Shown piece after piece: positions 1 to 64,000 of a stretch of 64,000 bases of DNA (positions are counted from its first letter, which is position 1; each line of letters begins with the position of its first letter). The notes beneath the pieces were generated by a model. That model had not been told where the DNA came from, made no database searches, and saw nothing but the letters and a program-made list of their open reading frames with translations. The translations under genes and the position numbers were made by a program. This stretch comes from Rhodobacteraceae bacterium HLUCCA12. GTDB lineage: Bacteria > Pseudomonadota > Alphaproteobacteria > Rhodobacterales > Rhodobacteraceae. The stretch is taken from positions 1,760-65,759 of the forward strand of contig LJSV01000012.1 in assembly GCA_001314715.1 (NCBI GenBank), given 5' to 3'.

Positions 1-2
1 TC

Positions 3-233
3 CTTGCGCGCGTCAGTGCCGGTTCCGGCGTAGCCTTCACGCTGCATGATCTGCGCCGCACTTTCATCACCATCGCCGAAAGCCTCGACGTGCCACACTA
101 CGCGCTCAAGCGACTGTTGAACCACCGCTCCAATGGCGACGTGACCGGCGGCTATATCGTCATCAACGCCGAACGCCTGCGCGAGCCTATGGAAAAGGTG
201 GCAGCGCGCATTCTGGAACTTGCCGGGGCGTGA
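3..233 (+). CDS. int: Tyrosine recombinase/integrase, C-terminal fragment (5' part outside window)
   Basis: Frame from nt 3 reads LARVSAGSGVAFTLHDLRRTFITIAESLDVPHYALKRLLNHRSNGDVTGGY...ELAGA*: HxLRR box, LLNH and catalytic Tyr. Not in the ORF track. Confidence 0.88.
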   Translation, partial: LARVSAGSGVAFTLHDLRRTFITIAESLDVPHYALKRLLNHRSNGDVTGGYIVINAERLREPMEKVAARILELAGA

Positions 234-257
234 CCGGTTCGCATTTGGGTTAGCATG

Positions 258-287
258 GGCATCGCACACCATCGTGCGGTGCCCTTT
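258..287 (+). terminator. Terminator-like hairpin after the integrase
   Basis: GGCATCGCAC-ACCATC-GTGCGGTGCC followed only by CTTT (weak U-tract). Confidence 0.3.
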
Positions 288-426
288 GCGTGCCATCGGA
301 CCAGCCTGCACCTGCTCGAACCTCTTAATCGGGTGATCTTGCAGGCTTTGGCGACGCGCGTGCGCGCATGAGATGGCATTGGACTGTCTTTGACCACACA
401 GGAATCGCAACGAACTTTGCTTGACC

Positions 427-445
427 TGACCCATAGCTCGGGTCA
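427..445. promoter_or_regulatory. Palindromic operator-like site
   Basis: TGACCC-N7-GGGTCA perfect inverted repeat overlapping a TTGACC hexamer at 421-426. Confidence 0.35.
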
Positions 446-450
446 TCCAT

Positions 451-580
451 ATAGGGCGAAAGACAAACCCAGAAGCGGGGTCGCATCCGTGGGGCGGTGA
501 AAGTCCGCAGTCGCGACGGGGAAGGCTATGGCCGGTCCGCATGTTGGTCCGCGCTAACCGACCGGGGCGTATGGCCGAAT
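451..580 (+). ncRNA. Candidate structured RNA between int and alpA
   Basis: Stems GTCGC(480-484)/GCGAC(513-517) enclosing GCGG-TGAAAGT-CCGC(494-508); CCGGTC(532-537)/GACCGG(560-565) enclosing GTTGG/CTAAC. Confidence 0.3.
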
Positions 581-604
581 TTCAGGCACTGGCATCAACC
601 CAGT

Positions 605-618
605 CGTGACACGTCACG
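605..618. promoter_or_regulatory. Palindrome upstream of alpA-like gene
   Basis: CGTGAC-AC-GTCACG, about 20 bp before the ATG at 638. Confidence 0.3.
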
Positions 619-637
619 CGCTCCGAAAGTAATCACA

Positions 638-925
638 ATGGAACCACTTCTTACTCAGGGGAGGGGCATAGCCCTCCCCACTGCTATCGGCCCCAAGCAC
701 AGGGACAGGGCGACAAAGGCGCTTCTTACAACCAAAGAAGTCGCAACACTCACTGGGCTCAGCGCTTCGTATTTCGAAAAGGGCCGCCTCTATGGCTACG
801 GCCCGAAATTCATCCGCCTGCAAGCCACCGGCAAAACTGGCAAGATTCTCTATCGCCTTCAAGCGGTAGAAGAATGGCTGGCGGCGCAGGAGCGCGAACC
901 GGAGGTGTTCAGCCATGGTCGATAG
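638..925 (+). CDS. AlpA/excisionase-like helix-turn-helix protein
   Basis: LLTTKEVATLTGLSASYFEKGRLYGYGPKFIRL...KILYRLQAVEEWL matches the AlpA/HTH_17 pattern; lies between integrase and primase; start moved to ATG 638. Confidence 0.8.
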   Translation: MEPLLTQGRGIALPTAIGPKHRDRATKALLTTKEVATLTGLSASYFEKGRLYGYGPKFIRLQATGKTGKILYRLQAVEEWLAAQEREPEVFSHGR

Positions 926-3212
926 AAAGAAGCCCAGCGCTGAACGAGCAGTTGAATACATAGTCTGGCTGAACAACGACGCACCAATGCACCTTGAATC
1001 AATGTCAAGCCAAGGGAACGCAAGGCCAATTGCAAAGCAGTTCACTCCGGCTGACAGCGCGGCAGCTATCGCCTTCGTGGCGATGGCCAATGCCGAAGAT
1101 ACCCAGCGGAACTTATATTTTCTCCCAAACGCTGAGTTTTTGACAGGTGAGCGCAAGAAGGCCAACTTGACCGGGGCGCGGTTCCTCCATGTTGATCTGG
1201 ATTACAAGGACTATCCGGGCACCCCGGAGGAACAATTCAACTTTGTCACAGCATTGCTGGACGATTCGCGAAAACGGCCGAAGGGTGTCCCAAGACCTAC
1301 CGCGATCTGGTTTACCGGCGGTGGGTGTCAGGCAGTTTGGAAGCTTGCCGATCGGGTCGGAATTGAGCAGGCAGAAGCCTTGAATCAGGCCCTCCTGCTC
1401 GCCTTCCAAGGTGGACCGGGCACACACAACGCTGATCGCCTTCTGCGTGTACCTTGGACGATGAACTGGCTGAATGACAAGAAGCGCGCGTCTGGGCGCG
1501 AACCGGCGCTGGCATGGCACTTTGAACCCATGAAGCTAGACCAACCGCCCCGGACGTACTCGATGGATGATTTTCACGTGAAGTTGCCCAAAGAGGAGGC
1601 CAAGCCCGCTGGGAAGCCCTCGGCGGTGGCCATACCTGCGATTGAGATCGAACCGCTGCCGCTGCCGGATCATCTTTATGAAATCCTTCCGTCTGACCCG
1701 GAATGGGCCGAGGCAATCATGTCGGGCAATAACCCACCCGGCAAAAGCTACGCCTCGCGTTCTGAACTGGTGTACGCCGCTACGATTTGGATGCTTTTTC
1801 GAGGAATGCAGCCGGGGCATGTGCTTTCGATACTTATATCCCCGGATGTAGGTATCAGCGCTCATGTGCTGGAAAACCCAAGCCCACTGGCCTACGCGCA
1901 CCGTCAGGTGGTGCGTGCGATGGCTGCAATTGAGGTGCGTACCGGCGGGTGGCCAATACGTGATGATGACGGTAGGCCGATCCGTAACGATCCACAGAAC
2001 GTTCGCTATGCTTTAGCGGTGAAGGGGGTGGACGCCCAGCGAAACACGTTCACTCAGACCGACGAGTTTCGCGGTTATGGATTGGACGGTCGTGACCTTA
2101 ACGACATCGTAGAAATTCTATCCAGCGCGTTCGCGCGCGAGTTGGATTTCAAGGCAACGCCTGCCGTGATCAAGCGTGAGCTATTGGCCATAGCACATGA
2201 GCAGCAACACCATCCGGTCGAAGACTATCTTGACCAGCTTGTCTGGGACGGGACACCGCGGATCGACCGGTGGCTGACTGATTACTGTGGTGCTGACGAC
2301 ACTGAATTGAACGCTGAGTTCGGCAGCAAGCTCGTGATCGCGGGTGTGCGCCGTATCAAGCAGCCGGGTGTGAAATTCGACACAATGCTGGTGCTCGAAG
2401 GTGCGCAAGGCGCAGGCAAATCCCAGATCGCCCAGCGCCTAGCAATCCGCGATGAATGGTTCTGTGGCAGCCTCGACCTCAAGAGCGACGACAAGACAAA
2501 GGCCGAGCTACTGGCGCGCGCGTGGATCGTAGAATGCCAAGAGCTGGACGGGTTGAACAAGACTAACCAGCAGAATCTTAAGCGGTTCCTGAGCACGGCT
2601 ATCGACACGTACCGTCGCGCATACGCGCGCGATGCCAGCGAAAATCGGCGGCACTGTATTATCCTCGGCACCACCAACGAGCGCAGGTATATGCGTGACC
2701 TTACTGGGAACCGTAGGATGTGGCCGGTACTTGTGGGGAAGATCGACTTGGCTCGCTTTAGCACTGACGTGGACCAGCTCTGGGCCGAGGCCGTGGTGCG
2801 GGAGGCGACGGGTGAGTCCATCACATTGTCGCCGCACCTCTGGGCTGCTGCTGCCGAGCTTCAAGGGCAGCGCATGGTCGAGGATGCCTATGCGGACGTC
2901 TTGGAGGATGCGTTTGCCGAAACCAAGGGCCGCGTTTCAATGGAGAGCGTGAAGCTCCTGCTCGGCATCGACACACCGCGTATGTCTACGATGGATACGC
3001 GGCGGATCAATGCGGTCATGGCAGGGCTGGGGTGGGACTATGGCACCCATCGTCTGCACGACCTCGGACGGCGTGAAAAGGCCCAGCGCAAGGGGTTTGC
3101 GCGCGGCAAAGGTGACGAACGGAAGGTTGAGTACATCGCCCGGCGGATCGAGGGGGGAATCGTGGTGATAGACCGCCTCGACGCACAACATGGCAATGAG
3201 CCGCCGTTTTGA
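915..3212 (+). CDS. AEP (RepB-like) primase fused to VapE/VirE-family P-loop ATPase/helicase
   Basis: N-terminal HVDLD, TGGGCQAVW and NADRLLRVP primase motifs; C-terminal GAQGAGKS Walker A, WIVECQEL, GTTN and DLTGNRR typical of VapE. Confidence 0.88.
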   Translation: MVDRKKPSAERAVEYIVWLNNDAPMHLESMSSQGNARPIAKQFTPADSAAAIAFVAMANAEDTQRNLYFLPNAEFLTGERKKANLTGARFLHVDLDYKDYPGTPEEQFNFVTALLDDSRKRPKGVPRPTAIWFTGGGCQAVWKLADRVGIEQAEALNQALLLAFQGGPGTHNADRLLRVPWTMNWLNDKKRASGREPALAWHFEPMKLDQPPRTYSMDDFHVKLPKEEAKPAGKPSAVAIPAIEIEPLPLPDHLYEILPSDPEWAEAIMSGNNPPGKSYASRSELVYAATIWMLFRGMQPGHVLSILISPDVGISAHVLENPSPLAYAHRQVVRAMAAIEVRTGGWPIRDDDGRPIRNDPQNVRYALAVKGVDAQRNTFTQTDEFRGYGLDGRDLNDIVEILSSAFARELDFKATPAVIKRELLAIAHEQQHHPVEDYLDQLVWDGTPRIDRWLTDYCGADDTELNAEFGSKLVIAGVRRIKQPGVKFDTMLVLEGAQGAGKSQIAQRLAIRDEWFCGSLDLKSDDKTKAELLARAWIVECQELDGLNKTNQQNLKRFLSTAIDTYRRAYARDASENRRHCIILGTTNERRYMRDLTGNRRMWPVLVGKIDLARFSTDVDQLWAEAVVREATGESITLSPHLWAAAAELQGQRMVEDAYADVLEDAFAETKGRVSMESVKLLLGIDTPRMSTMDTRRINAVMAGLGWDYGTHRLHDLGRREKAQRKGFARGKGDERKVEYIARRIEGGIVVIDRLDAQHGNEPPF

Positions 3213-3229
3213 GCTGCGGAGCGTACCAT

Positions 3230-3544
3230 GTAACGTAACATAAGGCCCAAACTGGCCTGCACTACCCGGCGGGGCGCTACGGTGACCCGCCTTTTGCTTT
3301 CCCAAACCCTTCTGACCTAAGTTACGGTTACAAGTTACAAAAACCGGCAAATTCTATGCCTGTGGCCCTCCCTTCCGAAGCCGCCCTGGCGCGCACAGGG
3401 GCGCCCTGTTTGGCCGCCAGCCCCCGGCGGGGGCGAAAAATGGCAGTAGGCCGCTAGACGGCCCGCTCCGGGGCTCTGGCAGCCCCCGCTGCCCGGGGCG
3501 CCGGTGGTGTATGTTACCGCACCGGTGCGCGCCGCTCCGGTTAC
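3230..3544. repeat. GTAAC/GTTAC pentamer cluster, putative replication origin
   Basis: GTAAC at 3230 and 3235; GTTAC at 3321, 3327, 3334, 3513 and 3540, directly downstream of the primase-helicase gene. Confidence 0.5.
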
Positions 3545-3991
3545 TCAACGCTGAAGATATACGTCTTCCACAGCCTTCGGTGACCTTTTCCCACGTTTAC
3601 CTTGGGTGATGTGTGCAGGGCCGCTCAGTCCGCAACTTCTAGAATGGCAACCTCGATGAAGCTGTCTCCATCAAACAAGCAGTCAATACTGAAAGTAAGT
3701 TCGAGGTTAATGAATTTTTGGGCGGTGAATTGGGAAACCAACCTTGAACGTCCGGAGGCATAGGTCGTGAAAGAGACATGCATAATGCGAGAAAATTGAA
3801 CAGTCGATGATGAGTTGCCTCGGCGCGCGCTGCAAGCGCGCAAGATTCTGCCGTAGCGGTCCGCCCTATTGGCTGGGTGGCACCAAAAACCCGACCGTTA
3901 TCCGCATCGTCCGGGCTGAACCATACATTTAATGCCCCACCATTTGCCCGCAAGTCACATAGAACTCACATGCGCCCGGTGATCGCCGAGG

Positions 3992-4369
3992 TTATCGGCG
4001 GGTTATCAAGCCGCGCGGTTGCTTGGCCACCGGTACGGTTCCAGCCTTCCATGAGTGCCCGCATTGCAGACAAGTTACATAGACCTTTCGACTTCCCAAA
4101 AAACCGGAAAGCAACCCGACCGTACCAAGCGCAACCCCTCCCGCAACGGCTTTCCCCAATCCAAACCCCATCTTGTTTGCGGTGACAGACGTGCTGCGGC
4201 ACTTTGGGCATCTTGGGCCGTTTCCGCGGCTATTTTTGGCGGCGATAGCGCCCGAACGCGGTTCATCGCAAGTTGGGGCAAAGCGCTCAATATAGGCCTT
4301 GCTACAGCCGCAACGCGTGCACTTTCCGTCCTCGATCAGGTGTTCGCGCTTCGTGGGAATCTCTGCCAT
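3992..4369 (-). CDS. Zinc-ribbon protein with a Gly-rich hydrophobic hairpin between CxxC pairs
   Basis: CTRCGC...C, then CPKC-(GFGLGKAVAGGVALGTVGLLSGFLGS)-CLQC; ATG at 4369 preferred over TTG at 4381. Confidence 0.75.
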   Translation of the reverse strand: MAEIPTKREHLIEDGKCTRCGCSKAYIERFAPTCDEPRSGAIAAKNSRGNGPRCPKCRSTSVTANKMGFGLGKAVAGGVALGTVGLLSGFLGSRKVYVTCLQCGHSWKAGTVPVAKQPRGLITRR

Positions 4370-4413
4370 ACCATTTCTCAACTATCTGAAAATAAAGACC
4401 GACTTTTGCATGA

Positions 4414-4436
4414 ACATTGCAGCAGAAAGGCAATGT
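4414..4436. promoter_or_regulatory. Operator-like inverted repeat between divergent cargo genes
   Basis: ACATTGC-N9-GCAATGT in an AT-rich spacer. Confidence 0.3.
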
Positions 4437-4476
4437 GCCTCAAAATTTATGCAATAATAGTTTCTTACCAACTACT

Positions 4477-4681
4477 ATGCAAGCTGGCCCATCACGACGA
4501 ACGTCATGGAATCCGAAGAGAACAGGAGTGGCGGGGCCTACATCAAGAGCAGCTTGCGTTCGTGGCTGCCCTGAACCGCGCCTATGTCAGCCGCGTCGAG
4601 CGCGGGGTACGCAACCCCACGGTCATTACCGTCGCCAAGCTCGCTGTCGTACTGGGCGCGGAGCCGTATAAGTTATTGTAA
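4477..4681 (+). pseudogene. Frameshifted XRE-family HTH regulator
   Basis: The HTH body QEWRGLHQEQLAFVAALNRAYVSRVERGVRNPTVITVAKLA lacks an in-frame start; ATG 4477 (MQAGPSRRTSWNPKR) is one frame off, with the junction near 4522. Confidence 0.6.
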
Positions 4682-4704
4682 TGGAAGATTTATTTCGAGA
4701 AGGC

Positions 4705-4780
4705 TGGTGCCGCTGAAGGGACTCGAACCCCCGACCCCATCATTACGAATGACGTGCTCTACCAGCTGAGCTACAGCGGC
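4705..4780 (-). tRNA. tRNA-Thr(CGT)
   Basis: GCCGCTG/CAGCGGC acceptor stem, D arm GCTC/GAGC, anticodon loop TT-CGT-AA, GGTTCGAGTCC T arm, encoded CCA; 76 nt. Confidence 0.97.
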
Positions 4781-4796
4781 ACTCTTCTCTCACATG

Positions 4797-4825
4797 GCCC
4801 TACTATGGCCCTATTAGTTCCACAA
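4797..4825 (-). promoter_or_regulatory. Candidate sigma70 promoter for the intact tRNA-Thr
   Basis: TTGTGG-N17-TAGGGC on the minus strand. Confidence 0.35.
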
Positions 4826-4876
4826 GCCCCGATCTAAGTCACTGGCTTCACAAGTCTTTCTTGGGCGGACCCAATA

Positions 4877-4925
4877 ATTACGAATGACGTGCTCTACCAG
4901 CTGAGCTACAGCGGCACTCTTCTCT
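4877..4925 (-). repeat. Perfect 49-bp copy of the tRNA-Thr 5' half plus 10-nt leader
   Basis: Identical to 4742-4790; offset of 135 bp. Confidence 0.92.
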
Positions 4926-5010
4926 GTTCTGGCCGTACCATGGCCTTGAACGTTACTTTTGCCGCATGGAAGCGACACACTAAAGACGCCAATCAGAGGC
5001 GGCTGCGCAA

Positions 5011-5049
5011 CTTGTGAAAGACGCGCTCGGCCAAACGGGCCACGGCGGC
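5011..5049 (-). pseudogene. Decayed third copy of the tRNA-Thr 5' half
   Basis: GCCGCCGTGGCCCGTTTGGCCGAGCGCGTCTTTCACAAG, 26/39 identical without gaps to tRNA nt 1-39; offset of 134 bp from the second copy. Confidence 0.65.
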
Positions 5050-5070
5050 ACTTCAACCGGCGTGGCGCGG

Positions 5071-5099
5071 TCTTTAGCACTGGCAGGAAGGCGTATCCA
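5071..5099 (-). promoter_or_regulatory. Candidate native tRNA promoter upstream of the decayed copy
   Basis: TGGATA-N17-TAAAGA followed by a GC-rich discriminator, about 25 bp past the hemY stop. Confidence 0.4.
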
Positions 5100-5124
5100 G
5101 TCCCAATTTCAACTTTTTTGCCCG

Positions 5125-6711
5125 CTACAGCCCGCGCCTGCGGGTCTCGTCGAGGTCGATCACCTCGGCGTCGGGGATCGGCTGTTGGGCCGGGTCGCGG
5201 GCGGTATCGCCGTTCCTGGCGGTCTCGGTCTCTGCGGCGGGGTCCGGCGTCGAAACCGCGGCCGGATCTTCGACCGGTTCGGCTTTCCCTGCGCCGGCGG
5301 GTTGATCATGCGAGATCCTGTCGCCGCGCGGAGGGCTGGACGCGCCGATGATCAGGGGCAGCATTTCTGTGCCAGCGGCACTTGCGCCCCCGCCGTCTGC
5401 CGGGCTGCGCCAGCTGAGCGTGTCGAACCCCTCGCAGTTGTCGCACACGGCATGCCAGCGCGGATGAATGTGATGACACTTGTCGCATACCCATTGCGGC
5501 CCTCGTGGGGCGATCACGGCGCGCGCCAGCCAGCCGCGAACAACGGCATCATCCGACCCCTCGCCCCGGTCGATCGCGGCCATGATCGTCATCACACGCT
5601 GCGTGGGGTTCGTCTGGTGCAGATCGCCGATGGCGCGCCGCGCCTCGGGGAAATCCTCGGCCGCGATCAGCAATTCGGCGCGGGTCATCCGCGCCTCGTC
5701 ACCCTCGCTCAGCGCAAGAAACTTCTCGAACCGGCGCACACGCTGGGCGGCGGGTTCGTCCGGTTCGATCTCGGCAAAGGCCTGGGCCAGTTCCGGGTGC
5801 GGCTGTAGCTTCCATGCCTTTTTCAGGACTTTCGCGGCGGCGCTGCCTTTGCCGCGCGCAACCAGGGCGCGCGCTGCCATGACCGCGGCCGGCACCAGCG
5901 CCGGTGCGGTCTTGTGGGCCTCGATCGCCAGGTCCTGCGCCATTGTCGTGTTGCCCTCGGCGGCCAGGGCCTCGGCTTGTTGCAATGCCAGAACCGCATC
6001 GCGGCGGACATAGACATCCCTGGGCAGGCGGCCGGTGCGGCGGGTTTCGGTCAGGGTCCGACGGGCGCCCTGCCAGTCGCCGGCCTTGTTCTGAAGTTGC
6101 AGCAGGATGTCCTGCGTCGATCCATGGGCGGGTTGCAGCGCCAGCGCCTTTTCCGCGAGCTTGCGGGCCTTGTCGGCTTCGCCTTGTTCCAGCTTGTGTC
6201 GCATCAACCCCTGAACGCCGACGAAGCGCGCGCGCTCGTCATCCAACAAGCGCTTGTAATACTCTTCCGCCAGCGCGGTGTTGCCGTTCTTGCGTGCGGC
6301 CTGCGCCATCAGCAGATTTGTCAGCGCCTTGTTTTCCAGAAGCTTTTCGGCCTTGCGCGCCTTGGTCAAGGCTTTCTCGCCCTCATCGGCGGCCAGTGCC
6401 AGAAAGCCGTCTGTCAGGGCTTCGAGGCCGCGGCGCTTGCGTGAGGCCTCGAAATAGCGGCTGATCGCGGTTTCGTCACCGTTGATGAAACGCAATGTCG
6501 CGACGACCAGCCCGGCCAGCTTGAGCAAGAGCCACAGGACGGCCAGCAAGACCAGGGCCGCGATCGCGGCCTGAACCGGACCCAGCGTGAATTCCGTGCC
6601 GGCCAGAGCGATGCGGATCCCCGCTTCAGTGTCCAGCAGCGCATCTGCCCCCAGCGTCAGGCCGGCCACGACCAGAAGGAACACCGCGATCTTGAGTATG
6701 GTCCAGAGCAT
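5125..6711 (-). CDS. hemY: HemY-family membrane TPR protein
   Basis: Two N-terminal TM segments, Ala-rich TPR-like helices, C-terminal CDKC...CDNC; adjacent to COG4223 and hemD. Confidence 0.85.
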   Translation of the reverse strand: MLWTILKIAVFLLVVAGLTLGADALLDTEAGIRIALAGTEFTLGPVQAAIAALVLLAVLWLLLKLAGLVVATLRFINGDETAISRYFEASRKRRGLEALTDGFLALAADEGEKALTKARKAEKLLENKALTNLLMAQAARKNGNTALAEEYYKRLLDDERARFVGVQGLMRHKLEQGEADKARKLAEKALALQPAHGSTQDILLQLQNKAGDWQGARRTLTETRRTGRLPRDVYVRRDAVLALQQAEALAAEGNTTMAQDLAIEAHKTAPALVPAAVMAARALVARGKGSAAAKVLKKAWKLQPHPELAQAFAEIEPDEPAAQRVRRFEKFLALSEGDEARMTRAELLIAAEDFPEARRAIGDLHQTNPTQRVMTIMAAIDRGEGSDDAVVRGWLARAVIAPRGPQWVCDKCHHIHPRWHAVCDNCEGFDTLSWRSPADGGGASAAGTEMLPLIIGASSPPRGDRISHDQPAGAGKAEPVEDPAAVSTPDPAAETETARNGDTARDPAQQPIPDAEVIDLDETRRRGL

Positions 6712-6722
6712 GGGGTTTCCCT

Positions 6723-8021
6723 TCAGTCGTTCGTCAGGCGGGTGCGCAGTTCGGCAAGGGCAGCCATTGCCGCTTGCCGCGTTTCGGCCTGCGCCCGCCA
6801 GTCGGCCATCGCGTCGCGCGCGGGCTCGGGCAAGTTGTCCAACTCGCGCAGGGTCGCGGACAGATCGGATGCCCGCAGATGGGCTTCGGCGCGCGACAGG
6901 ATCGCGTCGGCATCGTCGCCTTCGCGCGGGACCAGCGATCGCGCGCCGGTCTGATTGCGCAGGAAGCGCACGACGCGGTCGGTGACCACAGTATCCTCGG
7001 GCATCGGTGCGGCGGCCAGTGCCGCGCGGGCGGCGTCAGGGAAATCGGCTTGCAATGCGCGCAGCTCGGGGATTCCCTGGCGGAACCGATCAAGCCCTTC
7101 GGGCAGATCGGTGATCGCGGCGATGGGGGCCAGGGCGTCGGGCGCCGGATCGCCGCTTTCGGCGGCAGCTTCGAGCCGGGCAAGCGCGGCGCGGGCCTCA
7201 AGCCGGTCCTGCGTCGCCTGCAATTCCTGCTGCGCGGTTTCGATGGCCTGTTCCTGTTCCTGCTGGCGGTCGCGCGCGGTGTCCAGCGCGTCGGCAATGA
7301 GGGTTTCGACCTCTTCGGCCAGGTCGTCCTCGAGTGTGGCGATGCGCGCTTCGAGTGCATCCAGTCTGTCGGACGGGTCATCGCGCGCCTCAAGGGCCGA
7401 CAAGCGGTCGTCGATCGGTTGCAGGTCGGGCTGTGCATCTTCCAGGGCGGCGACCCGTTCGGTCAATGTCTCGACCGTTGTGTCGGTCCTGCTGTCTTCA
7501 AGCGCGGCGATCCGCGCTTCGAGCGCCGAGGTATCGGTCGGCTGCCACCCGTGCGGAAAGAAGTAGAATACGGCACCAGTTGCGATCACCACAGCCACAA
7601 TGCCCCCCAGGATCATCGGAAGCGCCTCGGACCGGCGCCCGGCCGGGGTGGCGGTTTGCGATTCCGCGCCCGACTCGGACGTCGTTGCCGCAGGTTTCGC
7701 GGGCGAAGCCGACGCTGCCCGATCCTCGGTGCCGGTCGATGACACCGAGTCATCGGCTTTCGCTTCATCAGGCTGATCGCCTGATTGCGCGCCGCTCGTG
7801 GGCGTGGTCGTACCCGTCTCGCTTGCAGGGGGTGTTTCGGACGCCGCCGTGGTGGTCGGGGCACCTTCGGACGCAGGCGGGGTTTCTTGCGCCTCGCCTT
7901 TCCGGGTGCCGCCATCCTTCGTGGTTTTCGGGGCGCTCTCGGGCTGGATCGTGGTGTCCTTGTCGGCCGAGCCGGTGGTCTTGGCGCGCGGGCGCCTGGT
8001 TCCTGATCCGGTTCTGGCCAT
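6723..8021 (-). CDS. COG4223 / mitofilin-like inner-membrane coiled-coil protein
   Basis: Acidic low-complexity N-terminus, one TM, coiled coil, C-terminal GARSL...ILSRAEAHL...W..QA; position between hemD and hemY. Confidence 0.8.
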   Translation of the reverse strand: MARTGSGTRRPRAKTTGSADKDTTIQPESAPKTTKDGGTRKGEAQETPPASEGAPTTTAASETPPASETGTTTPTSGAQSGDQPDEAKADDSVSSTGTEDRAASASPAKPAATTSESGAESQTATPAGRRSEALPMILGGIVAVVIATGAVFYFFPHGWQPTDTSALEARIAALEDSRTDTTVETLTERVAALEDAQPDLQPIDDRLSALEARDDPSDRLDALEARIATLEDDLAEEVETLIADALDTARDRQQEQEQAIETAQQELQATQDRLEARAALARLEAAAESGDPAPDALAPIAAITDLPEGLDRFRQGIPELRALQADFPDAARAALAAAPMPEDTVVTDRVVRFLRNQTGARSLVPREGDDADAILSRAEAHLRASDLSATLRELDNLPEPARDAMADWRAQAETRQAAMAALAELRTRLTND

Positions 8022-8063
8022 GACTCTCTCCGATTATGATCCGGTTTGGTCGATCATTCCAAC

Positions 8064-8804
8064 TTAGTGGTTGCGGCGACCGGCCTCAAGGTTGGCGGTG
8101 CCGCACTGCGACAAAGCGATGCCGATGGCGCGCGACATCGCATCGGCATCGGGCGATTGCGCGATGATGCATCGCGCGCGCAGCGCGTCCGGCAGCCGAT
8201 CCGCGCATTTCGTACTGATCGCGACGATTGTCAGGGTCGCGGCCCGGCATGTGCCGATGCGCGCGGCGAATGCCTCGGCCGCGCGGGGTGAAAAAAGCGG
8301 GGCGACGATATGCGGTGTCGCGTCAATTGTGTGAAGGACCGTGGCTGGCCATGCCACCTCCCGGGCCTCATAGACCGCGACGCCGCGAATATCGAAGCCC
8401 AGGGGCGCGAGTTCGGCCACCAGGTCGCGGGCAAGGTGGCGGCCATGCACATGCACCAGCCGTTTGTTGCCGCCCGCACGCTTGAGATCGGCCAGCAGAT
8501 GCGCCGCGTCCCCGCCGGCGACATGCACCGTGAACCCTGCCGCGCGCGCCGCCGCGGCGGTTCCGGGGCCGACGCACCACGCCGGCACTTGCCCGGCCAT
8601 TCCGGCCACCGCGGGCACGGCGTTCGGCGATGTCAGCACCAGCGCGTCGGCGTCGTGCAGGCTCGACGGGTCGAAAGATAGCGGCACGATCTCGGTCAGC
8701 GGCGCGATCAGGCACCGGTGCGGCGGCCATTCGGACTGGCAGCGCCGCGCGAAACGCAGGGACTGCGCGCGCGGACGGGTCAGCAGAAGCAGCGAAAGCG
8801 ACAC
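8064..8804 (-). CDS. hemD: Uroporphyrinogen-III synthase
   Basis: LLLTRP at GTG start 8804, LVLTSPNAV, WCVGPGTA, AVYE, PLFSPRAA. Confidence 0.85.
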   Translation of the reverse strand: MSLSLLLLTRPRAQSLRFARRCQSEWPPHRCLIAPLTEIVPLSFDPSSLHDADALVLTSPNAVPAVAGMAGQVPAWCVGPGTAAAARAAGFTVHVAGGDAAHLLADLKRAGGNKRLVHVHGRHLARDLVAELAPLGFDIRGVAVYEAREVAWPATVLHTIDATPHIVAPLFSPRAAEAFAARIGTCRAATLTIVAISTKCADRLPDALRARCIIAQSPDADAMSRAIGIALSQCGTANLEAGRRNH

Positions 8805-8889
8805 GGCAAGCCTTTGAACGCGCGCCCATTGTCTGCGGCGCGGCGCGATGATACCTCCGGCACGGGCATGGGCGCAACACGGGGCCGCG

Positions 8890-9975
8890 ATGGACGGGCC
8901 GCTGACCTTTCTGGGCATCGAATCGAGTTGCGACGACACCGGCGCGGCCGTGGTGCGGCATGAACCCGGTGCGCGCGCCCGGATCTTGGCGAATGTGGTT
9001 GCCAGCCAGACCGATCTCCACGCGGCCTTTGGGGGTGTCGTGCCCGAAATCGCGGCGCGCGCGCATGTCGAAAAGCTGGATCTGGTGATCGAGGCGGCGC
9101 TGGAGAGGGCTCGGCTTGCGTTGCGAGATCTGGACGGTATCGCCGTCACCGCCGGGCCGGGCCTTATCGGTGGCGTGTTGTCCGGCGTGATGGTCGCCAA
9201 GGGGCTGGCGGCGGCGACCGGTCTGCCGCTGGTGGGGGTGAACCATCTGGCCGGTCACGCGCTGACCCCACGGCTGACCGACGATCTGCCCTTTCCATAC
9301 CTCGTCTTGCTGGTTTCCGGCGGGCATTGCCAGTTTCTGCGCGTCGAAGGCCACGAGCGTTTCACACGGCTGGGCGGGACGATCGACGATGCCCCCGGCG
9401 AGGCGTTCGACAAGACTGCCAAGCTTTTGGGACTGCCGCAACCGGGTGGTCCCGCCGTCGAGGCCGAGGCCGTCGCGGGCGATCCGGGGCGATTCCCGTT
9501 TCCGCGCCCGCTATTGGACAGGCCCGGTTGCGACATGTCGTTTTCAGGGCTCAAGACAGCCTTGCTCAGGGCGCGCGACGCCGTCGTGGCCGACAAGGGC
9601 GGGCTCTCGCGCGCCGACCGCGCCGATCTGTGCGCCGGGTTCCAGGCGGCGGTGCGCGATGTCCTGGCCGAGAAATCGCGCCGCGCGCTTGCGGCCAGTC
9701 CGGGCATCGGGGCCTTCGCCGTGGCGGGCGGGGTCGCGGCCAATGCCGCGCTGCGCGCCGCGCTTGAGGGTGTCGCCGCGGCGGCGGGCGCCACGTTCGT
9801 CGCCCCGCCACTGGCGCTTTGCACCGATAACGCCGCCATGATCGCCTGGGCCGGAATCGAACGGTTCCGTGGCGGCGGGCGCGACGACCTGACACTTGCG
9901 GCGCGCCCGCGCTGGCCACTTGACATGTCCGCCCCGGCGTTGCTGGGATCGGGAAAACGCGGCGCCAAGGCCTGA
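8890..9975 (+). CDS. tsaD: tRNA t6A37 threonylcarbamoyltransferase
   Basis: [42 protein letters not shown]. Confidence 0.96.
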
Positions 9976-9989
9976 AAACCGGAGGAACC

Positions 9990-10265
9990 ATGCCCCTTTT
10001 CGCACTGATCTGCACCGACAAGCCCGACCACGAAGGGCTGCGCATGGCCACCCGCGCCGCCCATCTGGCCTATATCGAGGAAACCGGCGCCGTTGTGCAT
10101 GGCGGGCCGTTCGTGAACCCGCAGGGGGGCATGACCGGATCGCTGGTGATCCTGGATCTGCCGAACCGGGCCATGGCCGAAAGCTGGGCCGCCAACGACC
10201 CCTATGCCGTGGCCGGACTGTTCGGTGACGTGCGCATCGAGGAATGGAAGAAGGTGATCGGCTGA
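9990..10265 (+). CDS. yciI: YciI-family protein
   Basis: RxxTRxxHL, GPF, GSL, DPY motifs; GGAGG RBS. Confidence 0.88.
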   Translation: MPLFALICTDKPDHEGLRMATRAAHLAYIEETGAVVHGGPFVNPQGGMTGSLVILDLPNRAMAESWAANDPYAVAGLFGDVRIEEWKKVIG

Positions 10266-10690
10266 TGGCCCGCTGGCTGATGAAATCCGAACCCGACGTG
10301 TTCAGCTGGGATGACCTGGTCGCAAAAGGCGAGAAGGGCGAGGAATGGGACGGCGTGCGCAACTACCAGGCGCGCAACAACATGCGCGCGATGGTGCTGG
10401 GCGATCGCGTGTTCTTTTACCATTCCAATACCGGGCTTGAGATCGTCGGAATCGCGGAAGTCTGCGCGCTTGCGCATCCTGACAGCACGACGGATGATCC
10501 GCGCTGGGAATGCGTGGATATCCGCGCCGTCGAGCCGTTGCCGCGCCCCGTCACCCTGAAGGAAATCAAGGCCACGCCGGAACTGTCCGACATGGCGTTG
10601 GTCAAGTCGATGCGGCTGTCGGTGCAGCCGGTGACCGAGGCGGAATGGGCGCGGGTGTGCAAGATGGCGGGGTTGGACCGCGCGCGCTGA
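10265..10690 (+). CDS. EVE domain protein
   Basis: WLMKSEP, WDGVRNYQARNNM, FFYHS, RLSVQPV. Confidence 0.93.
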   Translation: MARWLMKSEPDVFSWDDLVAKGEKGEEWDGVRNYQARNNMRAMVLGDRVFFYHSNTGLEIVGIAEVCALAHPDSTTDDPRWECVDIRAVEPLPRPVTLKEIKATPELSDMALVKSMRLSVQPVTEAEWARVCKMAGLDRAR

Positions 10691-10720
10691 GCCCGCCGGG
10701 CGCGAGGACGGGTCCGGGGT

Positions 10721-10784
10721 AGGGGGCGTTGCCCCCTCTTGGCCTGCGGCCAATTCACCCCCAGCGTATTTCGCGCAAGATGAA
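10721..10784 (+). repeat. REP-like intergenic repeat, copy 1
   Basis: AGGGGGC-GTT-GCCCCCT C TTGGCC-TGC-GGCCAA TTCACCCCCAGCGTATTTCGCGCAAGATGAA, between convergent genes. Confidence 0.85.
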
Positions 10785-10845
10785 AGGCGAAGGGCGCGCG
10801 CAACCGTGGGCCTTGCGCCCCCTGAGCCCCTTTTGTCCGGCCCCG

Positions 10846-12246
10846 TCAGTAGCGGTAATGTTCCGACTTGTAGGGGCCATCGACCGTGACGCCGATATAA
10901 TCCGCCTGTTCGGGGGCAAGCTGGGTCAGCTTGACCCCGATCCGGTCCAGGTGCAGGCGTGCGACCTTTTCGTCGAGATGCTTGGGCAGGATATAGACCC
11001 CCGGCGCATAATCGCCGCTTTTGGTCCAGAGCTCGATCTGCGCCAGAACCTGGTTGGTGAAGCTCGCCGACATCACGAAGCTTGGATGCCCGGTGGCATT
11101 GCCGAGGTTCAGAAGCCGCCCTTCGGACAAGAGGATGATGCGGCTGCCCGAAGGCATCTCGATCATGTCCACCTGGTCCTTGATGTTGGTCCATTTGTGG
11201 TTCTTGAGCGCGGCGACCTGGATCTCGTTGTCGAAATGGCCGATATTGCCGACGATGGCCATGTCCTTCATCGCGCGCATGTGCTCGATGCGGATCACGT
11301 CCTTGTTGCCGGTGGTGGTGATGAAGATGTCGGCCGTGCCGACCACGTCTTCAAGCGTGACCACCTCGAATCCGTCCATCGCGGCCTGAAGGGCGCAGAT
11401 CGGGTCGATCTCGGTCACCTTGACGCGCGCGCCGGCACCGCGCAGCGACGCCGCCGAGCCCTTGCCGACATCGCCATAGCCGCAGACCACGGCGACCTTG
11501 CCCGCCATCATCGTGTCGGTCGCGCGGCGGATGCCGTCGACCAGCGATTCCTTGCAGCCATACTTGTTGTCGAATTTCGACTTGGTGACGGAATCGTTGA
11601 CATTGATCGCCGGGAACGGCAGCAGGCCCTTCTTGTGCAGGTCATAGAGGCGGTGCACGCCGGTGGTGGTTTCCTCGCTCACGCCCTTGATCGCGTCGCG
11701 CTGTTTGGTGAACCAGCCGGGGCTGGCGGCCAGGCGCTTGCGGATCTGGGCGAAAAGGCATTCCTCTTCCTCGGATGTGGGCGTCGCGATCAGGTCGGTT
11801 TCGCCGGCCTCGACCCGCGCGCCCATCAGGATGTAGAGCGTTGCATCGCCGCCGTCGTCCAGGATCATGTTGGCGGTGCCGCCTTCGCCGCCGAACTGGA
11901 AGATCTTGTCGGTGTATTCCCAGTATTCCGACAGGCTTTCGCCCTTGACGGCAAAGACCGGGGTGCCGCCTGCCGCAATGGCCGCGGCGGCGTGGTCCTG
12001 CGTCGAAAAGATGTTGCACGAGGCCCAGCGCACATCGGCGCCCAGCGCCTCGAGCGTCTCGATCAGCACGGCGGTCTGGATGGTCATGTGCAGCGAGCCC
12101 GCGATCCGCGCACCCTTGAGCGGCTGATCCTTGCCATATTCGTCGCGGCAGGCCATGAGCCCCGGCATCTCGGTCTCGGCGATGGCGATTTCCTTGCGGC
12201 CGAAATCGGCCAGGGCAATGTCCTTGATGATATGGTCTTGCGCCAT
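10846..12246 (-). CDS. ahcY: Adenosylhomocysteinase
   Basis: [43 protein letters not shown]; start MAQDH at 12246. Confidence 0.97.
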
Positions 12247-12284
12247 CGGGGCGGGCTCCTTGCAATACGAATTCAACTTGGCGT

Positions 12285-12313
12285 CAGATAGCATCGACCA
12301 CGGGGGCGGGCAA
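12285..12313 (-). promoter_or_regulatory. Candidate sigma70 promoter for ahcY
   Basis: TTGCCC-N17-TATCTG. Confidence 0.45.
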
Positions 12314-12320
12314 TGGCGGC

Positions 12321-13529
12321 TCAGCCGCCTGCGCGGTTCAGGCGCGGCAGGAAGATCGTCAACAGCCCCAGCGCAGGCAGATACGAACACAGGCGGTAGA
12401 CGTATTCAATGCCGCGGGCGTCGGCCAAGACACCCAGAGCCGCCGCCGCCAGCCCGCCGATGCCGAAGGCCAGGCCAAAGAACAACCCCGCGATCATGCC
12501 GACCCGACCCGGAACCAGTTCCTGCGCGAAGACCACGATCGCCGGAAAGGCCGATGCCAGGATGAAGCCCACGAGAACGGTCAGCACGCCGGTCCAGAAC
12601 AGGTTCGCATAGGGCAGCATGAGGGTGAAGGGCAGCACGCCGAGGATCGAGAACCAGATCACCCAACGAACCCCGAACCGATCCCCCAGAATGCCGCCCA
12701 GCATCACCCCCAGCGCGGCGGCCCCAAGGAACAGAAACAGCATCATCTGCGCCGCCTGGGTGGACAGCGCGAAACGTTCGATCAGGAAGAAGATGTAATA
12801 GCTTGAAATGCTGGCGGTGTAGACGTTCTTGGAGAACACCAGGAATGCCAGCACCGCGATGGTGATGACCACACGGCGGCGCGGCAGGGCGACGGGCGCG
12901 GATGGCACCGGGCGGCGCGCGGCGGCGCGCCGGTGCCCCTCGTGCCAGCGCCCGATCCCGGCTAGGATCGTCATGCCCAGAAGGGCCAACGCGGCGAACG
13001 CGGCCACCGCTGCGCGCCCCAGCGGCACCACGATGAACGCCGTCAGAAGCGGGCCGAGGGCGTGGCCGGTGTTGCCGCCCACCTGAAACAATGATTGCGC
13101 GGTGCCGAAGCGCCCGCCGGCGGCGGCGCGCGCCACGCGGCTGGCCTCGGGGTGAAACACCGCCGATCCGATGCCGATCAGCGCCGCCCCGGTCAGCAGC
13201 CAGGGGTAGGACGGCCCCACGGCCAGCAGGACAAGACCCGACAAGGTCGAGCCCATGCCCAAGGCCAGCGAATGCGGCACCGGCTTGCGGTCGGTGAACA
13301 ACCCGACCAGCGGCTGAAGCACCGATGCGGTGCCCATGAACGCCAAAGTCATCAACCCGATCTGGGTGAAGCTCAGCGCGAATTCGGCCTGAAGCAGCGG
13401 ATAGATCGCGGCCAGCAGCGATTGCATCACATCGTTGATCATGTGGCACAGGCTGATCGCCACGAGGATCAGATAATGCGTGCGCATCGTATCCGCTGGC
13501 TGCGAAAGCGGCGTCGAGGGGCTGGTCAT
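12321..13529 (-). CDS. MFS transporter, Fsr (fosmidomycin resistance)-like
   Basis: About 12 TM segments; [28 protein letters not shown]. Confidence 0.85.
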
Positions 13530-13697
13530 GGCTGGTCCGGTCAGGCTTTTGCACCGGCGAAAAGACGCGCGCGCTCGGTGAAAGTCAAGTCAGCGGCGGG
13601 GCCGGGCGGATTCCTGCGTCTGCGCGGGTTGTTCCGGTCGGTGCCGGGCTATCCTGTTGTTAGCCGCGCCGCTTCGTGCGAAAAAGACGGCATTGAC

Positions 13698-15596
13698 ATG
13701 GAAGGCGATCGGGACCGGGGTTTCGTGCAAAGCAAAGGCGGACCAAACATTCTGAGCGGTCGGTGTCGTGCCGGGGGCGCAATTCCCCGGCGGGTTCTGC
13801 CGACCCTTGCCCTTTCGGCGGGGCTTGCGTTGGTGCCGGCCGCGCGCGATGCGGTCGCGATGTCGGATCTGCGCTTCGAGGTGCCAGGCGCGTCCGAGGA
13901 GTTGCGCGCAGACATCGAGGCCAGCTCGCTTCTGGCAACGGCCGAGCGTGAGGGGCAGACGGACCCGCTGGATGTGACCTCGGCCGCGCAGGCCGAATAC
14001 GGGCGGCTGATCGGTTTGTTTTACGAAGAGGGGTATTATGCCCCGCGCATCAGTATCCGGATCGACGGGCGCGAGGCCGCCGATATCTCGTCGCTTGATC
14101 CGCCGCGCGTGATCGACGAGGTCGCGGTCACGGTCGAACTGGGGCCGCGCTTTCGCTTTGGCCGGACCGAGATCACGCCGCTGGCACCGGGAACCGCGCT
14201 GCCCGAGGATTTCGCGCCGGGCGGCATCGCCCGCAGCACCCTGGTGCGCGATGCCACCGGCGCGGCGGTCGATGGCTGGCGCCAGCAGGGCCACGCCCTG
14301 GCCGATACGGCCGAACAGGACGTGACCGCCGATCACGCCGCGCGCGAACTCGATGTGCGGGTCCACATCGCGCCGGGGCCGCGCCTGCGTTTCGGGCAGG
14401 TCCAGCCCAGCGGCAACGAACGCACCCGCTCCGAACGCATCGTAGAAATCGCGGGCGTCAACACGGGCGAGGTGTTCGACCCCGACGACGTGCAGCGCGC
14501 CGAAAGCCGCCTGCGGCGCACGGGCACCTTTGCCTCGGCCGCCTTGCGCCCGGCGGAAGAGGCCAACGAGGACGGCAGCATCGACATGGATGTCCTGGTC
14601 GAGGAAGCCCCGCCGCGCCGGATCGGTGTCGGTGCCGAGATCGACAGCACGTCCGGTGTGCGGCTGACCGGGTTCTGGCTTCACCGCAACCTTCTGGGCG
14701 GTGCCGAGCGGTTGCGTCTGGAGGCCGCGATCGAGGGGATCGCGGCGCGGGTCGGTGGGTTGGGGTTCTCGCTGGATGCGCGCTACACGCGCCCGGCCAC
14801 GCTGGACAGCGATACCGACCTGGAACTGGGACTGCGCGCGGTGCGCGTGGACGAACGCGACTATGGCGCCGATTCGGCTGAGGCCGAGGTCAGTTTCCTG
14901 CGCCGGTATTCCGAACGGTTGACCGGACACGCCGGGTTGTCGTTCCGGTTCGAGCGGGCGCGCTATGGCGCCGGACGCAGCCTTCGCGGCAATTTCGGCA
15001 CCGTTGCACTGCCGGTCGGCCTGACCTGGGACGACCGTGATCGCCCGCTCGATGCCACCAGCGGCTATTATCTGCTGGCCGAGGCGATGCCCTATGCCGG
15101 TTTTGATCAGGCTGACCACGGGCTGCGCCTGGAAATGGATGGACGCGCCTATACCGACCTTGGAACCGAAGGCCGGTTCGTGCTGGCGGGGCGCGCGCAG
15201 ATCGGTGCGATCTGGGGCAGCGCGCTGTCGGCCACGCCGCGCGATTTCCTGTTCTATTCGGGCGGCGGGGGCACGGTGCGCGGCTTACCGTTCCAGTCGC
15301 TCGGTGTCAGGCAGGGTGGTGTGAACTCGGGCGGTCGCGGCTTCGCGGCCCTGTCCGGGGAACTGCGCGCACGGGTTTCTGAACGCTTCGGACTGGCCGT
15401 GTTCGCCGATGCGGGCTATGTATCGGCAGGGACGTTCGACGGCGCCTCGGATTGGCATGCCGGTGCGGGGGCGGGGGTGCGCTACAATACCCCCATCGGC
15501 CCGATGCGGCTGGACATCGCCGCGCCCTTGCGCAGGAACGCGCGGGCGGCGGGCAGCGGCATTCAGATCTATCTGGGGATCGGTCAGGCATTTTGA
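13698..15596 (+). CDS. tamA: TamA (Omp85-family) outer-membrane translocase
   Basis: Signal peptide, POTRA-like repeats, FYSGGGGTVRG loop, YNTPIGPMRLD, C-terminal IGQAF; start uncertain (13698 or 13725). Confidence 0.9.
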   Translation: MEGDRDRGFVQSKGGPNILSGRCRAGGAIPRRVLPTLALSAGLALVPAARDAVAMSDLRFEVPGASEELRADIEASSLLATAEREGQTDPLDVTSAAQAEYGRLIGLFYEEGYYAPRISIRIDGREAADISSLDPPRVIDEVAVTVELGPRFRFGRTEITPLAPGTALPEDFAPGGIARSTLVRDATGAAVDGWRQQGHALADTAEQDVTADHAARELDVRVHIAPGPRLRFGQVQPSGNERTRSERIVEIAGVNTGEVFDPDDVQRAESRLRRTGTFASAALRPAEEANEDGSIDMDVLVEEAPPRRIGVGAEIDSTSGVRLTGFWLHRNLLGGAERLRLEAAIEGIAARVGGLGFSLDARYTRPATLDSDTDLELGLRAVRVDERDYGADSAEAEVSFLRRYSERLTGHAGLSFRFERARYGAGRSLRGNFGTVALPVGLTWDDRDRPLDATSGYYLLAEAMPYAGFDQADHGLRLEMDGRAYTDLGTEGRFVLAGRAQIGAIWGSALSATPRDFLFYSGGGGTVRGLPFQSLGVRQGGVNSGGRGFAALSGELRARVSERFGLAVFADAGYVSAGTFDGASDWHAGAGAGVRYNTPIGPMRLDIAAPLRRNARAAGSGIQIYLGIGQAF

Positions 15597-15601
15597 AACG
15601 A

Positions 15602-18600
15602 ATGTCACAGCACTTGCGGATTTCAGGCATACGGGCGTTTCGCAGCCCGTGGATGCGTGGGTTCGTGCCCCTGGCCGCTGCGCTGTTGCTGATCTTCGCG
15701 CTGATGGTCCCGCCCGCACTGTCGCAACAAGCCGACGATGCGCAAGACGATGTCGGCCTGCTTGCGGGTCTTCTGCAATCCTATCTGTCGGATGCGGGGC
15801 GCGAGGTCAGCATTCGCGGGTTCCAAGGCGCCCTGTCGTCGCGCGCGACTATCCGTCGGTTGTCGATTGCCGATGATGAAGGCACCTGGCTGATCTTGCG
15901 CGACATCGTGCTGGACTGGAACCGCGCCGCCCTGTTCGACCGGCGTGTCGCGGTCAACGAGCTGAGCGCGGGCAGGATCGAACTGTTGCGCCTGCCGTCC
16001 ACGGGCGATGACGATGGCCTTCCCAGCCCCACGGCGCGCGCCGAGTTCAATCTGCCCGAATTGCCGGTGTCTGTGAATATCGGTGAATTGCGCGCCGATG
16101 AGGTCGTGATCGACGAATCCGTGACCGGGCAGCGTGCCGCGCTGACGCTGGAGGGGGCGATGCAGCTTTCCGATGGCGAAGGCACAGCCTCGTTCGAGGC
16201 GCGGCGCACCGATGGGCAAGAGGGGACGTTCAGGTTCTCGGGCGTTTTTGACAATACCAGCCGCAACCTGTCTCTCGATCTGGTCCTGTCCGAAGGGCCT
16301 GAGGGGATCGCGGCCTCGCTTCTGAACATACCTGATCGCCCGGCACTGGCGCTGATGGTGGCCGGCGAAGGGCCCATCGACGATTTCGAGGCCGAGATCG
16401 GCCTGTCCAGCGATGGGCAGGAACGTGTCTCCGGCACCGTGCAGCTGACCGACGCCACGCCCCAGAGCGACTTGCCTGATGGGTTGCATTTCATTGCCGA
16501 TATCGCGGGCGATCTGCGCCCGCTTATGGCCGAGGAAATGCATCCGTTCTTCGGGTCCGAAAGCCGCCTGCGGGCGCAGGGTGCGCGCGCGGACGACGGC
16601 GCGATCAGCCTATATGAGCTGACGTTCAACACCCGGACCGCCCGCCTTGTCGGGCGCGCCGATTTCGGCTCTGACGGATTGCCGCGCGTCGTCGACCTGA
16701 TCGCCGATGTCGCGCGCGAAGACGGCGAGCCGGTCGCCCTGCCCGGCGGCGATGGCGAGATCACGCTGGATGAAGCCGCGCTCGATATCGCCTATGACGC
16801 GTCGCAGTCGCGCGACTGGCTGATCACGGCGGGGATCGATGGATTGAACACGGTTCAGGGCGCCGTCGAGCGTCTCGACCTGGATGCGCGCGGTCGCCTG
16901 GCACCCCCCGGCACCGATGACGAGCCCGGACCGCTGTTCGAAGGCGTGTTCGATTTTGCCGCGCTGGGGATCGATGCGGCAGATCCGGCGATGCAGCAAG
17001 CGATTGGCGATTCGGTTTCGGGTTTCATGAGCATGGAATGGCCGGGGATGGGCGAGCCGGCACAAATCACCGGACTGGGGGTCGAGGGCGATACTGCCGC
17101 GCTGTCCGCCTATGGCACGCTTGACGGCACGACCTTCGACGGTTTCATCGAGGCCGAGGCCCCGGACCTGTCGGACTTCTCGGGACTGGCTGGACGATCG
17201 CTGGCAGGTCATGCCCTGTTTTCATCGACCGGGCAGGCCAATTTGCTGACCGGGGCCCTTGATCTGGAGCTCGGGCTAAGGACCACGGACCTGTCAGTCG
17301 ATCAGCGCGAGTTCGACAATCTTGTCGCCGGCGAGGCCAGTATCCGCGCCGATGTCATTCGCGACCAGTTGGGAACGATCCTGCGCGATTTCTCGCTGAG
17401 CGCGGGCGCACTGGAACTGCGTGCCGCCGGACAGCATCTGCCCGGTGACATCCATGTCTATACCAGCGCCGAAATCGCCGATCTGGGCGCGCTGGGTCCC
17501 GGATATGGCGGCGCAATGAGCCTGGATACACGTCTGCAAAGCGATGAAGAGCGCCAGTCGATCCGTCTGGACGCCACGGCACAGGATCTGGCGCTGGGCG
17601 ATCTGCCGGGTGCCGAAGCGGTGAGCGCGCTGTTTCAGGGCCGGACCGAGATCATGGCCGAGGCGGACATGGATGGTGACCGGATCACCGTGCGCGACGC
17701 CCGGATCGACGGGCCGCAGATCGCGTTTGCGGTCCAGGGCCTGTGGTCGGATGCCGAAACCGATATGTCGGCGAGGCTGTCGCGGCTGGATATCGACGGC
17801 GTCCTGCCCGGCGCATCGGGGCGACTGGCGGGGCAGGCGGCGGTGACCGGCGATGACACCGCGCGCCGTATCGACCTGGATCTGGCCAGCGACGGTCGCC
17901 TGCGCACCGGCATGTCTGAAATTGACGGCCTGATCGGTGATCGTCTGGCGCTGGATCTGGCCGTGATTCTTGGCGCAGACAATGCGGTGGCGATCGAGGC
18001 CGCGGAGCTGCGAACCCAGGCGCTCACCGCTTCGGCCAACGGGCGGCAGGGCGCCGACGGGGCGGCCGATTTCGAACTTACGGGTGCGGTCGATTCGCTG
18101 GGACGGGCGGTGCCTGGCCTTGACGGTGAAGCGCGGCTGCAAGCCAGTCTGGCGCGCGCGGCGGGCGAGGAAAGCTATGCCACGCGGTTTTCCTTTTCCG
18201 GTCCATCCGGGCTGACGATGAATGGCAATGGCCGGGTGCGCGATGACTTCTCGGATCTGGATCTCGATCTCGACGGCGAGGTGGATGCGGCGATCGCCAA
18301 CCCCCTGATCCGGCCCTTCACCGTGCAAGGCGCCGTGCGCCTGGACGCGCGGGTTGACGGACCTCCCGCCATCGGCTCGCTGCGCGGGCAGGCGGTGGTG
18401 TCCGGCGGGCGTTTCGTCGCGCCCGATGACAACGTGGCCTTCGGCAATATCGAGGGAAGCGCCGAGCTGATGGGGCAGTGGGCCCAGGTCGAATTGACTG
18501 GCGAGGCCGAGACGGGTGGTCGTGCCTCCATCTCTGGCGGGGTGGGGCTGAACGGGCGCCGCGATGTCGATCTGGGCCTGAGCGCCGAGCGGTTGCGGAT

Positions 18601-19546
18601 CGTCCGGCCACGGCTTCTTGAAACTGTGGTGTCGGGCGATGTCCGGCTGATGGGCGATCTGGCGACCGGCCCGCGCCTGTCGGGCACCGTGCAGGTCGAT
18701 GAGGCCGAGATCCGGATCCCAAATTCGCCGCTGGGGCGTTCCGGCCATGTGCCGGTGGGTTTGCGCCATGTCGGCGAGAGTGGCGCCACCCGCCGCACCC
18801 GTGAAAACGCCGGTGTCCTGGACGAGCAGGCCAATGGGCGGCGGCGCGTGCCGATCTATCTGGATCTCGAACTTGATGCGCCGGGGCGCGTTTTCGTGCG
18901 CGGCCGCGGGCTGGATGCGGAACTTGGTGGCACTCTGCGGCTGGGCGGTTCGACGGCGGATGTCATTCCGTCGGGCAGTTTCGGGCTGATCCGCGGGCGG
19001 CTGGATCTTCTGGGCAACCGTTTCAGCCTGACCGATGGCTCGGCCAGCATGACCGGCAGCTTCATGCCCTATGTGAGGCTTGTCGCCACGACCGACAGCG
19101 ACGGCGTGACGACCAGCATCATCCTTGAGGGCGAGGCGCTGGAGCCCGATATAAGCTTTACATCCGTTCCCGAACTGCCCGAGGACGAAGTCCTTGCGCG
19201 ACTGATCTTCCGCCGCGCACTGTCGTCGCTGTCGCCGTTCCAGGCGGCACAGCTTGCGATGTCGGTCGCCACGCTGACCGGCCATTCTGAAGGGTCGTTT
19301 CTGACCCGCACACGCGAAACCCTGGGCCTGGACGATCTGGATGTGACCACCGACGAGGACGGCAATACCGCGCTGCGTGCCGGGCGCTACCTGTCCGAGA
19401 ACCTCTATACCGATCTCAGCGTTGACAGTGCCGGACGCGGCGAAGTCTCGATCAACCTGGATCTGACGCCTTCGGTCACGCTGCGCGGCCGCACCGATAC
19501 CGAAGGGCGCGCCGGTGTCGGGGTCTTCTATGAGCGCGATTACTGA
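15602..19546 (+). CDS. tamB: TamB translocation/assembly protein
   Basis: N-terminal anchor, long beta-rich repeats, C-terminal VRGRGLDAELGG...GRYLSENLY...GVFYERDY; follows tamA. Confidence 0.9.
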   Translation: MSQHLRISGIRAFRSPWMRGFVPLAAALLLIFALMVPPALSQQADDAQDDVGLLAGLLQSYLSDAGREVSIRGFQGALSSRATIRRLSIADDEGTWLILRDIVLDWNRAALFDRRVAVNELSAGRIELLRLPSTGDDDGLPSPTARAEFNLPELPVSVNIGELRADEVVIDESVTGQRAALTLEGAMQLSDGEGTASFEARRTDGQEGTFRFSGVFDNTSRNLSLDLVLSEGPEGIAASLLNIPDRPALALMVAGEGPIDDFEAEIGLSSDGQERVSGTVQLTDATPQSDLPDGLHFIADIAGDLRPLMAEEMHPFFGSESRLRAQGARADDGAISLYELTFNTRTARLVGRADFGSDGLPRVVDLIADVAREDGEPVALPGGDGEITLDEAALDIAYDASQSRDWLITAGIDGLNTVQGAVERLDLDARGRLAPPGTDDEPGPLFEGVFDFAALGIDAADPAMQQAIGDSVSGFMSMEWPGMGEPAQITGLGVEGDTAALSAYGTLDGTTFDGFIEAEAPDLSDFSGLAGRSLAGHALFSSTGQANLLTGALDLELGLRTTDLSVDQREFDNLVAGEASIRADVIRDQLGTILRDFSLSAGALELRAAGQHLPGDIHVYTSAEIADLGALGPGYGGAMSLDTRLQSDEERQSIRLDATAQDLALGDLPGAEAVSALFQGRTEIMAEADMDGDRITVRDARIDGPQIAFAVQGLWSDAETDMSARLSRLDIDGVLPGASGRLAGQAAVTGDDTARRIDLDLASDGRLRTGMSEIDGLIGDRLALDLAVILGADNAVAIEAAELRTQALTASANGRQGADGAADFELTGAVDSLGRAVPGLDGEARLQASLARAAGEESYATRFSFSGPSGLTMNGNGRVRDDFSDLDLDLDGEVDAAIANPLIRPFTVQGAVRLDARVDGPPAIGSLRGQAVVSGGRFVAPDDNVAFGNIEGSAELMGQWAQVELTGEAETGGRASISGGVGLNGRRDVDLGLSAERLRIVRPRLLETVVSGDVRLMGDLATGPRLSGTVQVDEAEIRIPNSPLGRSGHVPVGLRHVGESGATRRTRENAGVLDEQANGRRRVPIYLDLELDAPGRVFVRGRGLDAELGGTLRLGGSTADVIPSGSFGLIRGRLDLLGNRFSLTDGSASMTGSFMPYVRLVATTDSDGVTTSIILEGEALEPDISFTSVPELPEDEVLARLIFRRALSSLSPFQAAQLAMSVATLTGHSEGSFLTRTRETLGLDDLDVTTDEDGNTALRAGRYLSENLYTDLSVDSAGRGEVSINLDLTPSVTLRGRTDTEGRAGVGVFYERDY

Positions 19547-19664
19547 ATTCTCGATGCCGCATTGCCCGCCTCTGGCTTTGCCTTTGGCAGGTTCTGGTCT
19601 ATAGGGCAGGAAACCGCGCACCGGCCGGATCGGGCCGGGCGCGCGCCAAACCGGGAATGCGCCG

Positions 19665-20363
19665 ATGTCTGCCGATATGCTGTCCACCGTCATAAAGCCC
19701 GTTCACCGCGAAGGGTATCCGTTCATCGCGATATTTGCTGCGGTCACGCTGGTACTGTTCCTGATCTGGGAGCCGCTGGGCTGGATCGGCGTCGTCTTGA
19801 CGATCTGGTGCTATTACTTCTTCCGCGACCCCGAGCGCGTCACCCCGCAGCGTGACGGATTGCTGGTCAGCCCGGCGGATGGCGTGGTCTCGCTGATCGA
19901 GCCTGCCGCGCCGCCGGAAGAGCTGGGTCTGGGGCCGACCCCGATGACCCGCGTTTCGGTGTTCATGAACGTCTTCAACTGCCATGTGAACCGCATTCCG
20001 GTTTCCGCTACGGTCGCGGCGGTGTCCTATCGGCCCGGAAAATTCTTCAATGCCTCGCTCGACAAGGCCAGCACCGATAACGAGCGGAATGCGCTGGCGC
20101 TCCAACTTGCCGACGGGCGCAAGATCGCCGTGGTCCAGATCGCCGGTCTGGTGGCACGCCGCATCGTTTGCGACGTGGCGCCGGGAACGGCGCTGGAAAC
20201 CGGCGAACGGTTCGGCATGATCCGGTTCGGATCGCGCGTCGATGTCTATCTGCCCGATGGGGTGCACCCGCTGGTGGCCCTGGGACAAACCATGGTTGCC
20301 GGCGAAACCGTGATAGCCGATCTGGCCGGCGATGAAGGGCCGCGCCCCGGCGAGGTGCGCTGA
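19665..20363 (+). CDS. psd: Phosphatidylserine decarboxylase proenzyme
   Basis: [31 protein letters not shown] self-cleavage motif. Confidence 0.93.
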
Positions 20364-21128
20364 ATGGACCCATGCGACGACCCCGACGACACCCTGTCCG
20401 ACGAAAGCCCGGATCGTCGTTCCCTGCCCTTGCTGCACATGTTGCCCAATCTGATTACCCTGCTTGGGTTGTGCGCGGGGCTGACCTCGATCCGGTACGG
20501 ACTGGATCAAAGCTATGAGATCGCCGCCGCGCTGATCATACTTGCCGCCGTGCTTGACGGCATGGATGGCCTGATCGCGCGCAAGCTCAATGCCGCAAGC
20601 CGATTCGGCGCCGAACTCGATTCGCTGTCCGATTTCGTCTGCTTCGGTGTTGCCCCGGCAATCCTTGTCTACCATTTCGCCTTGCAGGACTTTGCCGGGT
20701 TCGGCTGGTTGCTGATGCTGGTCTATATCCTCGGCGCATGTCTGCGGCTGGCGCGCTTCAACGTGAACCGCGACACCCCGCCACCAGGGCGCGCGCATTT
20801 CGTCGGCGTTCCAGCGCCGGCCGGGGCGATGCTGGGATTGTTGCCGATCTATCTGTTTCTTGCCGGATTGTGGGATCCGCGCGGGATGCCGCTGGTCGTG
20901 GCGCTCTACATGGGTTTCGTGGGGCTTCTGATGGTCTCGCGCCTGCCCACCATTTCGCCCAAGGGTTTGCGGGTGCCGCGCAAGCGTGCGCTTTGGGTCT
21001 TGCTGGGCGTCGCGGTTTTTGCCGGTATCGCGGTGGCCCGGCCCTGGTTGATGACGGTTCTGGCCGACCTGGCGTATCTGGTATTGCTGGCGCAGGGGGC
21101 ATGGGTTCAGCGCCGCCGCCTGACCTGA
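20364..21128 (+). CDS. pssA: CDP-diacylglycerol--serine O-phosphatidyltransferase
   Basis: DGMDGLIAR...FGAELDSLSD CDP-alcohol motif, RLARFN; coupled to psd. Confidence 0.9.
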   Translation: MDPCDDPDDTLSDESPDRRSLPLLHMLPNLITLLGLCAGLTSIRYGLDQSYEIAAALIILAAVLDGMDGLIARKLNAASRFGAELDSLSDFVCFGVAPAILVYHFALQDFAGFGWLLMLVYILGACLRLARFNVNRDTPPPGRAHFVGVPAPAGAMLGLLPIYLFLAGLWDPRGMPLVVALYMGFVGLLMVSRLPTISPKGLRVPRKRALWVLLGVAVFAGIAVARPWLMTVLADLAYLVLLAQGAWVQRRRLT

Positions 21129-21150
21129 TCCATTCTGCCACGGAATCCGC

Positions 21151-21179
21151 TTGACGCCGGGCCCGGCCGTGGCTATCTG
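21151..21179 (+). promoter_or_regulatory. sigma70 promoter for tRNA-Asp copy 1
   Basis: TTGACG-N17-TATCTG. Confidence 0.65.
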
Positions 21180-21190
21180 ACCCGCAGCGC

Positions 21191-21267
21191 GCGGTTGTAG
21201 CTCAGTCGGTTAGAGTACCGGCCTGTCACGCCGGGGGTCGCGGGTTCGAGCCCCGTCAACCGCGCCA
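21191..21267 (+). tRNA. tRNA-Asp(GTC) copy 1
   Basis: 77-nt cloverleaf, loop CT-GTC-AC, encoded CCA. Confidence 0.97.
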
Positions 21268-21395
21268 GTCCGTCCCAAGCCCTTTGCCAGCAAGCCCTCT
21301 GCCAGGTGCGGGCGTTGTCATGTCTCGCCCCTGCGATTGCCGGGAACATGCTGCTGGGGCACCCGTCGACAACCTGCCTTTCGCACGTTTCGGGA

Positions 21396-21424
21396 TTGAC
21401 GGGCGCAATGCGATGGCCTATCTC
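21396..21424 (+). promoter_or_regulatory. sigma70 promoter for tRNA-Asp copy 2
   Basis: TTGACG-N17-TATCTC. Confidence 0.65.
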
Positions 21425-21435
21425 GCCCTCCACGC

Positions 21436-21512
21436 GCGGTTGTAGCTCAGTCGGTTAGAGTACCGGCCTGTCACGCCGGGGGTCGCGGGTTCGAGCCCCG
21501 TCAACCGCGCCA
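21436..21512 (+). tRNA. tRNA-Asp(GTC) copy 2
   Basis: Identical to copy 1. Confidence 0.97.
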
Positions 21513-21634
21513 TTCTCTCCCTTCTGAATTCTCGTCTCGGCCGCATGGCCATAAAACCATGACGGATGCGCGCGCCCTTTCGCATGGCGGGGCCGTCGGC
21601 TAGGGTCGCGCGGCTTGAGTCGCAGGAGGGTTCG

Positions 21635-23038
21635 ATGATCGCCGTTCAGGGAGTGCAGGGCGCGCGTGTCGGTGTTCTGGGGCTTGGCCGCTCGGGGCGT
21701 GCCACCTGTGCCGCGCTGGCTGCCGGCGGGGCCGAAGTCTGCGCCTGGGATGACAGCCAGGAGGCCCGCGCGGCGGCGCAGGACACGGCGATCCCCCTGG
21801 TCGACCTGACTCGCGGCGCCGCGCTTGAGCGCCTGTCTGCCCTGATCGTCTCGCCCGGCATCGCGCATCTCTATCCCGCGCCGCATCCGGTGATCGATGC
21901 GGCGATGGCGCTGGGCATCCCGATCGATAACGACATCGGCCTGTTCTTTCGCTCGCTCGGGCGCGCGGGTTGGGAGATGCTGGACAATCCGCCCCGCGTG
22001 ATTGCCGTCACCGGCTCCAACGGCAAATCCACCACCACCGCGCTGATCGCGCATATCCTGCGCACAACCGGGCGGCCGGTCCAGATGGCGGGCAATATCG
22101 GCACCGGCGTGCTGTCGATCGAGCCGCCGGGCGACGGTGCGGTGGTCGTGCTGGAACTCTCCAGCTACCAGATCGAGCTTGCCCGCGCACTGACGCCCGA
22201 CATCGCGGTGTTCACCAATCTCTCGCCCGATCATCTGGATCGTCATGGCGGGCCGGGCGGGTATTTCGCCGCCAAGCGGCGCCTGTTCGCCGAGGGCGGA
22301 CCGGATCGCGCGATCATCGGTGTCGACGAAGCCGAAGGGCGGTTTCTTGCCATGCAGATGGGCGAGGGACCGGGCGACAATCGCGTGATCCGCGTGTCCT
22401 CCGGGCAGAAGCTGGCCGGGGCGGGCTGGTCGGTCTTTGCCCGCAAGGGGTTTCTGGCCGAATGGCGCGGCGGGCGGCAGGTTGCGGCGATCGACCTGCG
22501 TGAGATGCCGGGTCTGCCCGGTGCCCATAATCACCAGAACGCCTGCGCCGCCTATGCCGCCTGCCGCGCCCTTGGGCTCGGGCCGCGCCAGATCGAGCCG
22601 GCCCTGGCATCCTTCGCGGGACTGCCCCATCGCAGCCAGCTTGTGGCCGAGATCGCGGGCGTCCGCTATGTCAACGACTCCAAGGCGACGAATGTGGACA
22701 GCGCGGCAAAGGCCTTGCAGGCCTTCGACCGGATCCACTGGATCGCGGGCGGGCTGGGCAAGGAGGGCGGCATCGCCGCGCTGGGGCCGCATCTGGGCTC
22801 GGTTGTCAGGGCCTATCTGATCGGCCACTCCGCGCGCGATTTCGCGCTGCAACTGGGGGCCGTCCCGCATGAGATCTGCGAAACCATGCACGCCGCCGTC
22901 GCCCGCGCCCATGCCCAGGCCCGGCCCGGTGATGTCGTCCTGCTCGCCCCGGCCGCGGCCAGTTTCGACCAGTATCCCGATTTCGAGAAACGCGGCGAGG
23001 ATTTCATGCGGGCAGTGAACGCGCTGGTGGCGCGATGA
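21635..23038 (+). CDS. murD: UDP-MurNAc-L-Ala--D-Glu ligase
   Basis: [41 protein letters not shown]; AGGAGG RBS before ATG 21635. Confidence 0.95.
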
Positions 23039-23934
23039 GCGTGCAATCAACGGCGGCCAGCGCCGGCGACACGCCGCGCGGTTTCGCCTTCGCGCTTGTG
23101 GCTTACCTTCTGTGGGGCGGCATGCCGCTCTATCTCAAGGCGCTCGATCACGTCCCGGCCGTCGAGGTGCTGGCCCACCGTATCATCTGGTCGGTTCCGA
23201 TCGCGCTGGCCGTGCTGTTGGCGCTTGGGCGCACGCGCGATCTGCGCGCGGCCTTTGCCTCGCCGCGCACGCTCTTCATGGGGGCGGTGACCGCGGCGCT
23301 GGTGTCGCTGAACTGGGGCATCTATGTCTGGTCGATCCAGTCGGGCCAGGCGCTCGAAGCGGCGCTGGGCTATTATATCAACCCGTTGTTCAGCATCTTC
23401 CTGGGCGCCGTTCTTCTGGGCGAACGCCTCACGAGACGGCAATGGGCTGCCGTCGCGCTCGCGGCCGGGGCGGTCAGCATCCTGACCTGGGAAACGGGGC
23501 GCGTCCCGGTGGTGGCGCTGGCGCTGCCGCTCAGTTGGGGCTTTTACGCGTTCTTCAAGCGCACCCTGCCGATCGGGCCAAACCAGGGCTTCACGCTCGA
23601 GGTCATGATCCTGACCCCGTTTGCGCTCGCCTATCTGGCCTGGCTCCATGGCCAGGAGGCGCTGTTCTTCGCGCAGGCCGGCAGCCTGGACATGGCCTTG
23701 CTGGTCGGCTGCGGGGTGGTGACGGCCGTGCCGCTGATGATCTATGCCAACGGGGCCAAGCTCTTGCGCCTGTCGACCATCGCCATCATGCAGTATCTGA
23801 CGCCCACGCTGATCTTTCTGATCGCGGTATTCCTGTTCGACGAGCCCTTCGGCCAGGCCCGCGCCATCGCCTTCCCGATGATCTGGCTCGCGCTTGTCCT
23901 CTATTCCTCCGAAGTGCTGCGCCGCCGGCGCTGA
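23035..23934 (+). CDS. rarD: EamA-family transporter RarD
   Basis: [24 protein letters not shown]; about 10 TM segments. Confidence 0.9.
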
Positions 23935-23951
23935 TCTGCCGTCACGATGGC

Positions 23952-24017
23952 TTCATCTTGCCCGCAATACGCTGGGGGTGAATGGGCGCGCAGCGCCCAG
24001 AGGGGGCAACGCCCCCT
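23952..24017 (-). repeat. REP-like intergenic repeat, copy 2 (reverse)
   Basis: AGGGGGC-GTT-GCCCCCT C TGGGCGC-TGC-GCGCCCA TTCACCCCCAGCGTATTGCGGGCAAGATGAA. Confidence 0.85.
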
Positions 24018-24251
24018 GAAGCCGCGCGCGCAGCGCGCGGCCCGGCCCAACGGGAGGAACGCGCGGGCGCAAGCCCGCGCGTGACGACGGGCGGGAGCGC
24101 CCCTGTCCCCCGAAAAACACGGCGTGTCGCATTCCGGGCATCACCAGCCGATCGCGCGGTTTCAAACTGCTGGCCTTGCGCCGGGTTTGCCGCTATCGTG
24201 CGGACAGACCCGGAAAACGGGCGCATGTGAGGCAAGAAAGGCAGTTTTGCC

Positions 24252-25418
24252 ATGACAGAGATGGTGCATGGGGCCATGCCCGCCCATCTGGGCGAGCCGG
24301 TGCTGTCGCGCTGGTGGCGCACGGTTGACCGCTGGACGATTTCCAGCGTGCTTTTGTTGTTCGGTATGGGAATTCTTCTTGCGCTGGCGTCCTCGCCGCC
24401 GCTGGCCACGCGCAACGATCTTCCGCCGTTCTACTATTTCGAACGACAGGTCTTTTTCGGCTCGGTGGCGCTGGCGGCGATGTTTGTGGTGTCGATGATG
24501 TCGCCCGCCACCGTGCGCCGCTGGTCGGTTCTGGGGTTCGTCGCCTGTTTCGCGGCGCTTTTGATGTTGCCTTTCATCGGCACCGATTTCGGCAAGGGCG
24601 CGGTGCGCTGGATCAGTCTGGGATTTGCCAGTGTCCAGCCGTCGGAGTTCATGAAACCTTGCCTGGCGGTCTTCGCGGCCTGGATGCTGGCCGCAGGCCA
24701 AGAGCTGAACGGCCCGCCGGGACGGATCCTGTCGTTCGGGGTCACGCTCGCGGTGGTGTTTCTTCTCGTGCTCCAGCCCGATTTCGGCCAGGCCTCGCTG
24801 ATCCTTTTCGGCTGGGGGGTGATGTATTTCGTCTCGGGCGCACCGATGGCGATCATTCTGGCGCTGGCGGCAAGCGTGGTGCTGGGCGGCTTTTTCGCCT
24901 ACAACAATTCCGAGCATTTCGCCCGGCGCATCGACGGTTTCCTGAACCCCGAAATCGACGCGCGTTCGCAGCTTGGCTATGCGACTTCGGCGATTCAGGA
25001 GGGCGGTCTTTTCGGCATGGGCGTGGGCGAGGGCCAGGTCAAATGGCAACTGCCCGATGCCCATACCGATTTCATCATCGCCGTCGCGGCCGAGGAATAC
25101 GGCTTTGTCCTGGTGGCCTTCATCATCGCCCTTTACGCCACCATCTGCCTGCGCGCCCTGAGCCGCTTGTCGCGCGAGCGCGATCCTTTCATCCGCCTGG
25201 CGGGCACCGGGCTGGTGGCGACATTCTCGGTCCAGGCGATGATCAACATGGGGGTTGCCGTGCGGCTTTTGCCGGCCAAGGGCATGACCTTGCCCTTCGT
25301 CAGCTATGGCGGGTCGTCGCTGGTGGCGATGGGGGTGATGATGGGCATGCTGCTGGCCTTGACGCGCAGCCGCCCGCAAGGTGAGATTGGCGATATTCTT
25401 CTGACTCGAGGGCGCTGA
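24252..25418 (+). CDS. ftsW: SEDS peptidoglycan polymerase FtsW
   Basis: GAVRWI, QPSEFMKP, QPDFGQ, LPDAHTDFI, PFVSYGGSS. Confidence 0.95.
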   Translation: MTEMVHGAMPAHLGEPVLSRWWRTVDRWTISSVLLLFGMGILLALASSPPLATRNDLPPFYYFERQVFFGSVALAAMFVVSMMSPATVRRWSVLGFVACFAALLMLPFIGTDFGKGAVRWISLGFASVQPSEFMKPCLAVFAAWMLAAGQELNGPPGRILSFGVTLAVVFLLVLQPDFGQASLILFGWGVMYFVSGAPMAIILALAASVVLGGFFAYNNSEHFARRIDGFLNPEIDARSQLGYATSAIQEGGLFGMGVGEGQVKWQLPDAHTDFIIAVAAEEYGFVLVAFIIALYATICLRALSRLSRERDPFIRLAGTGLVATFSVQAMINMGVAVRLLPAKGMTLPFVSYGGSSLVAMGVMMGMLLALTRSRPQGEIGDILLTRGR

Positions 25419-26540
25419 ATGGGCACGACGCGGGCAAAGACGCCGCCGCTGGCCGTGATCGCCGCAGGCGGCACGGGCGGACATATGTTCCCGGCGCAGG
25501 CACTGGCCGAGGTGCTCTTGGCGCGCGGCTGGCGCGTGGTCCTGTCAACCGATACGCGCGGCGCGGCCTATGCCGGCGGGTTTCCCGACCAGGTTGTGCG
25601 CCGGGTGGTTTCCTCGGCGACCTTCGCGCGCGGGGGGGCGCTGTCCAGACTTGCGGTGCCGTTTCGCATCCTTGGCGGGGTCTTGCGCGCGGTCACCGCG
25701 ATGGTGGCCGAACGCCCGGCGCTGGTGGCGGGGTTTGGCGGCTACCCGTCGATCCCGGCCCTGTCGGCGGCCTGGCTGTTGCGGGTGCCACGGCTGATCC
25801 ATGAACAGAACGCCGTGCCCGGCAAGGTCAACGAGGTCTTCGCCCGCCGCGTCGGGGCGGTTGCCTGCGGCATATGGCCGACCCGATTGCCGGCCGGGGT
25901 CAATGGCGTTCACACCGGCAACCCGGTTCGCACTTCGGTCCGTGACAAGGCGGGTGCGCCCTATATCCCGCCCGGCGATTACCCGATGAGCCTTGTCATC
26001 CTGGGTGGCAGCCAGGGCGCGCGGATCCTGTCGGACGTTGTGCCCGGTGCGCTTGCGGGGCTGCCCGATGCGTTGCGGCACCATCTGCGCGTGGCCCATC
26101 AGGCCCGCCCCGAGGATGTCGCGCGTGTCGCCGCCGCCTATGAGGCCGCTGGCATTCCGGCCGAGGTGTCGCCGTTTTTCGGCGACGTGCCGCGCCGATT
26201 GTCCGAGGCGCAGCTGGTGATCGCGCGTGCGGGCGCATCCACCATTGCCGATGTGACGACGATCGGGCGCCCCGCGATCCTGGTGCCCCTGGCGATCGCG
26301 GCGCGCGATCACCAGAATGCCAATGCCCGCGGACTGGTCGAGGCGCAGGCCGCCGTCCTGATCCCCGAAAGCCGGTTCGAGGCCGATGCCCTGGCCGAGC
26401 AGGTCGCGGCAATCCTGACCAATCCCGAAGGCGCGGCGCGAATGGCGCAGGCGGCACTGGCATCGGGTGTCCCCGATGCGGCAGAGCGTCTTGCGGATCT
26501 GGCTGAAAAACTGGCATTCCCCCTGCGCGACCACGATTGA
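25419..26540 (+). CDS. murG: Lipid II GlcNAc transferase
   Basis: [37 protein letters not shown]. Confidence 0.96.
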
Positions 26541-26555
26541 GAAAGAAAGCACGCG

Positions 26556-27959
26556 ATGCCTGCGACCCGCACCAAGCTTCCGGTCGATCTTGGCCCCATC
26601 CATTTCGCCGGCATCGGTGGCATCGGCATGTCCGGTATCGCCGAGATGCTTTTGCACGAAGGCTTTGCGGTTCAGGGCTCGGATCTGAAAGCCAGTGCGA
26701 TCACCGAGCGGCTGGAGCGCCTGGGCGCGCAGATCTTCATCGGCCAGAGAGCCGAGAATATCGCCGGCGCCGGGGTGGTGGTCGCCTCGACCGCGATCCG
26801 GCCGGACAATCCGGAACTGGTCGCCGCGCGCGCCGCCGCCCTGCCGGTCGTTCGCCGCGCCGAGATGCTGGCCGAGTTGATGCGCCTGCGATCCACCGTT
26901 TCGGTCGCGGGGACGCATGGCAAGACCACCACCACGACAATGGTCGCCGCGCTGCTGGATGCGGGCGGGCTGGACCCGGCGGTCATCAACGGCGGGATCA
27001 TTCACGCCTATGGCTCGAACGCGCGCCCTGGCGCGGGGGACTGGATGGTGGTCGAGGCCGACGAAAGCGACGGATCGTTCAACCTGTTGCCCACCACCGT
27101 TGCCATCGTCACCAACATCGACCCCGAGCATATGGACCATTGGGGCACGATCGACGCCCTGCGCGCGGGTTTCGATGCCTTTGTGGGGCGTATCCCGTTC
27201 TATGGACTGGCCGTGTGCTGCATCGACCATTCCGAGGTCCGTGCCATGGTTGGACGGATGCACGACCGGCCGGTCGTGACCTATGGCTTTGCCGAGGATG
27301 CCGATCTGCGTGCGGTCGGGCTGCATTATGCCGGCGGGCAGGCCCGGTTCGACATCGAAATCGCCTCTGGCGATGCAATCCGCGACTGCGTCCTGCCGAT
27401 GCCGGGCGATCACAATGTGTCGAACGCCTTGGCGGCGGTGGCCGTCGCGCGCCATCTGGGTCTGGACGCCGATGCCATCCGCGCCGGGCTGCGCGGGTTT
27501 CAGGGGGTGGGCCGGCGGTTCACCCGTGTCGGTGAGGCCAATGGCGTGAGCATCATCGACGATTATGGTCATCACCCGGTCGAAATCGCCGCCGTCCTCA
27601 AGGCTGCGCGCCAGGCCCTGGGCGGGCAGGGGCGTGTCATCGCCGTCCATCAGCCGCATCGTTTCTCCCGGCTGCATGCGCTGTTTTCCGATTTCTGTGC
27701 CTGTTTCGATCAGGCCGATGTGGTCGGGATCGCGGATGTCTATGGCGCGGGCGAGGCACCCATCGCCGGGGCCAGCCGCGACGATCTGGTGGCAGGACTG
27801 CGTGCGCATGGCCATTCGTCGGCCCATCCGATCGCGAACGAGGACGCACTGGAGCAGCTGGTGCGCCGCCATGCGCGCGCGGGCGACATGGTCGTCTGTT
27901 TGGGCGCGGGCACGATTTCGGCCTGGGCGCAGGGGCTGCCCGCGCGTCTGAAGGGGTAG
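26556..27959 (+). CDS. murC: UDP-MurNAc--L-Ala ligase
   Basis: [31 protein letters not shown]. Confidence 0.96.
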
Positions 27960-27963
27960 CGCC

Positions 27964-28236
27964 ATGGAACCCGCCATTCTGGGGATCGTCGCCGCATCGG
28001 CGCTGGCCGGGGTCATTCCGGCCTGGCTGCTGGCGCGGTTCGCGCGGGTCTGGATGGGTTGGGCACTGGCCGGCGGATGTGCGCTGTGTGTCGTCGCCCT
28101 GCTGATCGCTGGACGCGGCGCGCAGGGTTGGGACGGTCTGGCCTATGCGATCTTGGCGATATTCTTCGCCGCACCGGCGACTCTGGGCGCTTTGTTGGGC
28201 ACGGCGCTGGGCGGCTGGATGCGGCGCAACGCGTAG
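27964..28236 (+). CDS. Small membrane protein (about 3 TM)
   Basis: Hydrophobic 90-aa ORF, 4 bp after the murC stop. Confidence 0.65.
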   Translation: MEPAILGIVAASALAGVIPAWLLARFARVWMGWALAGGCALCVVALLIAGRGAQGWDGLAYAILAIFFAAPATLGALLGTALGGWMRRNA

Positions 28237-28416
28237 GCTAGCCTGTGCGCGAGGGTCGGGTCGCGCGCCCTGACACAGGCATGCCGGCCCTTGTCGACAA
28301 TGGCTCGGCATGGAACAGGGTTACGGTCGTTGTCTGGGCATCGCGAACGATCGCGTGGATCGGCGGGCGGGATCGGACCAGCGGGAAATGAACGCACAAT
28401 ACGGAAAAGAGGTGGC

Positions 28417-29352
28417 ATGAACGATCCTTCCTCCATTCATATTCGTGGCACGCTGACACCGGATCGACCGCTGGACGGCTTGACCTGGCTGCGCGTCGGC
28501 GGCCCTGCAGACTGGTTGTTCCAGCCCGCCGATCTTGACGATCTGGCCGCGTTCCTTGCCGCGCTGGATCCGGGGGTCGCGGTTTTCCCCATGGGGGTCG
28601 GATCGAACCTGATCGTGCGCGATGGCGGCATTCGCGGGGTCGTGATCCGTCTTGGCCGCGGGTTCAACGCAATCGAGATCGCGGGCGACACAGTGACGGC
28701 CGGTGCTGCCGCGCTGGATGCCCATGTCGCGCGCAAGGCGGCCGAAGCGGGTCTGGACCTGACGTTTCTGCGCACCATTCCTGGCGCGATCGGCGGCGCC
28801 GTCAGGATGAACGCGGGTTGCTATGGCGTCTATGTCGCGGACCGGCTGAAAAGCGTGCGAGTCGTGACCCGCGATGGCGCGATCAGGGATCTTGATGCGG
28901 CGTCGCTCAAGCTGGCCTATCGCCAGTCGCAGCTTCCCAAGGGGTGCGTGATCGTCTCGGCAACCTTCGTTGCGCCACCGGGTGATCCTGACGAACTGGC
29001 CGCGCGGATGCAGGAGCAGCTGGAGCGTCGCGACGCCTCGCAGCCGACGCGCGAACGCACGGCCGGATCGACCTTTCGCAATCCGGCCGGATACAGCTCG
29101 ACGGGCCGGGCCGATGACGATCACAGCCTCAAGGCATGGCGCCTGATCGACGAGGCCGGAATGCGGGGTGCCCGGCTGGGTGGCGCGCAGATGTCCGAGA
29201 TGCACGCAAATTTCCTGATCAACACCGGGTCGGCCACCGCAGCCGATCTTGAGGGGTTGGGCGAAGAGGTGCGAAAAAGGGTGTTGGAAAAAACCGGAAT
29301 CTCGCTAGAATGGGAAGTGGCCCGCGTCGGTGACCCCGCGCGCGCCGATTGA
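28417..29352 (+). CDS. murB: UDP-GlcNAc-enolpyruvate reductase
   Basis: [34 protein letters not shown]. Confidence 0.95.
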
Positions 29353-29439
29353 TCGGGAACACCCGGCAAGACAAGAAGATCAGGGGCAAAAGCCCCGGCA
29401 ATGGCCCCTAACGGGCTGAATGAGGCAAGAGTGGCGGGC

Positions 29440-30354
29440 ATGTCGAGCAGGGCAGCCCCCAAAGTGGCGGTACTGATGGGTGGAATCTCGGCCGAGCGCG
29501 AGGTGTCCCTGTCCTCGGGGCGCGAATGCGCCGCCGCACTTCGGGTGGCCGGATTTCAGGTGGTCGAGGTCGATGCCGGCCGCGACCTGCCCGAACGGCT
29601 GGCCGATATTCGCCCTGATGTTGCATTCAACGCGCTCCATGGCCGCTGGGGCGAAGACGGCTGCGTGCAGGGAGTGCTGGAATGGATGGGCATACCCTAT
29701 ACCCATTCCGGCGTGCTTGCCTCGGCGCTGGCCATGGACAAGATCCGCACCAAGGACATTTATCGCGCGGCCGGTCTGCCGGTGGTCGAAAGCGTGATGG
29801 CGCCCCGCGGCGCCATCGAGGCAGGGCATGTTCTGCCCCCGCCCTATGTGGTCAAACCCTCGAACGAGGGGTCGTCGGTCGGTGTCTACCTGGTGATGGA
29901 CGGGGCAAACAGCCCCCCACGCCTGTCGCCGGACATGCCCGAGCAGTTGATGGTCGAGGCCTATGTGCCGGGCCGGGAACTGACCGTCAGTGTCCTGGGT
30001 GAGCGGGCGTTGACCGTGACCGACATCGTCACCAGCGGCTGGTACGATTATGACGCCAAATACAAGCCCGGCGGTTCGCATCACGTCGTGCCGGCGGATG
30101 TGCCGCCACGGGTTTTCGACGCCTGCATGGACCATGCGCTTGCCGCGCATCGCGCCCTGGGCTGCCGCGGGCTCAGCCGGACCGATTATCGCTGGGATGA
30201 GGCGCGCGGCATCGACGGGCTGATCCTGCTGGAAACCAATACCCAGCCGGGGATGACGCCGACCTCGCTCAGCCCCGAGCAGGCGCGGCAATGCGGCATC
30301 AGCTTTCCTGATCTGTGCCGTTGGCTGGTGGAGGATGCCTCATGCCAGCGATGA
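29440..30354 (+). CDS. ddl: D-Ala--D-Ala ligase
   Basis: [35 protein letters not shown]. Confidence 0.95.
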
Positions 30355-31433
30355 GCGGTCCCTACCGGTTTGACCCGTCCCATGATCGCGCAAGCCGCCA
30401 TCACCCGCGGCCGGTGCGTCCGCATGCCTTCGTGCCTCCGTCGCCCCTCGCCGACATCGCGCGCGAACCCATCGAGGATTCGCACCCGGCGATACCCTCG
30501 GCGCTGTATTCCTGGTCAGACGAGCCTGGCGCCGCACATGGTGCCGCCAGGTCCGAACAGACCAGCCGCAAAACGCGCCGCGACCCGTCGCCCAGCCGAC
30601 TTGCGTATCGGCTGAACCGGCTCTGGTTGACGCCGGTGATCCGGCGGGGCGTGACGGTGGGCGCGCCAGTCCTGATTCTGTCGCTCTCGATCGGGTTGTG
30701 GCTGGGCGATGAAAGCCGCCGCGACCAGATCGCCACATTTTTCAACGATCTGCGCACAGGCATCGAGAACCGGCCGGAATTCCAGGTCAACACCCTGTCG
30801 GTGGATGCGCGTTCGGACGCCGTGGCGCAGGCCGTGATCCAGCGCCTGTCGCTGAGCTTTCCGGTCTCCTCCTTTCATCTTGACCTGCCGGCGTTGCGCC
30901 GGTCGATCGAGGCGCTGAACGCGGTCGAAACCGCGGCGCTGCGGATCGGATCGGACGGGGTGCTGCAGGTGTCGGTGACCGAGCGTGAGCCGGCGATGGT
31001 CTGGCGCCATCGCGGTGGACTGGATTTGGTGGATTCCGAAGGGCGCAGCATCGCCCGGCTGGCGGCGCGCGACGTGCGCGCCGACCTGCCTCTTGTCGCC
31101 GGTGAGGGCGCCCCCGAAGCGATGGCCGAGGCACGCCAGCTTTTCGACGCGGCACATCCGCTGCGCGACCGGCTTCGCGGGCTCGTGCGGGTCAGCGAAC
31201 GTCGCTGGGATGTGGTGCTGGATCGCGACCAGCGTATCCTTCTGCCGGCCCAGGGGGCAGTGGCGGCGCTGGAGCGGGTGCTGGCGCTGGACTCGGTTCA
31301 AGACCTTTTGGCGCGCGACGTTCGCGCGGTCGATCTGCGCGATCCCTCGCGCCCCACGATCCGGCTTTCGCAGACCGCCATGTCGGAACTGCACCGCATC
31401 AGAAATCAGGCAAGCGGAGTTTCAGACCGATGA
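30342..31433 (+). CDS. ftsQ: Cell division protein FtsQ
   Basis: [11 protein letters not shown], one TM, POTRA-like region, RRWD, VDLR; start may be 30351. Confidence 0.88.
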
Positions 31434-32764
31434 CCGATCTCTACCAGTCCCAGCGTGCCATGCGAAACATGCGCCAGCAGGCGATGCAGCGCGGCGTCAT
31501 TGCCGTTCTCGATATCGGCACGTTCAAGGTGGCCTGCCTGATCCTGAAATTCGGCGTGTCCTCGGGCGCGACCGAAGGATCCGGGGTGGGGAACATGGCC
31601 GGGCAGGCCAGTTTCCGGGTCATCGGCGCGGGCACGACGCGTTCACGCGGGGTGCGGTTCGGCGAGATTGCGGCGATGGCAGAGACCGAGCGCGCGGTGC
31701 GCACCGCCTTGCAGACCGCGCAAAAGATGGCGCAGGTGCGTGTGGACCATGCCATCGTCTGCTTTTCGGGCGGCGAGGCGCGATCTTACGGCCTTGAGGG
31801 CGCGGTGGAACTGGATGGCGCGCATGTCGTCGAGAATGACATTGCCCGTGTGCTGGCAGCCTGCGAGGTCCCCGATCTGGGGGCGGGACGCGAGGTCTTG
31901 CACGCCCAGCCGGTGAATTTCATGCTCGATCACCGTTCGGGCCTGTCCGATCCGCGCGGCCAGGCCGGGCGCAAACTGTCGTGCGACATGCACCTGTTGT
32001 CGATTGATGCCGATGTCGTGCAGAACCTTGTGCATTGCCTGAAGCGTTGCGACGTTGAAATGGCGGGGCTGGCGGCGTCCAGCTATGTGTCGGGCCTGGC
32101 ATCGCTGGTCGAGGATGAACAGGAACTGGGCTCGGCCGCGATCGACCTGGGCGGCGGTGCGACCGGGCTGTCGATCTTCATCAAGAAACACATGATCTTT
32201 GCCGATACCGTGCGCCTGGGCGGCGATCACGTGACCACCGATATCGCCAAGGGATTGCAGATCCCCTATAGCGCGGCCGAGCGCATCAAGACCTTTTACG
32301 GCGGCGTTCAGGCAACCGGCAAGGACGACCGTGAGATCATCGAGGTCGGCGGCGATAGCGGCGATTGGGACAAGGATCGCCGGACCATCACCCGGTCCGA
32401 ACTGATCGGTATCATGCGCCCCCGCGTCGAGGAGATCTTGGAAGAGGTGCGCGCCCGGCTTGACGCTGCGGGCTTCGACCATCTGCCCAGCCAGCAGATC
32501 GTGCTGACCGGCGGCGGCAGCCAGATACCGGGGCTGGACGGGCTGGCTGCGCGCATCCTGGGCCAACAGGTTCGGCTGGGTCGGCCGATGCGGGTGCAGG
32601 GGCTGCCGCAAGCCGCGACCGGCCCGGCCTTTGCCGGCATTGTCGGCCTGTGCCTCTTCGCGGCGCAGCCACAGGACGAATGGTGGGATTTCGATATACC
32701 CTCGGACCGGTTCTCGGCGCGTCCGTTGAGGCGCGCCATGAAATGGTTCAGGGACAACTGGTAA
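31430..32764 (+). CDS. ftsA: Cell division protein FtsA
   Basis: LDIGTFK, DLGGG, GGDHVT, TGGGSQ, C-terminal WFRDNW. Confidence 0.95.
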   Translation: MTDLYQSQRAMRNMRQQAMQRGVIAVLDIGTFKVACLILKFGVSSGATEGSGVGNMAGQASFRVIGAGTTRSRGVRFGEIAAMAETERAVRTALQTAQKMAQVRVDHAIVCFSGGEARSYGLEGAVELDGAHVVENDIARVLAACEVPDLGAGREVLHAQPVNFMLDHRSGLSDPRGQAGRKLSCDMHLLSIDADVVQNLVHCLKRCDVEMAGLAASSYVSGLASLVEDEQELGSAAIDLGGGATGLSIFIKKHMIFADTVRLGGDHVTTDIAKGLQIPYSAAERIKTFYGGVQATGKDDREIIEVGGDSGDWDKDRRTITRSELIGIMRPRVEEILEEVRARLDAAGFDHLPSQQIVLTGGGSQIPGLDGLAARILGQQVRLGRPMRVQGLPQAATGPAFAGIVGLCLFAAQPQDEWWDFDIPSDRFSARPLRRAMKWFRDNW

Positions 32765-32967
32765 ATACCATATCGGGTTGATTCGCCGATATGCGTGGAA
32801 TCTCGGCGAATTTCCTCCAGATTTGGTGCGAAGAAGGTTTTTTTTAATGACGTTCCCGCGTCAGATCGCTACTATCAGCGGAAAATCTGGCAAATCACCA
32901 AGAGCCGGACAGCGTGTCGATAGGCAGTCGGCAGAGGCAAACCGGATCAAGACAGGCGGATAAGGCA

Positions 32968-34596
32968 ATGGCATTGAATTTCATCGCGACGGAATCGAAG
33001 GAACTGACGCCGCGGATCACCGTGTTCGGGGTCGGTGGCGCGGGTGGCAACGCGGTCAACAACATGATCGACAAGGCGCTCGAGGGTGTCGAGTTCGTCG
33101 TTGCCAACACCGATGCGCAGGCGCTTCAGCAATCGAAATCGCGGGCGCGCGTCCAGCTTGGGGTCAAGGTGACCGAGGGGCTGGGCGCCGGGGCGCGGCC
33201 CTCGGTTGGCGCGTCGGCGGCCGAAGAAACGCTGGAAGAGATCATCGACCATCTGGCCGGGGCGCATATGTGCTTCATCACCGCCGGCATGGGCGGCGGC
33301 ACAGGCACAGGGGCGGCGCCGATCATCGCGCAGGCCGCGCGCGAGCTTGGCGTGCTGACCGTGGGCGTGGTCACGAAGCCTTTCGCCTTCGAAGGGGCCA
33401 AGCGCATGCGGCAGGCCGAAGACGGGGTCGAGGCCCTGCAAAAGGTCGTCGATACGCTGATCATCATTCCCAACCAGAACCTGTTCCGTCTGGCCAACGA
33501 AAAAACGACCTTTACCGAAGCCTTCGCGATGGCCGACGATGTCCTGTATCAGGGCGTCAAGGGCGTGACCGACCTGATGGTGCGTCCGGGCATGATCAAC
33601 CTCGACTTCGCCGATGTCCGCGCCGTCATGGATGAGATGGGCAAGGCGATGATGGGCACGGGCGAGGCGACCGGTGAAGACCGCGCGCGTCAGGCATCCG
33701 AAAAGGCAATCGCCAATCCGCTGCTGGACGAGATCAGCCTCAACGGCGCCCGCGGCGTGCTGATCAACATCACCGGCGGCCACGACCTGACCCTGTTCGA
33801 ACTGGACGAGGCGGCGAACCTGATCCGTGAAAAGGTCGATCCCGAGGCCAATATCATCGTCGGTTCGACCCTCGATCCCGAGATGGAGGGCGCGATCCGC
33901 GTGTCCGTCGTGGCGACCGGGATCGAGGCGCAGGCCGATGCCGCCACGCTGGATGTGCCGCGCCGCCGTCTGGCCGAGCCGCTGACGCCCGCAGCACACG
34001 AGGCCGCGACCGAACAGCCGCAGGAAGAGGCGGTTGCACACGACGCCTATCAGGAACCCGTTTTCGAGCCGCGGCCAGAGTATGTTGAGCCCGAACCGCA
34101 GCCCGAACCGGCCTATCAGCCCGAACCGCAGCGCCCCGCCGCGCGGGTCGAGCCGCAGACGGAATATGTGCATCGCGGCCAGGGAAATCCGGTGCAGAAC
34201 GAGTTCGACCTGGATGCCGTGCTTCACGAACAGCCGCAATACGAGCAGCCCCAGTCCTGGCAGGACGAGGCCGGTGGCTATGTCGCGCCGCGTCCGCATT
34301 CGGCGGGCTCCCCGTCGCCCGAAACCTTGGCGCGCCTGCGCGCGGCGGTCGCCAAGCAGCCTGAGGCACAGCAGCGCCAGGCGCCGTGCCCGCCCGAGCC
34401 GACGCAGCAACCCGAACAGCGCGGGCGCTTCGGCATCAGTTCGCTGATCAGCCGCATGGCCGGATCGGGCGGCGAGAACAACGCCCAGGCCGCCCGTGTG
34501 CAGCCCCCGGTTCATTCGTATGACGACGAACCGGCGCAGCGCGCGTCGGATGATCGCATCGAGATCCCGGCCTTCCTGCGCAGGCAGGCGAACTGA
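32968..34596 (+). CDS. ftsZ: Cell division protein FtsZ
   Basis: [15 protein letters not shown] signature, long P/E/Q linker, [10 protein letters not shown] tail. Confidence 0.97.
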
Positions 34597-34637
34597 GCGT
34601 CGATTCCCGATCACAAGACATGGCCGCAAGGCCATTG

Positions 34638-34665
34638 GAAACCGGCTTCGGCCGGTTTCTTTATT
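34638..34665 (+). terminator. Rho-independent terminator after ftsZ
   Basis: GAAACCGGC-TTCG-GCCGGTTTC then TTTATT. Confidence 0.75.
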
Positions 34666-34757
34666 GCGTTGTCAAAGGGTTGCGAAGGGTGTGCGGGTAT
34701 GGGCGGATTCTTGCCGGCGTCTTTGTGGACTGTTACAGCCCTGTTGCAAACTGTGAG

Positions 34758-34786
34758 TTGAGCCCTGCCCAAGCAACGCCTAGAAA
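34758..34786 (+). promoter_or_regulatory. Candidate lpxC promoter
   Basis: TTGAGC-N17-TAGAAA. Confidence 0.4.
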
Positions 34787-34825
34787 GCCGGCAACAGCGG
34801 GTCCGGCCGCGACAGAGGGGCACAC

Positions 34826-35752
34826 GTGCAGACAACGCTTCAAAGAACGGTCAGGTTTCAGGGCACGGCTCTGCATTCTGGCAACCTCGTGGACATGCGT
34901 GTTGCGCCGGCACCGGCCGGAACCGGCTTTGTTTTCGACCGCACCGACCTTGCGCTGCCACAATCCAGGCGGCGCATCCGTGTGAATGCCGATGCCCTGA
35001 TCGAGGCCGATCTGTGCACCCGGATCGGCAATGCCGAGGGCGTGACCGTCTCGACCATCGAGCATCTCATGGCCGCGCTGGCCGGTTGCGGCATCCATAA
35101 CGCGCAGATCACGCTGGACGGCGACGAGGTGCCGATCCTTGACGGATCGGCCCGCCCCTTCGTGGCATCCTTCCTGGCTGCGGGCGTGCGCCCGCTGCGC
35201 GCGCCGCTGCGCGCGATCCGCGTGCTGCGCCCGATCGAAGTGCGCGACGGCGCGGCCTTTGCCCGTCTCGAACCGGCGCCGCATCTGTCGATCGCCTTCG
35301 AGATCGATTTCCCCGATCCCGCGATTGGTCGCCAGCAAAAGGATCTGCCGCTTTGCAACGGCGCGTTCGTGCGCGAACTGGCCGACAGCCGCACCTTCTG
35401 CCGGTTGTCCGATGTGGAACGGATGCGCGCCAATGGCCTTGCGCTGGGCGGCACGATGGAGAACGCGGTGGTCTTTGACGGGGCGCGCGTCGTCAGCCCC
35501 GGCGGCCTGCGGCACCTGGACGAACCTGTCCGCCACAAGATGCTGGATGCGATGGGCGACCTGGCGGTTGCCGGCGCGCCGATCATCGGGCGTTATGTGG
35601 GCTATCGTGCCGGACATACCCTGACCGGGCGGCTGGTGCGCGCGCTGCTTGCCCAGCGCGATGCGCACGCCCGTGTGATCGTTTCCGAGACCGAAGGGCA
35701 TGTCCTGCCGGGGGCGGGGGTTTGCGCCGAAGATCTGGCGCTGACGGCCTGA
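34826..35752 (+). CDS. lpxC: UDP-3-O-acyl-GlcNAc deacetylase
   Basis: MQTTL, TIEHLMAAL, EVPILDGS, RTF, HKMLD, GH. Confidence 0.95.
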   Translation: MQTTLQRTVRFQGTALHSGNLVDMRVAPAPAGTGFVFDRTDLALPQSRRRIRVNADALIEADLCTRIGNAEGVTVSTIEHLMAALAGCGIHNAQITLDGDEVPILDGSARPFVASFLAAGVRPLRAPLRAIRVLRPIEVRDGAAFARLEPAPHLSIAFEIDFPDPAIGRQQKDLPLCNGAFVRELADSRTFCRLSDVERMRANGLALGGTMENAVVFDGARVVSPGGLRHLDEPVRHKMLDAMGDLAVAGAPIIGRYVGYRAGHTLTGRLVRALLAQRDAHARVIVSETEGHVLPGAGVCAEDLALTA

Positions 35753-35904
35753 TCCGCACCACTTTCACTTCTGGTCGCGGCCGGCGCAAAGGCGTTTTGC
35801 GTGTGGCATTCTTATGTGCTAGGACCGGCCTCAAGCCCCCTTCGGGGCGTAAGGAATTCAGCAGGCGCAGGCTGATCCGGGCCGCGCGCAAGGGGACACT
35901 GGAC

Positions 35905-36768
35905 ATGATGCTTACCGGCCGTGGACGCAGCTTTTCTTTCAGGAACCCCCGTTCGGCAGTTTTGGTCACGGGCCTGTGCCTGGTGCTGGCGGCCTGCGGC
36001 GGCGTTCGCGAGGACGAACCGCTGGACGGGTTCAGCGCCGAGGAAATCTATCGCCGCGGTGAATATGTCCTGGAAACCAATCGCCGCGCCGACAGCGCCC
36101 TGCGCTATTTCCGCGAGGTCGAGCGCATCTATCCCTACACCACCTGGGCGCGGCGCGCGATCGTCATGCAGGCCTATGCCCAGCACCGTGACGGCGACTA
36201 TGAAGAGGCGCGCGCGACCGCGCAGCGTTTCCTTGATCAGTATCCCGGCGACGAAGACGCGGCCTGGGCCGCGTATATCCTGGCGCTAACCTATTACGAC
36301 CAGATCGAGGATGTGGGCCGCGACCAGGGCCTGACGTTCCAGGCGCTGCAGCATCTGCGCCGCGTGATCGAGCGGTATCCGAATACGGAATATGCGCGCT
36401 CGGCGGTGCTGAAGTTCGACCTGGCCTTTGATCATCTCGCCGCCAAGGAAATGGAAATCGGCCGCTATTACCTGCGGCGCGGTTTGCAGGCGGCGGCGGT
36501 CAATCGCTTCCGCGTCGTGGTCGAAGAGTTCCAGACGACCACGCACACGCCCGAGGCGTTGCACCGTCTGGTCGAGGCCTATCTGGCGCTGGGCCTGCGC
36601 GACGAGGCGCAGACGGCCGCGGCGATCCTGGGGCACAATTTCCGCTCCAACCCGTTCTACGAAGACAGCTACCGGTTGCTGAACGATCAGGGGCTTTCGC
36701 CCGACGCCAGCGGCGACAGCTGGATTCGCCAGATCTATCGCCGCACGATTCGCGGCGAGTGGCTGTAA
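35905..36768 (+). CDS. bamD: Outer-membrane assembly lipoprotein BamD
   Basis: LAAC lipobox, TPR helices, EMEIGRYY, EALHRLVEAY; lpxC-bamD-recN order. Confidence 0.92.
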   Translation: MMLTGRGRSFSFRNPRSAVLVTGLCLVLAACGGVREDEPLDGFSAEEIYRRGEYVLETNRRADSALRYFREVERIYPYTTWARRAIVMQAYAQHRDGDYEEARATAQRFLDQYPGDEDAAWAAYILALTYYDQIEDVGRDQGLTFQALQHLRRVIERYPNTEYARSAVLKFDLAFDHLAAKEMEIGRYYLRRGLQAAAVNRFRVVVEEFQTTTHTPEALHRLVEAYLALGLRDEAQTAAAILGHNFRSNPFYEDSYRLLNDQGLSPDASGDSWIRQIYRRTIRGEWL

Positions 36769-36807
36769 ACGGGGCTCACGCCGCCGAAACCGGGGCAGGA
36801 GCGCCAG

Positions 36808-38457
36808 ATGCTGCGCACTCTATCGATCCGCGACATGCTCCTGATCGATCGGCTGGAACTGGATTTTCAGCCGGGCCTGAATGTGCTGACAGGCGAGACC
36901 GGGGCGGGAAAGTCGATATTGCTCGATTCGCTGGGGTTCGTGCTGGGCTGGCGCGGAAGGGCTGAACTGGTGCGCGCCGGGGCCGCACAGGGCGAGGTCG
37001 AGGCGGTCTTCGACATTGACGCGGGACATCCGGCGCAGGCAATCCTGGCCGAGGCGGGGATCGCCGCTGACGATGCGCTGATCCTGCGCCGGGTGAACAC
37101 GCCCGACGGCCGCAAGACCGCCTGGGTCAACGATCGCCGTGCCTCGGGCGAGGTGTTGCGCGCGCTCTCGGATACCTTGGTGGAACTGCATGGCCAGCAT
37201 GACGACCGGGGTCTGTTGAACCCGCGTGGGCACCGGCAGTTGCTGGACAGTTTCGCAGGCGTCGATGCCGAACTTGCCTGGGCCCGCAGCGCCTGGCGCG
37301 CGCTGGCCGATGCCCGTCATGCGCGGGCGGCTGCACAGGAACGCCTGGGGGCCTTGCGCGCCGAAGAGGATTTTCTGCGCCATGCCGTGGCCGAGCTGGA
37401 CAAGCTGAACCCCGAACCCGGCGAAGAGGCCGAACTGGATACACGCCGCCGGATGATGCAGGCCGGTGCGCGGCTGCGCGAAGATGTGGCGCGCGCGCGT
37501 GCGGCAATGGGTGAAGACGGTGCCGAACGATTGATGCATGATGCCACACGTTGGCTTGACGGCGCGGCTGCGGATGTCGAGGGGCGGCTGGATACGGCGA
37601 TCGAGGCCTTGGGGCGGGCATTGACCGAACTGGGCGAAGCGCAGGCCGCGGTCGATGGCTGCCTGGATGCGCTGGACACCGACCCGGCCACCTTGGAGAT
37701 GGTCGAGGAACGCCTTTTCGCCCTGCGCGGCCTTGCGCGCAAGCACGGCGTCCTGCCGGACGACCTGGGCGCCCACGCGCAGGAGTTACGCGCCCGGCTG
37801 GCGGCGCTTGATGCCGGCGACGACGATGTCGCGGCCCTGGCGCGGGCCGAGGCATCCGCCCGCGCGGCCCATGATGCGGCCTGCGCGGCGTTGACGGCGC
37901 GGCGCACCGCCGCGGCAGAGGCGCTCGATTCAGCGATGGCCGCGGAACTGGCGCCGCTGAAAATGGAGCGCGCGCGTTTCACCACCACGATCGCACCTGC
38001 CGATCCGGGGCCGGATGGTGCCGATGCGGTCACGTTCGAGGTGGCGACCAATCCCGGCGCCCCGGCGGGACCGCTGAACCGGATCGCCTCGGGCGGGGAA
38101 CTGTCGCGCTTTCTTCTGGCGCTGAAAGTGTGTCTCAGCCGGGGTGGCGGCGGTCAGACCCTGATCTTCGATGAAATCGATCGCGGCGTGGGCGGGGCCA
38201 CCGCCGATGCGGTCGGACGCCGCTTGCGCGCGTTGGCCACTGGGGCGCAGGTTCTGGTGGTGACGCACAGCCCGCAGGTCGCCGCGCAGGGCGCGCATCA
38301 CTGGCGCGTCGAGAAAACGGTCAAGGAGGGTGCTACCTTCTCGCGCGTAACGCAACTCGTTGACGATTCGCGCGTTGATGAACTCGCGCGGATGCTGGCG
38401 GGGGACCGGATCACCGAGGCAGCACGCGCCGCCGCGCGCGCATTGCTGACGCCCTGA
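36808..38457 (+). CDS. recN: DNA repair protein RecN
   Basis: TGETGAGKS, HGQHD, ASGGELSR, IFDEID, VTHSPQVA. Confidence 0.96.
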   Translation: MLRTLSIRDMLLIDRLELDFQPGLNVLTGETGAGKSILLDSLGFVLGWRGRAELVRAGAAQGEVEAVFDIDAGHPAQAILAEAGIAADDALILRRVNTPDGRKTAWVNDRRASGEVLRALSDTLVELHGQHDDRGLLNPRGHRQLLDSFAGVDAELAWARSAWRALADARHARAAAQERLGALRAEEDFLRHAVAELDKLNPEPGEEAELDTRRRMMQAGARLREDVARARAAMGEDGAERLMHDATRWLDGAAADVEGRLDTAIEALGRALTELGEAQAAVDGCLDALDTDPATLEMVEERLFALRGLARKHGVLPDDLGAHAQELRARLAALDAGDDDVAALARAEASARAAHDAACAALTARRTAAAEALDSAMAAELAPLKMERARFTTTIAPADPGPDGADAVTFEVATNPGAPAGPLNRIASGGELSRFLLALKVCLSRGGGGQTLIFDEIDRGVGGATADAVGRRLRALATGAQVLVVTHSPQVAAQGAHHWRVEKTVKEGATFSRVTQLVDDSRVDELARMLAGDRITEAARAAARALLTP

Positions 38458-38539
38458 TACCGTCACGAGCGCGGCGCGAAAGACCGTTTTGACAGGCGCG
38501 GCCGGGTGTTCCCCAGCGCCGAAACACAGGAGGTGACAG

Positions 38540-38920
38540 ATGCTTTCACTCGTTCGGACCGCGTTTGCGCTGACGGCCGGTTGCGCCGTTCTTGCCGGTT
38601 GCGCCCAGATGCCTGATCTGCCGGGCTTCGGCGCGCAACGCAACGCCCCGCGCGCGGCTGTCCCTGACACCGACAGCGCAACCGACGACTCCACGCCCGG
38701 CGCCGTGCCCGCCAGTACCGCCGAACGGGCCTGCACCCGCCAGGGGCAGGACCAGGGCCTTTCAGTTCAGGGCGTTGTCGGCACCCGCGAAGTCATGGGC
38801 GACGATGGTGTGCCGCGCTCACGCGATGTGATGCTGCGCGTCGCACGCGGCGAGCAGGTCTATGAGGTTCGCTGCAGCTACAGCTATGTCAGCAGCGAGG
38901 CGCGGATCATGTCGCTGTAA
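38540..38920 (+). CDS. Hypothetical lipoprotein
   Basis: LAGC lipobox, GGAGG RBS, two further Cys residues. Confidence 0.7.
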   Translation: MLSLVRTAFALTAGCAVLAGCAQMPDLPGFGAQRNAPRAAVPDTDSATDDSTPGAVPASTAERACTRQGQDQGLSVQGVVGTREVMGDDGVPRSRDVMLRVARGEQVYEVRCSYSYVSSEARIMSL

Positions 38921-38950
38921 GGCAAGGGGCCTGGCTGGCGCAGCCCCGCG

Positions 38951-39553
38951 TCAGCCAGCCTTCAGCGCCTTGCGCAAGGCGGGCCGTTGCATCATCCGGC
39001 CAAGGTAGTCCTGCAATTTCGGCTCGGTGATCTCGAATTTCGCGGCGCGCGCCCAGATGCCGCAATGGGTCAGGACGATGTCGGGCACCGTCATCGCCTC
39101 GCCCATCAGGAAGGGGGCATCGCCCATCCGGCGCACGAACAGCGACTGGTTGCGCGTGAATTCCCAGCGCAGCGACTCCTTCACCGCGGGAACGCGCTGC
39201 GGCTCGGGCAGGATAAAGCTGTGTCGCGCCGCCACCCACAGAACTGCGTCGAATTCATCCAGCACCAGTTGCGTCAGCGCATCCTGGCGCGCACGCTCCA
39301 GCGTGCCGGCGGCATGGGTGAACTTTCCGTGCCGGTCGGTCAGGAACTGCATGATCGCGGTCGAATCGGTGATCGGCGCCCCATCGACCAGCAGGACCGG
39401 CACCTTGCCTGACGGGTTTACCTGATTCACCTCGGACGCGTGGGGCTTGACCCCGACATGTTCGTACGGCAGCTCCAGCTCTTCCAGCATCCACAGAACC
39501 CGCGCGGCGCGGGACTGGGCGTTGCCGATGACGGTATAGGCGGGGTTGGTCAT
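38951..39553 (-). CDS. Glutathione S-transferase family protein
   Basis: SRAARVLWMLEEL, VNPSGKVPVL, DSTAI; start MTNPAY at 39553. Confidence 0.9.
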   Translation of the reverse strand: MTNPAYTVIGNAQSRAARVLWMLEELELPYEHVGVKPHASEVNQVNPSGKVPVLLVDGAPITDSTAIMQFLTDRHGKFTHAAGTLERARQDALTQLVLDEFDAVLWVAARHSFILPEPQRVPAVKESLRWEFTRNQSLFVRRMGDAPFLMGEAMTVPDIVLTHCGIWARAAKFEITEPKLQDYLGRMMQRPALRKALKAG

Positions 39554-39631
39554 GCGAATGCTCCGGTTCGTGTGGCGCAAGTGATCCATGCCGCCGAGCC
39601 AAAGTGCAAGGGGTGACGGCGTGCGCCGGTG

Positions 39632-40660
39632 TCATCTGAGGCGGGCAGCCATCGTCGCCAGCCGCAGAAAGGTGCGTTCGGTCAGCGCGACCAGCGGCGC
39701 CCGGCTGGTCGATCGCAGTGTCAGGTCGGTTTCGGTGATATCGCTCATCGCCTGTTCAATCCGGTCTTGGCGCCATCGCTGGGCATGTCGCAAGATCCGG
39801 TCGCGGCGCGGTCCGAAAACCGGTGGCCGCAGGGCTCCGATGGCCTGCGACGGGCCGCGCGGGTCGGACACCAGGGTATGCAGCAGTCGAAAATGGCGCA
39901 TGGCGCCGATACACAGCGTGACCGGGGCGACCCCTTGCGCGATCAGGCGGGCCATCAACGGCGGCACGGCGTTCGGGCGCCCCTCGGCCACGGCATCCAG
40001 CATGGCGTCGATACCGGCCTCGGCATCCTGAGGGGCAAGGGCTGCGATCTCGGTGGACGAAAGCGGGGTGTCGTCGCCGTGCTTGTAAAGGGCGATCTTG
40101 GTCAGTGTCTGGCGAAAATCGCCGGGTTCCAGGATTTGGGCCAGCGCGGTCAGATCGCGCATGGCATCGGGCGGAACCGACGACAGACCGGCATCGCGCA
40201 GCATCGCCTCGATCTCATCGCGGCCCGGCGGGTCGTCATAGACGGCCATCGCCAGTGCGCGCTTGTCGGACTCGAACGCCTTGCGCAGTTTCGACGAGGC
40301 GTTGAGCTGCCCGGCGGTGACAACAAGCACTGCGTCGCCATCGGCCCACCGGGTCAGGGCATTCTTCACGGACTCGGTCGCGCTGTCGGTGGCTTCCTCG
40401 ATCAGAACCGCCCGCGTGCCAGGAAAGAACCCTTGCGCCTTGATTGCATCCAGCGCCGCGGCGGGATCCTTGCGCAGATCGGCGGCGGCAAAGCGGGCAA
40501 GGCGCATCTCGGTCTCGCCCTGCGGGCCGATCAGGTTGCGAATCAGCGTCTGGCGCCGTTCGGCCACGCGCATGACATCGCTGCCATGGATCAGGATGCC
40601 CGGCATCCGCGGATCGGGCCGGGCCAGAAAGCCGGGCGCGTCGCGCGGTGACAGCTTCAT
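39632..40660 (-). CDS. holA: DNA polymerase III delta subunit
   Basis: LIHGSD, SSKLRKAFE, KIALY; holA-lptE-leuS order. Confidence 0.88.
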   Translation of the reverse strand: MKLSPRDAPGFLARPDPRMPGILIHGSDVMRVAERRQTLIRNLIGPQGETEMRLARFAAADLRKDPAAALDAIKAQGFFPGTRAVLIEEATDSATESVKNALTRWADGDAVLVVTAGQLNASSKLRKAFESDKRALAMAVYDDPPGRDEIEAMLRDAGLSSVPPDAMRDLTALAQILEPGDFRQTLTKIALYKHGDDTPLSSTEIAALAPQDAEAGIDAMLDAVAEGRPNAVPPLMARLIAQGVAPVTLCIGAMRHFRLLHTLVSDPRGPSQAIGALRPPVFGPRRDRILRHAQRWRQDRIEQAMSDITETDLTLRSTSRAPLVALTERTFLRLATMAARLR

Positions 40661-41136
40661 GCCGGCGACAGGTCCGGCAGCGCCGTCAACCGCAGCACCA
40701 GGCTGTCGACCAGCATGCGCATCAGGCGGACCTCGGCATCCTCGGCGGCGGCCTGTTCGGCCAGTTGCGTGCCGGTCCTGGAATAGCCGGCACTGGCATC
40801 GACCCGGCCCGCGGCGATTTCCTGTCCGCCGGCGATGTCGCTGAGGACATATTCCAGCACCCCCAGAACCTGCACGCGCGAGGCATCGCCCCCGATCCGG
40901 CGCTGGCCGATCCGATAGCTGAGCGCGTAGCGTGGCGAGACCGGCCGGCCCAGCCGTTCTTCGAACGCGGCGACGAAATGGTATTCATCGCGCCGTGACG
41001 GATCATCGGCGCGCACCGCGCCCTGCAAGGCGCGGCCAACCCCACCGGGGGCATAGACCGGCGAAAAACGGCATCCCGCCAGCCCTGCGACAGCGGCAAG
41101 GCCCAGCAGAACGCTGCGGCGATCAGACAACGACAT
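40657..41136 (-). CDS. lptE: LPS assembly lipoprotein LptE
   Basis: [10 protein letters not shown] lipobox; position between leuS and holA. Confidence 0.82.
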
Positions 41137-43687
41137 TCACGATCCGCCCCGGAACAACGATGACCTTCCTGGGGCTGGCACCAGCCAGCGCCTTGATCAC
41201 AGCATCCTCGGCCAGCGCGACTTTTTCAACCTCTTCCTTGGGCAGATCAGCCGCCACCGTGATTTCGGCCTTGCGTTTGCCGTTGATCTGGATCGGCAGA
41301 ACCACGGTATCCGAGACCAGCATGGCCGGATCGGCCTTTGGCCATGGCGCCTGGGTGACCAGACCCTCACCGCCCTGGCGTGCCCAGATCTCTTCGGCAA
41401 GATGCGGGGTCATCGGTGCCATGAGCTGCGCCAGAACCCGTGCGGCCTGTTTCTGTGCCGTGGCGCTGGCCTTGGTGCGGCTCAGGATATTGGTGAATTC
41501 GTAAAGCTTGGCGATCGCCTTGTTGAAGGCAAAGCCGTCGATCGTGCGGGTGACATCGTCGATGGCGCGGTGCATGGCGCGCATCAGCTCGTCATCGTGC
41601 GGGTCCGGGGCCTCGGTATCCAGATCGGCGATGCGCTCGGACAGGGCCCAGACCCGCGCCAGGTGTTTGAACGTTGCCTCGGCGCCGGCGCTGGTCCATT
41701 CGACATCGCGTTCGGGCGGGCTGTCGGACATGACGAACCAGCGCGCGGTATCGGCGCCGAACGATTCGATGATATTCACCGGATCGACGACATTCTTCTT
41801 GGATTTCGACATCTTGGCCGAGGGGATGACCTGCACCGCCTCGCCCGTCGATCGGAGTTTTCCATCCTCGACCTCTTCGGGCAGGTGATAGACCGGCCGC
41901 CCACGCGCATCGCGGGTCTGGTAGATCTCATGCGTGACCATGCCTTGCGTGAACAGCGCATCGAACGGCTCGATCGCCTTGGCTGGCAGGTGGCCGGTCT
42001 TGTGCATCGCGCGGGCGAAGAAGCGGGAATACAGAAGGTGCAGGATCGCGTGTTCGATTCCGCCGATATACTGGTCCACGTTCATCCAGTATTCCGCGTC
42101 CTCGGCCACGGTCGGCGTTTCAGCACGCGGGGCGGTGAAGCGCGCGTAATACCACGAGCTGTCCACGAACGTATCCATCGTGTCGGTTTCGCGCAGGGCG
42201 GCAGCGCCGCAGCGGGGGCAGGTGCAGTTGCGCCAGGTCGGGTGGCGATCAAGCGGGTTGCCGGGCTTGTCGAAACTGACATCGCGCGGCAGTTCGAGGG
42301 GCAGGTTTTCCTTTTTCTCAGGGACAACGCCGCACGAATCGCAATGGACGACAGGGATCGGGCAGCCCCAATAGCGTTGGCGCGACAGGCCCCAGTCGCG
42401 CAGGCGATACTTGGTCACGCCCTCGCCGACCCCCTTTGATTCGCAAAAGGCAATCGCGGCCTCGACCGCCTCATCGCCGGTTTGCACGGTGTCGCCGGCA
42501 AAGCCACGCACATAGCGCACCTTTTCGGATTTCGGCGGCACGAAGGCGGTGTCGGAAACCGGCGACGAATCGTCCAGCGCAAGGAACACGTCGGGATGCG
42601 GCAGGCCATACCTGTTGGCGAAATCAAGGTCGCGCTGATCATGCGCCGGGCAGCCGAAAACGGCGCCGGTGCCATAGTCCATCAAGATGAAGTTGGCGAT
42701 ATAGACCGGCAGTTCCCACGCGTTGTCAAACGGGTGGCGAACGCGGATGCCGGTGTCGAACCCTTTCTTCTCGGCCTTTTCCAGCGCTTCTTCGGTGGTG
42801 CCGATCCGGCGGCATTCGGCGACGAAGGCGGCGACTTCGGGGTCGTGACGTTCCAGCTGTTTCGCCAGCGGGTGATCGGGTGAGATCGCCGCGAAGGAGG
42901 CGCCCAACAGCGTGTCGGGGCGGGTGGTATACACCTCAAGCCGTTCGAACCCTTCGGGCGCGTCCACCGTTGAAAAGGCGAACTGCAGCCCGCGCGACCG
43001 GCCGATCCAGTTCTTCTGCATCAGCCGCACCTTTTCCGGCCAATGCTCCAGCCCGTCGATGGCCTCCAGCAATTCTTCACTATAGTCCGAGATGCGGAAG
43101 AACCATTGCGTCAGCTCGCGCCGCTCGACCTCGGCGCCGGATCGCCAGCCCTTGCCGTCGATCACCTGTTCGTTGGCCAGCACCGTCATGTCCACCGGGT
43201 CCCAGTTGACCACCGCGTTCTTGCGATAGACCAACCCGGCCTCCAGCATGTCCAGGAACATGGCCTGCTGCTGGCCGTAGTATTCGACATCGCAGGTGGC
43301 GAATTCGCGCGACCAGTCGATCGACAGGCCCAGCGGTTTCATCTGCCCCTTCATCACCGCGATGTTGTTATACGTCCATTCCGCCGGGTGCCCGCCCTGT
43401 TGCATGGCGGCGTTTTCCGCGGGCATGCCGAATGCGTCCCAGCCCATCGGATGCAGCACGCTGAAGCCCTGCGCTTTCTTGTAGCGCGCGACGACATCGC
43501 CCATCGTGTAGTTGCGCACATGCCCCATGTGGATGCGCCCGGACGGATAGGGGAACATCTCAAGCACGTAATACTTGGGCCGGGCCGGGTCACGCCGTGC
43601 GGCAAAGCAGTCGCCATCGTCCCAGGCCGCCTGCCATTTCGGTTCGATCGCTTGCGGATTGTATCGGGCGTCGTGCTGGCCTGACAT
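41123..43687 (-). CDS. leuS: Leucine--tRNA ligase
   Basis: [36 protein letters not shown]. Confidence 0.98.
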
Positions 43688-43776
43688 GATCTTCCCCTGA
43701 CATGAAAACGCCGGGCGCTGAACGGCCCGGCGACGTGATAGCGGCCCTTTCGGCGCGGGTCCAGCCCGCGCCGGGG

Positions 43777-44292
43777 TTACAGGTTTCGATCGCGGATTCG
43801 AAACTGCCGGGCCCGGTTCAGAATCGCGTTTTCGACGGCGCGCACGGTTTCGTCGCTGGCCGGGCCGTTGCGGGTAACCAGCGCGACATTGAGCGAGCGC
43901 GCATCCAGCGCCACATCGGTCACATGTACTGTCGCGCGATAGGGGCGCCCGCCGCCCGGCGGGGCGCCGAAGCCGGTGGTGAACACGCCCGAGAACGGAT
44001 CGACGGTCTCGACCGGAAGGAAGTCCAGCACGTCCAGCGCGGCCGTCCAGATATAGCGATTCACCGCGATCGTGGTGTCGGGCTCGTCGCGCCCGCCAAA
44101 GAGGTCCCAGATCGAATCTTCGGAGCCGGTGGTACGCACACGCTCTTCGACGATGTCCTGTCGCGAGATTTCTTCGGCAGAGCGCGAGTTTTCTTCAGAG
44201 AACATGTTCCCCAAACCGCCCCCGCCACAGGCGGACAGCGCGGTCACGAGTGCCAAGGCTATCACCGGTTTCGCAGCGCGATTGATCGACAT
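43777..44292 (-). CDS. DUF3576-family lipoprotein
   Basis: LSAC lipobox, [22 protein letters not shown]; start MSINRAA at 44292. Confidence 0.75.
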
Positions 44293-44573
44293 GAAGTCAG
44301 GCCCTTTCGCATGAGTTGCCCCCGTATCTAGCGGAGCACGTCTTGCGGAACAAGCCATTTGCAGGACATGGCGCACGCGTGCAATCACGGCCCGCGTCTG
44401 TCGCCCGTCCCGCTGCGGCCCGTCGAAAAGTGTGCGTGGCAATTCTGCATCACAAGCGGCCATAGTTCCCGCCCCCCTTTGCTTCGGCTTGCAAAAAACG
44501 GGCCGAAGCGGGAAATAGGCACAGACCCAGCTTCCAGCAAGGTGGGCAACATCTCAAGTCAACGAGGGAAACC

Positions 44574-45515
44574 ATGAAAAAGATTCTCCTTGCTTCGGCA
44601 GCACTGGCCCTGTCGGCAGGCGTCGCCCACTCGCAAGCCGTGACCATTGGTGGTCAGGGCCGCATGGGTGTGCAGTACAACAACAACGGCTTCGTGACCC
44701 GCACCGGCGCGCTGACCAACTGGCGCACCGAAAGCCGTCTGCAGCTGAACTTCTCGGCGGCTGTTCAGGCTGACCACGGCCTCAGCTTCGGTGGCTTCAC
44801 CCGTCTGCGTCTGCAGACCAACGGTGCAACCGCCACCCAGATGACGACCCAGGACTTCTCGGGTCATCGCGTGTGGGTCGAAGCGAACGGCCTGCGCCTG
44901 ACCTTCGGTAACCAGGACGGCGCCATCGCCACCACCGGTACCGCAATGGGCTACCTGGGCGGCTGCGGCGTCGGCTACGAAGGTGGCCAGCAGTGCGCTG
45001 ACTCGGTCGGCCTGCTGGGCGCTGTGACCTGGTTCAACTCGAACGGCGGTGGTGGCAACAACACCGGCAACGACCAGACCCTGCAAGCCAGCTACACCAT
45101 GGGCGACTGGCAGGCGGCGATCTCGGGTGAGCGTTCGAACGGCGTTGAAGTCGCGGTTCGTGGCCGCTTCGACGCCTTCACCGTTGCTGCTGGTTATCAG
45201 CAGGATCGCGGTTTGAGCCCGCGCGTCTTCACCGCTTCGGGTCACTACAACGGCGGCAACTGGGGCGTCGGCGCAATCGTCGCTCGCATCGGCACCGGCG
45301 GTGGCGCGACCACCAACTACGCTCTGAACGCCAATGCCGATCTGGGCGGTGGCAACCTGTACGGCTTCGTCGGCCGCTTGAACTCGGACACCGCTTACGG
45401 TCTGAGCTACAGCTACGGCCTGGGCGGCGGCGCGTCGATCACCGCTGGCGCCGAGCGTGTTGGTGGCGCGACCGACACGACCACCGCTTCGGTGGGCGTT
45501 GCCTTCAACTTCTGA
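44574..45515 (+). CDS. Major outer-membrane porin (Rhodobacter type)
   Basis: Signal peptide, GQGRMGVQY...DHGLSFG, Gly/Asn-rich strands, C-terminal Phe; strongly biased codon usage. Confidence 0.92.
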   Translation: MKKILLASAALALSAGVAHSQAVTIGGQGRMGVQYNNNGFVTRTGALTNWRTESRLQLNFSAAVQADHGLSFGGFTRLRLQTNGATATQMTTQDFSGHRVWVEANGLRLTFGNQDGAIATTGTAMGYLGGCGVGYEGGQQCADSVGLLGAVTWFNSNGGGGNNTGNDQTLQASYTMGDWQAAISGERSNGVEVAVRGRFDAFTVAAGYQQDRGLSPRVFTASGHYNGGNWGVGAIVARIGTGGGATTNYALNANADLGGGNLYGFVGRLNSDTAYGLSYSYGLGGGASITAGAERVGGATDTTTASVGVAFNF

Positions 45516-45536
45516 TCCATCCGGATCGGTTGAATG

Positions 45537-45564
45537 GAAAGAGCGGGCCTTGGCCCGCTCTTTC
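45537..45564 (+). terminator. Terminator after porin
   Basis: GAAAGAGCGGGCC-TT-GGCCCGCTCTTTC perfect 13-bp stem. Confidence 0.75.
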
Positions 45565-45610
45565 TCATTTGTCGGTGCCGTGTATGTGACGGGCGATGCG
45601 GCAACGCAAT

Positions 45611-45639
45611 TTGATCGCCGCGCGCGGACATGATAAACT
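45611..45639 (+). promoter_or_regulatory. Near-consensus sigma70 promoter for the mini-porin gene
   Basis: TTGATC-N17-TAAACT with TG upstream of the -10. Confidence 0.6.
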
Positions 45640-45694
45640 CTGATTATATTGCCTGATCGCGCCGGGACCATGGCGCGCGCCAAAGGGTTGGCCG

Positions 45695-46042
45695 ATGCCG
45701 TCACCACGCCGTTTCACGCTCGCCGCTGTCGTGGCCACAATCGCCGTTGCCAGCCCGGCTGCCGCGGAAACCATCGACACTGACGTTTTCCGGGGCGACG
45801 CCTATCGCGAATCCCTGCGAACGGACGATACCTTTCAGCCGGTGACGCATCAGGTCGAACTGCGCTTCGGCATGGCCTATGACAGCAATCGCGGCGTGTC
45901 ACCGCGCTATGGCGCACGATATACGATGACGCTGCACCACCGCACCGATAACGGATTGCAGATGGGGTTTTCGGTGGGGGTGCAGTTGGACAATTTCGAC
46001 AATCCCGCCCCCTGGCGCCCGCGCGGCCCCGTCGGGAACTGA
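45695..46042 (+). CDS. Small secreted protein resembling the porin N-terminus
   Basis: Signal peptide ending AAA; LRFGMAY...RTDNGLQMGF parallels porin GRMGVQY...QADHGLSFG. Confidence 0.7.
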   Translation: MPSPRRFTLAAVVATIAVASPAAAETIDTDVFRGDAYRESLRTDDTFQPVTHQVELRFGMAYDSNRGVSPRYGARYTMTLHHRTDNGLQMGFSVGVQLDNFDNPAPWRPRGPVGN

Positions 46043-46102
46043 GGCTTTCCTTCCCCGCAGCTTTGTGCTGTCCTGCCCCCGACACCATAAGGGGGGCGCA
46101 TC

Positions 46103-46753
46103 ATGTCACTCGCCGAGATCACCGAACGCCTTCAGCGCGCCGAATCCGCCGCGGGTCGTGCGCCGGGCTCTGTCACGCTGATCGCCGTATCCAAGGTGCA
46201 GCCCCCGGACCGTGTGGCGCGCGTGCTTGAACAGGGACACCGGATCTTCGGCGAGAACCGGGTGCAGGAGGCGCAGGGACGCTGGCCCGATTTCCAGGCC
46301 CGATATGAGGGCATCACGCTGCACCTGATCGGACCGCTGCAAACCAACAAGGCGCGCGCGGCGATGGACCTGTTCGAGGCGATCCATTCGCTGGACCGCC
46401 CGAAACTGGCGCAAACCCTGGCGCGGCTGGCCCAGGAACGCGGCACGTGTCCCGATCTGTTCATCCAGGTCAACACCGGGGAAGAGGCCCAGAAAGCGGG
46501 GATCGCACCGGATCAGGTTGACGCTTTTGTCACGGACGTGCGTGCCCTGGATCTGCCGCTTGAGGGTTTGATGTGCATTCCGCCGGTGGATGCGGACCCC
46601 GCCCCCCATTTCAGGCTGCTGGCCGAACTGGCGGCACGCAACGGTCTGTCCGGGTTGTCGATGGGCATGAGCGATGATTTCGAAACCGCCGTCGCACTGG
46701 GCGCGACCCATGTGCGGGTCGGATCGGCGATCTTTGGTGCCAGAACGGGGTAG
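46103..46753 (+). CDS. yggS: PLP homeostasis protein YggS
   Basis: AVSK, FGENRVQE, HLIGPLQTNK, LSMGMS, VRVGSAIFG. Confidence 0.95.
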   Translation: MSLAEITERLQRAESAAGRAPGSVTLIAVSKVQPPDRVARVLEQGHRIFGENRVQEAQGRWPDFQARYEGITLHLIGPLQTNKARAAMDLFEAIHSLDRPKLAQTLARLAQERGTCPDLFIQVNTGEEAQKAGIAPDQVDAFVTDVRALDLPLEGLMCIPPVDADPAPHFRLLAELAARNGLSGLSMGMSDDFETAVALGATHVRVGSAIFGARTG

Positions 46754-46813
46754 GGGGCGCTGCCCCCTCGCCGCTTGCGCGGCTCACCCCCGGCGTATTT
46801 TCGGCAAGATGAA
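46752..46813 (+). repeat. REP-like intergenic repeat, copy 3
   Basis: AGGGGGC-GCT-GCCCCCT C GCCGC-TTGC-GCGGC TCACCCCCGGCGTATTTTCGGCAAGATGAA; begins inside the yggS stop codon. Confidence 0.82.
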
Positions 46814-46819
46814 GGGATT

Positions 46820-47326
46820 TCATCCCTGAATGATTAACCGCGCATCGGGTGTCAGGCGGTTGACGATCCATAGGAAATCGTGGCGTGCAAAGGCCACGCA
46901 ACCCGCGGTCGGATACCGGGGCGCGCGCCAGATATGCACAAAGATGGCCGATCCCGCACCCGGTTGGGCATTCGGCCAGTTCCAGTCGGTCGTCACGACC
47001 AGATCATAGAGCGGATCGGCGCGGCGCAGGCGTTCATGCCCGAACGGATAGGGCGCGCGGGTCAGGTGGTTGTAGTCGGGCGCCATGGGGTCGTCGGACC
47101 ACAGATCGCCCGGCCGGATCGGCCTGGCCCAGATGGGCAGGGCGCGGCGGGAAATCCGGTCGGGGCGAAAGTGAAGGCCGGTGACCGCATGGCTGCCTGC
47201 CGGTGTCGCCCCGTCGCCCTCGCGCTTGTGCCGGGTGATGCCGCCCCGGCCCGTCGCGCAGGGAAATTGCCGCCCCATGAAGCGGGCGCCGGTCCGGGTG
47301 ACGACGATATCATGCAGCCCGGTCAT
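46820..47326 (-). CDS. L,D-transpeptidase-family (YkuD-like) protein
   Basis: [16 protein letters not shown]...PTAGCVA His/Cys motif. Confidence 0.85.
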
Positions 47327-48405
47327 AGAAGATGGCCGGATTTCGCGGCCTTGGTTGCCAGATAGGCTGCGTTTTCATCTGTCAGCCCGACCTTGAGCGG
47401 GACGCGCTCGGACACGGTGATGCCGCCATTTTCCAGCATGGCAACCTTGGCAGGGTTGTTGGTCAAAAGGCGCACGACGTCGAACCCCAGGCGCCGCAAC
47501 AGTTCGGCGCCAAGGCGAAAGTCGCGTTCGTCATCCTCGAACCCCAGCCGGTGGTTGGCCTCGACCGTGTCGAATCCCTGATCCTGCAAGGAGTAGGCGC
47601 GCATCTTGTTCGCAAGCCCGATGCCGCGCCCTTCCTGGTTGAGGTAGAGCAGCACACCCGATCCGGCATCATGCATGGCCGTCAGTGCGGCGTGCAGTTG
47701 TGGCCCGCAATCGCATTTCAGCGAGCCCAGAACGTCGCCGGTGAAACAGGCCGAATGAAGCCGCGCCAGAACCGGTGCATGGCGGTCAGGCTGGCCCACC
47801 TCGATCGCGTAATGTTCGATCCCGCCGTCATCGGGTCGAAACACATGCAGCCGCCCCATCCCGGCCAGACGCATCGGCAGGCGCGCGGCGATCACCGGGG
47901 CCAGCCGGGTTTCCAGCGTCTCGGTCTCCGTGGCGTCAAGCCGCGTCAGGCCATGCGTGTCGGCCAGCGCGGTCGCCTGCGGCGTGGCCGCGATCAATGC
48001 GGCGGGAAGAAGCTGGGCGGATTTCACCAGCCTGAGCGCCGCCCGGTGCAGGTCGGCCGAGCCCTCGCGCAGGGTCTGCAATGGCCCTTTCATGGGCATG
48101 CGCAGATCGTCGGCGGGGTCGGCCAGCGCCTCGATCCAGCTCAATCCCGCCGTTTCGGGTATGATCACGCGCGCGACATCGCCGTCATAGGCGCGCGCCT
48201 TGAGCGTCTGCGCCCGGTGCCCGGTGAGTGCCAGAACCGGCCGCGAACAAAGCGCGCGCAGCTCTGCCAGCCGTGGCTCTGTCAGGCTTTCGGCGGCGAT
48301 CACCAGGGCCTCGGTGTCGGCGGTGCAGATGACCACCGGCAGACCCATGCGCAGATCGGCACGGGCCCGGTTCAGACGTTCGAGGGGGCTGGGGGCAAGG
48401 CTCAT
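47323..48405 (-). CDS. ribA: GTP cyclohydrolase II
   Basis: [31 protein letters not shown]; start MSLAPSP at 48405. Confidence 0.92.
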
Positions 48406-48576
48406 GCCGGTTCCGCTGAAACATGGACCCCCATCATGTAGCGTGCCGCGCGGGAAATTGAAACATTCCCGGCCGCCCCGACACGTCCGCGTGAGGAAAA
48501 TATCGCAAATCTTGAAACCTGCGCTGTGCGGGCGCAATTGCATTTGGGAAACAACGGTTTGTGGACGAGGTTCGGA

Positions 48577-49263
48577 ATGTCGAAGCTCAACAGGATTCTA
48601 CTGGTCGACGATGACGACGACCTGCGCGAGGCACTGGCCGAGCAACTGGTGATGACCGAGGATTTCGACACATTCGAAGCCGCCACCGGCGCCGAGGCGA
48701 TGGAGAAGGTCAAGACCGGGCCTTATGATCTGGTCATTCTCGATGTCGGCCTGCCGGATACCGATGGGCGCGAATTGTGCAAGCGCATGCGCAAGGCGGG
48801 CGTGAAATGCCCGGTCCTGATGCTGACCGGGCAGGATTCGGATGCCGACACCATCCTGGGTCTCGATGCCGGCGCGAATGACTATGTAACCAAGCCTTTC
48901 AAGTTTCCGGTTCTTCTGGCGCGTATTCGCGCCCAGTTGCGCCAGCATGAGCAATCGGAAAACGCAGTGTTCCAGCTGGGGCCATACCAGTTCAAACCCG
49001 CCCAGAAACTGCTGGTCGATGAGCGCGATCGCAAGATCCGGTTGACCGAAAAGGAAACCAACATCCTGAAGTTCCTGTATCGTGCCCCCGAAGGCGTCGC
49101 GCCGCGCGAGGTCTTGCTGCACGAGGTCTGGGGCTACAACGCCGGTGTCACCACCCATACGTTGGAAACCCATATCTATCGCCTGCGCCAGAAGATCGAG
49201 CCGGACCCATCGAATGCGCGGCTTCTGATCACCGAACCGGGCGGGTATCGGCTGGTTCCCTGA
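48577..49263 (+). CDS. cenR: OmpR-family response regulator, CenR/RSP_0847-like
   Basis: [27 protein letters not shown]. Orthology inferred from the ribA-regulator-sRNA-xth context, not from a search. Confidence 0.7.
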
Positions 49264-49324
49264 ACCTGTGAAATATTTTGACGCGAGGGGTTGAAGGCCG
49301 GCGTTTACGACAAATATACGAAGA

Positions 49325-49438
49325 TATGCGAACACTGTTCGCAGCGGAATTTGAAACCAGTTCCCCTTGACGTGTCGGGGTCATGGCACGTCTCCTCCCT
49401 GTTGGACTGGCCCGGGCTTCGCGCCCGGGCCTTTTTTT
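49325..49438 (+). ncRNA. SorX-like 3' UTR sRNA
   Basis: Hairpins TGCGAAC/GTTCGCA and GACGTGTC/GGCACGTC, anti-SD CTCCTCCC (49392-49399), terminator GGCCCGGG...CCCGGGCC-T7; downstream of the RSP_0847-like gene, as for R. sphaeroides SorX. Confidence 0.7.
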
Positions 49439-49516
49439 CTGCGTCGCGCTTGAGCGTGATACGGGCGCCGGATAGACAGGGCAGACCTCAACGCGGTCGA
49501 AACCGGAAAGACGCCA

Positions 49517-50305
49517 ATGCCATTCACGCTTGCCACATGGAACATCAACTCGGTTCGCCTGCGCACGGGGCTTGTGCAGCGGCTTCTGCGCGACGAGGCG
49601 CCCGATATTCTGTGCCTTCAGGAATGCAAGAGCCCCGTCGAGAAGATCCCGCAGGACGATTTCGCGGCGCTTGGATACCGCTGGATGGTTGCGCGCGGGC
49701 AAAAGGGCTATAACGGCGTGGCCATCCTGTCGCGCCTGCCGCTTGAAGATGCCGGTCACATCGACTGGTGCGCGAAGGGCGATGCCCGCCATGTTGCCGC
49801 GCGGCTGGAAAACGGCGTGGTGATCCACAACTGCTATGTGCCGGCCGGCGGGGATGTGCCCGACCGAACGGTCAACGACAAGTTCGGGCACAAGCTGGAT
49901 TTCATCGCCGAGTTGCGCGACCGCTTTCGTGCCGACCGGCCCGAAAAGACTGTCCTCGTGGGGGATCTGAATATCGCCCCGCGCGAAGATGATGTCTGGA
50001 ACCATCGCCAACTGCTCAGGATCGTCAGCCATACCCCCGTCGAAACCGAAGGGTTGAATGATGCGCTTGATGCCGGCGGCTGGGTCGATGTCACCCGCCG
50101 CGACATTCCCGACGGGCGCCTTTACAGCTGGTGGTCCTATCGCTCTCCCAACTGGGACGCGGCGGACAAGGGGCGCAGGCTGGACCATGTCTGGGCCAGC
50201 AGCGACATCGCCGCCGCCGCGCACGGCTCGCGTATTCTGCGCGCGGTGCGGGGCTGGGAGCAGCCATCCGATCATGCGCCGGTCTTTGCGTCGTTCGACC
50301 TTTAG
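49517..50305 (+). CDS. xth: Exodeoxyribonuclease III
   Basis: TWNINS, CLQECK, YNGVAI, GDLNIAP, RLDHVW, SDHAPV. Confidence 0.95.
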   Translation: MPFTLATWNINSVRLRTGLVQRLLRDEAPDILCLQECKSPVEKIPQDDFAALGYRWMVARGQKGYNGVAILSRLPLEDAGHIDWCAKGDARHVAARLENGVVIHNCYVPAGGDVPDRTVNDKFGHKLDFIAELRDRFRADRPEKTVLVGDLNIAPREDDVWNHRQLLRIVSHTPVETEGLNDALDAGGWVDVTRRDIPDGRLYSWWSYRSPNWDAADKGRRLDHVWASSDIAAAAHGSRILRAVRGWEQPSDHAPVFASFDL

Positions 50306-50412
50306 GCAACCCGAATCCGGCCGGACCGGCGCATTCGCACGCCATGGCCCTTGGCCTTTGCCGCCGCGATCCTCATATAGGGACAAATGGATTTCTGCGG
50401 ATGAGGGCTGCA

Positions 50413-51318
50413 ATGCTGGGTATCAATGACACCAATCCCGCCCCCCAGGGCGACCTGATCAAGGACACGACCGAGGCGACGTTCATGCAAGACGTCGTCG
50501 AGGCCAGCCAGGACGTTCCGGTGATCGTCGATTTCTGGGCGCCCTGGTGCGGCCCTTGCCGCACGCTTGGGCCAGCACTGGAGGCCGCAGTGAGTGCCGC
50601 CGGTGGAAAAGTGCGCATGGTCAAGGTCAATGTCGATGAGAACCAGGCCCTGGCCGGACAATTGCGCATCCAGTCGATTCCGACGGTTTATGCGTTCTAT
50701 CAGGGGCGCCCCGTCGATGCGTTCCAGGGCGCGCTGCCCCCCAGCGAGATCAAGTCCTTCATCGAAAAGCTTTCCGCGCTTGCGGGCGACGGAGGACTGG
50801 GCGAGGCGCTTGAGGAAGGCGAGACGCTGCTGGCGCAGGGTGCCGCCGTCGAGGCTGCGCAGCTGTTCGCGGCACTTCTGGGACAGGAGCCCGAGAACGC
50901 GGGTGCCTTTGGCGGGCTGGTGCGCGCGCATATCGCCATGGGTGAGCTCGATCAGGCCGAAGCGCTTTTGGCCAATGTGCCCGCCGCGATCGAAAGCGCC
51001 AAGGAGGTCGAGGCCGCACGCGCGCAGCTGGCGCTGGCGCACCAGGCCGCAAACGCCGGACCCGTCGATGAACTGAGCGCTGCGCTGGCTGCCGATCCGG
51101 ACAATCATCAGGCGCGTTTCGATCTGGCGCAGGCGTTGCATGCGCGTGGCGAGACCGAGGCGGCGATCGACGAGCTTCTGGAGTTGTTCCGCCGTGACCG
51201 CGAGTGGAACGACGGGGCCGCAAAGGCGCAATTGTTCACGATCTTCGACGCGCTCAAGCCCAATGACCCCTTGGCGCAGCGTGGGCGGCGGCGGTTGAGT
51301 TCGATGATATTTGCCTGA
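50413..51318 (+). CDS. Thioredoxin-TPR chaperedoxin (YbbN/CnoX-like)
   Basis: DFWAPWCGPC plus C-terminal TPR helices ending RRRLSSMIFA. Confidence 0.92.
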   Translation: MLGINDTNPAPQGDLIKDTTEATFMQDVVEASQDVPVIVDFWAPWCGPCRTLGPALEAAVSAAGGKVRMVKVNVDENQALAGQLRIQSIPTVYAFYQGRPVDAFQGALPPSEIKSFIEKLSALAGDGGLGEALEEGETLLAQGAAVEAAQLFAALLGQEPENAGAFGGLVRAHIAMGELDQAEALLANVPAAIESAKEVEAARAQLALAHQAANAGPVDELSAALAADPDNHQARFDLAQALHARGETEAAIDELLELFRRDREWNDGAAKAQLFTIFDALKPNDPLAQRGRRRLSSMIFA

Positions 51319-51344
51319 GCCGTTGGCCGGATTATGTCTAGGCC

Positions 51345-51998
51345 ATGAGTACGAGCGCGGACCTGCCAGACACGATCCCGTTGTTCCCACTGCCGGGGGC
51401 GCTGCTGTTGCCGCGTGCCCGTTTGCCCCTGCACATATTCGAGCCGCGCTACCTCGCGATGCTGGAGGATTGCCTGAAAACCCCAGAACGGCTGATCGGC
51501 ATGATCCAGCCGCGCGCGGTTCCCGGCGGCGAGGCCGCGCGCCTGCACGCCATCGGCTGTGCCGGGCGCGTCACCGCGTTTTCCGAAACCGAGGATGGCC
51601 GCTACATGATCACGCTGACCGGCATCTCCCGGTTTCGCCTGACCTCTGAGGTCGAAGGCTTCTCGCCGTATCGCCGCGCGCAGGTGTCCTGGGACGGCTT
51701 CGAACGTGATCGCGGCGCCGCCGAGGCCGATCCGGGGTTCGAGCGGCCGCCGTTTCTGGACCTGCTGGCGCGCTATTTCACGGCGGTGGACCTGTCCACC
51801 GACTGGAGCAGCCTGAAGGAAGCCGAAGACGAGCTCTTGATCAATGCGCTGTCGATGCTGTGCCCCTTCGCGCCCGAAGAGCGCCAGGCCCTGCTTGAGG
51901 CGCCATCGCTGGAAACGCGGCGCGAAACGCTGGTCACGTTGATGGAATTTGCATTGCGTGGACGCAGTGACAGTACCTCTGGAGAACGCCTGCAATGA
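51345..51998 (+). CDS. LON substrate-binding domain protein
   Basis: [28 protein letters not shown]. Confidence 0.9.
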
Positions 51999-52195
51999 CC
52001 GACGCAAACGAGGCCGGGTCGCGCCCGGCGATTGACCGCAAGATGCTTGAGGTTCTGGTCTGCCCGGTCACGCAGGGTAGGCTGCACTATGATGCCGCGC
52101 GCCAGGAACTGGTCTCGCCCACCGCGCATCTGGCCTTTCCCATTCGCAACGGCATCCCGATCATGCTGGCCTCTGAAGCGCGCGAGATCGAATAG
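51995..52195 (+). CDS. Trm112/YcaR-family protein
   Basis: [24 protein letters not shown]. Confidence 0.9.
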
Positions 52196-52220
52196 CCACT
52201 GGTCCGGGTTGCGGCGGGGC

Positions 52221-52283
52221 AGGGGGCGTTGCCCCCTCTGGCCTGCGGCCATTCACCCCCAGCGTATTTATCGGCAAGATGAA
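52221..52283 (+). repeat. REP-like intergenic repeat, copy 4
   Basis: AGGGGGC-GTT-GCCCCCT C TGGCC-TGC-GGCCA TTCACCCCCAGCGTATTTATCGGCAAGATGAA. Confidence 0.85.
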
Positions 52284-52310
52284 ACCACGCGCCTGCAGTG
52301 TGGGGACGGC

Positions 52311-53273
52311 TCAGCGCGGTGCGGCTGCGCGGCGCAGACGGTCGTTGATGGCGCGGCCAAGGCCGATGTCGGGGATCGGCGCCACGGCGATGCGCCCGCC
52401 GTCGCCAGCCAGAGCGTCGGCGCGGTGCAGAAGATGAAAGAGCCGCGCCGCGGCCTCGGTCAGATCGGCGGTTTCCGACAAGGTCAGGTTGTTGGTACCG
52501 GGGCAGGCGGCGCCGAACCCGATCCAGATTTCGTCCGGATCGGGTTTGCGCACCTCAAGCCGAACGGCGCCGCGCGGCGCATAATGCGACGGCAATTGGC
52601 CCGGCGCCGCGATCCTGTCGGCGGGGGCGGGGTCGGTGACGAGGCTTTCGCCAGTCACGGCTTCGATCGCCTCACGCGGCAGACCGCCTTCGCGCAGCAG
52701 CCGTGGCACGGTGCCCGTGGCATCCAGGATCGTCGACTCCAGGCCGACCGGGCAATCGCCACCATCCACGATGGCGTCGATGCGTCCATCGAGCCCGGCC
52801 AGAACATGCGCGACCGTGACCGGGCTGATCCTGCCCGAAGGGTTGGCCGAGGGCGCGGCGACCGGCCCGCCGAACCGTGTCAGAAGCGCGCGCGCCACCG
52901 GGTGCGCCGGCAGGCGAATGGCGACGGTGTCCAGCCCGGCCGTAACCAGCGGCGACAGCCCGGCACCCGCAGCCAGCGGCAGGACCAGCGTCAGCGGTCC
53001 GGGCCAGAATGCCCGGGCGAGCCGTTCGGCCAGCGGCGTCAGATGCGCAATGGCACGCACCTGCCCGAGGCTGGCCAGATGCACGATCAGCGGGTTGAAC
53101 CGCGGCCGGTTCTTGGCCGCGAAGATCCGGGCGACGGCCATGTCGCTGCGGGCATCGCCGGCCAGCCCATAGACCGTTTCCGTCGGCATCGCGACCAGCG
53201 CGCCTTGGCGCAACAGGTCTGCGGCCTGCGACAGGCCGGCATGGGTTGCTGACAAAACGAGGGTTCGGGTCAT
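52311..53273 (-). CDS. sua5: Threonylcarbamoyl-AMP synthase, Sua5 type
   Basis: PTETVYGL, KNRPRFNPLIVH, WPGPLT, APSAN, APGQL.SHYAP, INDRL.RAA. Confidence 0.93.
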   Translation of the reverse strand: MTRTLVLSATHAGLSQAADLLRQGALVAMPTETVYGLAGDARSDMAVARIFAAKNRPRFNPLIVHLASLGQVRAIAHLTPLAERLARAFWPGPLTLVLPLAAGAGLSPLVTAGLDTVAIRLPAHPVARALLTRFGGPVAAPSANPSGRISPVTVAHVLAGLDGRIDAIVDGGDCPVGLESTILDATGTVPRLLREGGLPREAIEAVTGESLVTDPAPADRIAAPGQLPSHYAPRGAVRLEVRKPDPDEIWIGFGAACPGTNNLTLSETADLTEAAARLFHLLHRADALAGDGGRIAVAPIPDIGLGRAINDRLRRAAAPR

Positions 53274-53433
53274 TGTCGGCTCAGGGTTGCAGGCGGGATC
53301 GGTGACGTGGCGTTCGGGTTTTTTGATGCGCGCTGTGGCGCTATCTTCGGCGCATACCGCCCCGCGGCGCCCTTGCCAAGCACCGGCGGTTCGGTGCAGT
53401 GAAGGGCAGAACCGCCCGAACGGAGAAACCAGC

Positions 53434-55143
53434 ATGTCCTTCAAGGCCCCCGTCAGCGATTTCCGGTTCCTGTTCGACCATGTCGTGGATTACCGGCAGC
53501 TTGCCGAGACCGCGCGGTTTGCAGAGGCCGGGGCGGATGTCACCGATCAGATCCTGACCGAGGCGGGCCGGCTATGCAGCGATGTCCTTGCGCCGCTTAA
53601 CCGGGCCGGCGATCTGACGCCCGCGAAGCTGGAAAATGGCGTCGTGCGGACCTCGCCGGGTTTTGCCGAGGGCTATCGCGCGATCGCCGATGGGGGGTGG
53701 ATCGGCCTTTCCGCGGCACCCGAATACGGTGGGATGGGCTTGCCCATCGCGCTGAACACCGCGGTCAACGACATGATGAGCGGCGCGTGCCTGTCGCTTC
53801 AGCTGTGCCCGCTGCTGACGCAGGGCCAGATCGAGGCGCTTGAACATCATGCCGACGAGACGCTCAAGGCGCTCTATCTGCCCAGGCTGACATCGGGCGA
53901 ATGGACTGGCACGATGAACCTGACCGAGCCGCAGGCGGGCTCGGATGTCGGGGCCCTGCGCACCCGTGCCGAGCCACTTGGCGATGGCACATATGCGATC
54001 ACCGGGCAAAAGACCTATATCACCTGGGGCGATCATGATGTGGCCGAGAACGTTTGCCACCTGGTCCTGGCACGGTTGCCGGATGCGGCGCCCGGCACGC
54101 GGGGGATCAGCCTGTTTCTGGTCCCAAAACTGATCCCCGATGCCGACGGGCGCCCCGGCGAACGCAACAGCCTGCGCGTGGTCTCGCTGGAGCACAAGCT
54201 GGGCATTCATGGCTCGCCGACCGCCGTCATGGAATATGACGGCGCCACCGGCTGGATGGTCGGCAAGCCGCACGGCGGCATGGCAGCCATGTTCACCATG
54301 ATGAACAACGCCCGCCTTGGCGTCGGCGCGCAGGGGATCGGCGTGGCCGACGCGGCCTATCAGCACGCGCTGGACTATGCGCGCGAACGCCGCCAGGGGC
54401 GCACGCCGCTTGGGGATGGGGCGATCATCGACCATGCCGATGTGCGCCGGATGCTGGCCGAAATGCGCGCTGAAATCTTTGCCGCGCGCGCCATCGCCCT
54501 GGCTTGCGGCGTGGCCATCGACATGGGCCGCGCCACGGGTGACGCGCCATGGACGGCGCGTGCCGCGCTTCTGACGCCGATCGCCAAGGCCCATGGCACC
54601 GATATCGGCTGCGAGGTTTCCAGCCGGGGCGTGCAGGTTCATGGCGGGATGGGCTATATCGAGGAGACGGGCGCCGCCCAGTATTTCCGCGATGCACGCA
54701 TCACCCCGATTTATGAGGGAACGAACGGCATCCAGGCAATGGATCTGGTCGGCCGCAAGATGATGGACGGCGGCGAAGAGGCGTTTCGCCTGCTGCAAGA
54801 GATCGAGGATGGCGCCGAAGCGGCGCGCACCACCCAGCCCAAGCTGGCCGAGGCCGTGTGGTCGGCCGCCGAGTCGTTGCGGGAAACCACCGAATGGCTG
54901 CTGTCTCAGGACATGAACGAACGCTTTGCCGGAGCCGTGCCCTATCTGCGCGCCTTTGCCCGCGTTCTGGGGGCGCATTACCACCTGCGCGCGGCAATCG
55001 CCGCGCCGGACAGCGCGCGCGCGCGCCTGGCGCGCGTCTTTGTTGACCGCATCCTGCCCGAACATGAGGGCCTGTTGGCGCAGGTGCGGGCCGGGGCTGC
55101 GGGGCTTTATGACTTGTCGCACGACGATCTGGAAATCGCGTGA
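53434..55143 (+). CDS. Acyl-CoA dehydrogenase
   Basis: MNLTEPQAGSD, GQKTYIT, QVHGGMGY, IYEGTNGIQA. Confidence 0.93.
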   Translation: MSFKAPVSDFRFLFDHVVDYRQLAETARFAEAGADVTDQILTEAGRLCSDVLAPLNRAGDLTPAKLENGVVRTSPGFAEGYRAIADGGWIGLSAAPEYGGMGLPIALNTAVNDMMSGACLSLQLCPLLTQGQIEALEHHADETLKALYLPRLTSGEWTGTMNLTEPQAGSDVGALRTRAEPLGDGTYAITGQKTYITWGDHDVAENVCHLVLARLPDAAPGTRGISLFLVPKLIPDADGRPGERNSLRVVSLEHKLGIHGSPTAVMEYDGATGWMVGKPHGGMAAMFTMMNNARLGVGAQGIGVADAAYQHALDYARERRQGRTPLGDGAIIDHADVRRMLAEMRAEIFAARAIALACGVAIDMGRATGDAPWTARAALLTPIAKAHGTDIGCEVSSRGVQVHGGMGYIEETGAAQYFRDARITPIYEGTNGIQAMDLVGRKMMDGGEEAFRLLQEIEDGAEAARTTQPKLAEAVWSAAESLRETTEWLLSQDMNERFAGAVPYLRAFARVLGAHYHLRAAIAAPDSARARLARVFVDRILPEHEGLLAQVRAGAAGLYDLSHDDLEIA

Positions 55144-56192
55144 ATACACCCTCGAAGATCGCAACGGGGCAGATACGGCATCCTTGGCCCGCCCCGCCGG
55201 AGCCCGGCACCGCGACGGAGGTCGCGCCCGGTGTTCTGTGGATGCGCCTGCCGCTGCCGATGGCGCTGGACCATGTCAATGTCTATGCACTGGATGACGG
55301 ACCGGGCTGGACGGTGATCGACACCGGATTCGACACCGCCAAGACCCGCGACATGTGGCAGGCACTTCTGGCGGGTCCCTTGGGCGGGCGCCCGGTCCTG
55401 CGGGTTCTGGGCACCCATCACCATCCCGATCATATCGGGCTGGCGGGCTGGTTCCAGTCGGATCATGGTGCCGAACTCTGGACCTCGCGCACGGCCTGGC
55501 TGTTTGCGCGGATGCTGGTCCTGGACGTGCAGGAGCGTGCCACGCCCGAATCGCTGGCGTTCTGGCGCGAGGCCGGGATGGATGCCAAACTGCTGGCCGA
55601 ACGCGCCGAGGAGAGGCCGTTCAATTTCGCCGATGTCGTCGCGCCGATGCCGCTGGGGTTTCGGCGCCTTCGCGAGGGCGGCAAGGTTCATCTGGGCGGG
55701 CGCGAATGGCTGGTCCGCATGGGGAACGGGCATGCGCCCGAGCATGTCACGCTCTGGAGCCTGGACGACAATCTGGTGATCGGCGGCGATCAGCTGCTAC
55801 CCGGCATCTCGGCCAACCTTGGTGTCTATGCCACGGAACCCATGGCCGACCCGGTGGGCGAGTGGCTGGAAAGCTGCGAGGCGCTGGCCCCGTTTGCGCG
55901 CGACGATCAGTTGATCCTGCCGGGACACAAGCTGCCTTTCACGGGCCTGCCGGTGCGGTTGCGCCAGATGGTCGAGAACCATGTCGGCGCCCTTGATCGG
56001 CTGGCGGACCATCTGCGCGAACCCCGCCGGGCAACCGAATGCTTTCCATGCCTGTTCAAGCGCGAGATCGGCCCAGGCGTTTATGGTCTGGCGCTGGTCG
56101 AAACAGTTGCGCATCTTAATCACCTGTTGTTGCGCGGGCGCGTGGTGCGCTGGCGCGATTCGGACGGGGCCTGGATCTGGCAACTGCGTTGA
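55140..56192 (+). CDS. Metallo-beta-lactamase-fold hydrolase
   Basis: THHHPDH, GHAPEH, GDQ, PGH. Confidence 0.9.
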   Translation: MNTPSKIATGQIRHPWPAPPEPGTATEVAPGVLWMRLPLPMALDHVNVYALDDGPGWTVIDTGFDTAKTRDMWQALLAGPLGGRPVLRVLGTHHHPDHIGLAGWFQSDHGAELWTSRTAWLFARMLVLDVQERATPESLAFWREAGMDAKLLAERAEERPFNFADVVAPMPLGFRRLREGGKVHLGGREWLVRMGNGHAPEHVTLWSLDDNLVIGGDQLLPGISANLGVYATEPMADPVGEWLESCEALAPFARDDQLILPGHKLPFTGLPVRLRQMVENHVGALDRLADHLREPRRATECFPCLFKREIGPGVYGLALVETVAHLNHLLLRGRVVRWRDSDGAWIWQLR

Positions 56193-56239
56193 GCACTGCT
56201 CGCCATGCTGCCTGCCCGGCCATAGCGAAGGAGGGAAGG

Positions 56240-56827
56240 GTGCGCCTGAGCCGACGTGCTTTTGTGTTGACGGGGGGAGCATCGCTTGCGGGATGCTCGA
56301 AGGCATTCATGGGATTGTCGGCCCAACCGGCAGCCCCCTATCCCGATGGCGGCGCAAGCCGCTTGCGGATCGCGCTGTTCGAAGTCGATTCGCTGGACTT
56401 CATGCTGCATTCCGGCCTGATCATCCACACGCCCGAGGATCGCGTGCTCTATGATCCGGGCGGATACTGGGCTGACCCGCGCGCTGTGCGCCGTTACGAT
56501 GTCACGCGCGGGCTCTCGCCCGAGCTGGAAGAGTCCTATCTGTCACGCCAGAGCTTGGTGAGCGGTCCGGATTTCTGGAAGCTGCATCTTTGGGAAACCG
56601 AGGTGCCCGATGCCGTGGCGCGCCAGGCTGTCGAGATCGCCGAGGCGCGCACCCCCTATGTGTTTGGCGGCTGCTCGTATGGCGTGACGTCGCTGTTGCG
56701 CCAGTTGCCGGGGTTCGAGGATATTCGCGTGACCTTTGTCCCCGCCGAGCTGGCAGCACAATTGCGCGCGCGCAACGATTTGCGCTATTCGGTTCGCGAT
56801 CTTGGCGCAGAGGCGCAAGAGGCGTGA
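56240..56827 (+). CDS. Putative Tat lipoprotein, paralog of 57085-57693
   Basis: GTG start after AGGAGG; SRRAF twin-arginine motif and LAGC lipobox. Confidence 0.7.
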   Translation: MRLSRRAFVLTGGASLAGCSKAFMGLSAQPAAPYPDGGASRLRIALFEVDSLDFMLHSGLIIHTPEDRVLYDPGGYWADPRAVRRYDVTRGLSPELEESYLSRQSLVSGPDFWKLHLWETEVPDAVARQAVEIAEARTPYVFGGCSYGVTSLLRQLPGFEDIRVTFVPAELAAQLRARNDLRYSVRDLGAEAQEA

Positions 56828-56881
56828 CAGGCCCGCGGCCTTGGGGTATGCACGCCCGAACACTGTTGAACGGAGGCAGAC

Positions 56882-57016
56882 ATGGCCAAGCACGAACATG
56901 GCTCGATGGACACCAGCGCGCAGGAAAAGACCTTTGCCGGGTTCTTGCGGCTTTCGGCCTGGACGGCCGGGATCGTCATCGCCATCCTGATTTTCCTGGC
57001 ACTGGTCAACGCCTGA
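56882..57016 (+). CDS. ctaH: aa3-type cytochrome c oxidase subunit IV
   Basis: MAKHEHGSMDTSAQEKTFAGFLRLSAWTAGIVIAILIFLALVNA*, GGAGG RBS; below the ORF-track length cutoff. Confidence 0.88.
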   Translation: MAKHEHGSMDTSAQEKTFAGFLRLSAWTAGIVIAILIFLALVNA

Positions 57017-57084
57017 TCGACGCACAACAATGCCGCGGGATCCGGGAAGCGGGCTCGCGGCACTGTCCTGTCCAGAGGGTATCC

Positions 57085-57693
57085 ATGCCGCCAATCATCA
57101 TTCGCCTGCTTGTGTTGCTGGCCCTTGTCGTGGTCACGGGATGCACGAAACCCGTGGTTTTTGCCGCCGACGAGGATGTCCTGGCGGCGCGCTATGCCCA
57201 TGAAGGCCCGGCCGAGATCCGGTTCTTCAACGTCATCAGCAATGAACGCGGACAGGGCGAACATGCGGCGCTGCTGATCAATGCCAGCGAGCGGGTTCTG
57301 TTCGACCCGGCCGGCACCTGGCAGCACCCCCAGGCACCCGAGCGCCACGACGTGCATTTCGGCATGACCGACAGCCTGGTGCATACCTATACCTATTACC
57401 ACGCGCGCCGGACGCATCATGTGCGCATCCAGACGCTGGAGGTTCCGGCCGAGGCCGCCGAGCGCATCTTGCAACTCGCCAAGGAGGCAGGTCCGGTGCC
57501 GGATGCCTATTGCGCGCGTTCCATCGCCGGGATCCTGCACCAGATTCCGGGGTTTGAGGACCTTCCCCAAACGTTTTATCCAAACCGGCTGTCCGATGCC
57601 TTTGCCGAATTGCCGGGCGTGACGGAAGAACGCATCTACAGCGATCGCGAACCGACCGAGCGCCAGACCTATACCGGGTTGCAGCCGTCCTGA
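57085..57693 (+). CDS. Putative lipoprotein, paralog of 56240-56827
   Basis: VTGC lipobox; shares RVL.DP.G.W..P.A..R.DV, EVP and L.Q.PGFED with the upstream ORF. Confidence 0.78.
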   Translation: MPPIIIRLLVLLALVVVTGCTKPVVFAADEDVLAARYAHEGPAEIRFFNVISNERGQGEHAALLINASERVLFDPAGTWQHPQAPERHDVHFGMTDSLVHTYTYYHARRTHHVRIQTLEVPAEAAERILQLAKEAGPVPDAYCARSIAGILHQIPGFEDLPQTFYPNRLSDAFAELPGVTEERIYSDREPTERQTYTGLQPS

Positions 57694-57709
57694 CGATGGA
57701 CCGCGATGT

Positions 57710-58045
57710 CTACGCGCTTCCGGTCAGGGCCATCAGCCCCGTCAACGTGGCAAAGCCCGCGACGATCGCCCAGACCACGCTCTTGGAATAGTAACCAACG
57801 GCCAGCGTCACGCCTGCGGCAATCAGCCTGAGCGGATCGGTGGTGCCGCCGGTGGCGGCCGGAAAGAACACTTGCGGTGCCACCAGACCGGGAAGGACCG
57901 CCACCGGCGTGTAACGCAGATGCCGCAGAACCCATTCGGGCAATTGCCGGCTTCCGATGAGGCCCAGAAAGGAAAAGCGCAGCGTCACCGTGCCCAGGCC
58001 CAGGCCCAGGATGATGACCCAGATTTCCAGCGTGCTGTAATTCAT
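57710..58045 (-). CDS. azlD: AzlD-family membrane protein
   Basis: Small hydrophobic ORF coupled to azlC; LRY.PVAVL. Confidence 0.85.
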   Translation of the reverse strand: MNYSTLEIWVIILGLGLGTVTLRFSFLGLIGSRQLPEWVLRHLRYTPVAVLPGLVAPQVFFPAATGGTTDPLRLIAAGVTLAVGYYSKSVVWAIVAGFATLTGLMALTGSA

Positions 58046-58779
58046 TTCCCGCCCTCGCGGCGCCGGGTTGCCATCTTTTCAAGTTGCGCGGCGGTCATCA
58101 TCGCCAGCACGGCCGCGATCAGCAGGCCAAGGTTATAGGGCAGAAATCCCAGCGCCAGCGTCCCCACCACCGAAACCAGCGCGGCGGCGACATGGGCCAG
58201 CGTGCGCAACATCGGTGTGATGATCGCGATGAAGGTGGCAGGCACGGCGAATTCGATCGGCAGTTCGGCCGGAATCTGGCTGCCGGTCAGTGCCCCGATC
58301 AGGGTTGCCACATACCACAACGGACAAACCAGCGAGACCGCGCCGAAATAGAACGCGACCTTTGCGGCCAGCGGCATTTCGGGCACCTGTTCGAAACGCG
58401 CATGCGCTGTCGCGTAGCCCTGATCGACCATCAGATAGGCCACGAGCGCACGTTGCCAGAGCGGCGCGGCGCCCAGATGCGGCGCAAGGGCCGCCGAATA
58501 CATCGCCATACGCAGATTTACGGCAAGCCCGGTTGCCAGAATTACCAGGACCGGCGCGTTCTCGCTCATCAGTTGGATGGCCGCCAGTTGCGCGGCGCCG
58601 GCGATCACGGCGACCGAAAACAGCAACGTCTCAAGGACGTTCAAGCCAGCCTCGGTCGCCACGACGCCAAAGACGATGCCGAACGGGATGATGACAAGAA
58701 CGAAGGGTGTGCCGGCGCGGAGGCCCTGAAAATAGGCCTGGCGCGGGGTCAGTTGCGAAACGGATGTCGTATCGGTCAT
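58042..58779 (-). CDS. azlC: AzlC-family branched-chain amino acid exporter
   Basis: PFG..FG, AGAAQL, VNLRM.MYSA, DQGY. Confidence 0.9.
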   Translation of the reverse strand: MTDTTSVSQLTPRQAYFQGLRAGTPFVLVIIPFGIVFGVVATEAGLNVLETLLFSVAVIAGAAQLAAIQLMSENAPVLVILATGLAVNLRMAMYSAALAPHLGAAPLWQRALVAYLMVDQGYATAHARFEQVPEMPLAAKVAFYFGAVSLVCPLWYVATLIGALTGSQIPAELPIEFAVPATFIAIITPMLRTLAHVAAALVSVVGTLALGFLPYNLGLLIAAVLAMMTAAQLEKMATRRREGGK

Positions 58780-58786
58780 GGCCGGA

Positions 58787-59815
58787 TCATCCGAAGACCC
58801 CGGTCACCCGGCCCAGAAGCATGAATGCCCGCGCGCTGCGGGTTTCGGCAAACCGTGCGATCTCGCCGTCCGTGGCGTCGTGTTCGAACTCTGCGAACCG
58901 CCGGTCGAAGGCGCGCAGAAATCGGTGCGCGGCATCGCGAAAGGCCGGATCGGATCGCATCCGTCCGGTTGTCAGTGCCAGGCAGGAACGATCCCGTATA
59001 CCGCCGAGCCCGGCGACGGACGCACCGCGCGCGCCCTCGGCAAAGGCGCGCCAGAGATCCGGCCGGGCGCGGTCGGGTTGCAGATCGTCCATGTAGATTC
59101 CTTCTTGTGAAAGTGCGGTCAGGACACGTTGGGCCGCGCGCACCAGCTCGGCGGTGCCATGGTCGGCCAGTGCGCGGCGCAACGCGGCAAAACCCGCCTT
59201 GTCCTCGGCGCTGTCGGGAAAGTTCAGTGCCCTGATGAAGTCTTCGGTGTCGAGGGGCTCAACCGCAGGCAGCGGGTTTTCCAGCGCCAGGACAGGTTGC
59301 GCGTCGCCGGTGCCGGGCCGATGCGCCCCCCTTGGCGGCGCAGACCCGCCGGTTTCGGTCGAACGCGATGCCGGATTGCGGCGCGTGGTGAACATTGCCA
59401 GCGTGCTTTCGGTCTTGCGCTGGGCCTCGGCCAGGGCTTCGAGCTTGGCCTCGACCGTGGGTTTGAGCCCCAGTCCCGCCGCCTGTTGTTCGCGCAGCCA
59501 GCCACGGCGTATGGCTTCGACCGATTGGTGCAGCCGGGCCGATTCATCGCGCATCTGTCGTGCAGCGCGCAAGATCAGCACCGCCAGCCATATCAGCGCC
59601 ACCGGCAAAAACACCGCCAGCGCGATGACGACAAGCCCCAGGGAGTCGGCGATCTGCATGCCGCGCCGTCCCAACGCCACGAAGGCCGCGACCAGAAGGC
59701 CGAACCAGACCAGCGACAGGACAAAGGCCAGAACCTCGCCCGAGACCCGGGCCGGGCGCTGCGCCGGGGGCGCGGTCGCGGCGGCAAGGTCGGTGTCGGT
59801 GTCCTCCTCGGCCAT
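58787..59815 (-). CDS. Hypothetical membrane protein
   Basis: Two N-terminal TM segments, coiled coil, C-terminal RALNFP...RAFMLLGRV; host-like codon usage. Confidence 0.75.
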   Translation of the reverse strand: MAEEDTDTDLAAATAPPAQRPARVSGEVLAFVLSLVWFGLLVAAFVALGRRGMQIADSLGLVVIALAVFLPVALIWLAVLILRAARQMRDESARLHQSVEAIRRGWLREQQAAGLGLKPTVEAKLEALAEAQRKTESTLAMFTTRRNPASRSTETGGSAPPRGAHRPGTGDAQPVLALENPLPAVEPLDTEDFIRALNFPDSAEDKAGFAALRRALADHGTAELVRAAQRVLTALSQEGIYMDDLQPDRARPDLWRAFAEGARGASVAGLGGIRDRSCLALTTGRMRSDPAFRDAAHRFLRAFDRRFAEFEHDATDGEIARFAETRSARAFMLLGRVTGVFG

Positions 59816-59833
59816 GGCACTGGCCTCCGGTTC

Positions 59834-60304
59834 TCAGCGGTAATCGACGCGCACGACTTCATAGCTGCGCTCGCCGCCCGGCGTACGCACCTCGACGGAA
59901 TCGCCGGGCTCCTTGCCGATCAGGGCGCGGGCAAGCGGTGATTTGATGTTCAAGAGCCCGTTCTCGATATCGGCCTCGGCCTCGCCCACGATCTGATAGG
60001 TGCGCTCTTCCTCGGTATCCTCGTCGATCAGGGTCACGGTGGCGCCGAACTTGATCGCCCCGGACAGCCGCGCAGGGTCGATCACCTCGGCGCGGCTCAT
60101 GAGGCCCTCGATCTCCTTGATTCGACCTTCGATGAAGCTCTGCTTCTCGCGGGCGGCATGGTATTCGGCATTTTCCGACAGGTCACCATGCTCGCGTGCC
60201 TCGGCGATGGCGCGGATCACCGCGGGGCGCTCGACGCTCTTGAGTTGCTTCAACTCCTGCTCCAGGGCTTCGAAGCCGCGGCGGGTCATGGGGATCTTTT
60301 CCAT
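59834..60304 (-). CDS. greA: Transcription elongation factor GreA
   Basis: [26 protein letters not shown]. Confidence 0.96.
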
Positions 60305-60318
60305 CGGCCTTCACCATC

Positions 60319-60351
60319 AATAAAAACGCCCGCGGCCTTGGCCGGGGCATT
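60319..60351 (-). terminator. Terminator-like hairpin in the greA leader
   Basis: Minus strand AATGCCCCGGCC-AA-GGCCGCGGGCGT then TTTTATT, ending 14 nt before the greA ATG. Confidence 0.5.
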
Positions 60352-60440
60352 GATTGCAGTCAATCCATACCTGATACCACCGCCACGCCAAATGCAAGCC
60401 CTGCACGGCCTGCGGGAAACGCCTTTTCACCGCGTAGCGA

Positions 60441-60470
60441 TTGACCCTGCCGCCTTGCCTGCGCTATCGC
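60441..60470 (+). promoter_or_regulatory. Candidate promoter for ETF-QO
   Basis: TTGACC-N18-TATCGC. Confidence 0.45.
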
Positions 60471-60526
60471 TTGCGCGCAACAAAATTGCCCATCGACCCG
60501 GGACCCACGCCAGATAAGGAACAGCC

Positions 60527-62173
60527 ATGTCCGGTATTGAACGCGAATCCATGGAATATGACGTCGTGATCGTCGGTGCCGGGCCGGCCGGCCTGTCGGC
60601 GGCGATCCGGTTGAAGCAACTCGATGCCGATCTCAACGTCGTGGTGCTGGAAAAGGGTTCGGAAGTCGGTGCGCATATCCTGTCGGGCGCGGTGCTGGAT
60701 CCCAGCGGGCTGAACCGCCTGATGCCCGACTGGAAGGAAAAGGGCGCGCCGGTCACGGTGCCGGTCAGGCACGACAACTTCTACATGCTGGGCGAGGGGG
60801 GCAAGATCCGGGTGCCCAACTGGCCCATGCCGCCGCTGATGAACAATCACGGCTGTTACATCGTGTCGATGGGCAATGTCTGCCGCTGGCTGGCCGAACA
60901 GGCCGAGGCGCTGGGCGTCGAGATCTTTCCGGGCATGGCGGCCTCGGAACTGGTTTTCGATGGCGACCGGGTCAAGGGGGTCGTGGCGGGCGAGTTCGGC
61001 AAGAACCCCGACGGCAGCATCGGCGACGCCTATGAACCCGGCATGGAGCTGCATGGCAAATATGTCTTTCTGTCCGAGGGTGTGCGCGGCTCGTTGTCCA
61101 AGCAGGTGATGGCCAAATACGGACTGTCGTCGGGCAAATGCCCGCAAAAGTTCGGCCTCGGAATGAAGGAAATCTGGGAGGTTGATCCCGACAGGCATCG
61201 CGAGGGGACGGTCACGCATACCATGGGCTGGCCCTTGGGGTCGAATGCCGGTGGCGGCTCGTTCGTGTATCACCTGGACAACAACCAGGTGCTGGTCGGG
61301 TTCGTCGTGCATCTGAATTACGAGAACCCTCATCTCTATCCATACATGGAATTCCAGAGGTTCAAGCATCATTCGATGATCGCGGACCTGCTGAAGGGCG
61401 GCAAGCGCGTGGCCTATGGTGCACGGGCCATTTCCGAAGGCGGATGGCAATCGATTCCCAAGGTGGTGTTTCCGGGTGGGGCGCTGCTGGGCTGTTCGGC
61501 GGGGTTGGTCAACGTGCCGCGCATCAAGGGCAACCACAATGCCATGCATTCGGGCATCGAGGCCGCCGAGGCCGCGCATGCCGCGTTGCAGGGCGGGCGC
61601 GAAGGCGACGAATTGAGCGCCTATGAAACCGCGCTGCGCGAGGGTGTTGTCGGCAAGGACCTGAAGAAGGTGCGCAACGTCAAGCCGATGTGGTCCAAAT
61701 GGGGGCTTCTGGCCGGGCTGGGTCTGGGCGGTCTGGACATGTGGACGAACACGCTGGGCTTTTCGCTGTTCGGCACGCTTAAACACGGCAAGTCGGATGC
61801 CGAGGCGACGGGAACGGCCGACAGGTTCAAGCCGATTGATTATCCCCGTCCCGATGGCGTGCTGTCGTTCGACAGGCTGACGAATGTGGCGTTCTCCTTC
61901 ACCAACCACGAGGAAAGCCAGCCATGTCACCTGCAACTCAAGGACGCGTCGATCCCGATCCAGGTGAACCTGCCGAAATATGACGAACCCGCGCAACGGT
62001 ATTGCCCGGCGGGCGTCTATGAGGTGGTCCGCGAAGACGGGCAAGAGCCGCGCTTTCAGATCAATTTCCAGAACTGCGTGCATTGCAAGACCTGCGACAT
62101 CAAGGACCCCAGCCAGAACATCAACTGGGTGACGCCGCAGGGTGGCGACGGGCCGAACTACCCGAACATGTAG
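60527..62173 (+). CDS. Electron transfer flavoprotein-ubiquinone oxidoreductase
   Basis: VGAGPAG, EKGSEVGAH, YGARAI, CPAGVYE...CVHCKTC 4Fe-4S motif. Confidence 0.96.
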   Translation: MSGIERESMEYDVVIVGAGPAGLSAAIRLKQLDADLNVVVLEKGSEVGAHILSGAVLDPSGLNRLMPDWKEKGAPVTVPVRHDNFYMLGEGGKIRVPNWPMPPLMNNHGCYIVSMGNVCRWLAEQAEALGVEIFPGMAASELVFDGDRVKGVVAGEFGKNPDGSIGDAYEPGMELHGKYVFLSEGVRGSLSKQVMAKYGLSSGKCPQKFGLGMKEIWEVDPDRHREGTVTHTMGWPLGSNAGGGSFVYHLDNNQVLVGFVVHLNYENPHLYPYMEFQRFKHHSMIADLLKGGKRVAYGARAISEGGWQSIPKVVFPGGALLGCSAGLVNVPRIKGNHNAMHSGIEAAEAAHAALQGGREGDELSAYETALREGVVGKDLKKVRNVKPMWSKWGLLAGLGLGGLDMWTNTLGFSLFGTLKHGKSDAEATGTADRFKPIDYPRPDGVLSFDRLTNVAFSFTNHEESQPCHLQLKDASIPIQVNLPKYDEPAQRYCPAGVYEVVREDGQEPRFQINFQNCVHCKTCDIKDPSQNINWVTPQGGDGPNYPNM

Positions 62174-62318
62174 GCGATCACGCGGTCATGATGTGCACCG
62201 GCGGCAATGGCGGGGCAGGCGCGCATTGCCCTTGCCGCCCTTGCCCGCTACATCTGGGACAAACGCTGGCGCCCCAAGGTTTGGTGGCCGGTCTGTCATT
62301 CAGGTCCAGGAGCAGGTC

Positions 62319-64000
62319 TTGCCCAATGCATTCTTGATCGCGCAAAGGTTGGCCCGTGCGGCGGTTCCGGCGCTGGCCCTGGCGGTGGCCGCGATTCCGG
62401 TCGGCGCACAAACGCAGGACGGTGCCGGCCAGGGCTATGCCGGTGCGTTTCTGGCGGCCCGCGAGGCCGGCGCGCGCAACGACTACGCGGCGGCGGTGCC
62501 GTTTCTGGAACGCATGTTGCAGACCGACCCCGAGAACGCGCAGGTGCTGGAAAGCCTCACCGTCTCGCATCTGGTCCTGGCACAGCACGATCGCGCGGCC
62601 GAGAGGGCAGCGCAACTGATCGAACTGGCGCCCGGCAATCACGCGGCGGCGCTGGCGCTTCTGGCGGATGCCTTTGCCCGCCGCGATTATGACGCGGCGT
62701 TGGAATTGCTGGATTCGGGCGCACAAACCTTGCCGTTGATCGACGGCTTGGGGGTTGCCTGGGCGCATATGGGGCAAGGCCGCATGACCGAGGCGCTGGA
62801 GGCGCTGGAAGAGGTCGCGGCCCAGGATGGCATGATGGCCTTTGCCCAGTATTGCCGGGCACTGGCGCTGGCACTGGTCGGCGACGTCGAAACCGCAGCC
62901 TCGGTGATGGAGGATGAGCGCTTCGATGTCCTTGGTGCGCTGAGCCGGCGCGGCATGATCGCCTATGCCCAGGTTCTGGGGCAGCTGGAACGCTTTGACG
63001 ACGCACTGGAACTGATCGACGATGTTTTCAACGGCGTCGACGATCCCGTGATCCAGGAAATGCGCGAGGCCTATGGCGAAGGGCGCACGTTGCCGTTCAG
63101 TCTGATCTCCGATCCGGCCGAGGGCATGGCCGAGGTCTTTGCCGTGATGGCCTCGGCCATGCAATCGGGCCGCAGCCGCCATGACGCGCTGCTGTATGCG
63201 CGCGGGGCCGAGTGGATCAACCCGGATCTGACCGACGCCACCTTGCTGATCGGCCAGTTGTTCGAGGACATGGAACAGCCCGAACTGGCTGCCGAAACCT
63301 ATGGCCGAATTCCCGAGGACGATGTGTTCGGCATGGCCGCCGCGATGGGGCAGGCGCAGGTTCTGGAAACGCTGGGACAGCTCGACGACGCCATCGCCAT
63401 TCTGGAAGACCTGGTGGAACAGAACCCCGATTCGATCGCCGCCGCACAGGTGCTGGGCGATTTTTTGCGGCGTGACGGCCGCTTTGGTGCCGCGGCCGAG
63501 GCCTATGACCAGGCGCTTGCAAGGATGGACGACCGCGGTGTCGAACCGGACTGGCGGGTCTATTTCTCGCGCGCGGTGTCGCATGAACGCGAGGGTCAGT
63601 GGGACCAGGCCGAGGAGGACTTTCGCGCCGCGCTGGCCATTGATTCCGATCAGCCGACGGTTCTGAACTATCTGGGTTATTCCCTGGTCGAACGGCAGGA
63701 AAAACTCGACGAGGCGCTGGACATGATCGAACGCGCTGTCGAGGGCGAACCCGACAGCGGCTATATCGTCGACAGTCTGGGCTGGGCGCTCTATCGGATG
63801 GGGCGCTATGACGATGCGGTGCCGCATATGGAACGCGCGGTCGAACTGATGCCGACCGATCCGATCCTCAACGATCATCTGGGCGATGTTTACTGGGCGG
63901 TGGGCCGCGAGCGCGAGGCGCGCTTTCAGTGGCGCCGCGCCCTGTCCTATGGCCCGCATGACGACCTGGACATGGACCGGGTTCGGCGCAAGCTTGAGGT
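62319..64000 (+). CDS. Exported TPR-repeat protein (3' end outside window)
   Basis: TTG start 6 nt after AGGAG, signal peptide, open frame to the window end; LNYLGYS, YIVDSLGW, DHLGDVYW. Not in the ORF track. Confidence 0.85.
   Translation, partial: MPNAFLIAQRLARAAVPALALAVAAIPVGAQTQDGAGQGYAGAFLAAREAGARNDYAAAVPFLERMLQTDPENAQVLESLTVSHLVLAQHDRAAERAAQLIELAPGNHAAALALLADAFARRDYDAALELLDSGAQTLPLIDGLGVAWAHMGQGRMTEALEALEEVAAQDGMMAFAQYCRALALALVGDVETAASVMEDERFDVLGALSRRGMIAYAQVLGQLERFDDALELIDDVFNGVDDPVIQEMREAYGEGRTLPFSLISDPAEGMAEVFAVMASAMQSGRSRHDALLYARGAEWINPDLTDATLLIGQLFEDMEQPELAAETYGRIPEDDVFGMAAAMGQAQVLETLGQLDDAIAILEDLVEQNPDSIAAAQVLGDFLRRDGRFGAAAEAYDQALARMDDRGVEPDWRVYFSRAVSHEREGQWDQAEEDFRAALAIDSDQPTVLNYLGYSLVERQEKLDEALDMIERAVEGEPDSGYIVDSLGWALYRMGRYDDAVPHMERAVELMPTDPILNDHLGDVYWAVGREREARFQWRRALSYGPHDDLDMDRVRRKLE

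What the first reader, a model, noticed from the sequence alone, without database searches (positions are those of the whole stretch)
1..4704. Minimal int-alpA-primase island resembling a PICMI-type phage satellite in an alphaproteobacterium
Seen: integrase, AlpA-like HTH and primase-helicase are co-oriented, followed by an ori-like region and only two small cargo genes, ending at the tRNA CCA with no terminator; no packaging or virion genes. Known: int + alpA + primase with few cargo genes defines PICMI minimalist satellites (described in Vibrionaceae); P4-like and PICI elements are larger. Inference: a ~6-kb helper-dependent or GTA-transferred replicon. The integrase points toward the tRNA from the distal end, so the true att pair is unresolved.
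Basis: partly seen in the sequence, partly recalled or inferred. Interest (0 to 1): 0.7.

Follow-up and report, generated by a model that had tools for sequence, protein, structure and literature searches.

The report
tRNA-splitting island with its own tRNA
This is the right-hand part of a roughly 14-kb mobile island, common in alphaproteobacteria, that inserts into the anticodon loop of the threonine tRNA gene, breaks it, carries its own replacement tRNA, and in relatives delivers anti-phage defence genes; it is not a minimal 6-kb PICMI satellite.

Summary
The gene trio is real. The window holds an integrase C-terminus (3-233), an excisionase/AlpA-like HTH (638-925) and a RepB'-type primase fused to a VapE/PriRep helicase (915-3212). 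A conserved non-coding block follows (3213-3343).

The boundaries and the "minimal PICMI" reading are wrong. The element does not stop at the tRNA CCA. It includes tRNA-Thr(CGT) (4705-4780) and a 97-nt attachment arm, and ends at a 7-bp core TTACGAA (4878-4884), which is the anticodon loop. A displaced 5' part of the host tRNA follows (4878-4915).

The same layout occurs in 23 related genomes. In 11 of them the host tRNA 3' half lies 3-8 kb left of int. Rejoining the halves restores a valid tRNA, giving elements of 9.5-14 kb. Their left arms carry restriction-modification, Dnd and similar defence genes.

For this organism, contigs at matching depth link a 4.9-kb left arm and a 2.3-kb IS21 element to int. 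That gives about 13.8 kb.

The integration logic matches "tRNA-dependent lysogeny" of phages, here in a capsid-less element resembling a satellite. The route of transfer is unknown. PICMI membership fails on integration site, size and host.

The parts
1..233 (+). 3' end of the tyrosine integrase gene (last 76 codons; frame from base 3). It contains the HDLRRT and GGY catalytic motifs. The full gene is 386 aa and starts 927 nt left of the window.
   Evidence: L001 874-2034 is identical to the window over the overlap. Pfam Arm-DNA-bind_3 and Phage_integrase. phrog_1 integrase at E 2e-53.
234..637 (.). int-alpA spacer. It holds a conserved block of about 45 nt at 458-509, function unknown.
   Evidence: blastn against related loci. 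No Rfam hit. No fold signal, z = 0.07.
638..925 (+). Excisionase/AlpA-like winged-HTH protein of 95 aa. Its stop overlaps the primase start by 11 nt.
   Evidence: HTH_17 at E 3e-4 and DUF1233 putative excisionase. phrog_66 at 2.5e-5. A profile of 14 orthologues hits RdfS 8dgl at E 7e-4.
915..3212 (+). Replication protein of 765 aa. The N-terminal domain is a RepB'-type (AEP) primase. The C-terminal domain is a VapE/D5-type self-loading helicase of the PriRep type.
   Evidence: PF05272 at E 6e-67. PDB 7pds at E 7.5e-52 by sequence. AF2 pLDDT is about 85-90 for residues 1-225. Foldseek gives 3h20 at E 2e-7, 3h25 with TMt 0.65 and 6zp9 with TMt 0.70.
3213..3343 (.). Conserved non-coding block. 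It reads GTAACGTAAC, two G+C hairpins (the second followed by TTTT, so a likely terminator), then GTTACGGTTACAAGTTAC. It is a candidate origin or primase recognition site.
   Evidence: 85-92% nt identity in 13 Rhodobacterales loci, with 58 invariant columns. The function is inferred.
3344..4432 (.). Variable hot spot 2. No nucleotide similarity to related loci. It contains one credible gene.
   Evidence: No blastn hits between 3395 and 4542 except one weak match.
3992..4381 (-). Small zinc-ribbon protein (125-129 aa) with CxxC pairs flanking a glycine-rich hydrophobic segment. Function unknown.
   Evidence: phrog_2546 at E 1.5e-20 and phrog_24502 'zinc-finger domain protein'. Called as a gene in two assemblies. 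No PADLOC hit.
4433..4681 (+). XRE-family HTH regulator of 82 aa. It is conserved next to the tRNA in the Rhodobacterales versions.
   Evidence: HTH_3 at E 3e-9. 58-64% identical orthologues at the same position in 9 loci. The best PADLOC match is the R-M 'control protein' at E 2.6e-12.
4705..4780 (-). Element-borne complete tRNA-Thr(CGT), CCA encoded.
   Evidence: ARAGORN. Rfam tRNA at 67 bits. In relatives it differs from the reconstructed host tRNA by up to 15 nt.
4781..4877 (.). attR arm of the element. It has two CCTA(C/T)TA motifs at 4799-4805 and 4810-4816, which are candidate arm-type Int sites, and the conserved core-proximal sequence GGCGGACCC.
   Evidence: The motifs sit at exactly -79 and -68 from the core in the window. 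Across the 11 fully bounded loci, 7 have both sites and 4 have one. Matching motifs lie at +151/+181 (or +162) on the left arm.
4878..4884 (.). 7-bp crossover core TTACGAA, which is the anticodon loop UUCGUAA of tRNA-Thr(CGU). This is the right border of the element.
   Evidence: Junction alignment of 11 loci plus the window. L008 and L041 narrow the shared sequence to these 7 bp.
4878..4915 (-). Displaced 5' part (positions 1-38) of the host tRNA-Thr gene, still next to its native upstream region and hemY.
   Evidence: 78-nt direct repeat 4733-4810 / 4868-4945, 90% identical with 49 nt exact. The same remnant lies 134-137 nt from the full tRNA in the 11 loci with mapped cores, and about that distance in the other 12.

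Best explanation
Window 1-4884 is the right-hand 4.9 kb of a site-specific integrative element of about 13.8 kb. About 11.5 kb is the element itself and 2.3 kb is an IS21-family insertion. The element belongs to a family spread across Rhodobacterales, Hyphomicrobiales and Hyphomonadaceae-type genomes.

Shown:
- A P4-type tyrosine integrase gene sits in an element bounded by the two halves of the host tRNA-Thr(CGU) gene.
- The halves share only the 7-bp anticodon loop TTACGAA with the element ends, so integration splits the tRNA gene and does not rebuild it.
- The element carries a complete tRNA-Thr(CGU), 98 bp inside its right end and in the same orientation as the host gene.
- Repeated CCTA(C/T)TA motifs lie at fixed offsets on both arms.

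Inferred:
- The integrase exchanges strands across the anticodon loop, using the anticodon stem as core sites and the CCTA(C/T)TA motifs as arm sites.
- The element tRNA compensates for the broken host gene, probably read from the retained host promoter.
- The AlpA/RdfS-like protein directs excision, which would restore the host tRNA.
- The RepB'-primase/VapE-helicase replicates the circle from the conserved block just downstream of its gene.
- The XRE protein regulates the element.
- Because it has no packaging, capsid or conjugation genes, the element depends on a helper for transfer. A phage is most likely, as for satellites.

Cargo: relatives carry restriction-modification, Dnd, GmrSD or reverse-transcriptase modules between attL and int, and small variable genes between the origin and the XRE gene. 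For this organism the 4.9-kb left-arm cargo could not be read.
For: - Layout. int > alpA > primase > variable region < tRNA-Thr(CGT), usually followed by hemY, occurs in 23 related loci.
- 5' remnant. A 5' tRNA part lies 134-137 nt right of the full tRNA where the cores were mapped, and about that in the rest; it is present in all 23 loci and in the window.
- 3' half. It lies 3.1-7.7 kb left of int in 11 loci.
- Junctions. The alignment gives the 7-bp core and conserved arms.
- Rejoining. Joining the displaced halves gives a valid tRNA-Thr(CGT) in 11 of 11 loci. Host and element tRNAs differ by 0-15 nt.
- Arm motifs sit at fixed offsets.
- Composition. G+C drops exactly between the two cores in L010 and in the window.
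- Cargo. The arm between attL and int carries DNA-modification, restriction or other defence genes in all 11 arms scanned. Dnd, type I, type II and type III-like restriction-modification, GmrSD, Abi and RT are seen in 10; L042 has a thymidine-hypermodification set.
- This organism, run X1. A 4,966-nt contig at depth 143 has the tRNA 3' half plus core at one end, followed by the family's left-arm sequence. Its other end is the first 30 nt of the IS21 left end. Orientation is consistent throughout. Depths are 150 for the island, 127-134 for the flanks and 395 for the IS.
- IS21. L001 1-141 is the IS21 right end.
- Mobility. Island cores are 87-92% identical between genera and families whose flanks do not align.
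- Super-integration. A second island sits in an island-borne tRNA in L009 and L022.
- Protein functions.
- Mechanism precedent: PMC10865867.
Against: - No excised circle, empty site or expression data could be obtained. Only assembled contigs were available, and no RNA run was found.
- The link between the left arm and this genome rests on k-mer overlaps and equal depth in one metagenome, not on a continuous read.
- In 12 relatives no 3' half was found within the 7-8 kb fetched. There the element may be longer, eroded or rearranged.
- The IS21 insertion may have damaged function here.
- No sigma-70-like promoter was detected for the element tRNA or anything else in 1-5200, so the read-through idea is untested.
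- No close relative exists in IMG/VR or in phage records. Nothing positive therefore supports packaging by a phage.
Confidence: 0.8

Rival explanations
1. First reader's model. A minimal element of about 6 kb (int, alpA, primase, two small genes), a PICMI-type phage satellite whose right border is the tRNA 3' end.
For: The int + AlpA-like + primase trio is co-localised and co-oriented. The primase matches DUF5906, though below Pfam's cutoff in the window protein (24.4 against 27.6 bits). A variable hot spot follows the primase, as in PICMI (PMC10803314). There are no virion genes.
Against: - No att sequence lies within 873 nt upstream of int.
- The partner of the right-hand core lies several kb upstream of int in 11 relatives and in this organism.
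- The tRNA and a 97-nt arm lie inside the element.
- The PICMI hallmarks fail: integration at fis, Vibrionaceae host and ~6.7-kb size.
Confidence: 0.04
2. The same element as in the best explanation, but moved by conjugation. It would be an integrative mobilizable element that borrows the transfer machinery of an ICE or plasmid and is not packaged by a phage.
For: The primase domain is of the RepB' type, known from the mobilizable plasmid RSF1010. No terminase, cos/pac or capsid-related gene occurs in any locus. No relative is found among viral contigs.
Against: - No relaxase or recognisable oriT occurs in any locus.
- No full-length relative of the replication protein is found on 72,556 plasmids.
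- The closest solved helicase is the SaPI PriRep1 of a phage satellite.
- int + AlpA + primase-helicase is the usual satellite core (PMC10803314, PMC9618062).
Confidence: 0.2
3. A decayed prophage or a fixed, no longer mobile genomic island, whose tRNA pieces are leftovers of old events.
For: An IS21 element has inserted in the left arm. No excision data exist. The 732 nt between the IS and int have no convincing gene.
Against: - The same compact gene set, spacing (134-137 nt) and arm motifs are kept across three orders.
- No phage structural gene occurs in any of 23 loci.
- int, alpA and the primase gene are intact and under visible conservation.
- Cores are far more alike than flanks between genera.
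- Super-integration events are seen.
Confidence: 0.1

Closest known systems
tRNA-dependent lysogeny of actinobacteriophages (Guerrero-Bustamante and Hatfull 2024, PMC10865867). Similar reports: vTRX32-1-like Rhizobium phages (PMC8631192) and Sinorhizobium phage-related sequences (PMC11476347).
   Same: A tyrosine integrase with arm-type sites. The attB lies in a tRNA gene. The common core is only 7-10 bp, so the tRNA is not rebuilt. The element carries a full tRNA of the same anticodon that can replace it.
   Different: [quoted passage not shown] Here the carrier is a 10-14-kb element without capsid genes in Alphaproteobacteria. The core is exactly the anticodon loop. The replacement tRNA is fixed 98 bp from the core, behind the host promoter. 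The island tRNA keeps the target sequence and is itself re-used as a landing site.
PICMI (phage-inducible chromosomal minimalist islands, Vibrionaceae; PMC10803314)
   Same: An int - alpA - primase core, a variable hot spot after the primase, no capsid-remodelling or packaging genes, and a link to phage defence.
   Different: PICMI integrates next to fis, averages 6.7 kb, is reported as complete only in Vibrionaceae and uses a DUF3987/DUF5906 primase. This element integrates in tRNA-Thr, is 9.5-14 kb, has a RepB'-primase/VapE protein, carries a tRNA and has a large second cargo site upstream of int.
PICI/SaPI replication module (PriRep1, PDB 7pds) and P4-like satellites
   Same: A primase fused to a self-loading VapE/D5-type helicase with an adjacent origin. 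A P4-type integrase with an arm-binding domain. An AlpA-type regulator. Defence cargo in hot spots.
   Different: No terS, capsid-size or Psu/Sid/Delta-type genes are present. The integration strategy differs, because those elements rebuild their target.
VEIMEs, virion-encapsidated integrative mobile elements of marine bacteria (PMC9618062)
   Same: Small integrative elements of marine Alphaproteobacteria and others, with tyrosine integrase, primase/helicase, AlpA and restriction-modification genes.
   Different: VEIMEs are defined by being found in virus particles. No such evidence exists for this family, and their sequences could not be compared here.

Membership tests
PICMI | Co-localised int, alpA (PF05930/PF12728) and primase (DUF3987/DUF5906) | tested here: inconclusive
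   int and the primase-helicase are clear. The HTH matches PF12728 only below its gathering score (21.4 against 27 bits). The primase matches DUF5906 below the cutoff in the window protein (24.4 against 27.6), and its main domain is VapE.
PICMI | Integration next to the fis gene, called the hallmark in PMC10803314 | tested here: not met
   Integration is in the anticodon loop of tRNA-Thr(CGT), next to hemY.
PICMI | Small size (about 6-7 kb) with few genes | tested here: not met
   9.5-14 kb in 11 bounded relatives. About 13.8 kb here including the IS21 element.
PICMI | Induction by a virulent helper phage and packaging as concatemers | not testable with these tools
   Only assembled contigs of public runs were available. 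Island depth equals flank depth in run X1.
tRNA-dependent integration (as in tRNA-dependent lysogeny) | Tyrosine integrase with attB inside a tRNA gene | tested here: met
tRNA-dependent integration (as in tRNA-dependent lysogeny) | Short common core, so that no functional tRNA is formed at either junction | tested here: met
   The core is the 7-bp TTACGAA. ARAGORN finds no tRNA at the junctions and finds one only after the halves are rejoined.
tRNA-dependent integration (as in tRNA-dependent lysogeny) | [quoted passage not shown] | tested here: met
   tRNA-Thr(CGT) at 4705-4780 and in the 23 related loci that have this layout. It is distinct from the host copy in L008, L041, L046 and L042.
tRNA-dependent integration (as in tRNA-dependent lysogeny) | The element tRNA is required for survival of integrants | not testable with these tools
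   This needs genetics. Whether the host has another tRNA-Thr(CGU) gene is unknown, since only 64 kb was seen.
P4-like satellites / PICI | Capsid-size redirection or packaging genes (sid/psu/delta; terS, ppi and the like) | tested here: not met
   None appeared in Pfam or PHROG scans of the window genes or of about 50 cargo proteins from 11 relatives. The 4.9-kb left arm of this organism was not readable.
Phage satellite (general) | Mobilised in particles of a helper phage | not tested
   No relative was found in IMG/VR or phage records. Absence there is not evidence of absence.

The most novel reading that the evidence does not exclude
A widespread, unnamed family of helper-dependent, satellite-like islands that carry defence genes in Alphaproteobacteria. 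They have adopted the tRNA-splitting, tRNA-replacing strategy so far demonstrated experimentally only for complete phages. They park their own tRNA behind the host promoter. Because that tRNA keeps the target sequence, each island becomes the landing pad for the next, building tandem defence arrays at a single tRNA gene.
Probability: 0.35. Interest if true: 0.7.

Novelty: new variant of a known kind. Interest (0 to 1): 0.55.

Why it matters
- Island finders. The intact tRNA lies inside the element and the true right border is a 5' fragment.
- Reach of the mechanism. The family shows that tRNA-dependent integration is not confined to full phages. It serves a compact vehicle for restriction-modification and other defence systems that crosses family and order boundaries in marine and soil alphaproteobacteria.
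- Testable predictions. The fixed 7-bp core and the mapped arm sites give a well-defined integration module for tRNA-Thr(CGU). They suggest experiments on excision, on dependence on the element tRNA, on helper identity and on serial integration.

Tried and rejected
- Direct search for a tRNA fragment in the 873 nt upstream of int found nothing. The fragment lies much further left.
- The first metagenome scan, with a unique 30-mer from the left arm, returned nothing, although the sequence exists in a JGI contig. The second scan identified the IS21 repeat but no contig across it.
Window and genome-collection loci had to be used instead.
- The left-arm cargo of this organism could not be read. 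Its contig matches neither the L007 nor the L006 cargo. Left-flank genes are not syntenic among relatives, so no protein handle was available.
- No RNA runs were found, so tRNA read-through is untested. No promoter-like sites were detected.
- Assembled de Bruijn contigs cannot tell a restored attB from the island tRNA, so there is no evidence on excision.
- The origin block and the int-alpA spacer give no significant single-strand fold and no Rfam match.
- Iterons of the classical long type were not found. Only GTAAC/GTTAC pentamers are present.
- A GTA as vehicle was considered and rejected on capacity, from general knowledge of RcGTA and not from a test here.
Full report
**What is in the window**

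ORF listing, tRNA search and composition show a low-G+C block (53-60%) from base 1 to about 4950. The core genome to its right has 65-72% G+C and carries hemY, a mitofilin-like gene, hemD and tsaD.

The window starts inside an integrase gene. An ENA contig identical to the window over 13.2 kb (L001; window base 1 = L001 base 1802) gives the whole 386-aa protein, with an arm-DNA-binding domain and a tyrosine recombinase domain.

Downstream, on the same strand, come three features.
- A 95-aa winged-HTH protein at 638-925. It matches HTH_17 and a putative excisionase family, phrog_66 'excisionase and transcriptional regulator', and by profile the recombination directionality factor RdfS.
- A 765-aa replication protein at 915-3212, overlapping the HTH gene by 11 nt. 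Its C-terminal part is a VapE domain (E 6e-67), related to the solved PriRep1 helicase of a staphylococcal island (7pds, E 7.5e-52). The N-terminal 225 residues model confidently and match the RepB' primase of RSF1010 and AEP PrimPol domains.
- So 'integrase, AlpA-like HTH and primase-helicase, co-oriented' is confirmed.

**The 'ori-like' region**

The 130-140 nt after the primase stop (3200-3343) are 85-92% identical in 13 Rhodobacterales relatives. That is more conserved than the protein-coding DNA beside them.

The block reads GTAACGTAAC, then two G+C hairpins, the second followed by TTTT, then GTTACGGTTACAAGTTAC. This layout would suit a terminator plus an origin or primase recognition site. 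That function is inferred. The block gives no significant single-strand fold and no Rfam match.

From 3344 to about 4540 there is no similarity to any relative, so this is a variable hot spot. It contains one credible gene, a zinc-ribbon protein at 3992-4381 on the minus strand.

The XRE-type HTH gene at 4433-4681 is conserved next to the tRNA in the Rhodobacterales loci. It resembles restriction-modification controller proteins. It is therefore core, not cargo.

**The borders**

The repeat finder showed a 78-nt direct repeat, 4733-4810 against 4868-4945, with 49 nt exact. A second copy of tRNA positions 1-38 therefore lies to the right of the tRNA.

I fetched 79 loci encoding relatives of the replication protein from one genome per species.
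- In 23 of them the order is the same: int, alpA, primase, variable stretch, tRNA-Thr(CGT) on the opposite strand, usually followed by hemY.
- The hosts include Roseovarius, Ruegeria, Cognatishimia, Rhodobacter, Martelella, Devosia, Shinella, Mesorhizobium, Hoeflea, Cohaesibacter and Robiginitomaculum.
- Every one of the 23 has the extra 5' tRNA part. It lies 134-137 nt from the full tRNA in the 11 loci whose cores were mapped, and about that distance in the others.
- In 11 of them a 46-54-nt copy of the tRNA 3' half lies 3.1-7.7 kb to the left of int.

Aligning the junctions gives two forms.
- Left: host 3' half ...CCCCATCA | TTACGAA | TTGTTT...
- Right: ...GGCGGACCCGCTA(A/C) | TTACGAA | (T/G)GACGTGCTC... 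host 5' part.

L008 and L041 narrow the shared sequence to the 7 bp TTACGAA, which is the anticodon loop UUCGUAA.

Further support for the boundaries:
- Joining the two displaced parts in silico gives a tRNA-Thr(CGT) that ARAGORN accepts in 11 of 11 loci.
- This host tRNA differs from the complete internal tRNA by 0-15 nt, with compensatory stem changes. The complete copy therefore belongs to the element.
- G+C falls exactly between the two cores.
- The motif CCTA(C/T)TA lies at +151 and +181 (or +162) from the left core and at -79 and -68 from the right core across orders. In the window it is at 4799 and 4810, exactly -79 and -68 from the core at 4878. These are good candidates for arm-type sites of an integrase that has an arm-binding domain.

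The element thus ends at 4878-4884 and contains the tRNA. In relatives it measures 9.5-14 kb.

**The left end in this organism**

Three assemblies break 770-870 nt upstream of int. The staggered ends predicted a repeat boundary near L001 base 141. A scan confirmed it: L001 1-141 is the right end of a 2,304-bp IS21-family element with istA and istB, found at other sites in related metagenomes.

In the public run that holds the window almost completely (X1), I laid contigs on the tRNA and on the IS left end.
- One 4,966-nt contig at depth 143 has, at one end, the last 30 nt of the tRNA 3' half including the core. It continues with TGTTTTTCGGTTCGCTGGACCGAGTTGCAC, the family's left-end sequence.
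- The same contig aligns to the attL arm of L006, including the arm-motif region.
- Its other end is the first 30 nt of the IS21 left end. Orientation is consistent throughout.
- Depths agree: 150 for the island, 127-134 for the flanks and 395 for the IS.
- A 5,082-nt contig at depth 134 ends in the 3' half and is presumably the host left flank.

Core to core, this gives about 4,914 + 2,304 + 6,537 = 13.8 kb, or about 11.5 kb without the IS. The link rests on k-mer overlaps and depth, not on a single read. The 4.6 kb of cargo could not be read. It resembles neither the L006 nor the L007 cargo.

**Cargo in relatives**

I scanned the arm between attL and int in 11 loci.
- L010: Dnd-type genes.
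- L006 and L046: C5 methylase with SNF2 helicase and Vsr, with an additional HNH nuclease in L046.
- L007: type I restriction-modification plus an Abi-like gene.
- L020: type III-like restriction-modification plus a reverse transcriptase.
- L040: two D12 methylases plus a NOV_C protein.
- L045: BglII-type restriction-modification.
- L051 and L041: NaeI restriction-modification plus GmrSD.
- L008: an N6/N4 methylase.
- L042: a thymidine-hypermodification set.

No capsid, terminase, relaxase or secretion gene was seen anywhere.

**Mobility**

- Island cores are 87-92% identical between Rhodobacter ruber and Fuscibacter oryzae. They are also 87-92% identical among a Mesorhizobium MAG, Shinella and Devosia. 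The flanks in these pairs do not align, or align at less than 80%.
- In L009 an island-borne tRNA has itself been split by a second island. L022 has two successive 5' remnants. The replacement tRNA therefore keeps the target sequence and can be re-used.
- I found no direct evidence of excision or packaging. Island depth equals flank depth. Contigs cannot distinguish a restored attB. No RNA runs exist.
- The replication protein has no full-length relative in IMG/VR, in 50,697 phage records or in 72,556 plasmids.

**Comparison with known systems**

The integration logic has three parts: a short core, no rebuilding of the tRNA, and an element-borne tRNA of the same anticodon. Together they are what Guerrero-Bustamante and Hatfull named tRNA-dependent lysogeny in actinobacteriophages (PMC10865867). 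Similar cases are noted for Rhizobium phages and Sinorhizobium phage-related sequences (PMC8631192, PMC11476347). The Hatfull paper does not mention satellites or genomic islands.

The gene core resembles satellites.
- PICMI is defined by int, alpA and prim. Its authors call integration at fis its hallmark, find complete members only in Vibrionaceae and report about 6.7 kb (PMC10803314). Those features fail here.
- The PriRep-type protein and the P4-type integrase recall PICIs and P4-like elements, but their packaging and capsid genes are absent.
- The marine VEIMEs (PMC9618062) may overlap with this family. That could not be tested.

**Verdict**

The best reading is a new variant of known kinds. 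It is a capsid-less island that carries defence genes and uses tRNA-splitting, tRNA-replacing integration at the anticodon loop of tRNA-Thr(CGU). It is widespread in Alphaproteobacteria, and its helper is unknown.

Noticed in passing
L001 1-141 (1,661-1,801 nt left of window base 1); L163 10447-12750: A 2,304-bp IS21-family element (istA transposase, istB helper) is inserted in the island's left arm, 732 nt upstream of int. It is present in about three copies per genome by depth, and it explains why three assemblies break there.
   Followed up: yes
L009 14553-14760; L022 13376-13722: An island-borne tRNA-Thr has itself been used as the attachment site. In L009 its 3' half is followed by a second island's left arm. 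In L022 two successive 5' remnants follow the full tRNA. This implies tandem build-up of islands at one tRNA.
   Followed up: partly
window 4915-4945 against 4781-4810: The native upstream region of the displaced 5' tRNA part resembles the island's own tRNA upstream region for about 30 nt, including a degenerate copy of the arm motif. L007 shows the same thing. It may be gene conversion between the repeats or the scar of an earlier island.
   Followed up: partly
window 458-509: A block of about 45 nt in the int-alpA spacer is conserved in several Rhodobacterales loci. It has no Rfam match and no significant fold, and its function is unknown.
   Followed up: partly
L042 2182-6725: The left-arm cargo of the Hongsoonwoonella island encodes a 5-hmdU DNA kinase, a dCTP-deaminase-like protein and an M78 peptidase/XRE pair. 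This is a thymidine-hypermodification set of the kind usually seen in phages.
   Followed up: no
L021 (NZ_JAIVFQ010000131.1, labelled Nostoc favosum): A 14-kb, low-coverage contig in a cyanobacterial assembly carries this alphaproteobacterial island (int 74%, primase 59% identical). It probably comes from an associated bacterium and not from Nostoc.
   Followed up: no
window 4433-4681: The XRE regulator next to the tRNA is most similar to the controller (C) proteins of restriction-modification systems. In the circular form its gene would lie only about 0.5 kb from the defence-cargo arm.
   Followed up: no
window 21191-21267 and 21436-21512: Two tRNA-Asp(GTC) genes lie in tandem, 245 nt apart start to start, on the plus strand.
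   Followed up: no

Follow-up and report, generated by a model that had tools for sequence, protein, structure and literature searches.

Arrays of tRNA-Thr 5' halves as a probable record of nested, tRNA-replacing genomic islands in Alphaproteobacteria

INTRODUCTION

The attP sites of classical tRNA-targeting islands carry the 3' part of the target tRNA gene (approximately 45 bp of identity), rebuild the gene upon integration, and leave no 5' fragment behind. An anticodon-loop sublocation class of tRNA-targeting islands and prophages was reportedly described by Williams in 2002. Short repeats next to tRNA genes also exist at Escherichia coli tyrT, where 178-bp units lie downstream of the gene, contain 3'-end sequence, and have no link to an integrase or to att arms. 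To our knowledge, a strategy in which the target tRNA gene is cut and replaced is known so far mainly from mycobacteriophages.

The closest described system is the tRNA-dependent lysogeny of the actinobacteriophages Fionnbharth, LeBron, Gaia, and others, for which a split-and-replace tRNA strategy was demonstrated by experiment in 2024 and the question was raised of how common it is elsewhere (Guerrero-Bustamante & Hatfull, mBio 2024, PMC10865867). In Sinorhizobium meliloti, prophages put tRNA-Leu(UAG) out of action and supply a tRNA-Leu of their own in its place (Int J Mol Sci 2024, PMC11476347), and the target tRNA is likewise reported to be inactivated and replaced by the Lactobacillus johnsonii prophage Lj965 (cited in PMC10865867). 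The accessible part of the S. meliloti report, whose authors call the phenomenon "still poorly described," contains no description of a core, an arm architecture, arrays of 5' halves, or a family-wide distribution.

Here, we describe an array of partial tRNA-Thr genes in a 64,000-nucleotide stretch (the window) of contig LJSV01000012.1 of Rhodobacteraceae bacterium HLUCCA12. We conclude that the array very probably preserves the left-hand trace of two site-specific insertions, one nested in the other, by members of one island family. The mechanism of this family matches that of tRNA-dependent lysogeny, to which it adds a new, non-phage alphaproteobacterial member.

RESULTS

Geometry of the array

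Three copies of the 5' part of a tRNA-Thr gene follow hemY on the minus strand (Table 1). The order hemY and then tRNA-Thr(cgt) was kept in most of 80 related loci and anchors the native locus. ARAGORN called tRNA-Thr(cgt) once, at copy A, and the sole match of the Rfam tRNA model was at 4708-4780 (67 bits); copies B and C received neither a call nor a match. Copy A is thus the only predicted functional tRNA copy at the locus. A direct-repeat search returned a 78-nt repeat (4733-4810 and 4868-4945; 90%; spacing of 135 nt), and the tRNA 5' part formed a three-copy family at 4747-4783, 4882-4918 (100%), and 5016-5052 (73%), with spacings of 135 and 134 nt. The array announced in an earlier note on this DNA, with its period of 135/134 nt, is therefore real. 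Direct comparison also reproduced the identities given there: copies B and A were identical at 49/49 nt (tRNA nt 1-39 plus a 10-nt leader), with weaker similarity reaching out to nt 48 (GGGTC) and to -30, and copy C was identical to the A half at 26/39 positions.

Table 1. Features of the tRNA-Thr(CGT) locus and of the adjoining island in the window
Feature	Position	Strand	Evidence or remarks
hemY (HemY_N + TPR)	5125..6711	-	Pfam HemY_N, E = 2e-18; conserved host gene upstream of tRNA-Thr(CGT)
Native intergenic and host tRNA promoter region (..GTTGAAATTGGGACTGGATAC..CCAGTGCTAAAGACCGCGCCA..)	5050..5124	-	
Copy C, probable decayed native 5' half (nt 1-39)	5011..5049	-	26/39; orthologous tRNA position
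Spacer 1, candidate left-end remnant of older element 1	4916..5010	-	55/96 to spacer 2
Spacer 1, putative decayed P' arm	~4955-5010		
Spacer 1, putative promoter and leader of element 1 tRNA	4916-4954		
Copy B, probable 5' half (nt 1-39) of element 1 tRNA-Thr(CGT)	4877..4915	-	39/39 to A
Core A-TTCGTAA-T within copy B	4877-4885		
Spacer 2, predicted left (P') arm of element 2 attachment site	4781..4876	-	Motif pair TAATAGGGCCATAGTAGGG, putative arm-type sites for the integrase that overlap the tRNA promoter; leader GAGAAGAGT
Copy A, intact tRNA-Thr(CGT) of element 2	4705..4780	-	ARAGORN, Rfam
XRE-family HTH gene, element 2	4433..4681	+	Pfam HTH_3 / HTH_31; 82 aa on public contig
VapE-like primase/helicase-type gene, element 2	915..3212	+	Pfam VapE-like_dom, E = 6e-67; conserved beside the integrase gene in related loci
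Small HTH_17 / excisionase-like (AlpA-like) gene, element 2	638..925	+	Weak Pfam HTH_17 and DUF1233 matches, both from the longer ORF 497-925; 95-aa gene called on public contigs
Tyrosine integrase gene, 3' end, element 2	1..233	+	Remainder just left of the window

Tandem Repeats Finder reported no repeat in 4400-5400, because the units of the array are too diverged; aligned end to end, they were 70% identical over 186 nt. The two spacers (95 and 96 nt) were identical at 55/96 aligned positions, and their alignment score of 12 exceeded all scores obtained from 2,000 dinucleotide shuffles (-20.2 +/- 4.7), in line with the similarity previously estimated by hand. By part, the similarity was strong in the 3' 39 nt (z = 6.9) and weaker in the 5' 57 nt (z = 2.5; p = 0.0145). 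The GC content was 53-62% to the left of approximately position 5000 and 63-73% to the right of it. The promoter hexamers proposed earlier for the array gained no support from a sigma-70 consensus scan of 4600-5200 (0 sites). The same array was found in two independent assemblies (ENA and JGI), and its Logan unitig depth (132-165) was like that of its flanks (126-150), so copy B is not the assembly artefact that the earlier note had allowed for.

The region between hemY and copy C corresponds base for base to the DNA between hemY and the tRNA gene in L002 and L001, the nearest relatives, and a motif in it, GGTGCTA(T/A)AG, also precedes native tRNA-Thr genes in many Rhodobacteraceae. In relatives that possess one tRNA at this place and lack halves, the tRNA and its promoter line up with copy C, which upholds the proposal that it is the original host 5' half. 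If C were only a chance match or the hairpin of a hemY terminator, a single insertion would suffice. The low identity of C, a small GGCC..GGCC palindrome, and the fact that the family profile described below did not detect spacer 1 fit such an origin. However, no other site in the 64-kb window besides A, B, and C reached 26/39 on either strand (127,922 positions, 128 kb). Additionally, C stands in phase with the array (134 nt), can be aligned, leader GAAGT included, to the tRNA in relatives L002 and L006, and is followed by a spacer whose 3' part clearly resembles that of spacer 2, while a terminator scan of 4600-5200 returned no sites. We therefore regard a chance origin of copy C as extremely improbable.

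A conserved junction across Alphaproteobacteria

The junction GTCATTCGTAATTANNGGGTCC was found in 49 species-representative genomes, and in 46 of these an intact tRNA-Thr(cgt) gene followed 124-137 nt further on. With the broader pattern TTCGTAAKTAGCGGGTC, the matches listed included at least 105 sites with a half and then an intact tRNA, at more than 100 alphaproteobacterial loci; they came from Rhodobacterales, Hyphomicrobiales, Caulobacterales, Hyphomonadaceae, and Sphingomonadales, and their flanks were unrelated. The spacer was alignable across 86 loci, in which conserved blocks were present and the distance from the half to the next tRNA was 85-98 nt and never more. A profile built from 84 other loci, with the close relatives of the window left out, matched window positions 4790-4872 (E = 7e-17). 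After the core, the arm reads (T/G)TAGCGGGTCC.. and not the tRNA 3' half. The family-specific arm T(A/G)..GGGTCC starts at the anticodon loop, and the identity between B and A in the window halts there. Over its first 10 nt, the P' arm agrees with some other tRNA-Thr genes at their nt 39-48 (L189). The arm was also considered as a decayed tRNA 3' half, and no T-arm was found in it.

The arrangement is associated with one type of integrase. The gene cut by the left edge of the window is complete on a contig of the same genome (L081, on which position 1802 is window position 1), where it occupies 874-2034 and encodes 386 aa with Arm-DNA-bind_3, Phage_int_SAM_1, and Phage_integrase domains; a homologue at L173 has the same domain set. 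Homologues of the window island integrase (65-83% identity) were present in 50 genomes. A tRNA-Thr(cgt) gene lay 4.3-6 kb downstream of int in approximately 44 of them, and 41 of those had a displaced 5' half. The distance from the integrase gene is 3-9 kb for one junction and 4-6 kb for the second. The motif TAGTAGGG (with at most 1 mismatch) recurs in the P arm at fixed offsets of -181, -162, and -151 from the core, with a density of 2.7 per P arm versus 0.14 in control regions, and a pair of these motifs is found in the P' arm at about +60 and +71. These repeats are putative arm-type sites of the family integrase, which probably catalyzes the insertion.

Displaced 3' halves and the origin of the intact tRNA

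The other halves of the split genes were found at the far ends of the islands. A complete 1.8-kb mini-element (L112) reads, in order, host 5' half, ATTCGTAAT, arm, foreign tRNA, cargo, and AAAATTCGTAAT followed by the host 3' half. In 28 integrase-centered loci, the sequence ..AAAACA/ATTCGTAA/TGATGGGGTC..CCA was located upstream of int in tRNA orientation, giving element sizes of 9.5-17.2 kb (median, 13 kb). The sequence common to both junctions is A-TTCGTAA-(T), that is, 8-9 bp. When the displaced 5' and 3' halves were joined in silico, ARAGORN recognized a tRNA-Thr(cgt) with 7/7 acceptor pairs in 8/8 loci, and in five of these eight the rejoined halves fitted each other better than they fitted the island tRNA. 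The acceptor stem of the displaced half was unlike that of the intact tRNA in many loci, the two strands of the intact tRNA paired with each other, and at the informative loci the 3' part of the intact gene matched its own 5' part and not the host half. Judged from these sequences, the intact tRNA-Thr(CGU) gene of carrier genomes is foreign, and the host gene lies in two pieces. The sequence directly after the tRNA (CCTTCTC..) was also considered as proof of continuity with the island and was rejected, since the leader and trailer (GAGAAG../..CTTCTC) are complementary to each other and common at native tRNA-Thr genes.

These results bear on two alternatives. The earlier note had attributed the array to site-specific cassettes of approximately 135 bp, or to scars of 5'-restoring elements, each of which supplies a promoter and a new 5' half that is joined to the host 3' half; the locus was then a mirror image of the normal att duplication. 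Islands with 5' fragments of their target tRNA are indeed known (159/3,919 in Islander; PMC4383910), and at one locus (L129) the acceptor strands are mismatched in a chimera-like manner, a hint that copies occasionally recombine or that the assembly is chimeric. However, replacement of the 5' half alone was ruled out by the acceptor-stem comparison, in which the intact tRNA was self-consistent and unlike the host halves on both strands at the informative loci. Rather than a cassette, the incoming unit is the left end of an integrase island; the island measures 9.5-17 kb, has its genes downstream of the intact tRNA, and appears to carry the tRNA-Thr(CGT) gene whole. The locus is not a mirror image of att duplication, because both halves are displaced, the 3' half to the far island end behind the same core. 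The expected large element between the half and the regenerated gene was not seen in any of 86 loci; with a maximal gap of 85-98 nt there, independent deletions would need to have been identical. A cassette or 5'-restoring origin is accordingly highly improbable.

The second alternative is a local tandem duplication of the 135-bp unit, made up of the promoter and the tRNA front, which would have occurred twice through slippage or unequal crossing-over and been followed by divergence, with gene conversion from the live gene having kept B identical. The regular period, the direct repeats, and the end-to-end similarity of the units are what such a process would leave. Nevertheless, the half-arm-tRNA pattern occurs with the same arm sequence and unrelated flanks in more than 100 genomes of several orders and is linked to one integrase family. 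The acceptor stem of the half is often unlike that of the intact gene, matching 3' halves lie 9-17 kb off behind the same 8-9-bp core, and the identity of B stops exactly at the anticodon loop. On these grounds, tandem duplication is scarcely credible.

Island ends and unit number in the window genome

In the only sequencing run to contain the window genome, one contig passes from the tRNA into P-arm sequence, with the change falling at the anticodon loop. Contig L183 contains the P arm, the core, and a 3' half identical to that of the window tRNA. The trailer of this 3' half is approximately 75% similar to the DNA that follows island-borne tRNAs elsewhere, as expected of the partner of copy B, and the depth of L183 (143/134x) is close to that of the window island (150x). 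From this depth and the shared sample, L183 probably represents the attR contig of the same genome. No tRNA piece was present in the 760-870 nt beyond the window int in three assemblies, all of which end there, and this stretch had no similarity to other hemY loci. A decayed native 3' half, the partner of copy C, was not seen. Neither the junction nor a free attP was detected in a viral contig collection; among the genome matches listed (at least 120), none had P-arm sequence before the core, and no empty site was found. No excised circle or excision joint was detected in the one metagenome that holds the window genome, where the joints seen were either other organisms' contigs or cases in which the repeated half was placed ambiguously.

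The number of units differs between genomes, as had been anticipated: among hemY-anchored loci, 55 had 0 halves, 3 had 1 half, and the window had 2. Two halves were also present in seven other genomes. A single event, in which a ready-made nested composite arrived or foreign hemY-tRNA DNA entered by homologous recombination (e.g., via a gene transfer agent), would also yield an array of two. Family islands are common to several orders, which implies horizontal movement, and arrays with two well-kept halves exist (L104, L125, and L117). However, C (26/39) and the first arm (p = 0.0145) are far more decayed than B (39/39), a contrast that fits two events far apart in time, with B under selection in a working gene in the meantime. 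Moreover, C lies behind the host's own promoter and is collinear with relatives. We consider acquisition in a single event very unlikely.

DISCUSSION

A model of nested insertion

Two nested insertions by one island family, the reading that we hold to be very probable, would proceed as follows. A P4-type tyrosine integrase would act on attP and on the host tRNA-Thr(CGU) gene, with the exchange falling in the anticodon loop of the latter. With a core (A-TTCGTAA-T) of only 8-9 bp, the split host gene would not be rebuilt; its replacement would come from the island, which has an entire tRNA-Thr(CGT) gene, promoter included, 85-98 nt inside its left arm. After insertion, the host promoter and 5' half would be followed by the core, P' arm, island promoter, and island tRNA, and then by the XRE, VapE, AlpA-like, and int genes, variable cargo (often DNA-modification or restriction genes), P arm, core, and host 3' half. 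Each insertion would leave the previous 5' half 124-137 nt upstream and shift the 3' half 9-17 kb downstream. A second island would enter the tRNA of the first, since this would be the only intact target left, thereby adding a 124-137-nt unit on the 5' side and moving the 3' half and body of the first island downstream.

At the window locus, C would then be the host half, B would be the front of the tRNA that came with the first island, and A would be the newest island's tRNA; this newest island would occupy window positions 1-4780 and extend leftwards. We propose that the older unit (spacer 1) belongs to the same family, mainly on account of its promoter part, its phase, and its position. The arm DNA of element 1 and half C would have been drifting since the first insertion, whereas B and its promoter would have belonged to a functioning tRNA gene up to the second insertion, a recent event. 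A 100% core beside 57% spacers, which had been taken to imply recent conversion or selection on B, would thus need neither. Those parts of the earlier interpretation that are retained are the displacement of C on two occasions, site-specific integration as the cause, and incoming DNA with a promoter of its own. The host presumably needs the island tRNA, and B and C probably have no function of their own. The idea that retained 5' halves may be transcribed from the host promoter, as tRNA-half RNAs or decoys, is unsupported. Defense-type cargo is carried on the islands and gives a reason to ask about transcription of the halves.

Comparison with known systems

The island family shares with tRNA-dependent lysogeny an arm-binding tyrosine integrase, an attB within a host tRNA gene, an element tRNA of the same isotype and anticodon, arm-type repeats flanking the core (putative here), and a short common core (8-17 bp there and 8-9 bp here), as a result of which no tRNA is rebuilt in either system. 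It differs in its hosts (Alphaproteobacteria versus Actinobacteria), in its target, tRNA-Thr(CGU), and in being an island of 9.5-17 kb that carries int, AlpA-like, VapE, and XRE genes. The genes seen in the islands also include dnd-like genes, methyltransferases, and type I restriction-modification genes, and no capsid, tail, or terminase families were detected among the proteins scanned. Although it acts like the tRNA-dependent lysogeny family, the element is thus no phage but an island or, possibly, a satellite. Its replacement tRNA lies in the attP arm region, 85-98 nt from the core, whereas that of Fionnbharth is located elsewhere and overlaps an unrelated gene. Nested re-insertion into the element's own tRNA, leading to arrays of 5' halves, is a further difference, and a host requirement for the element tRNA is in our case presumed.

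As in classical anticodon-loop islands, the crossover falls in the 7-nt anticodon loop, the far end holds a 3' fragment in the orientation of the tRNA, tandem arrays are possible, and the integrase is of the P4 / Arm-DNA-bind_3 type. Unlike in classical islands, the identity is limited to 8-9 bp, the arm is not a tRNA 3' half, a dead 5' half remains, and a whole tRNA is supplied; in contrast to most P4-type elements, int is not beside attP. The S. meliloti and Lj965 prophages similarly replace an inactivated tRNA with an element tRNA that has the same anticodon and resembles genes of other taxa, and the former is likewise an alphaproteobacterial case, but both are prophages at other tRNA genes. 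With the E. coli tyrT repeats, the array has in common that short tandem repeats containing part of a tRNA adjoin the tRNA gene.

Implications

In view of the filters described for Islander (PMC4383910), software that matches intact tRNAs to downstream 3' fragments would class these islands as ordinary and miss the replacement, and annotation by such pairing would be expected to set the left island boundary approximately 130 nt too far in. The conserved att region of approximately 330 bp, together with the tRNA, is a candidate tool for single-copy integration in Rhodobacterales and Hyphomicrobiales.

There is a slim chance that the compact module, composed of core, arm, and replacement tRNA, does more than repair. 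If so, the element's tRNA would be the sole remaining attB, a self-renewing landing pad that logs invasions in order, like growth rings. The host could also be addicted to the stack: after decay of the native halves, of the kind seen in C, loss of the stack would mean loss of tRNA-Thr(CGU). At a more general level, the 5'-half array provides a cheap and readable marker of the count and order of invasions at a locus, and the split-and-replace strategy is now seen in a very successful family of non-phage islands in at least five alphaproteobacterial groups.

The array of tRNA-Thr 5' halves and the host locus

The three-copy array reported in the earlier note was confirmed by direct reading and by a repeat search, which recovered the tRNA 5' part as a three-member family whose copies lie 135 and 134 nt apart, together with a 78-nt direct repeat (spacing, 135 nt; identity, 90%). 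Neither ARAGORN nor the Rfam tRNA model called a tRNA at copies B and C. On direct reading, the similarity of B to A beyond the identical core reaches position -30 upstream and nt 48 downstream; the match of C to the tRNA half was equaled nowhere in the window outside the three copies when both strands were scanned. An assembly artefact at B is excluded, as two independent public assemblies agree exactly on the array and the depth of its unitigs equals that of its flanks. The two spacers are identical at 55/96 positions, and none of 2000 dinucleotide shuffles, the control that the earlier note had called for, matched their alignment score. Similarity is concentrated in the 39 nt adjoining the tRNA start (z = 6.9) and is marginal in the distal 57 nt (z = 2.5).

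Features of the array, the adjoining island, and two comparison loci (L183, public contig probably of the window genome; L112, complete miniature element)
Feature	Position	Strand	Description
Intact tRNA-Thr(cgt), copy A	4705-4780	minus	ARAGORN; Rfam tRNA model concurs
Spacer 2	4781-4876		Between B and A
Copy B	4877-4915	minus	Identical to A across nt 1-39 and a 10-nt leader
Spacer 1	4916-5010		Between C and B
Copy C	5011-5049	minus	26/39 identity to tRNA 5' half
Tyrosine integrase with arm-binding domain	last 233 nt = 1-233		386 aa; from same-genome contigs
Genes left of array			XRE regulator; VapE-like protein; small excisionase-like HTH protein
L183			Eco57I-type methyltransferase; TAGTAGGG-like repeats; P arm and core; 3' half
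L112, left part			Host 5' half, ATTCGTAAT, conserved arm, foreign tRNA-Thr
L112, right part			1.6-kb cargo, second TAGTAGGG-type repeat, AAAATTCGTAAT, host 3' half

The leader and trailer of the intact gene (4781-4790 and 4696-4704) are complementary (GAGAAGAGT ... GCCTTCTC), as they are in many comparison loci, for native and island tRNA-Thr(CGT) genes alike; from sequence, they probably form an extended precursor stem for processing. Elsewhere in the window, two tRNA-Asp(gtc) genes stand in tandem (21191-21267 and 21436-21512, plus strand), 245 nt apart.

On its right, upstream in the tRNA orientation, the array adjoins hemY; in Rhodobacteraceae, tRNA-Thr(cgt) normally comes next after this gene. 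A single tRNA and no halves are present in the nearest relatives, whose HemY is 75-76% identical. Because C aligns with their tRNA and the DNA preceding it with their promoter region, C is the front end of the host gene in its original position, as the earlier note had proposed. In different genera, three further hemY loci carry a 5' half 126-135 nt ahead of the intact gene, with spacers similar to those of the window. Upstream of hemY, positions 6723-8021 (minus strand) gave a weak match to the C terminus of Mitofilin (MICOS Mic60-like); genes of this type are known in alphaproteobacterial hemX-hemY neighborhoods.

The intact tRNA is imported

In many loci, the acceptor-stem strand of the displaced half is unlike that of the intact tRNA, and the latter's own two acceptor strands pair perfectly; a chimeric origin of the intact gene, from a new 5' and an old 3' part, was therefore rejected. 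Since the displaced half occupies the host position behind a host-type promoter, it belongs to the host, and what came from outside is the complete intact gene together with its promoter. The earlier note had invoked ~135-bp cassettes, each supplying a promoter and a new 5' half. Its view that integrating DNA displaced the host half twice stands; the nature it gave to the integrating unit does not, nor does the location of the element, which is an island adjoining the intact tRNA.

In a Roseovarius MAG (L129, JAGXGX010000081.1), the tRNA at 7064 has 5' GCCGGTG against 3' CAGCGGC, a G5/G68 mismatch, against TCCGCTG in its displaced half; the cause could be recombination between copies or chimerism of the MAG assembly. 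In a relative (L006, 7555-7614), TTGACT-N17-..GGGCCATAGTAGGGC, the motif of the island near arm (the P' arm after the 5' half), stands immediately upstream of a single tRNA with no half. L006 could represent either the lineage that donated tRNA and promoter to the islands or a replaced locus minus its half.

A widespread island family with two defined ends

Left of the array, GC content is 53-62%, down from about 68%. Public contigs of the same genome lengthen the window by 1.8 kb and show a tyrosine integrase there, so the intact tRNA adjoins an integrase island. One of them (L081, 1-100, ~1.8 kb left of the window) has an assembly break beside a perfect hairpin, CCAATTCCGAA-N9-TTCGGAATTGG, where a repeat or population variant probably lies.

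The exact half-spacer junction is present in 49 species-representative genomes, 46 of which have an intact tRNA-Thr(cgt) 124-137 nt after it. A broader junction pattern found at least 105 sites followed by an intact tRNA-Thr(cgt), spanning Rhodobacterales, Hyphomicrobiales, Caulobacterales, Hyphomonadaceae, and Sphingomonadales; about 8 of its matches, among those listed, are due to chance, in unrelated taxa. The spacer (85-98 nt) is conserved over 86 loci as TAGCGGGTCC .. GAATGAC .. CCA .. GTT .. TAGTAGGGCCATAGTAGG, and a profile built without close relatives of the window matches window positions 4790-4872 (E = 7e-17). Genomes carry 0, 1, or 2 halves, a variation in unit number that the earlier note had named as a check. 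Four loci (L087, L111, L204, and L249) have a 5' half and arm start with no intact tRNA-Thr within 160 nt; their elements may be truncated or rearranged. The normal tRNA-Thr(CGT) of a Ca. Parendomicrobium MAG (L189, ~762) reads TTCGTAAGTAGCGGGTCGGAGGTTCAAATCC; the first 10 nt of the island arm equal nt 39-48 of another lineage's tRNA, and the arm may derive from a 3' half that at one time restored the gene.

With the window-island integrase as the query, homologues (65-83% identity) were found in 50 genomes. A tRNA-Thr(cgt) lies 4.3-6 kb beyond the integrase gene in about 44 of these, 41 of which have a displaced 5' half another 124-137 nt out. On the opposite side, at 3-9 kb, 28 genomes carry ..AAAACA-ATTCGTAA-TGATGGGGTC...CCA, a 3' half beginning exactly at the anticodon loop, giving element lengths of 9.5-17.2 kb. 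Joined in silico, the displaced 5' and 3' halves formed a tRNA-Thr(cgt) whose acceptor stem pairs along its full length in 8/8 loci tested, and in 5 of them the halves are a better fit to one another than to the island tRNA. L112 has both ends at one locus, and the acceptor strand of its host 3' half matches that of its host 5' half. Both junctions share A-TTCGTAA-(T) (8-9 bp). In the far arm, which precedes the displaced 3' half, the motif TAGTAGGG occurs at fixed distances (-181, -162, and -151), and the near arm has two copies, at about +60 and +71. The motif count is 2.7 per far arm versus 0.14 in control DNA, and the layout is one that would be expected for arm-type sites of an integrase with an arm-binding domain. 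A sister integrase clade (65-66% identity; L167-L170, from Sulfitobacter, Roseobacter, and Roseovarius aestuarii) stands, within ~200 nt, between tRNA-Thr(ggt) and either tRNA-Ser(cga) or tRNA-Thr(cgt), and may be a related family with a different target tRNA.

For the window's own island, a contig from the only sequencing run that contains this genome (X1) passes from the anticodon loop of the tRNA into TGTTTTTCGG.., matching L183. The L183 3' half is identical to the window tRNA, the DNA past it is ~75% similar to DNA after island-borne tRNAs elsewhere, and it looks, in sequence, as the partner of B should. L183 has a depth of 143/134x, comparable to that of the window island, at 150x, and of the island's flanks. 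Three independent assemblies end within ~110 nt of one another, 760-870 nt past the integrase gene, leaving L183 unjoined to the window. In run X1, the same tRNA 3' end is also followed by two other sequences (at window 4695-4705 and L183 2943-2951), both at about 54x, suggesting that the mat sample includes another organism that has both an intact gene and a displaced 3' half.

Origin of the array and relation to tRNA-dependent lysogeny

The array is genuine and accounted for. Most probably, islands of one family integrate at the tRNA-Thr(CGU) anticodon loop, leaving the target broken and providing their own copy. A later island has only the resident island's tRNA as a target, so that 5' halves accumulate at 124-137-nt intervals. 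On this reading, C is the oldest piece, decayed alongside the arm part of spacer 1, and selection kept B and the promoter part of spacer 1 intact until a second, recent insertion, which explains perfect identity beside 57%.

tRNA-dependent lysogeny has been shown experimentally in mycobacteriophages; its traits are a core of 8-17 bp, a target tRNA that is not rebuilt, complementation by a phage tRNA, and arm-type sites, and its frequency beyond actinobacteriophages was posed as a question by the authors (PMC10865867). A 2024 Sinorhizobium meliloti survey reports that a prophage inactivates tRNA-Leu and puts another copy in its place, a phenomenon there termed poorly described (PMC11476347), and Islander records 5' fragments at 159/3919 islands (PMC4383910). 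The tRNA-Thr(CGU) islands share all sequence-level criteria of tRNA-dependent lysogeny. Its elements are phages, whereas the tRNA-Thr(CGU) element is not a phage: no phage structural genes were present among the proteins scanned, and the half-spacer junction had 0 matches in viral contigs. The cargo examined is variable and comprises DNA-modification or restriction genes (L173, 3554-9684; L014, 8209-12745; L008, 8023-10305; L183, 682-2319), namely, dndC/D/E-like genes, a type I R-M system with an AAA ATPase, ResIII and N6_Mtase fragments, and an Eco57I-type methyltransferase. No description of the family was found in the literature searched. The mechanism itself has recently been described and is not novel in kind; the tRNA-Thr(CGU) island family is new and very widespread.
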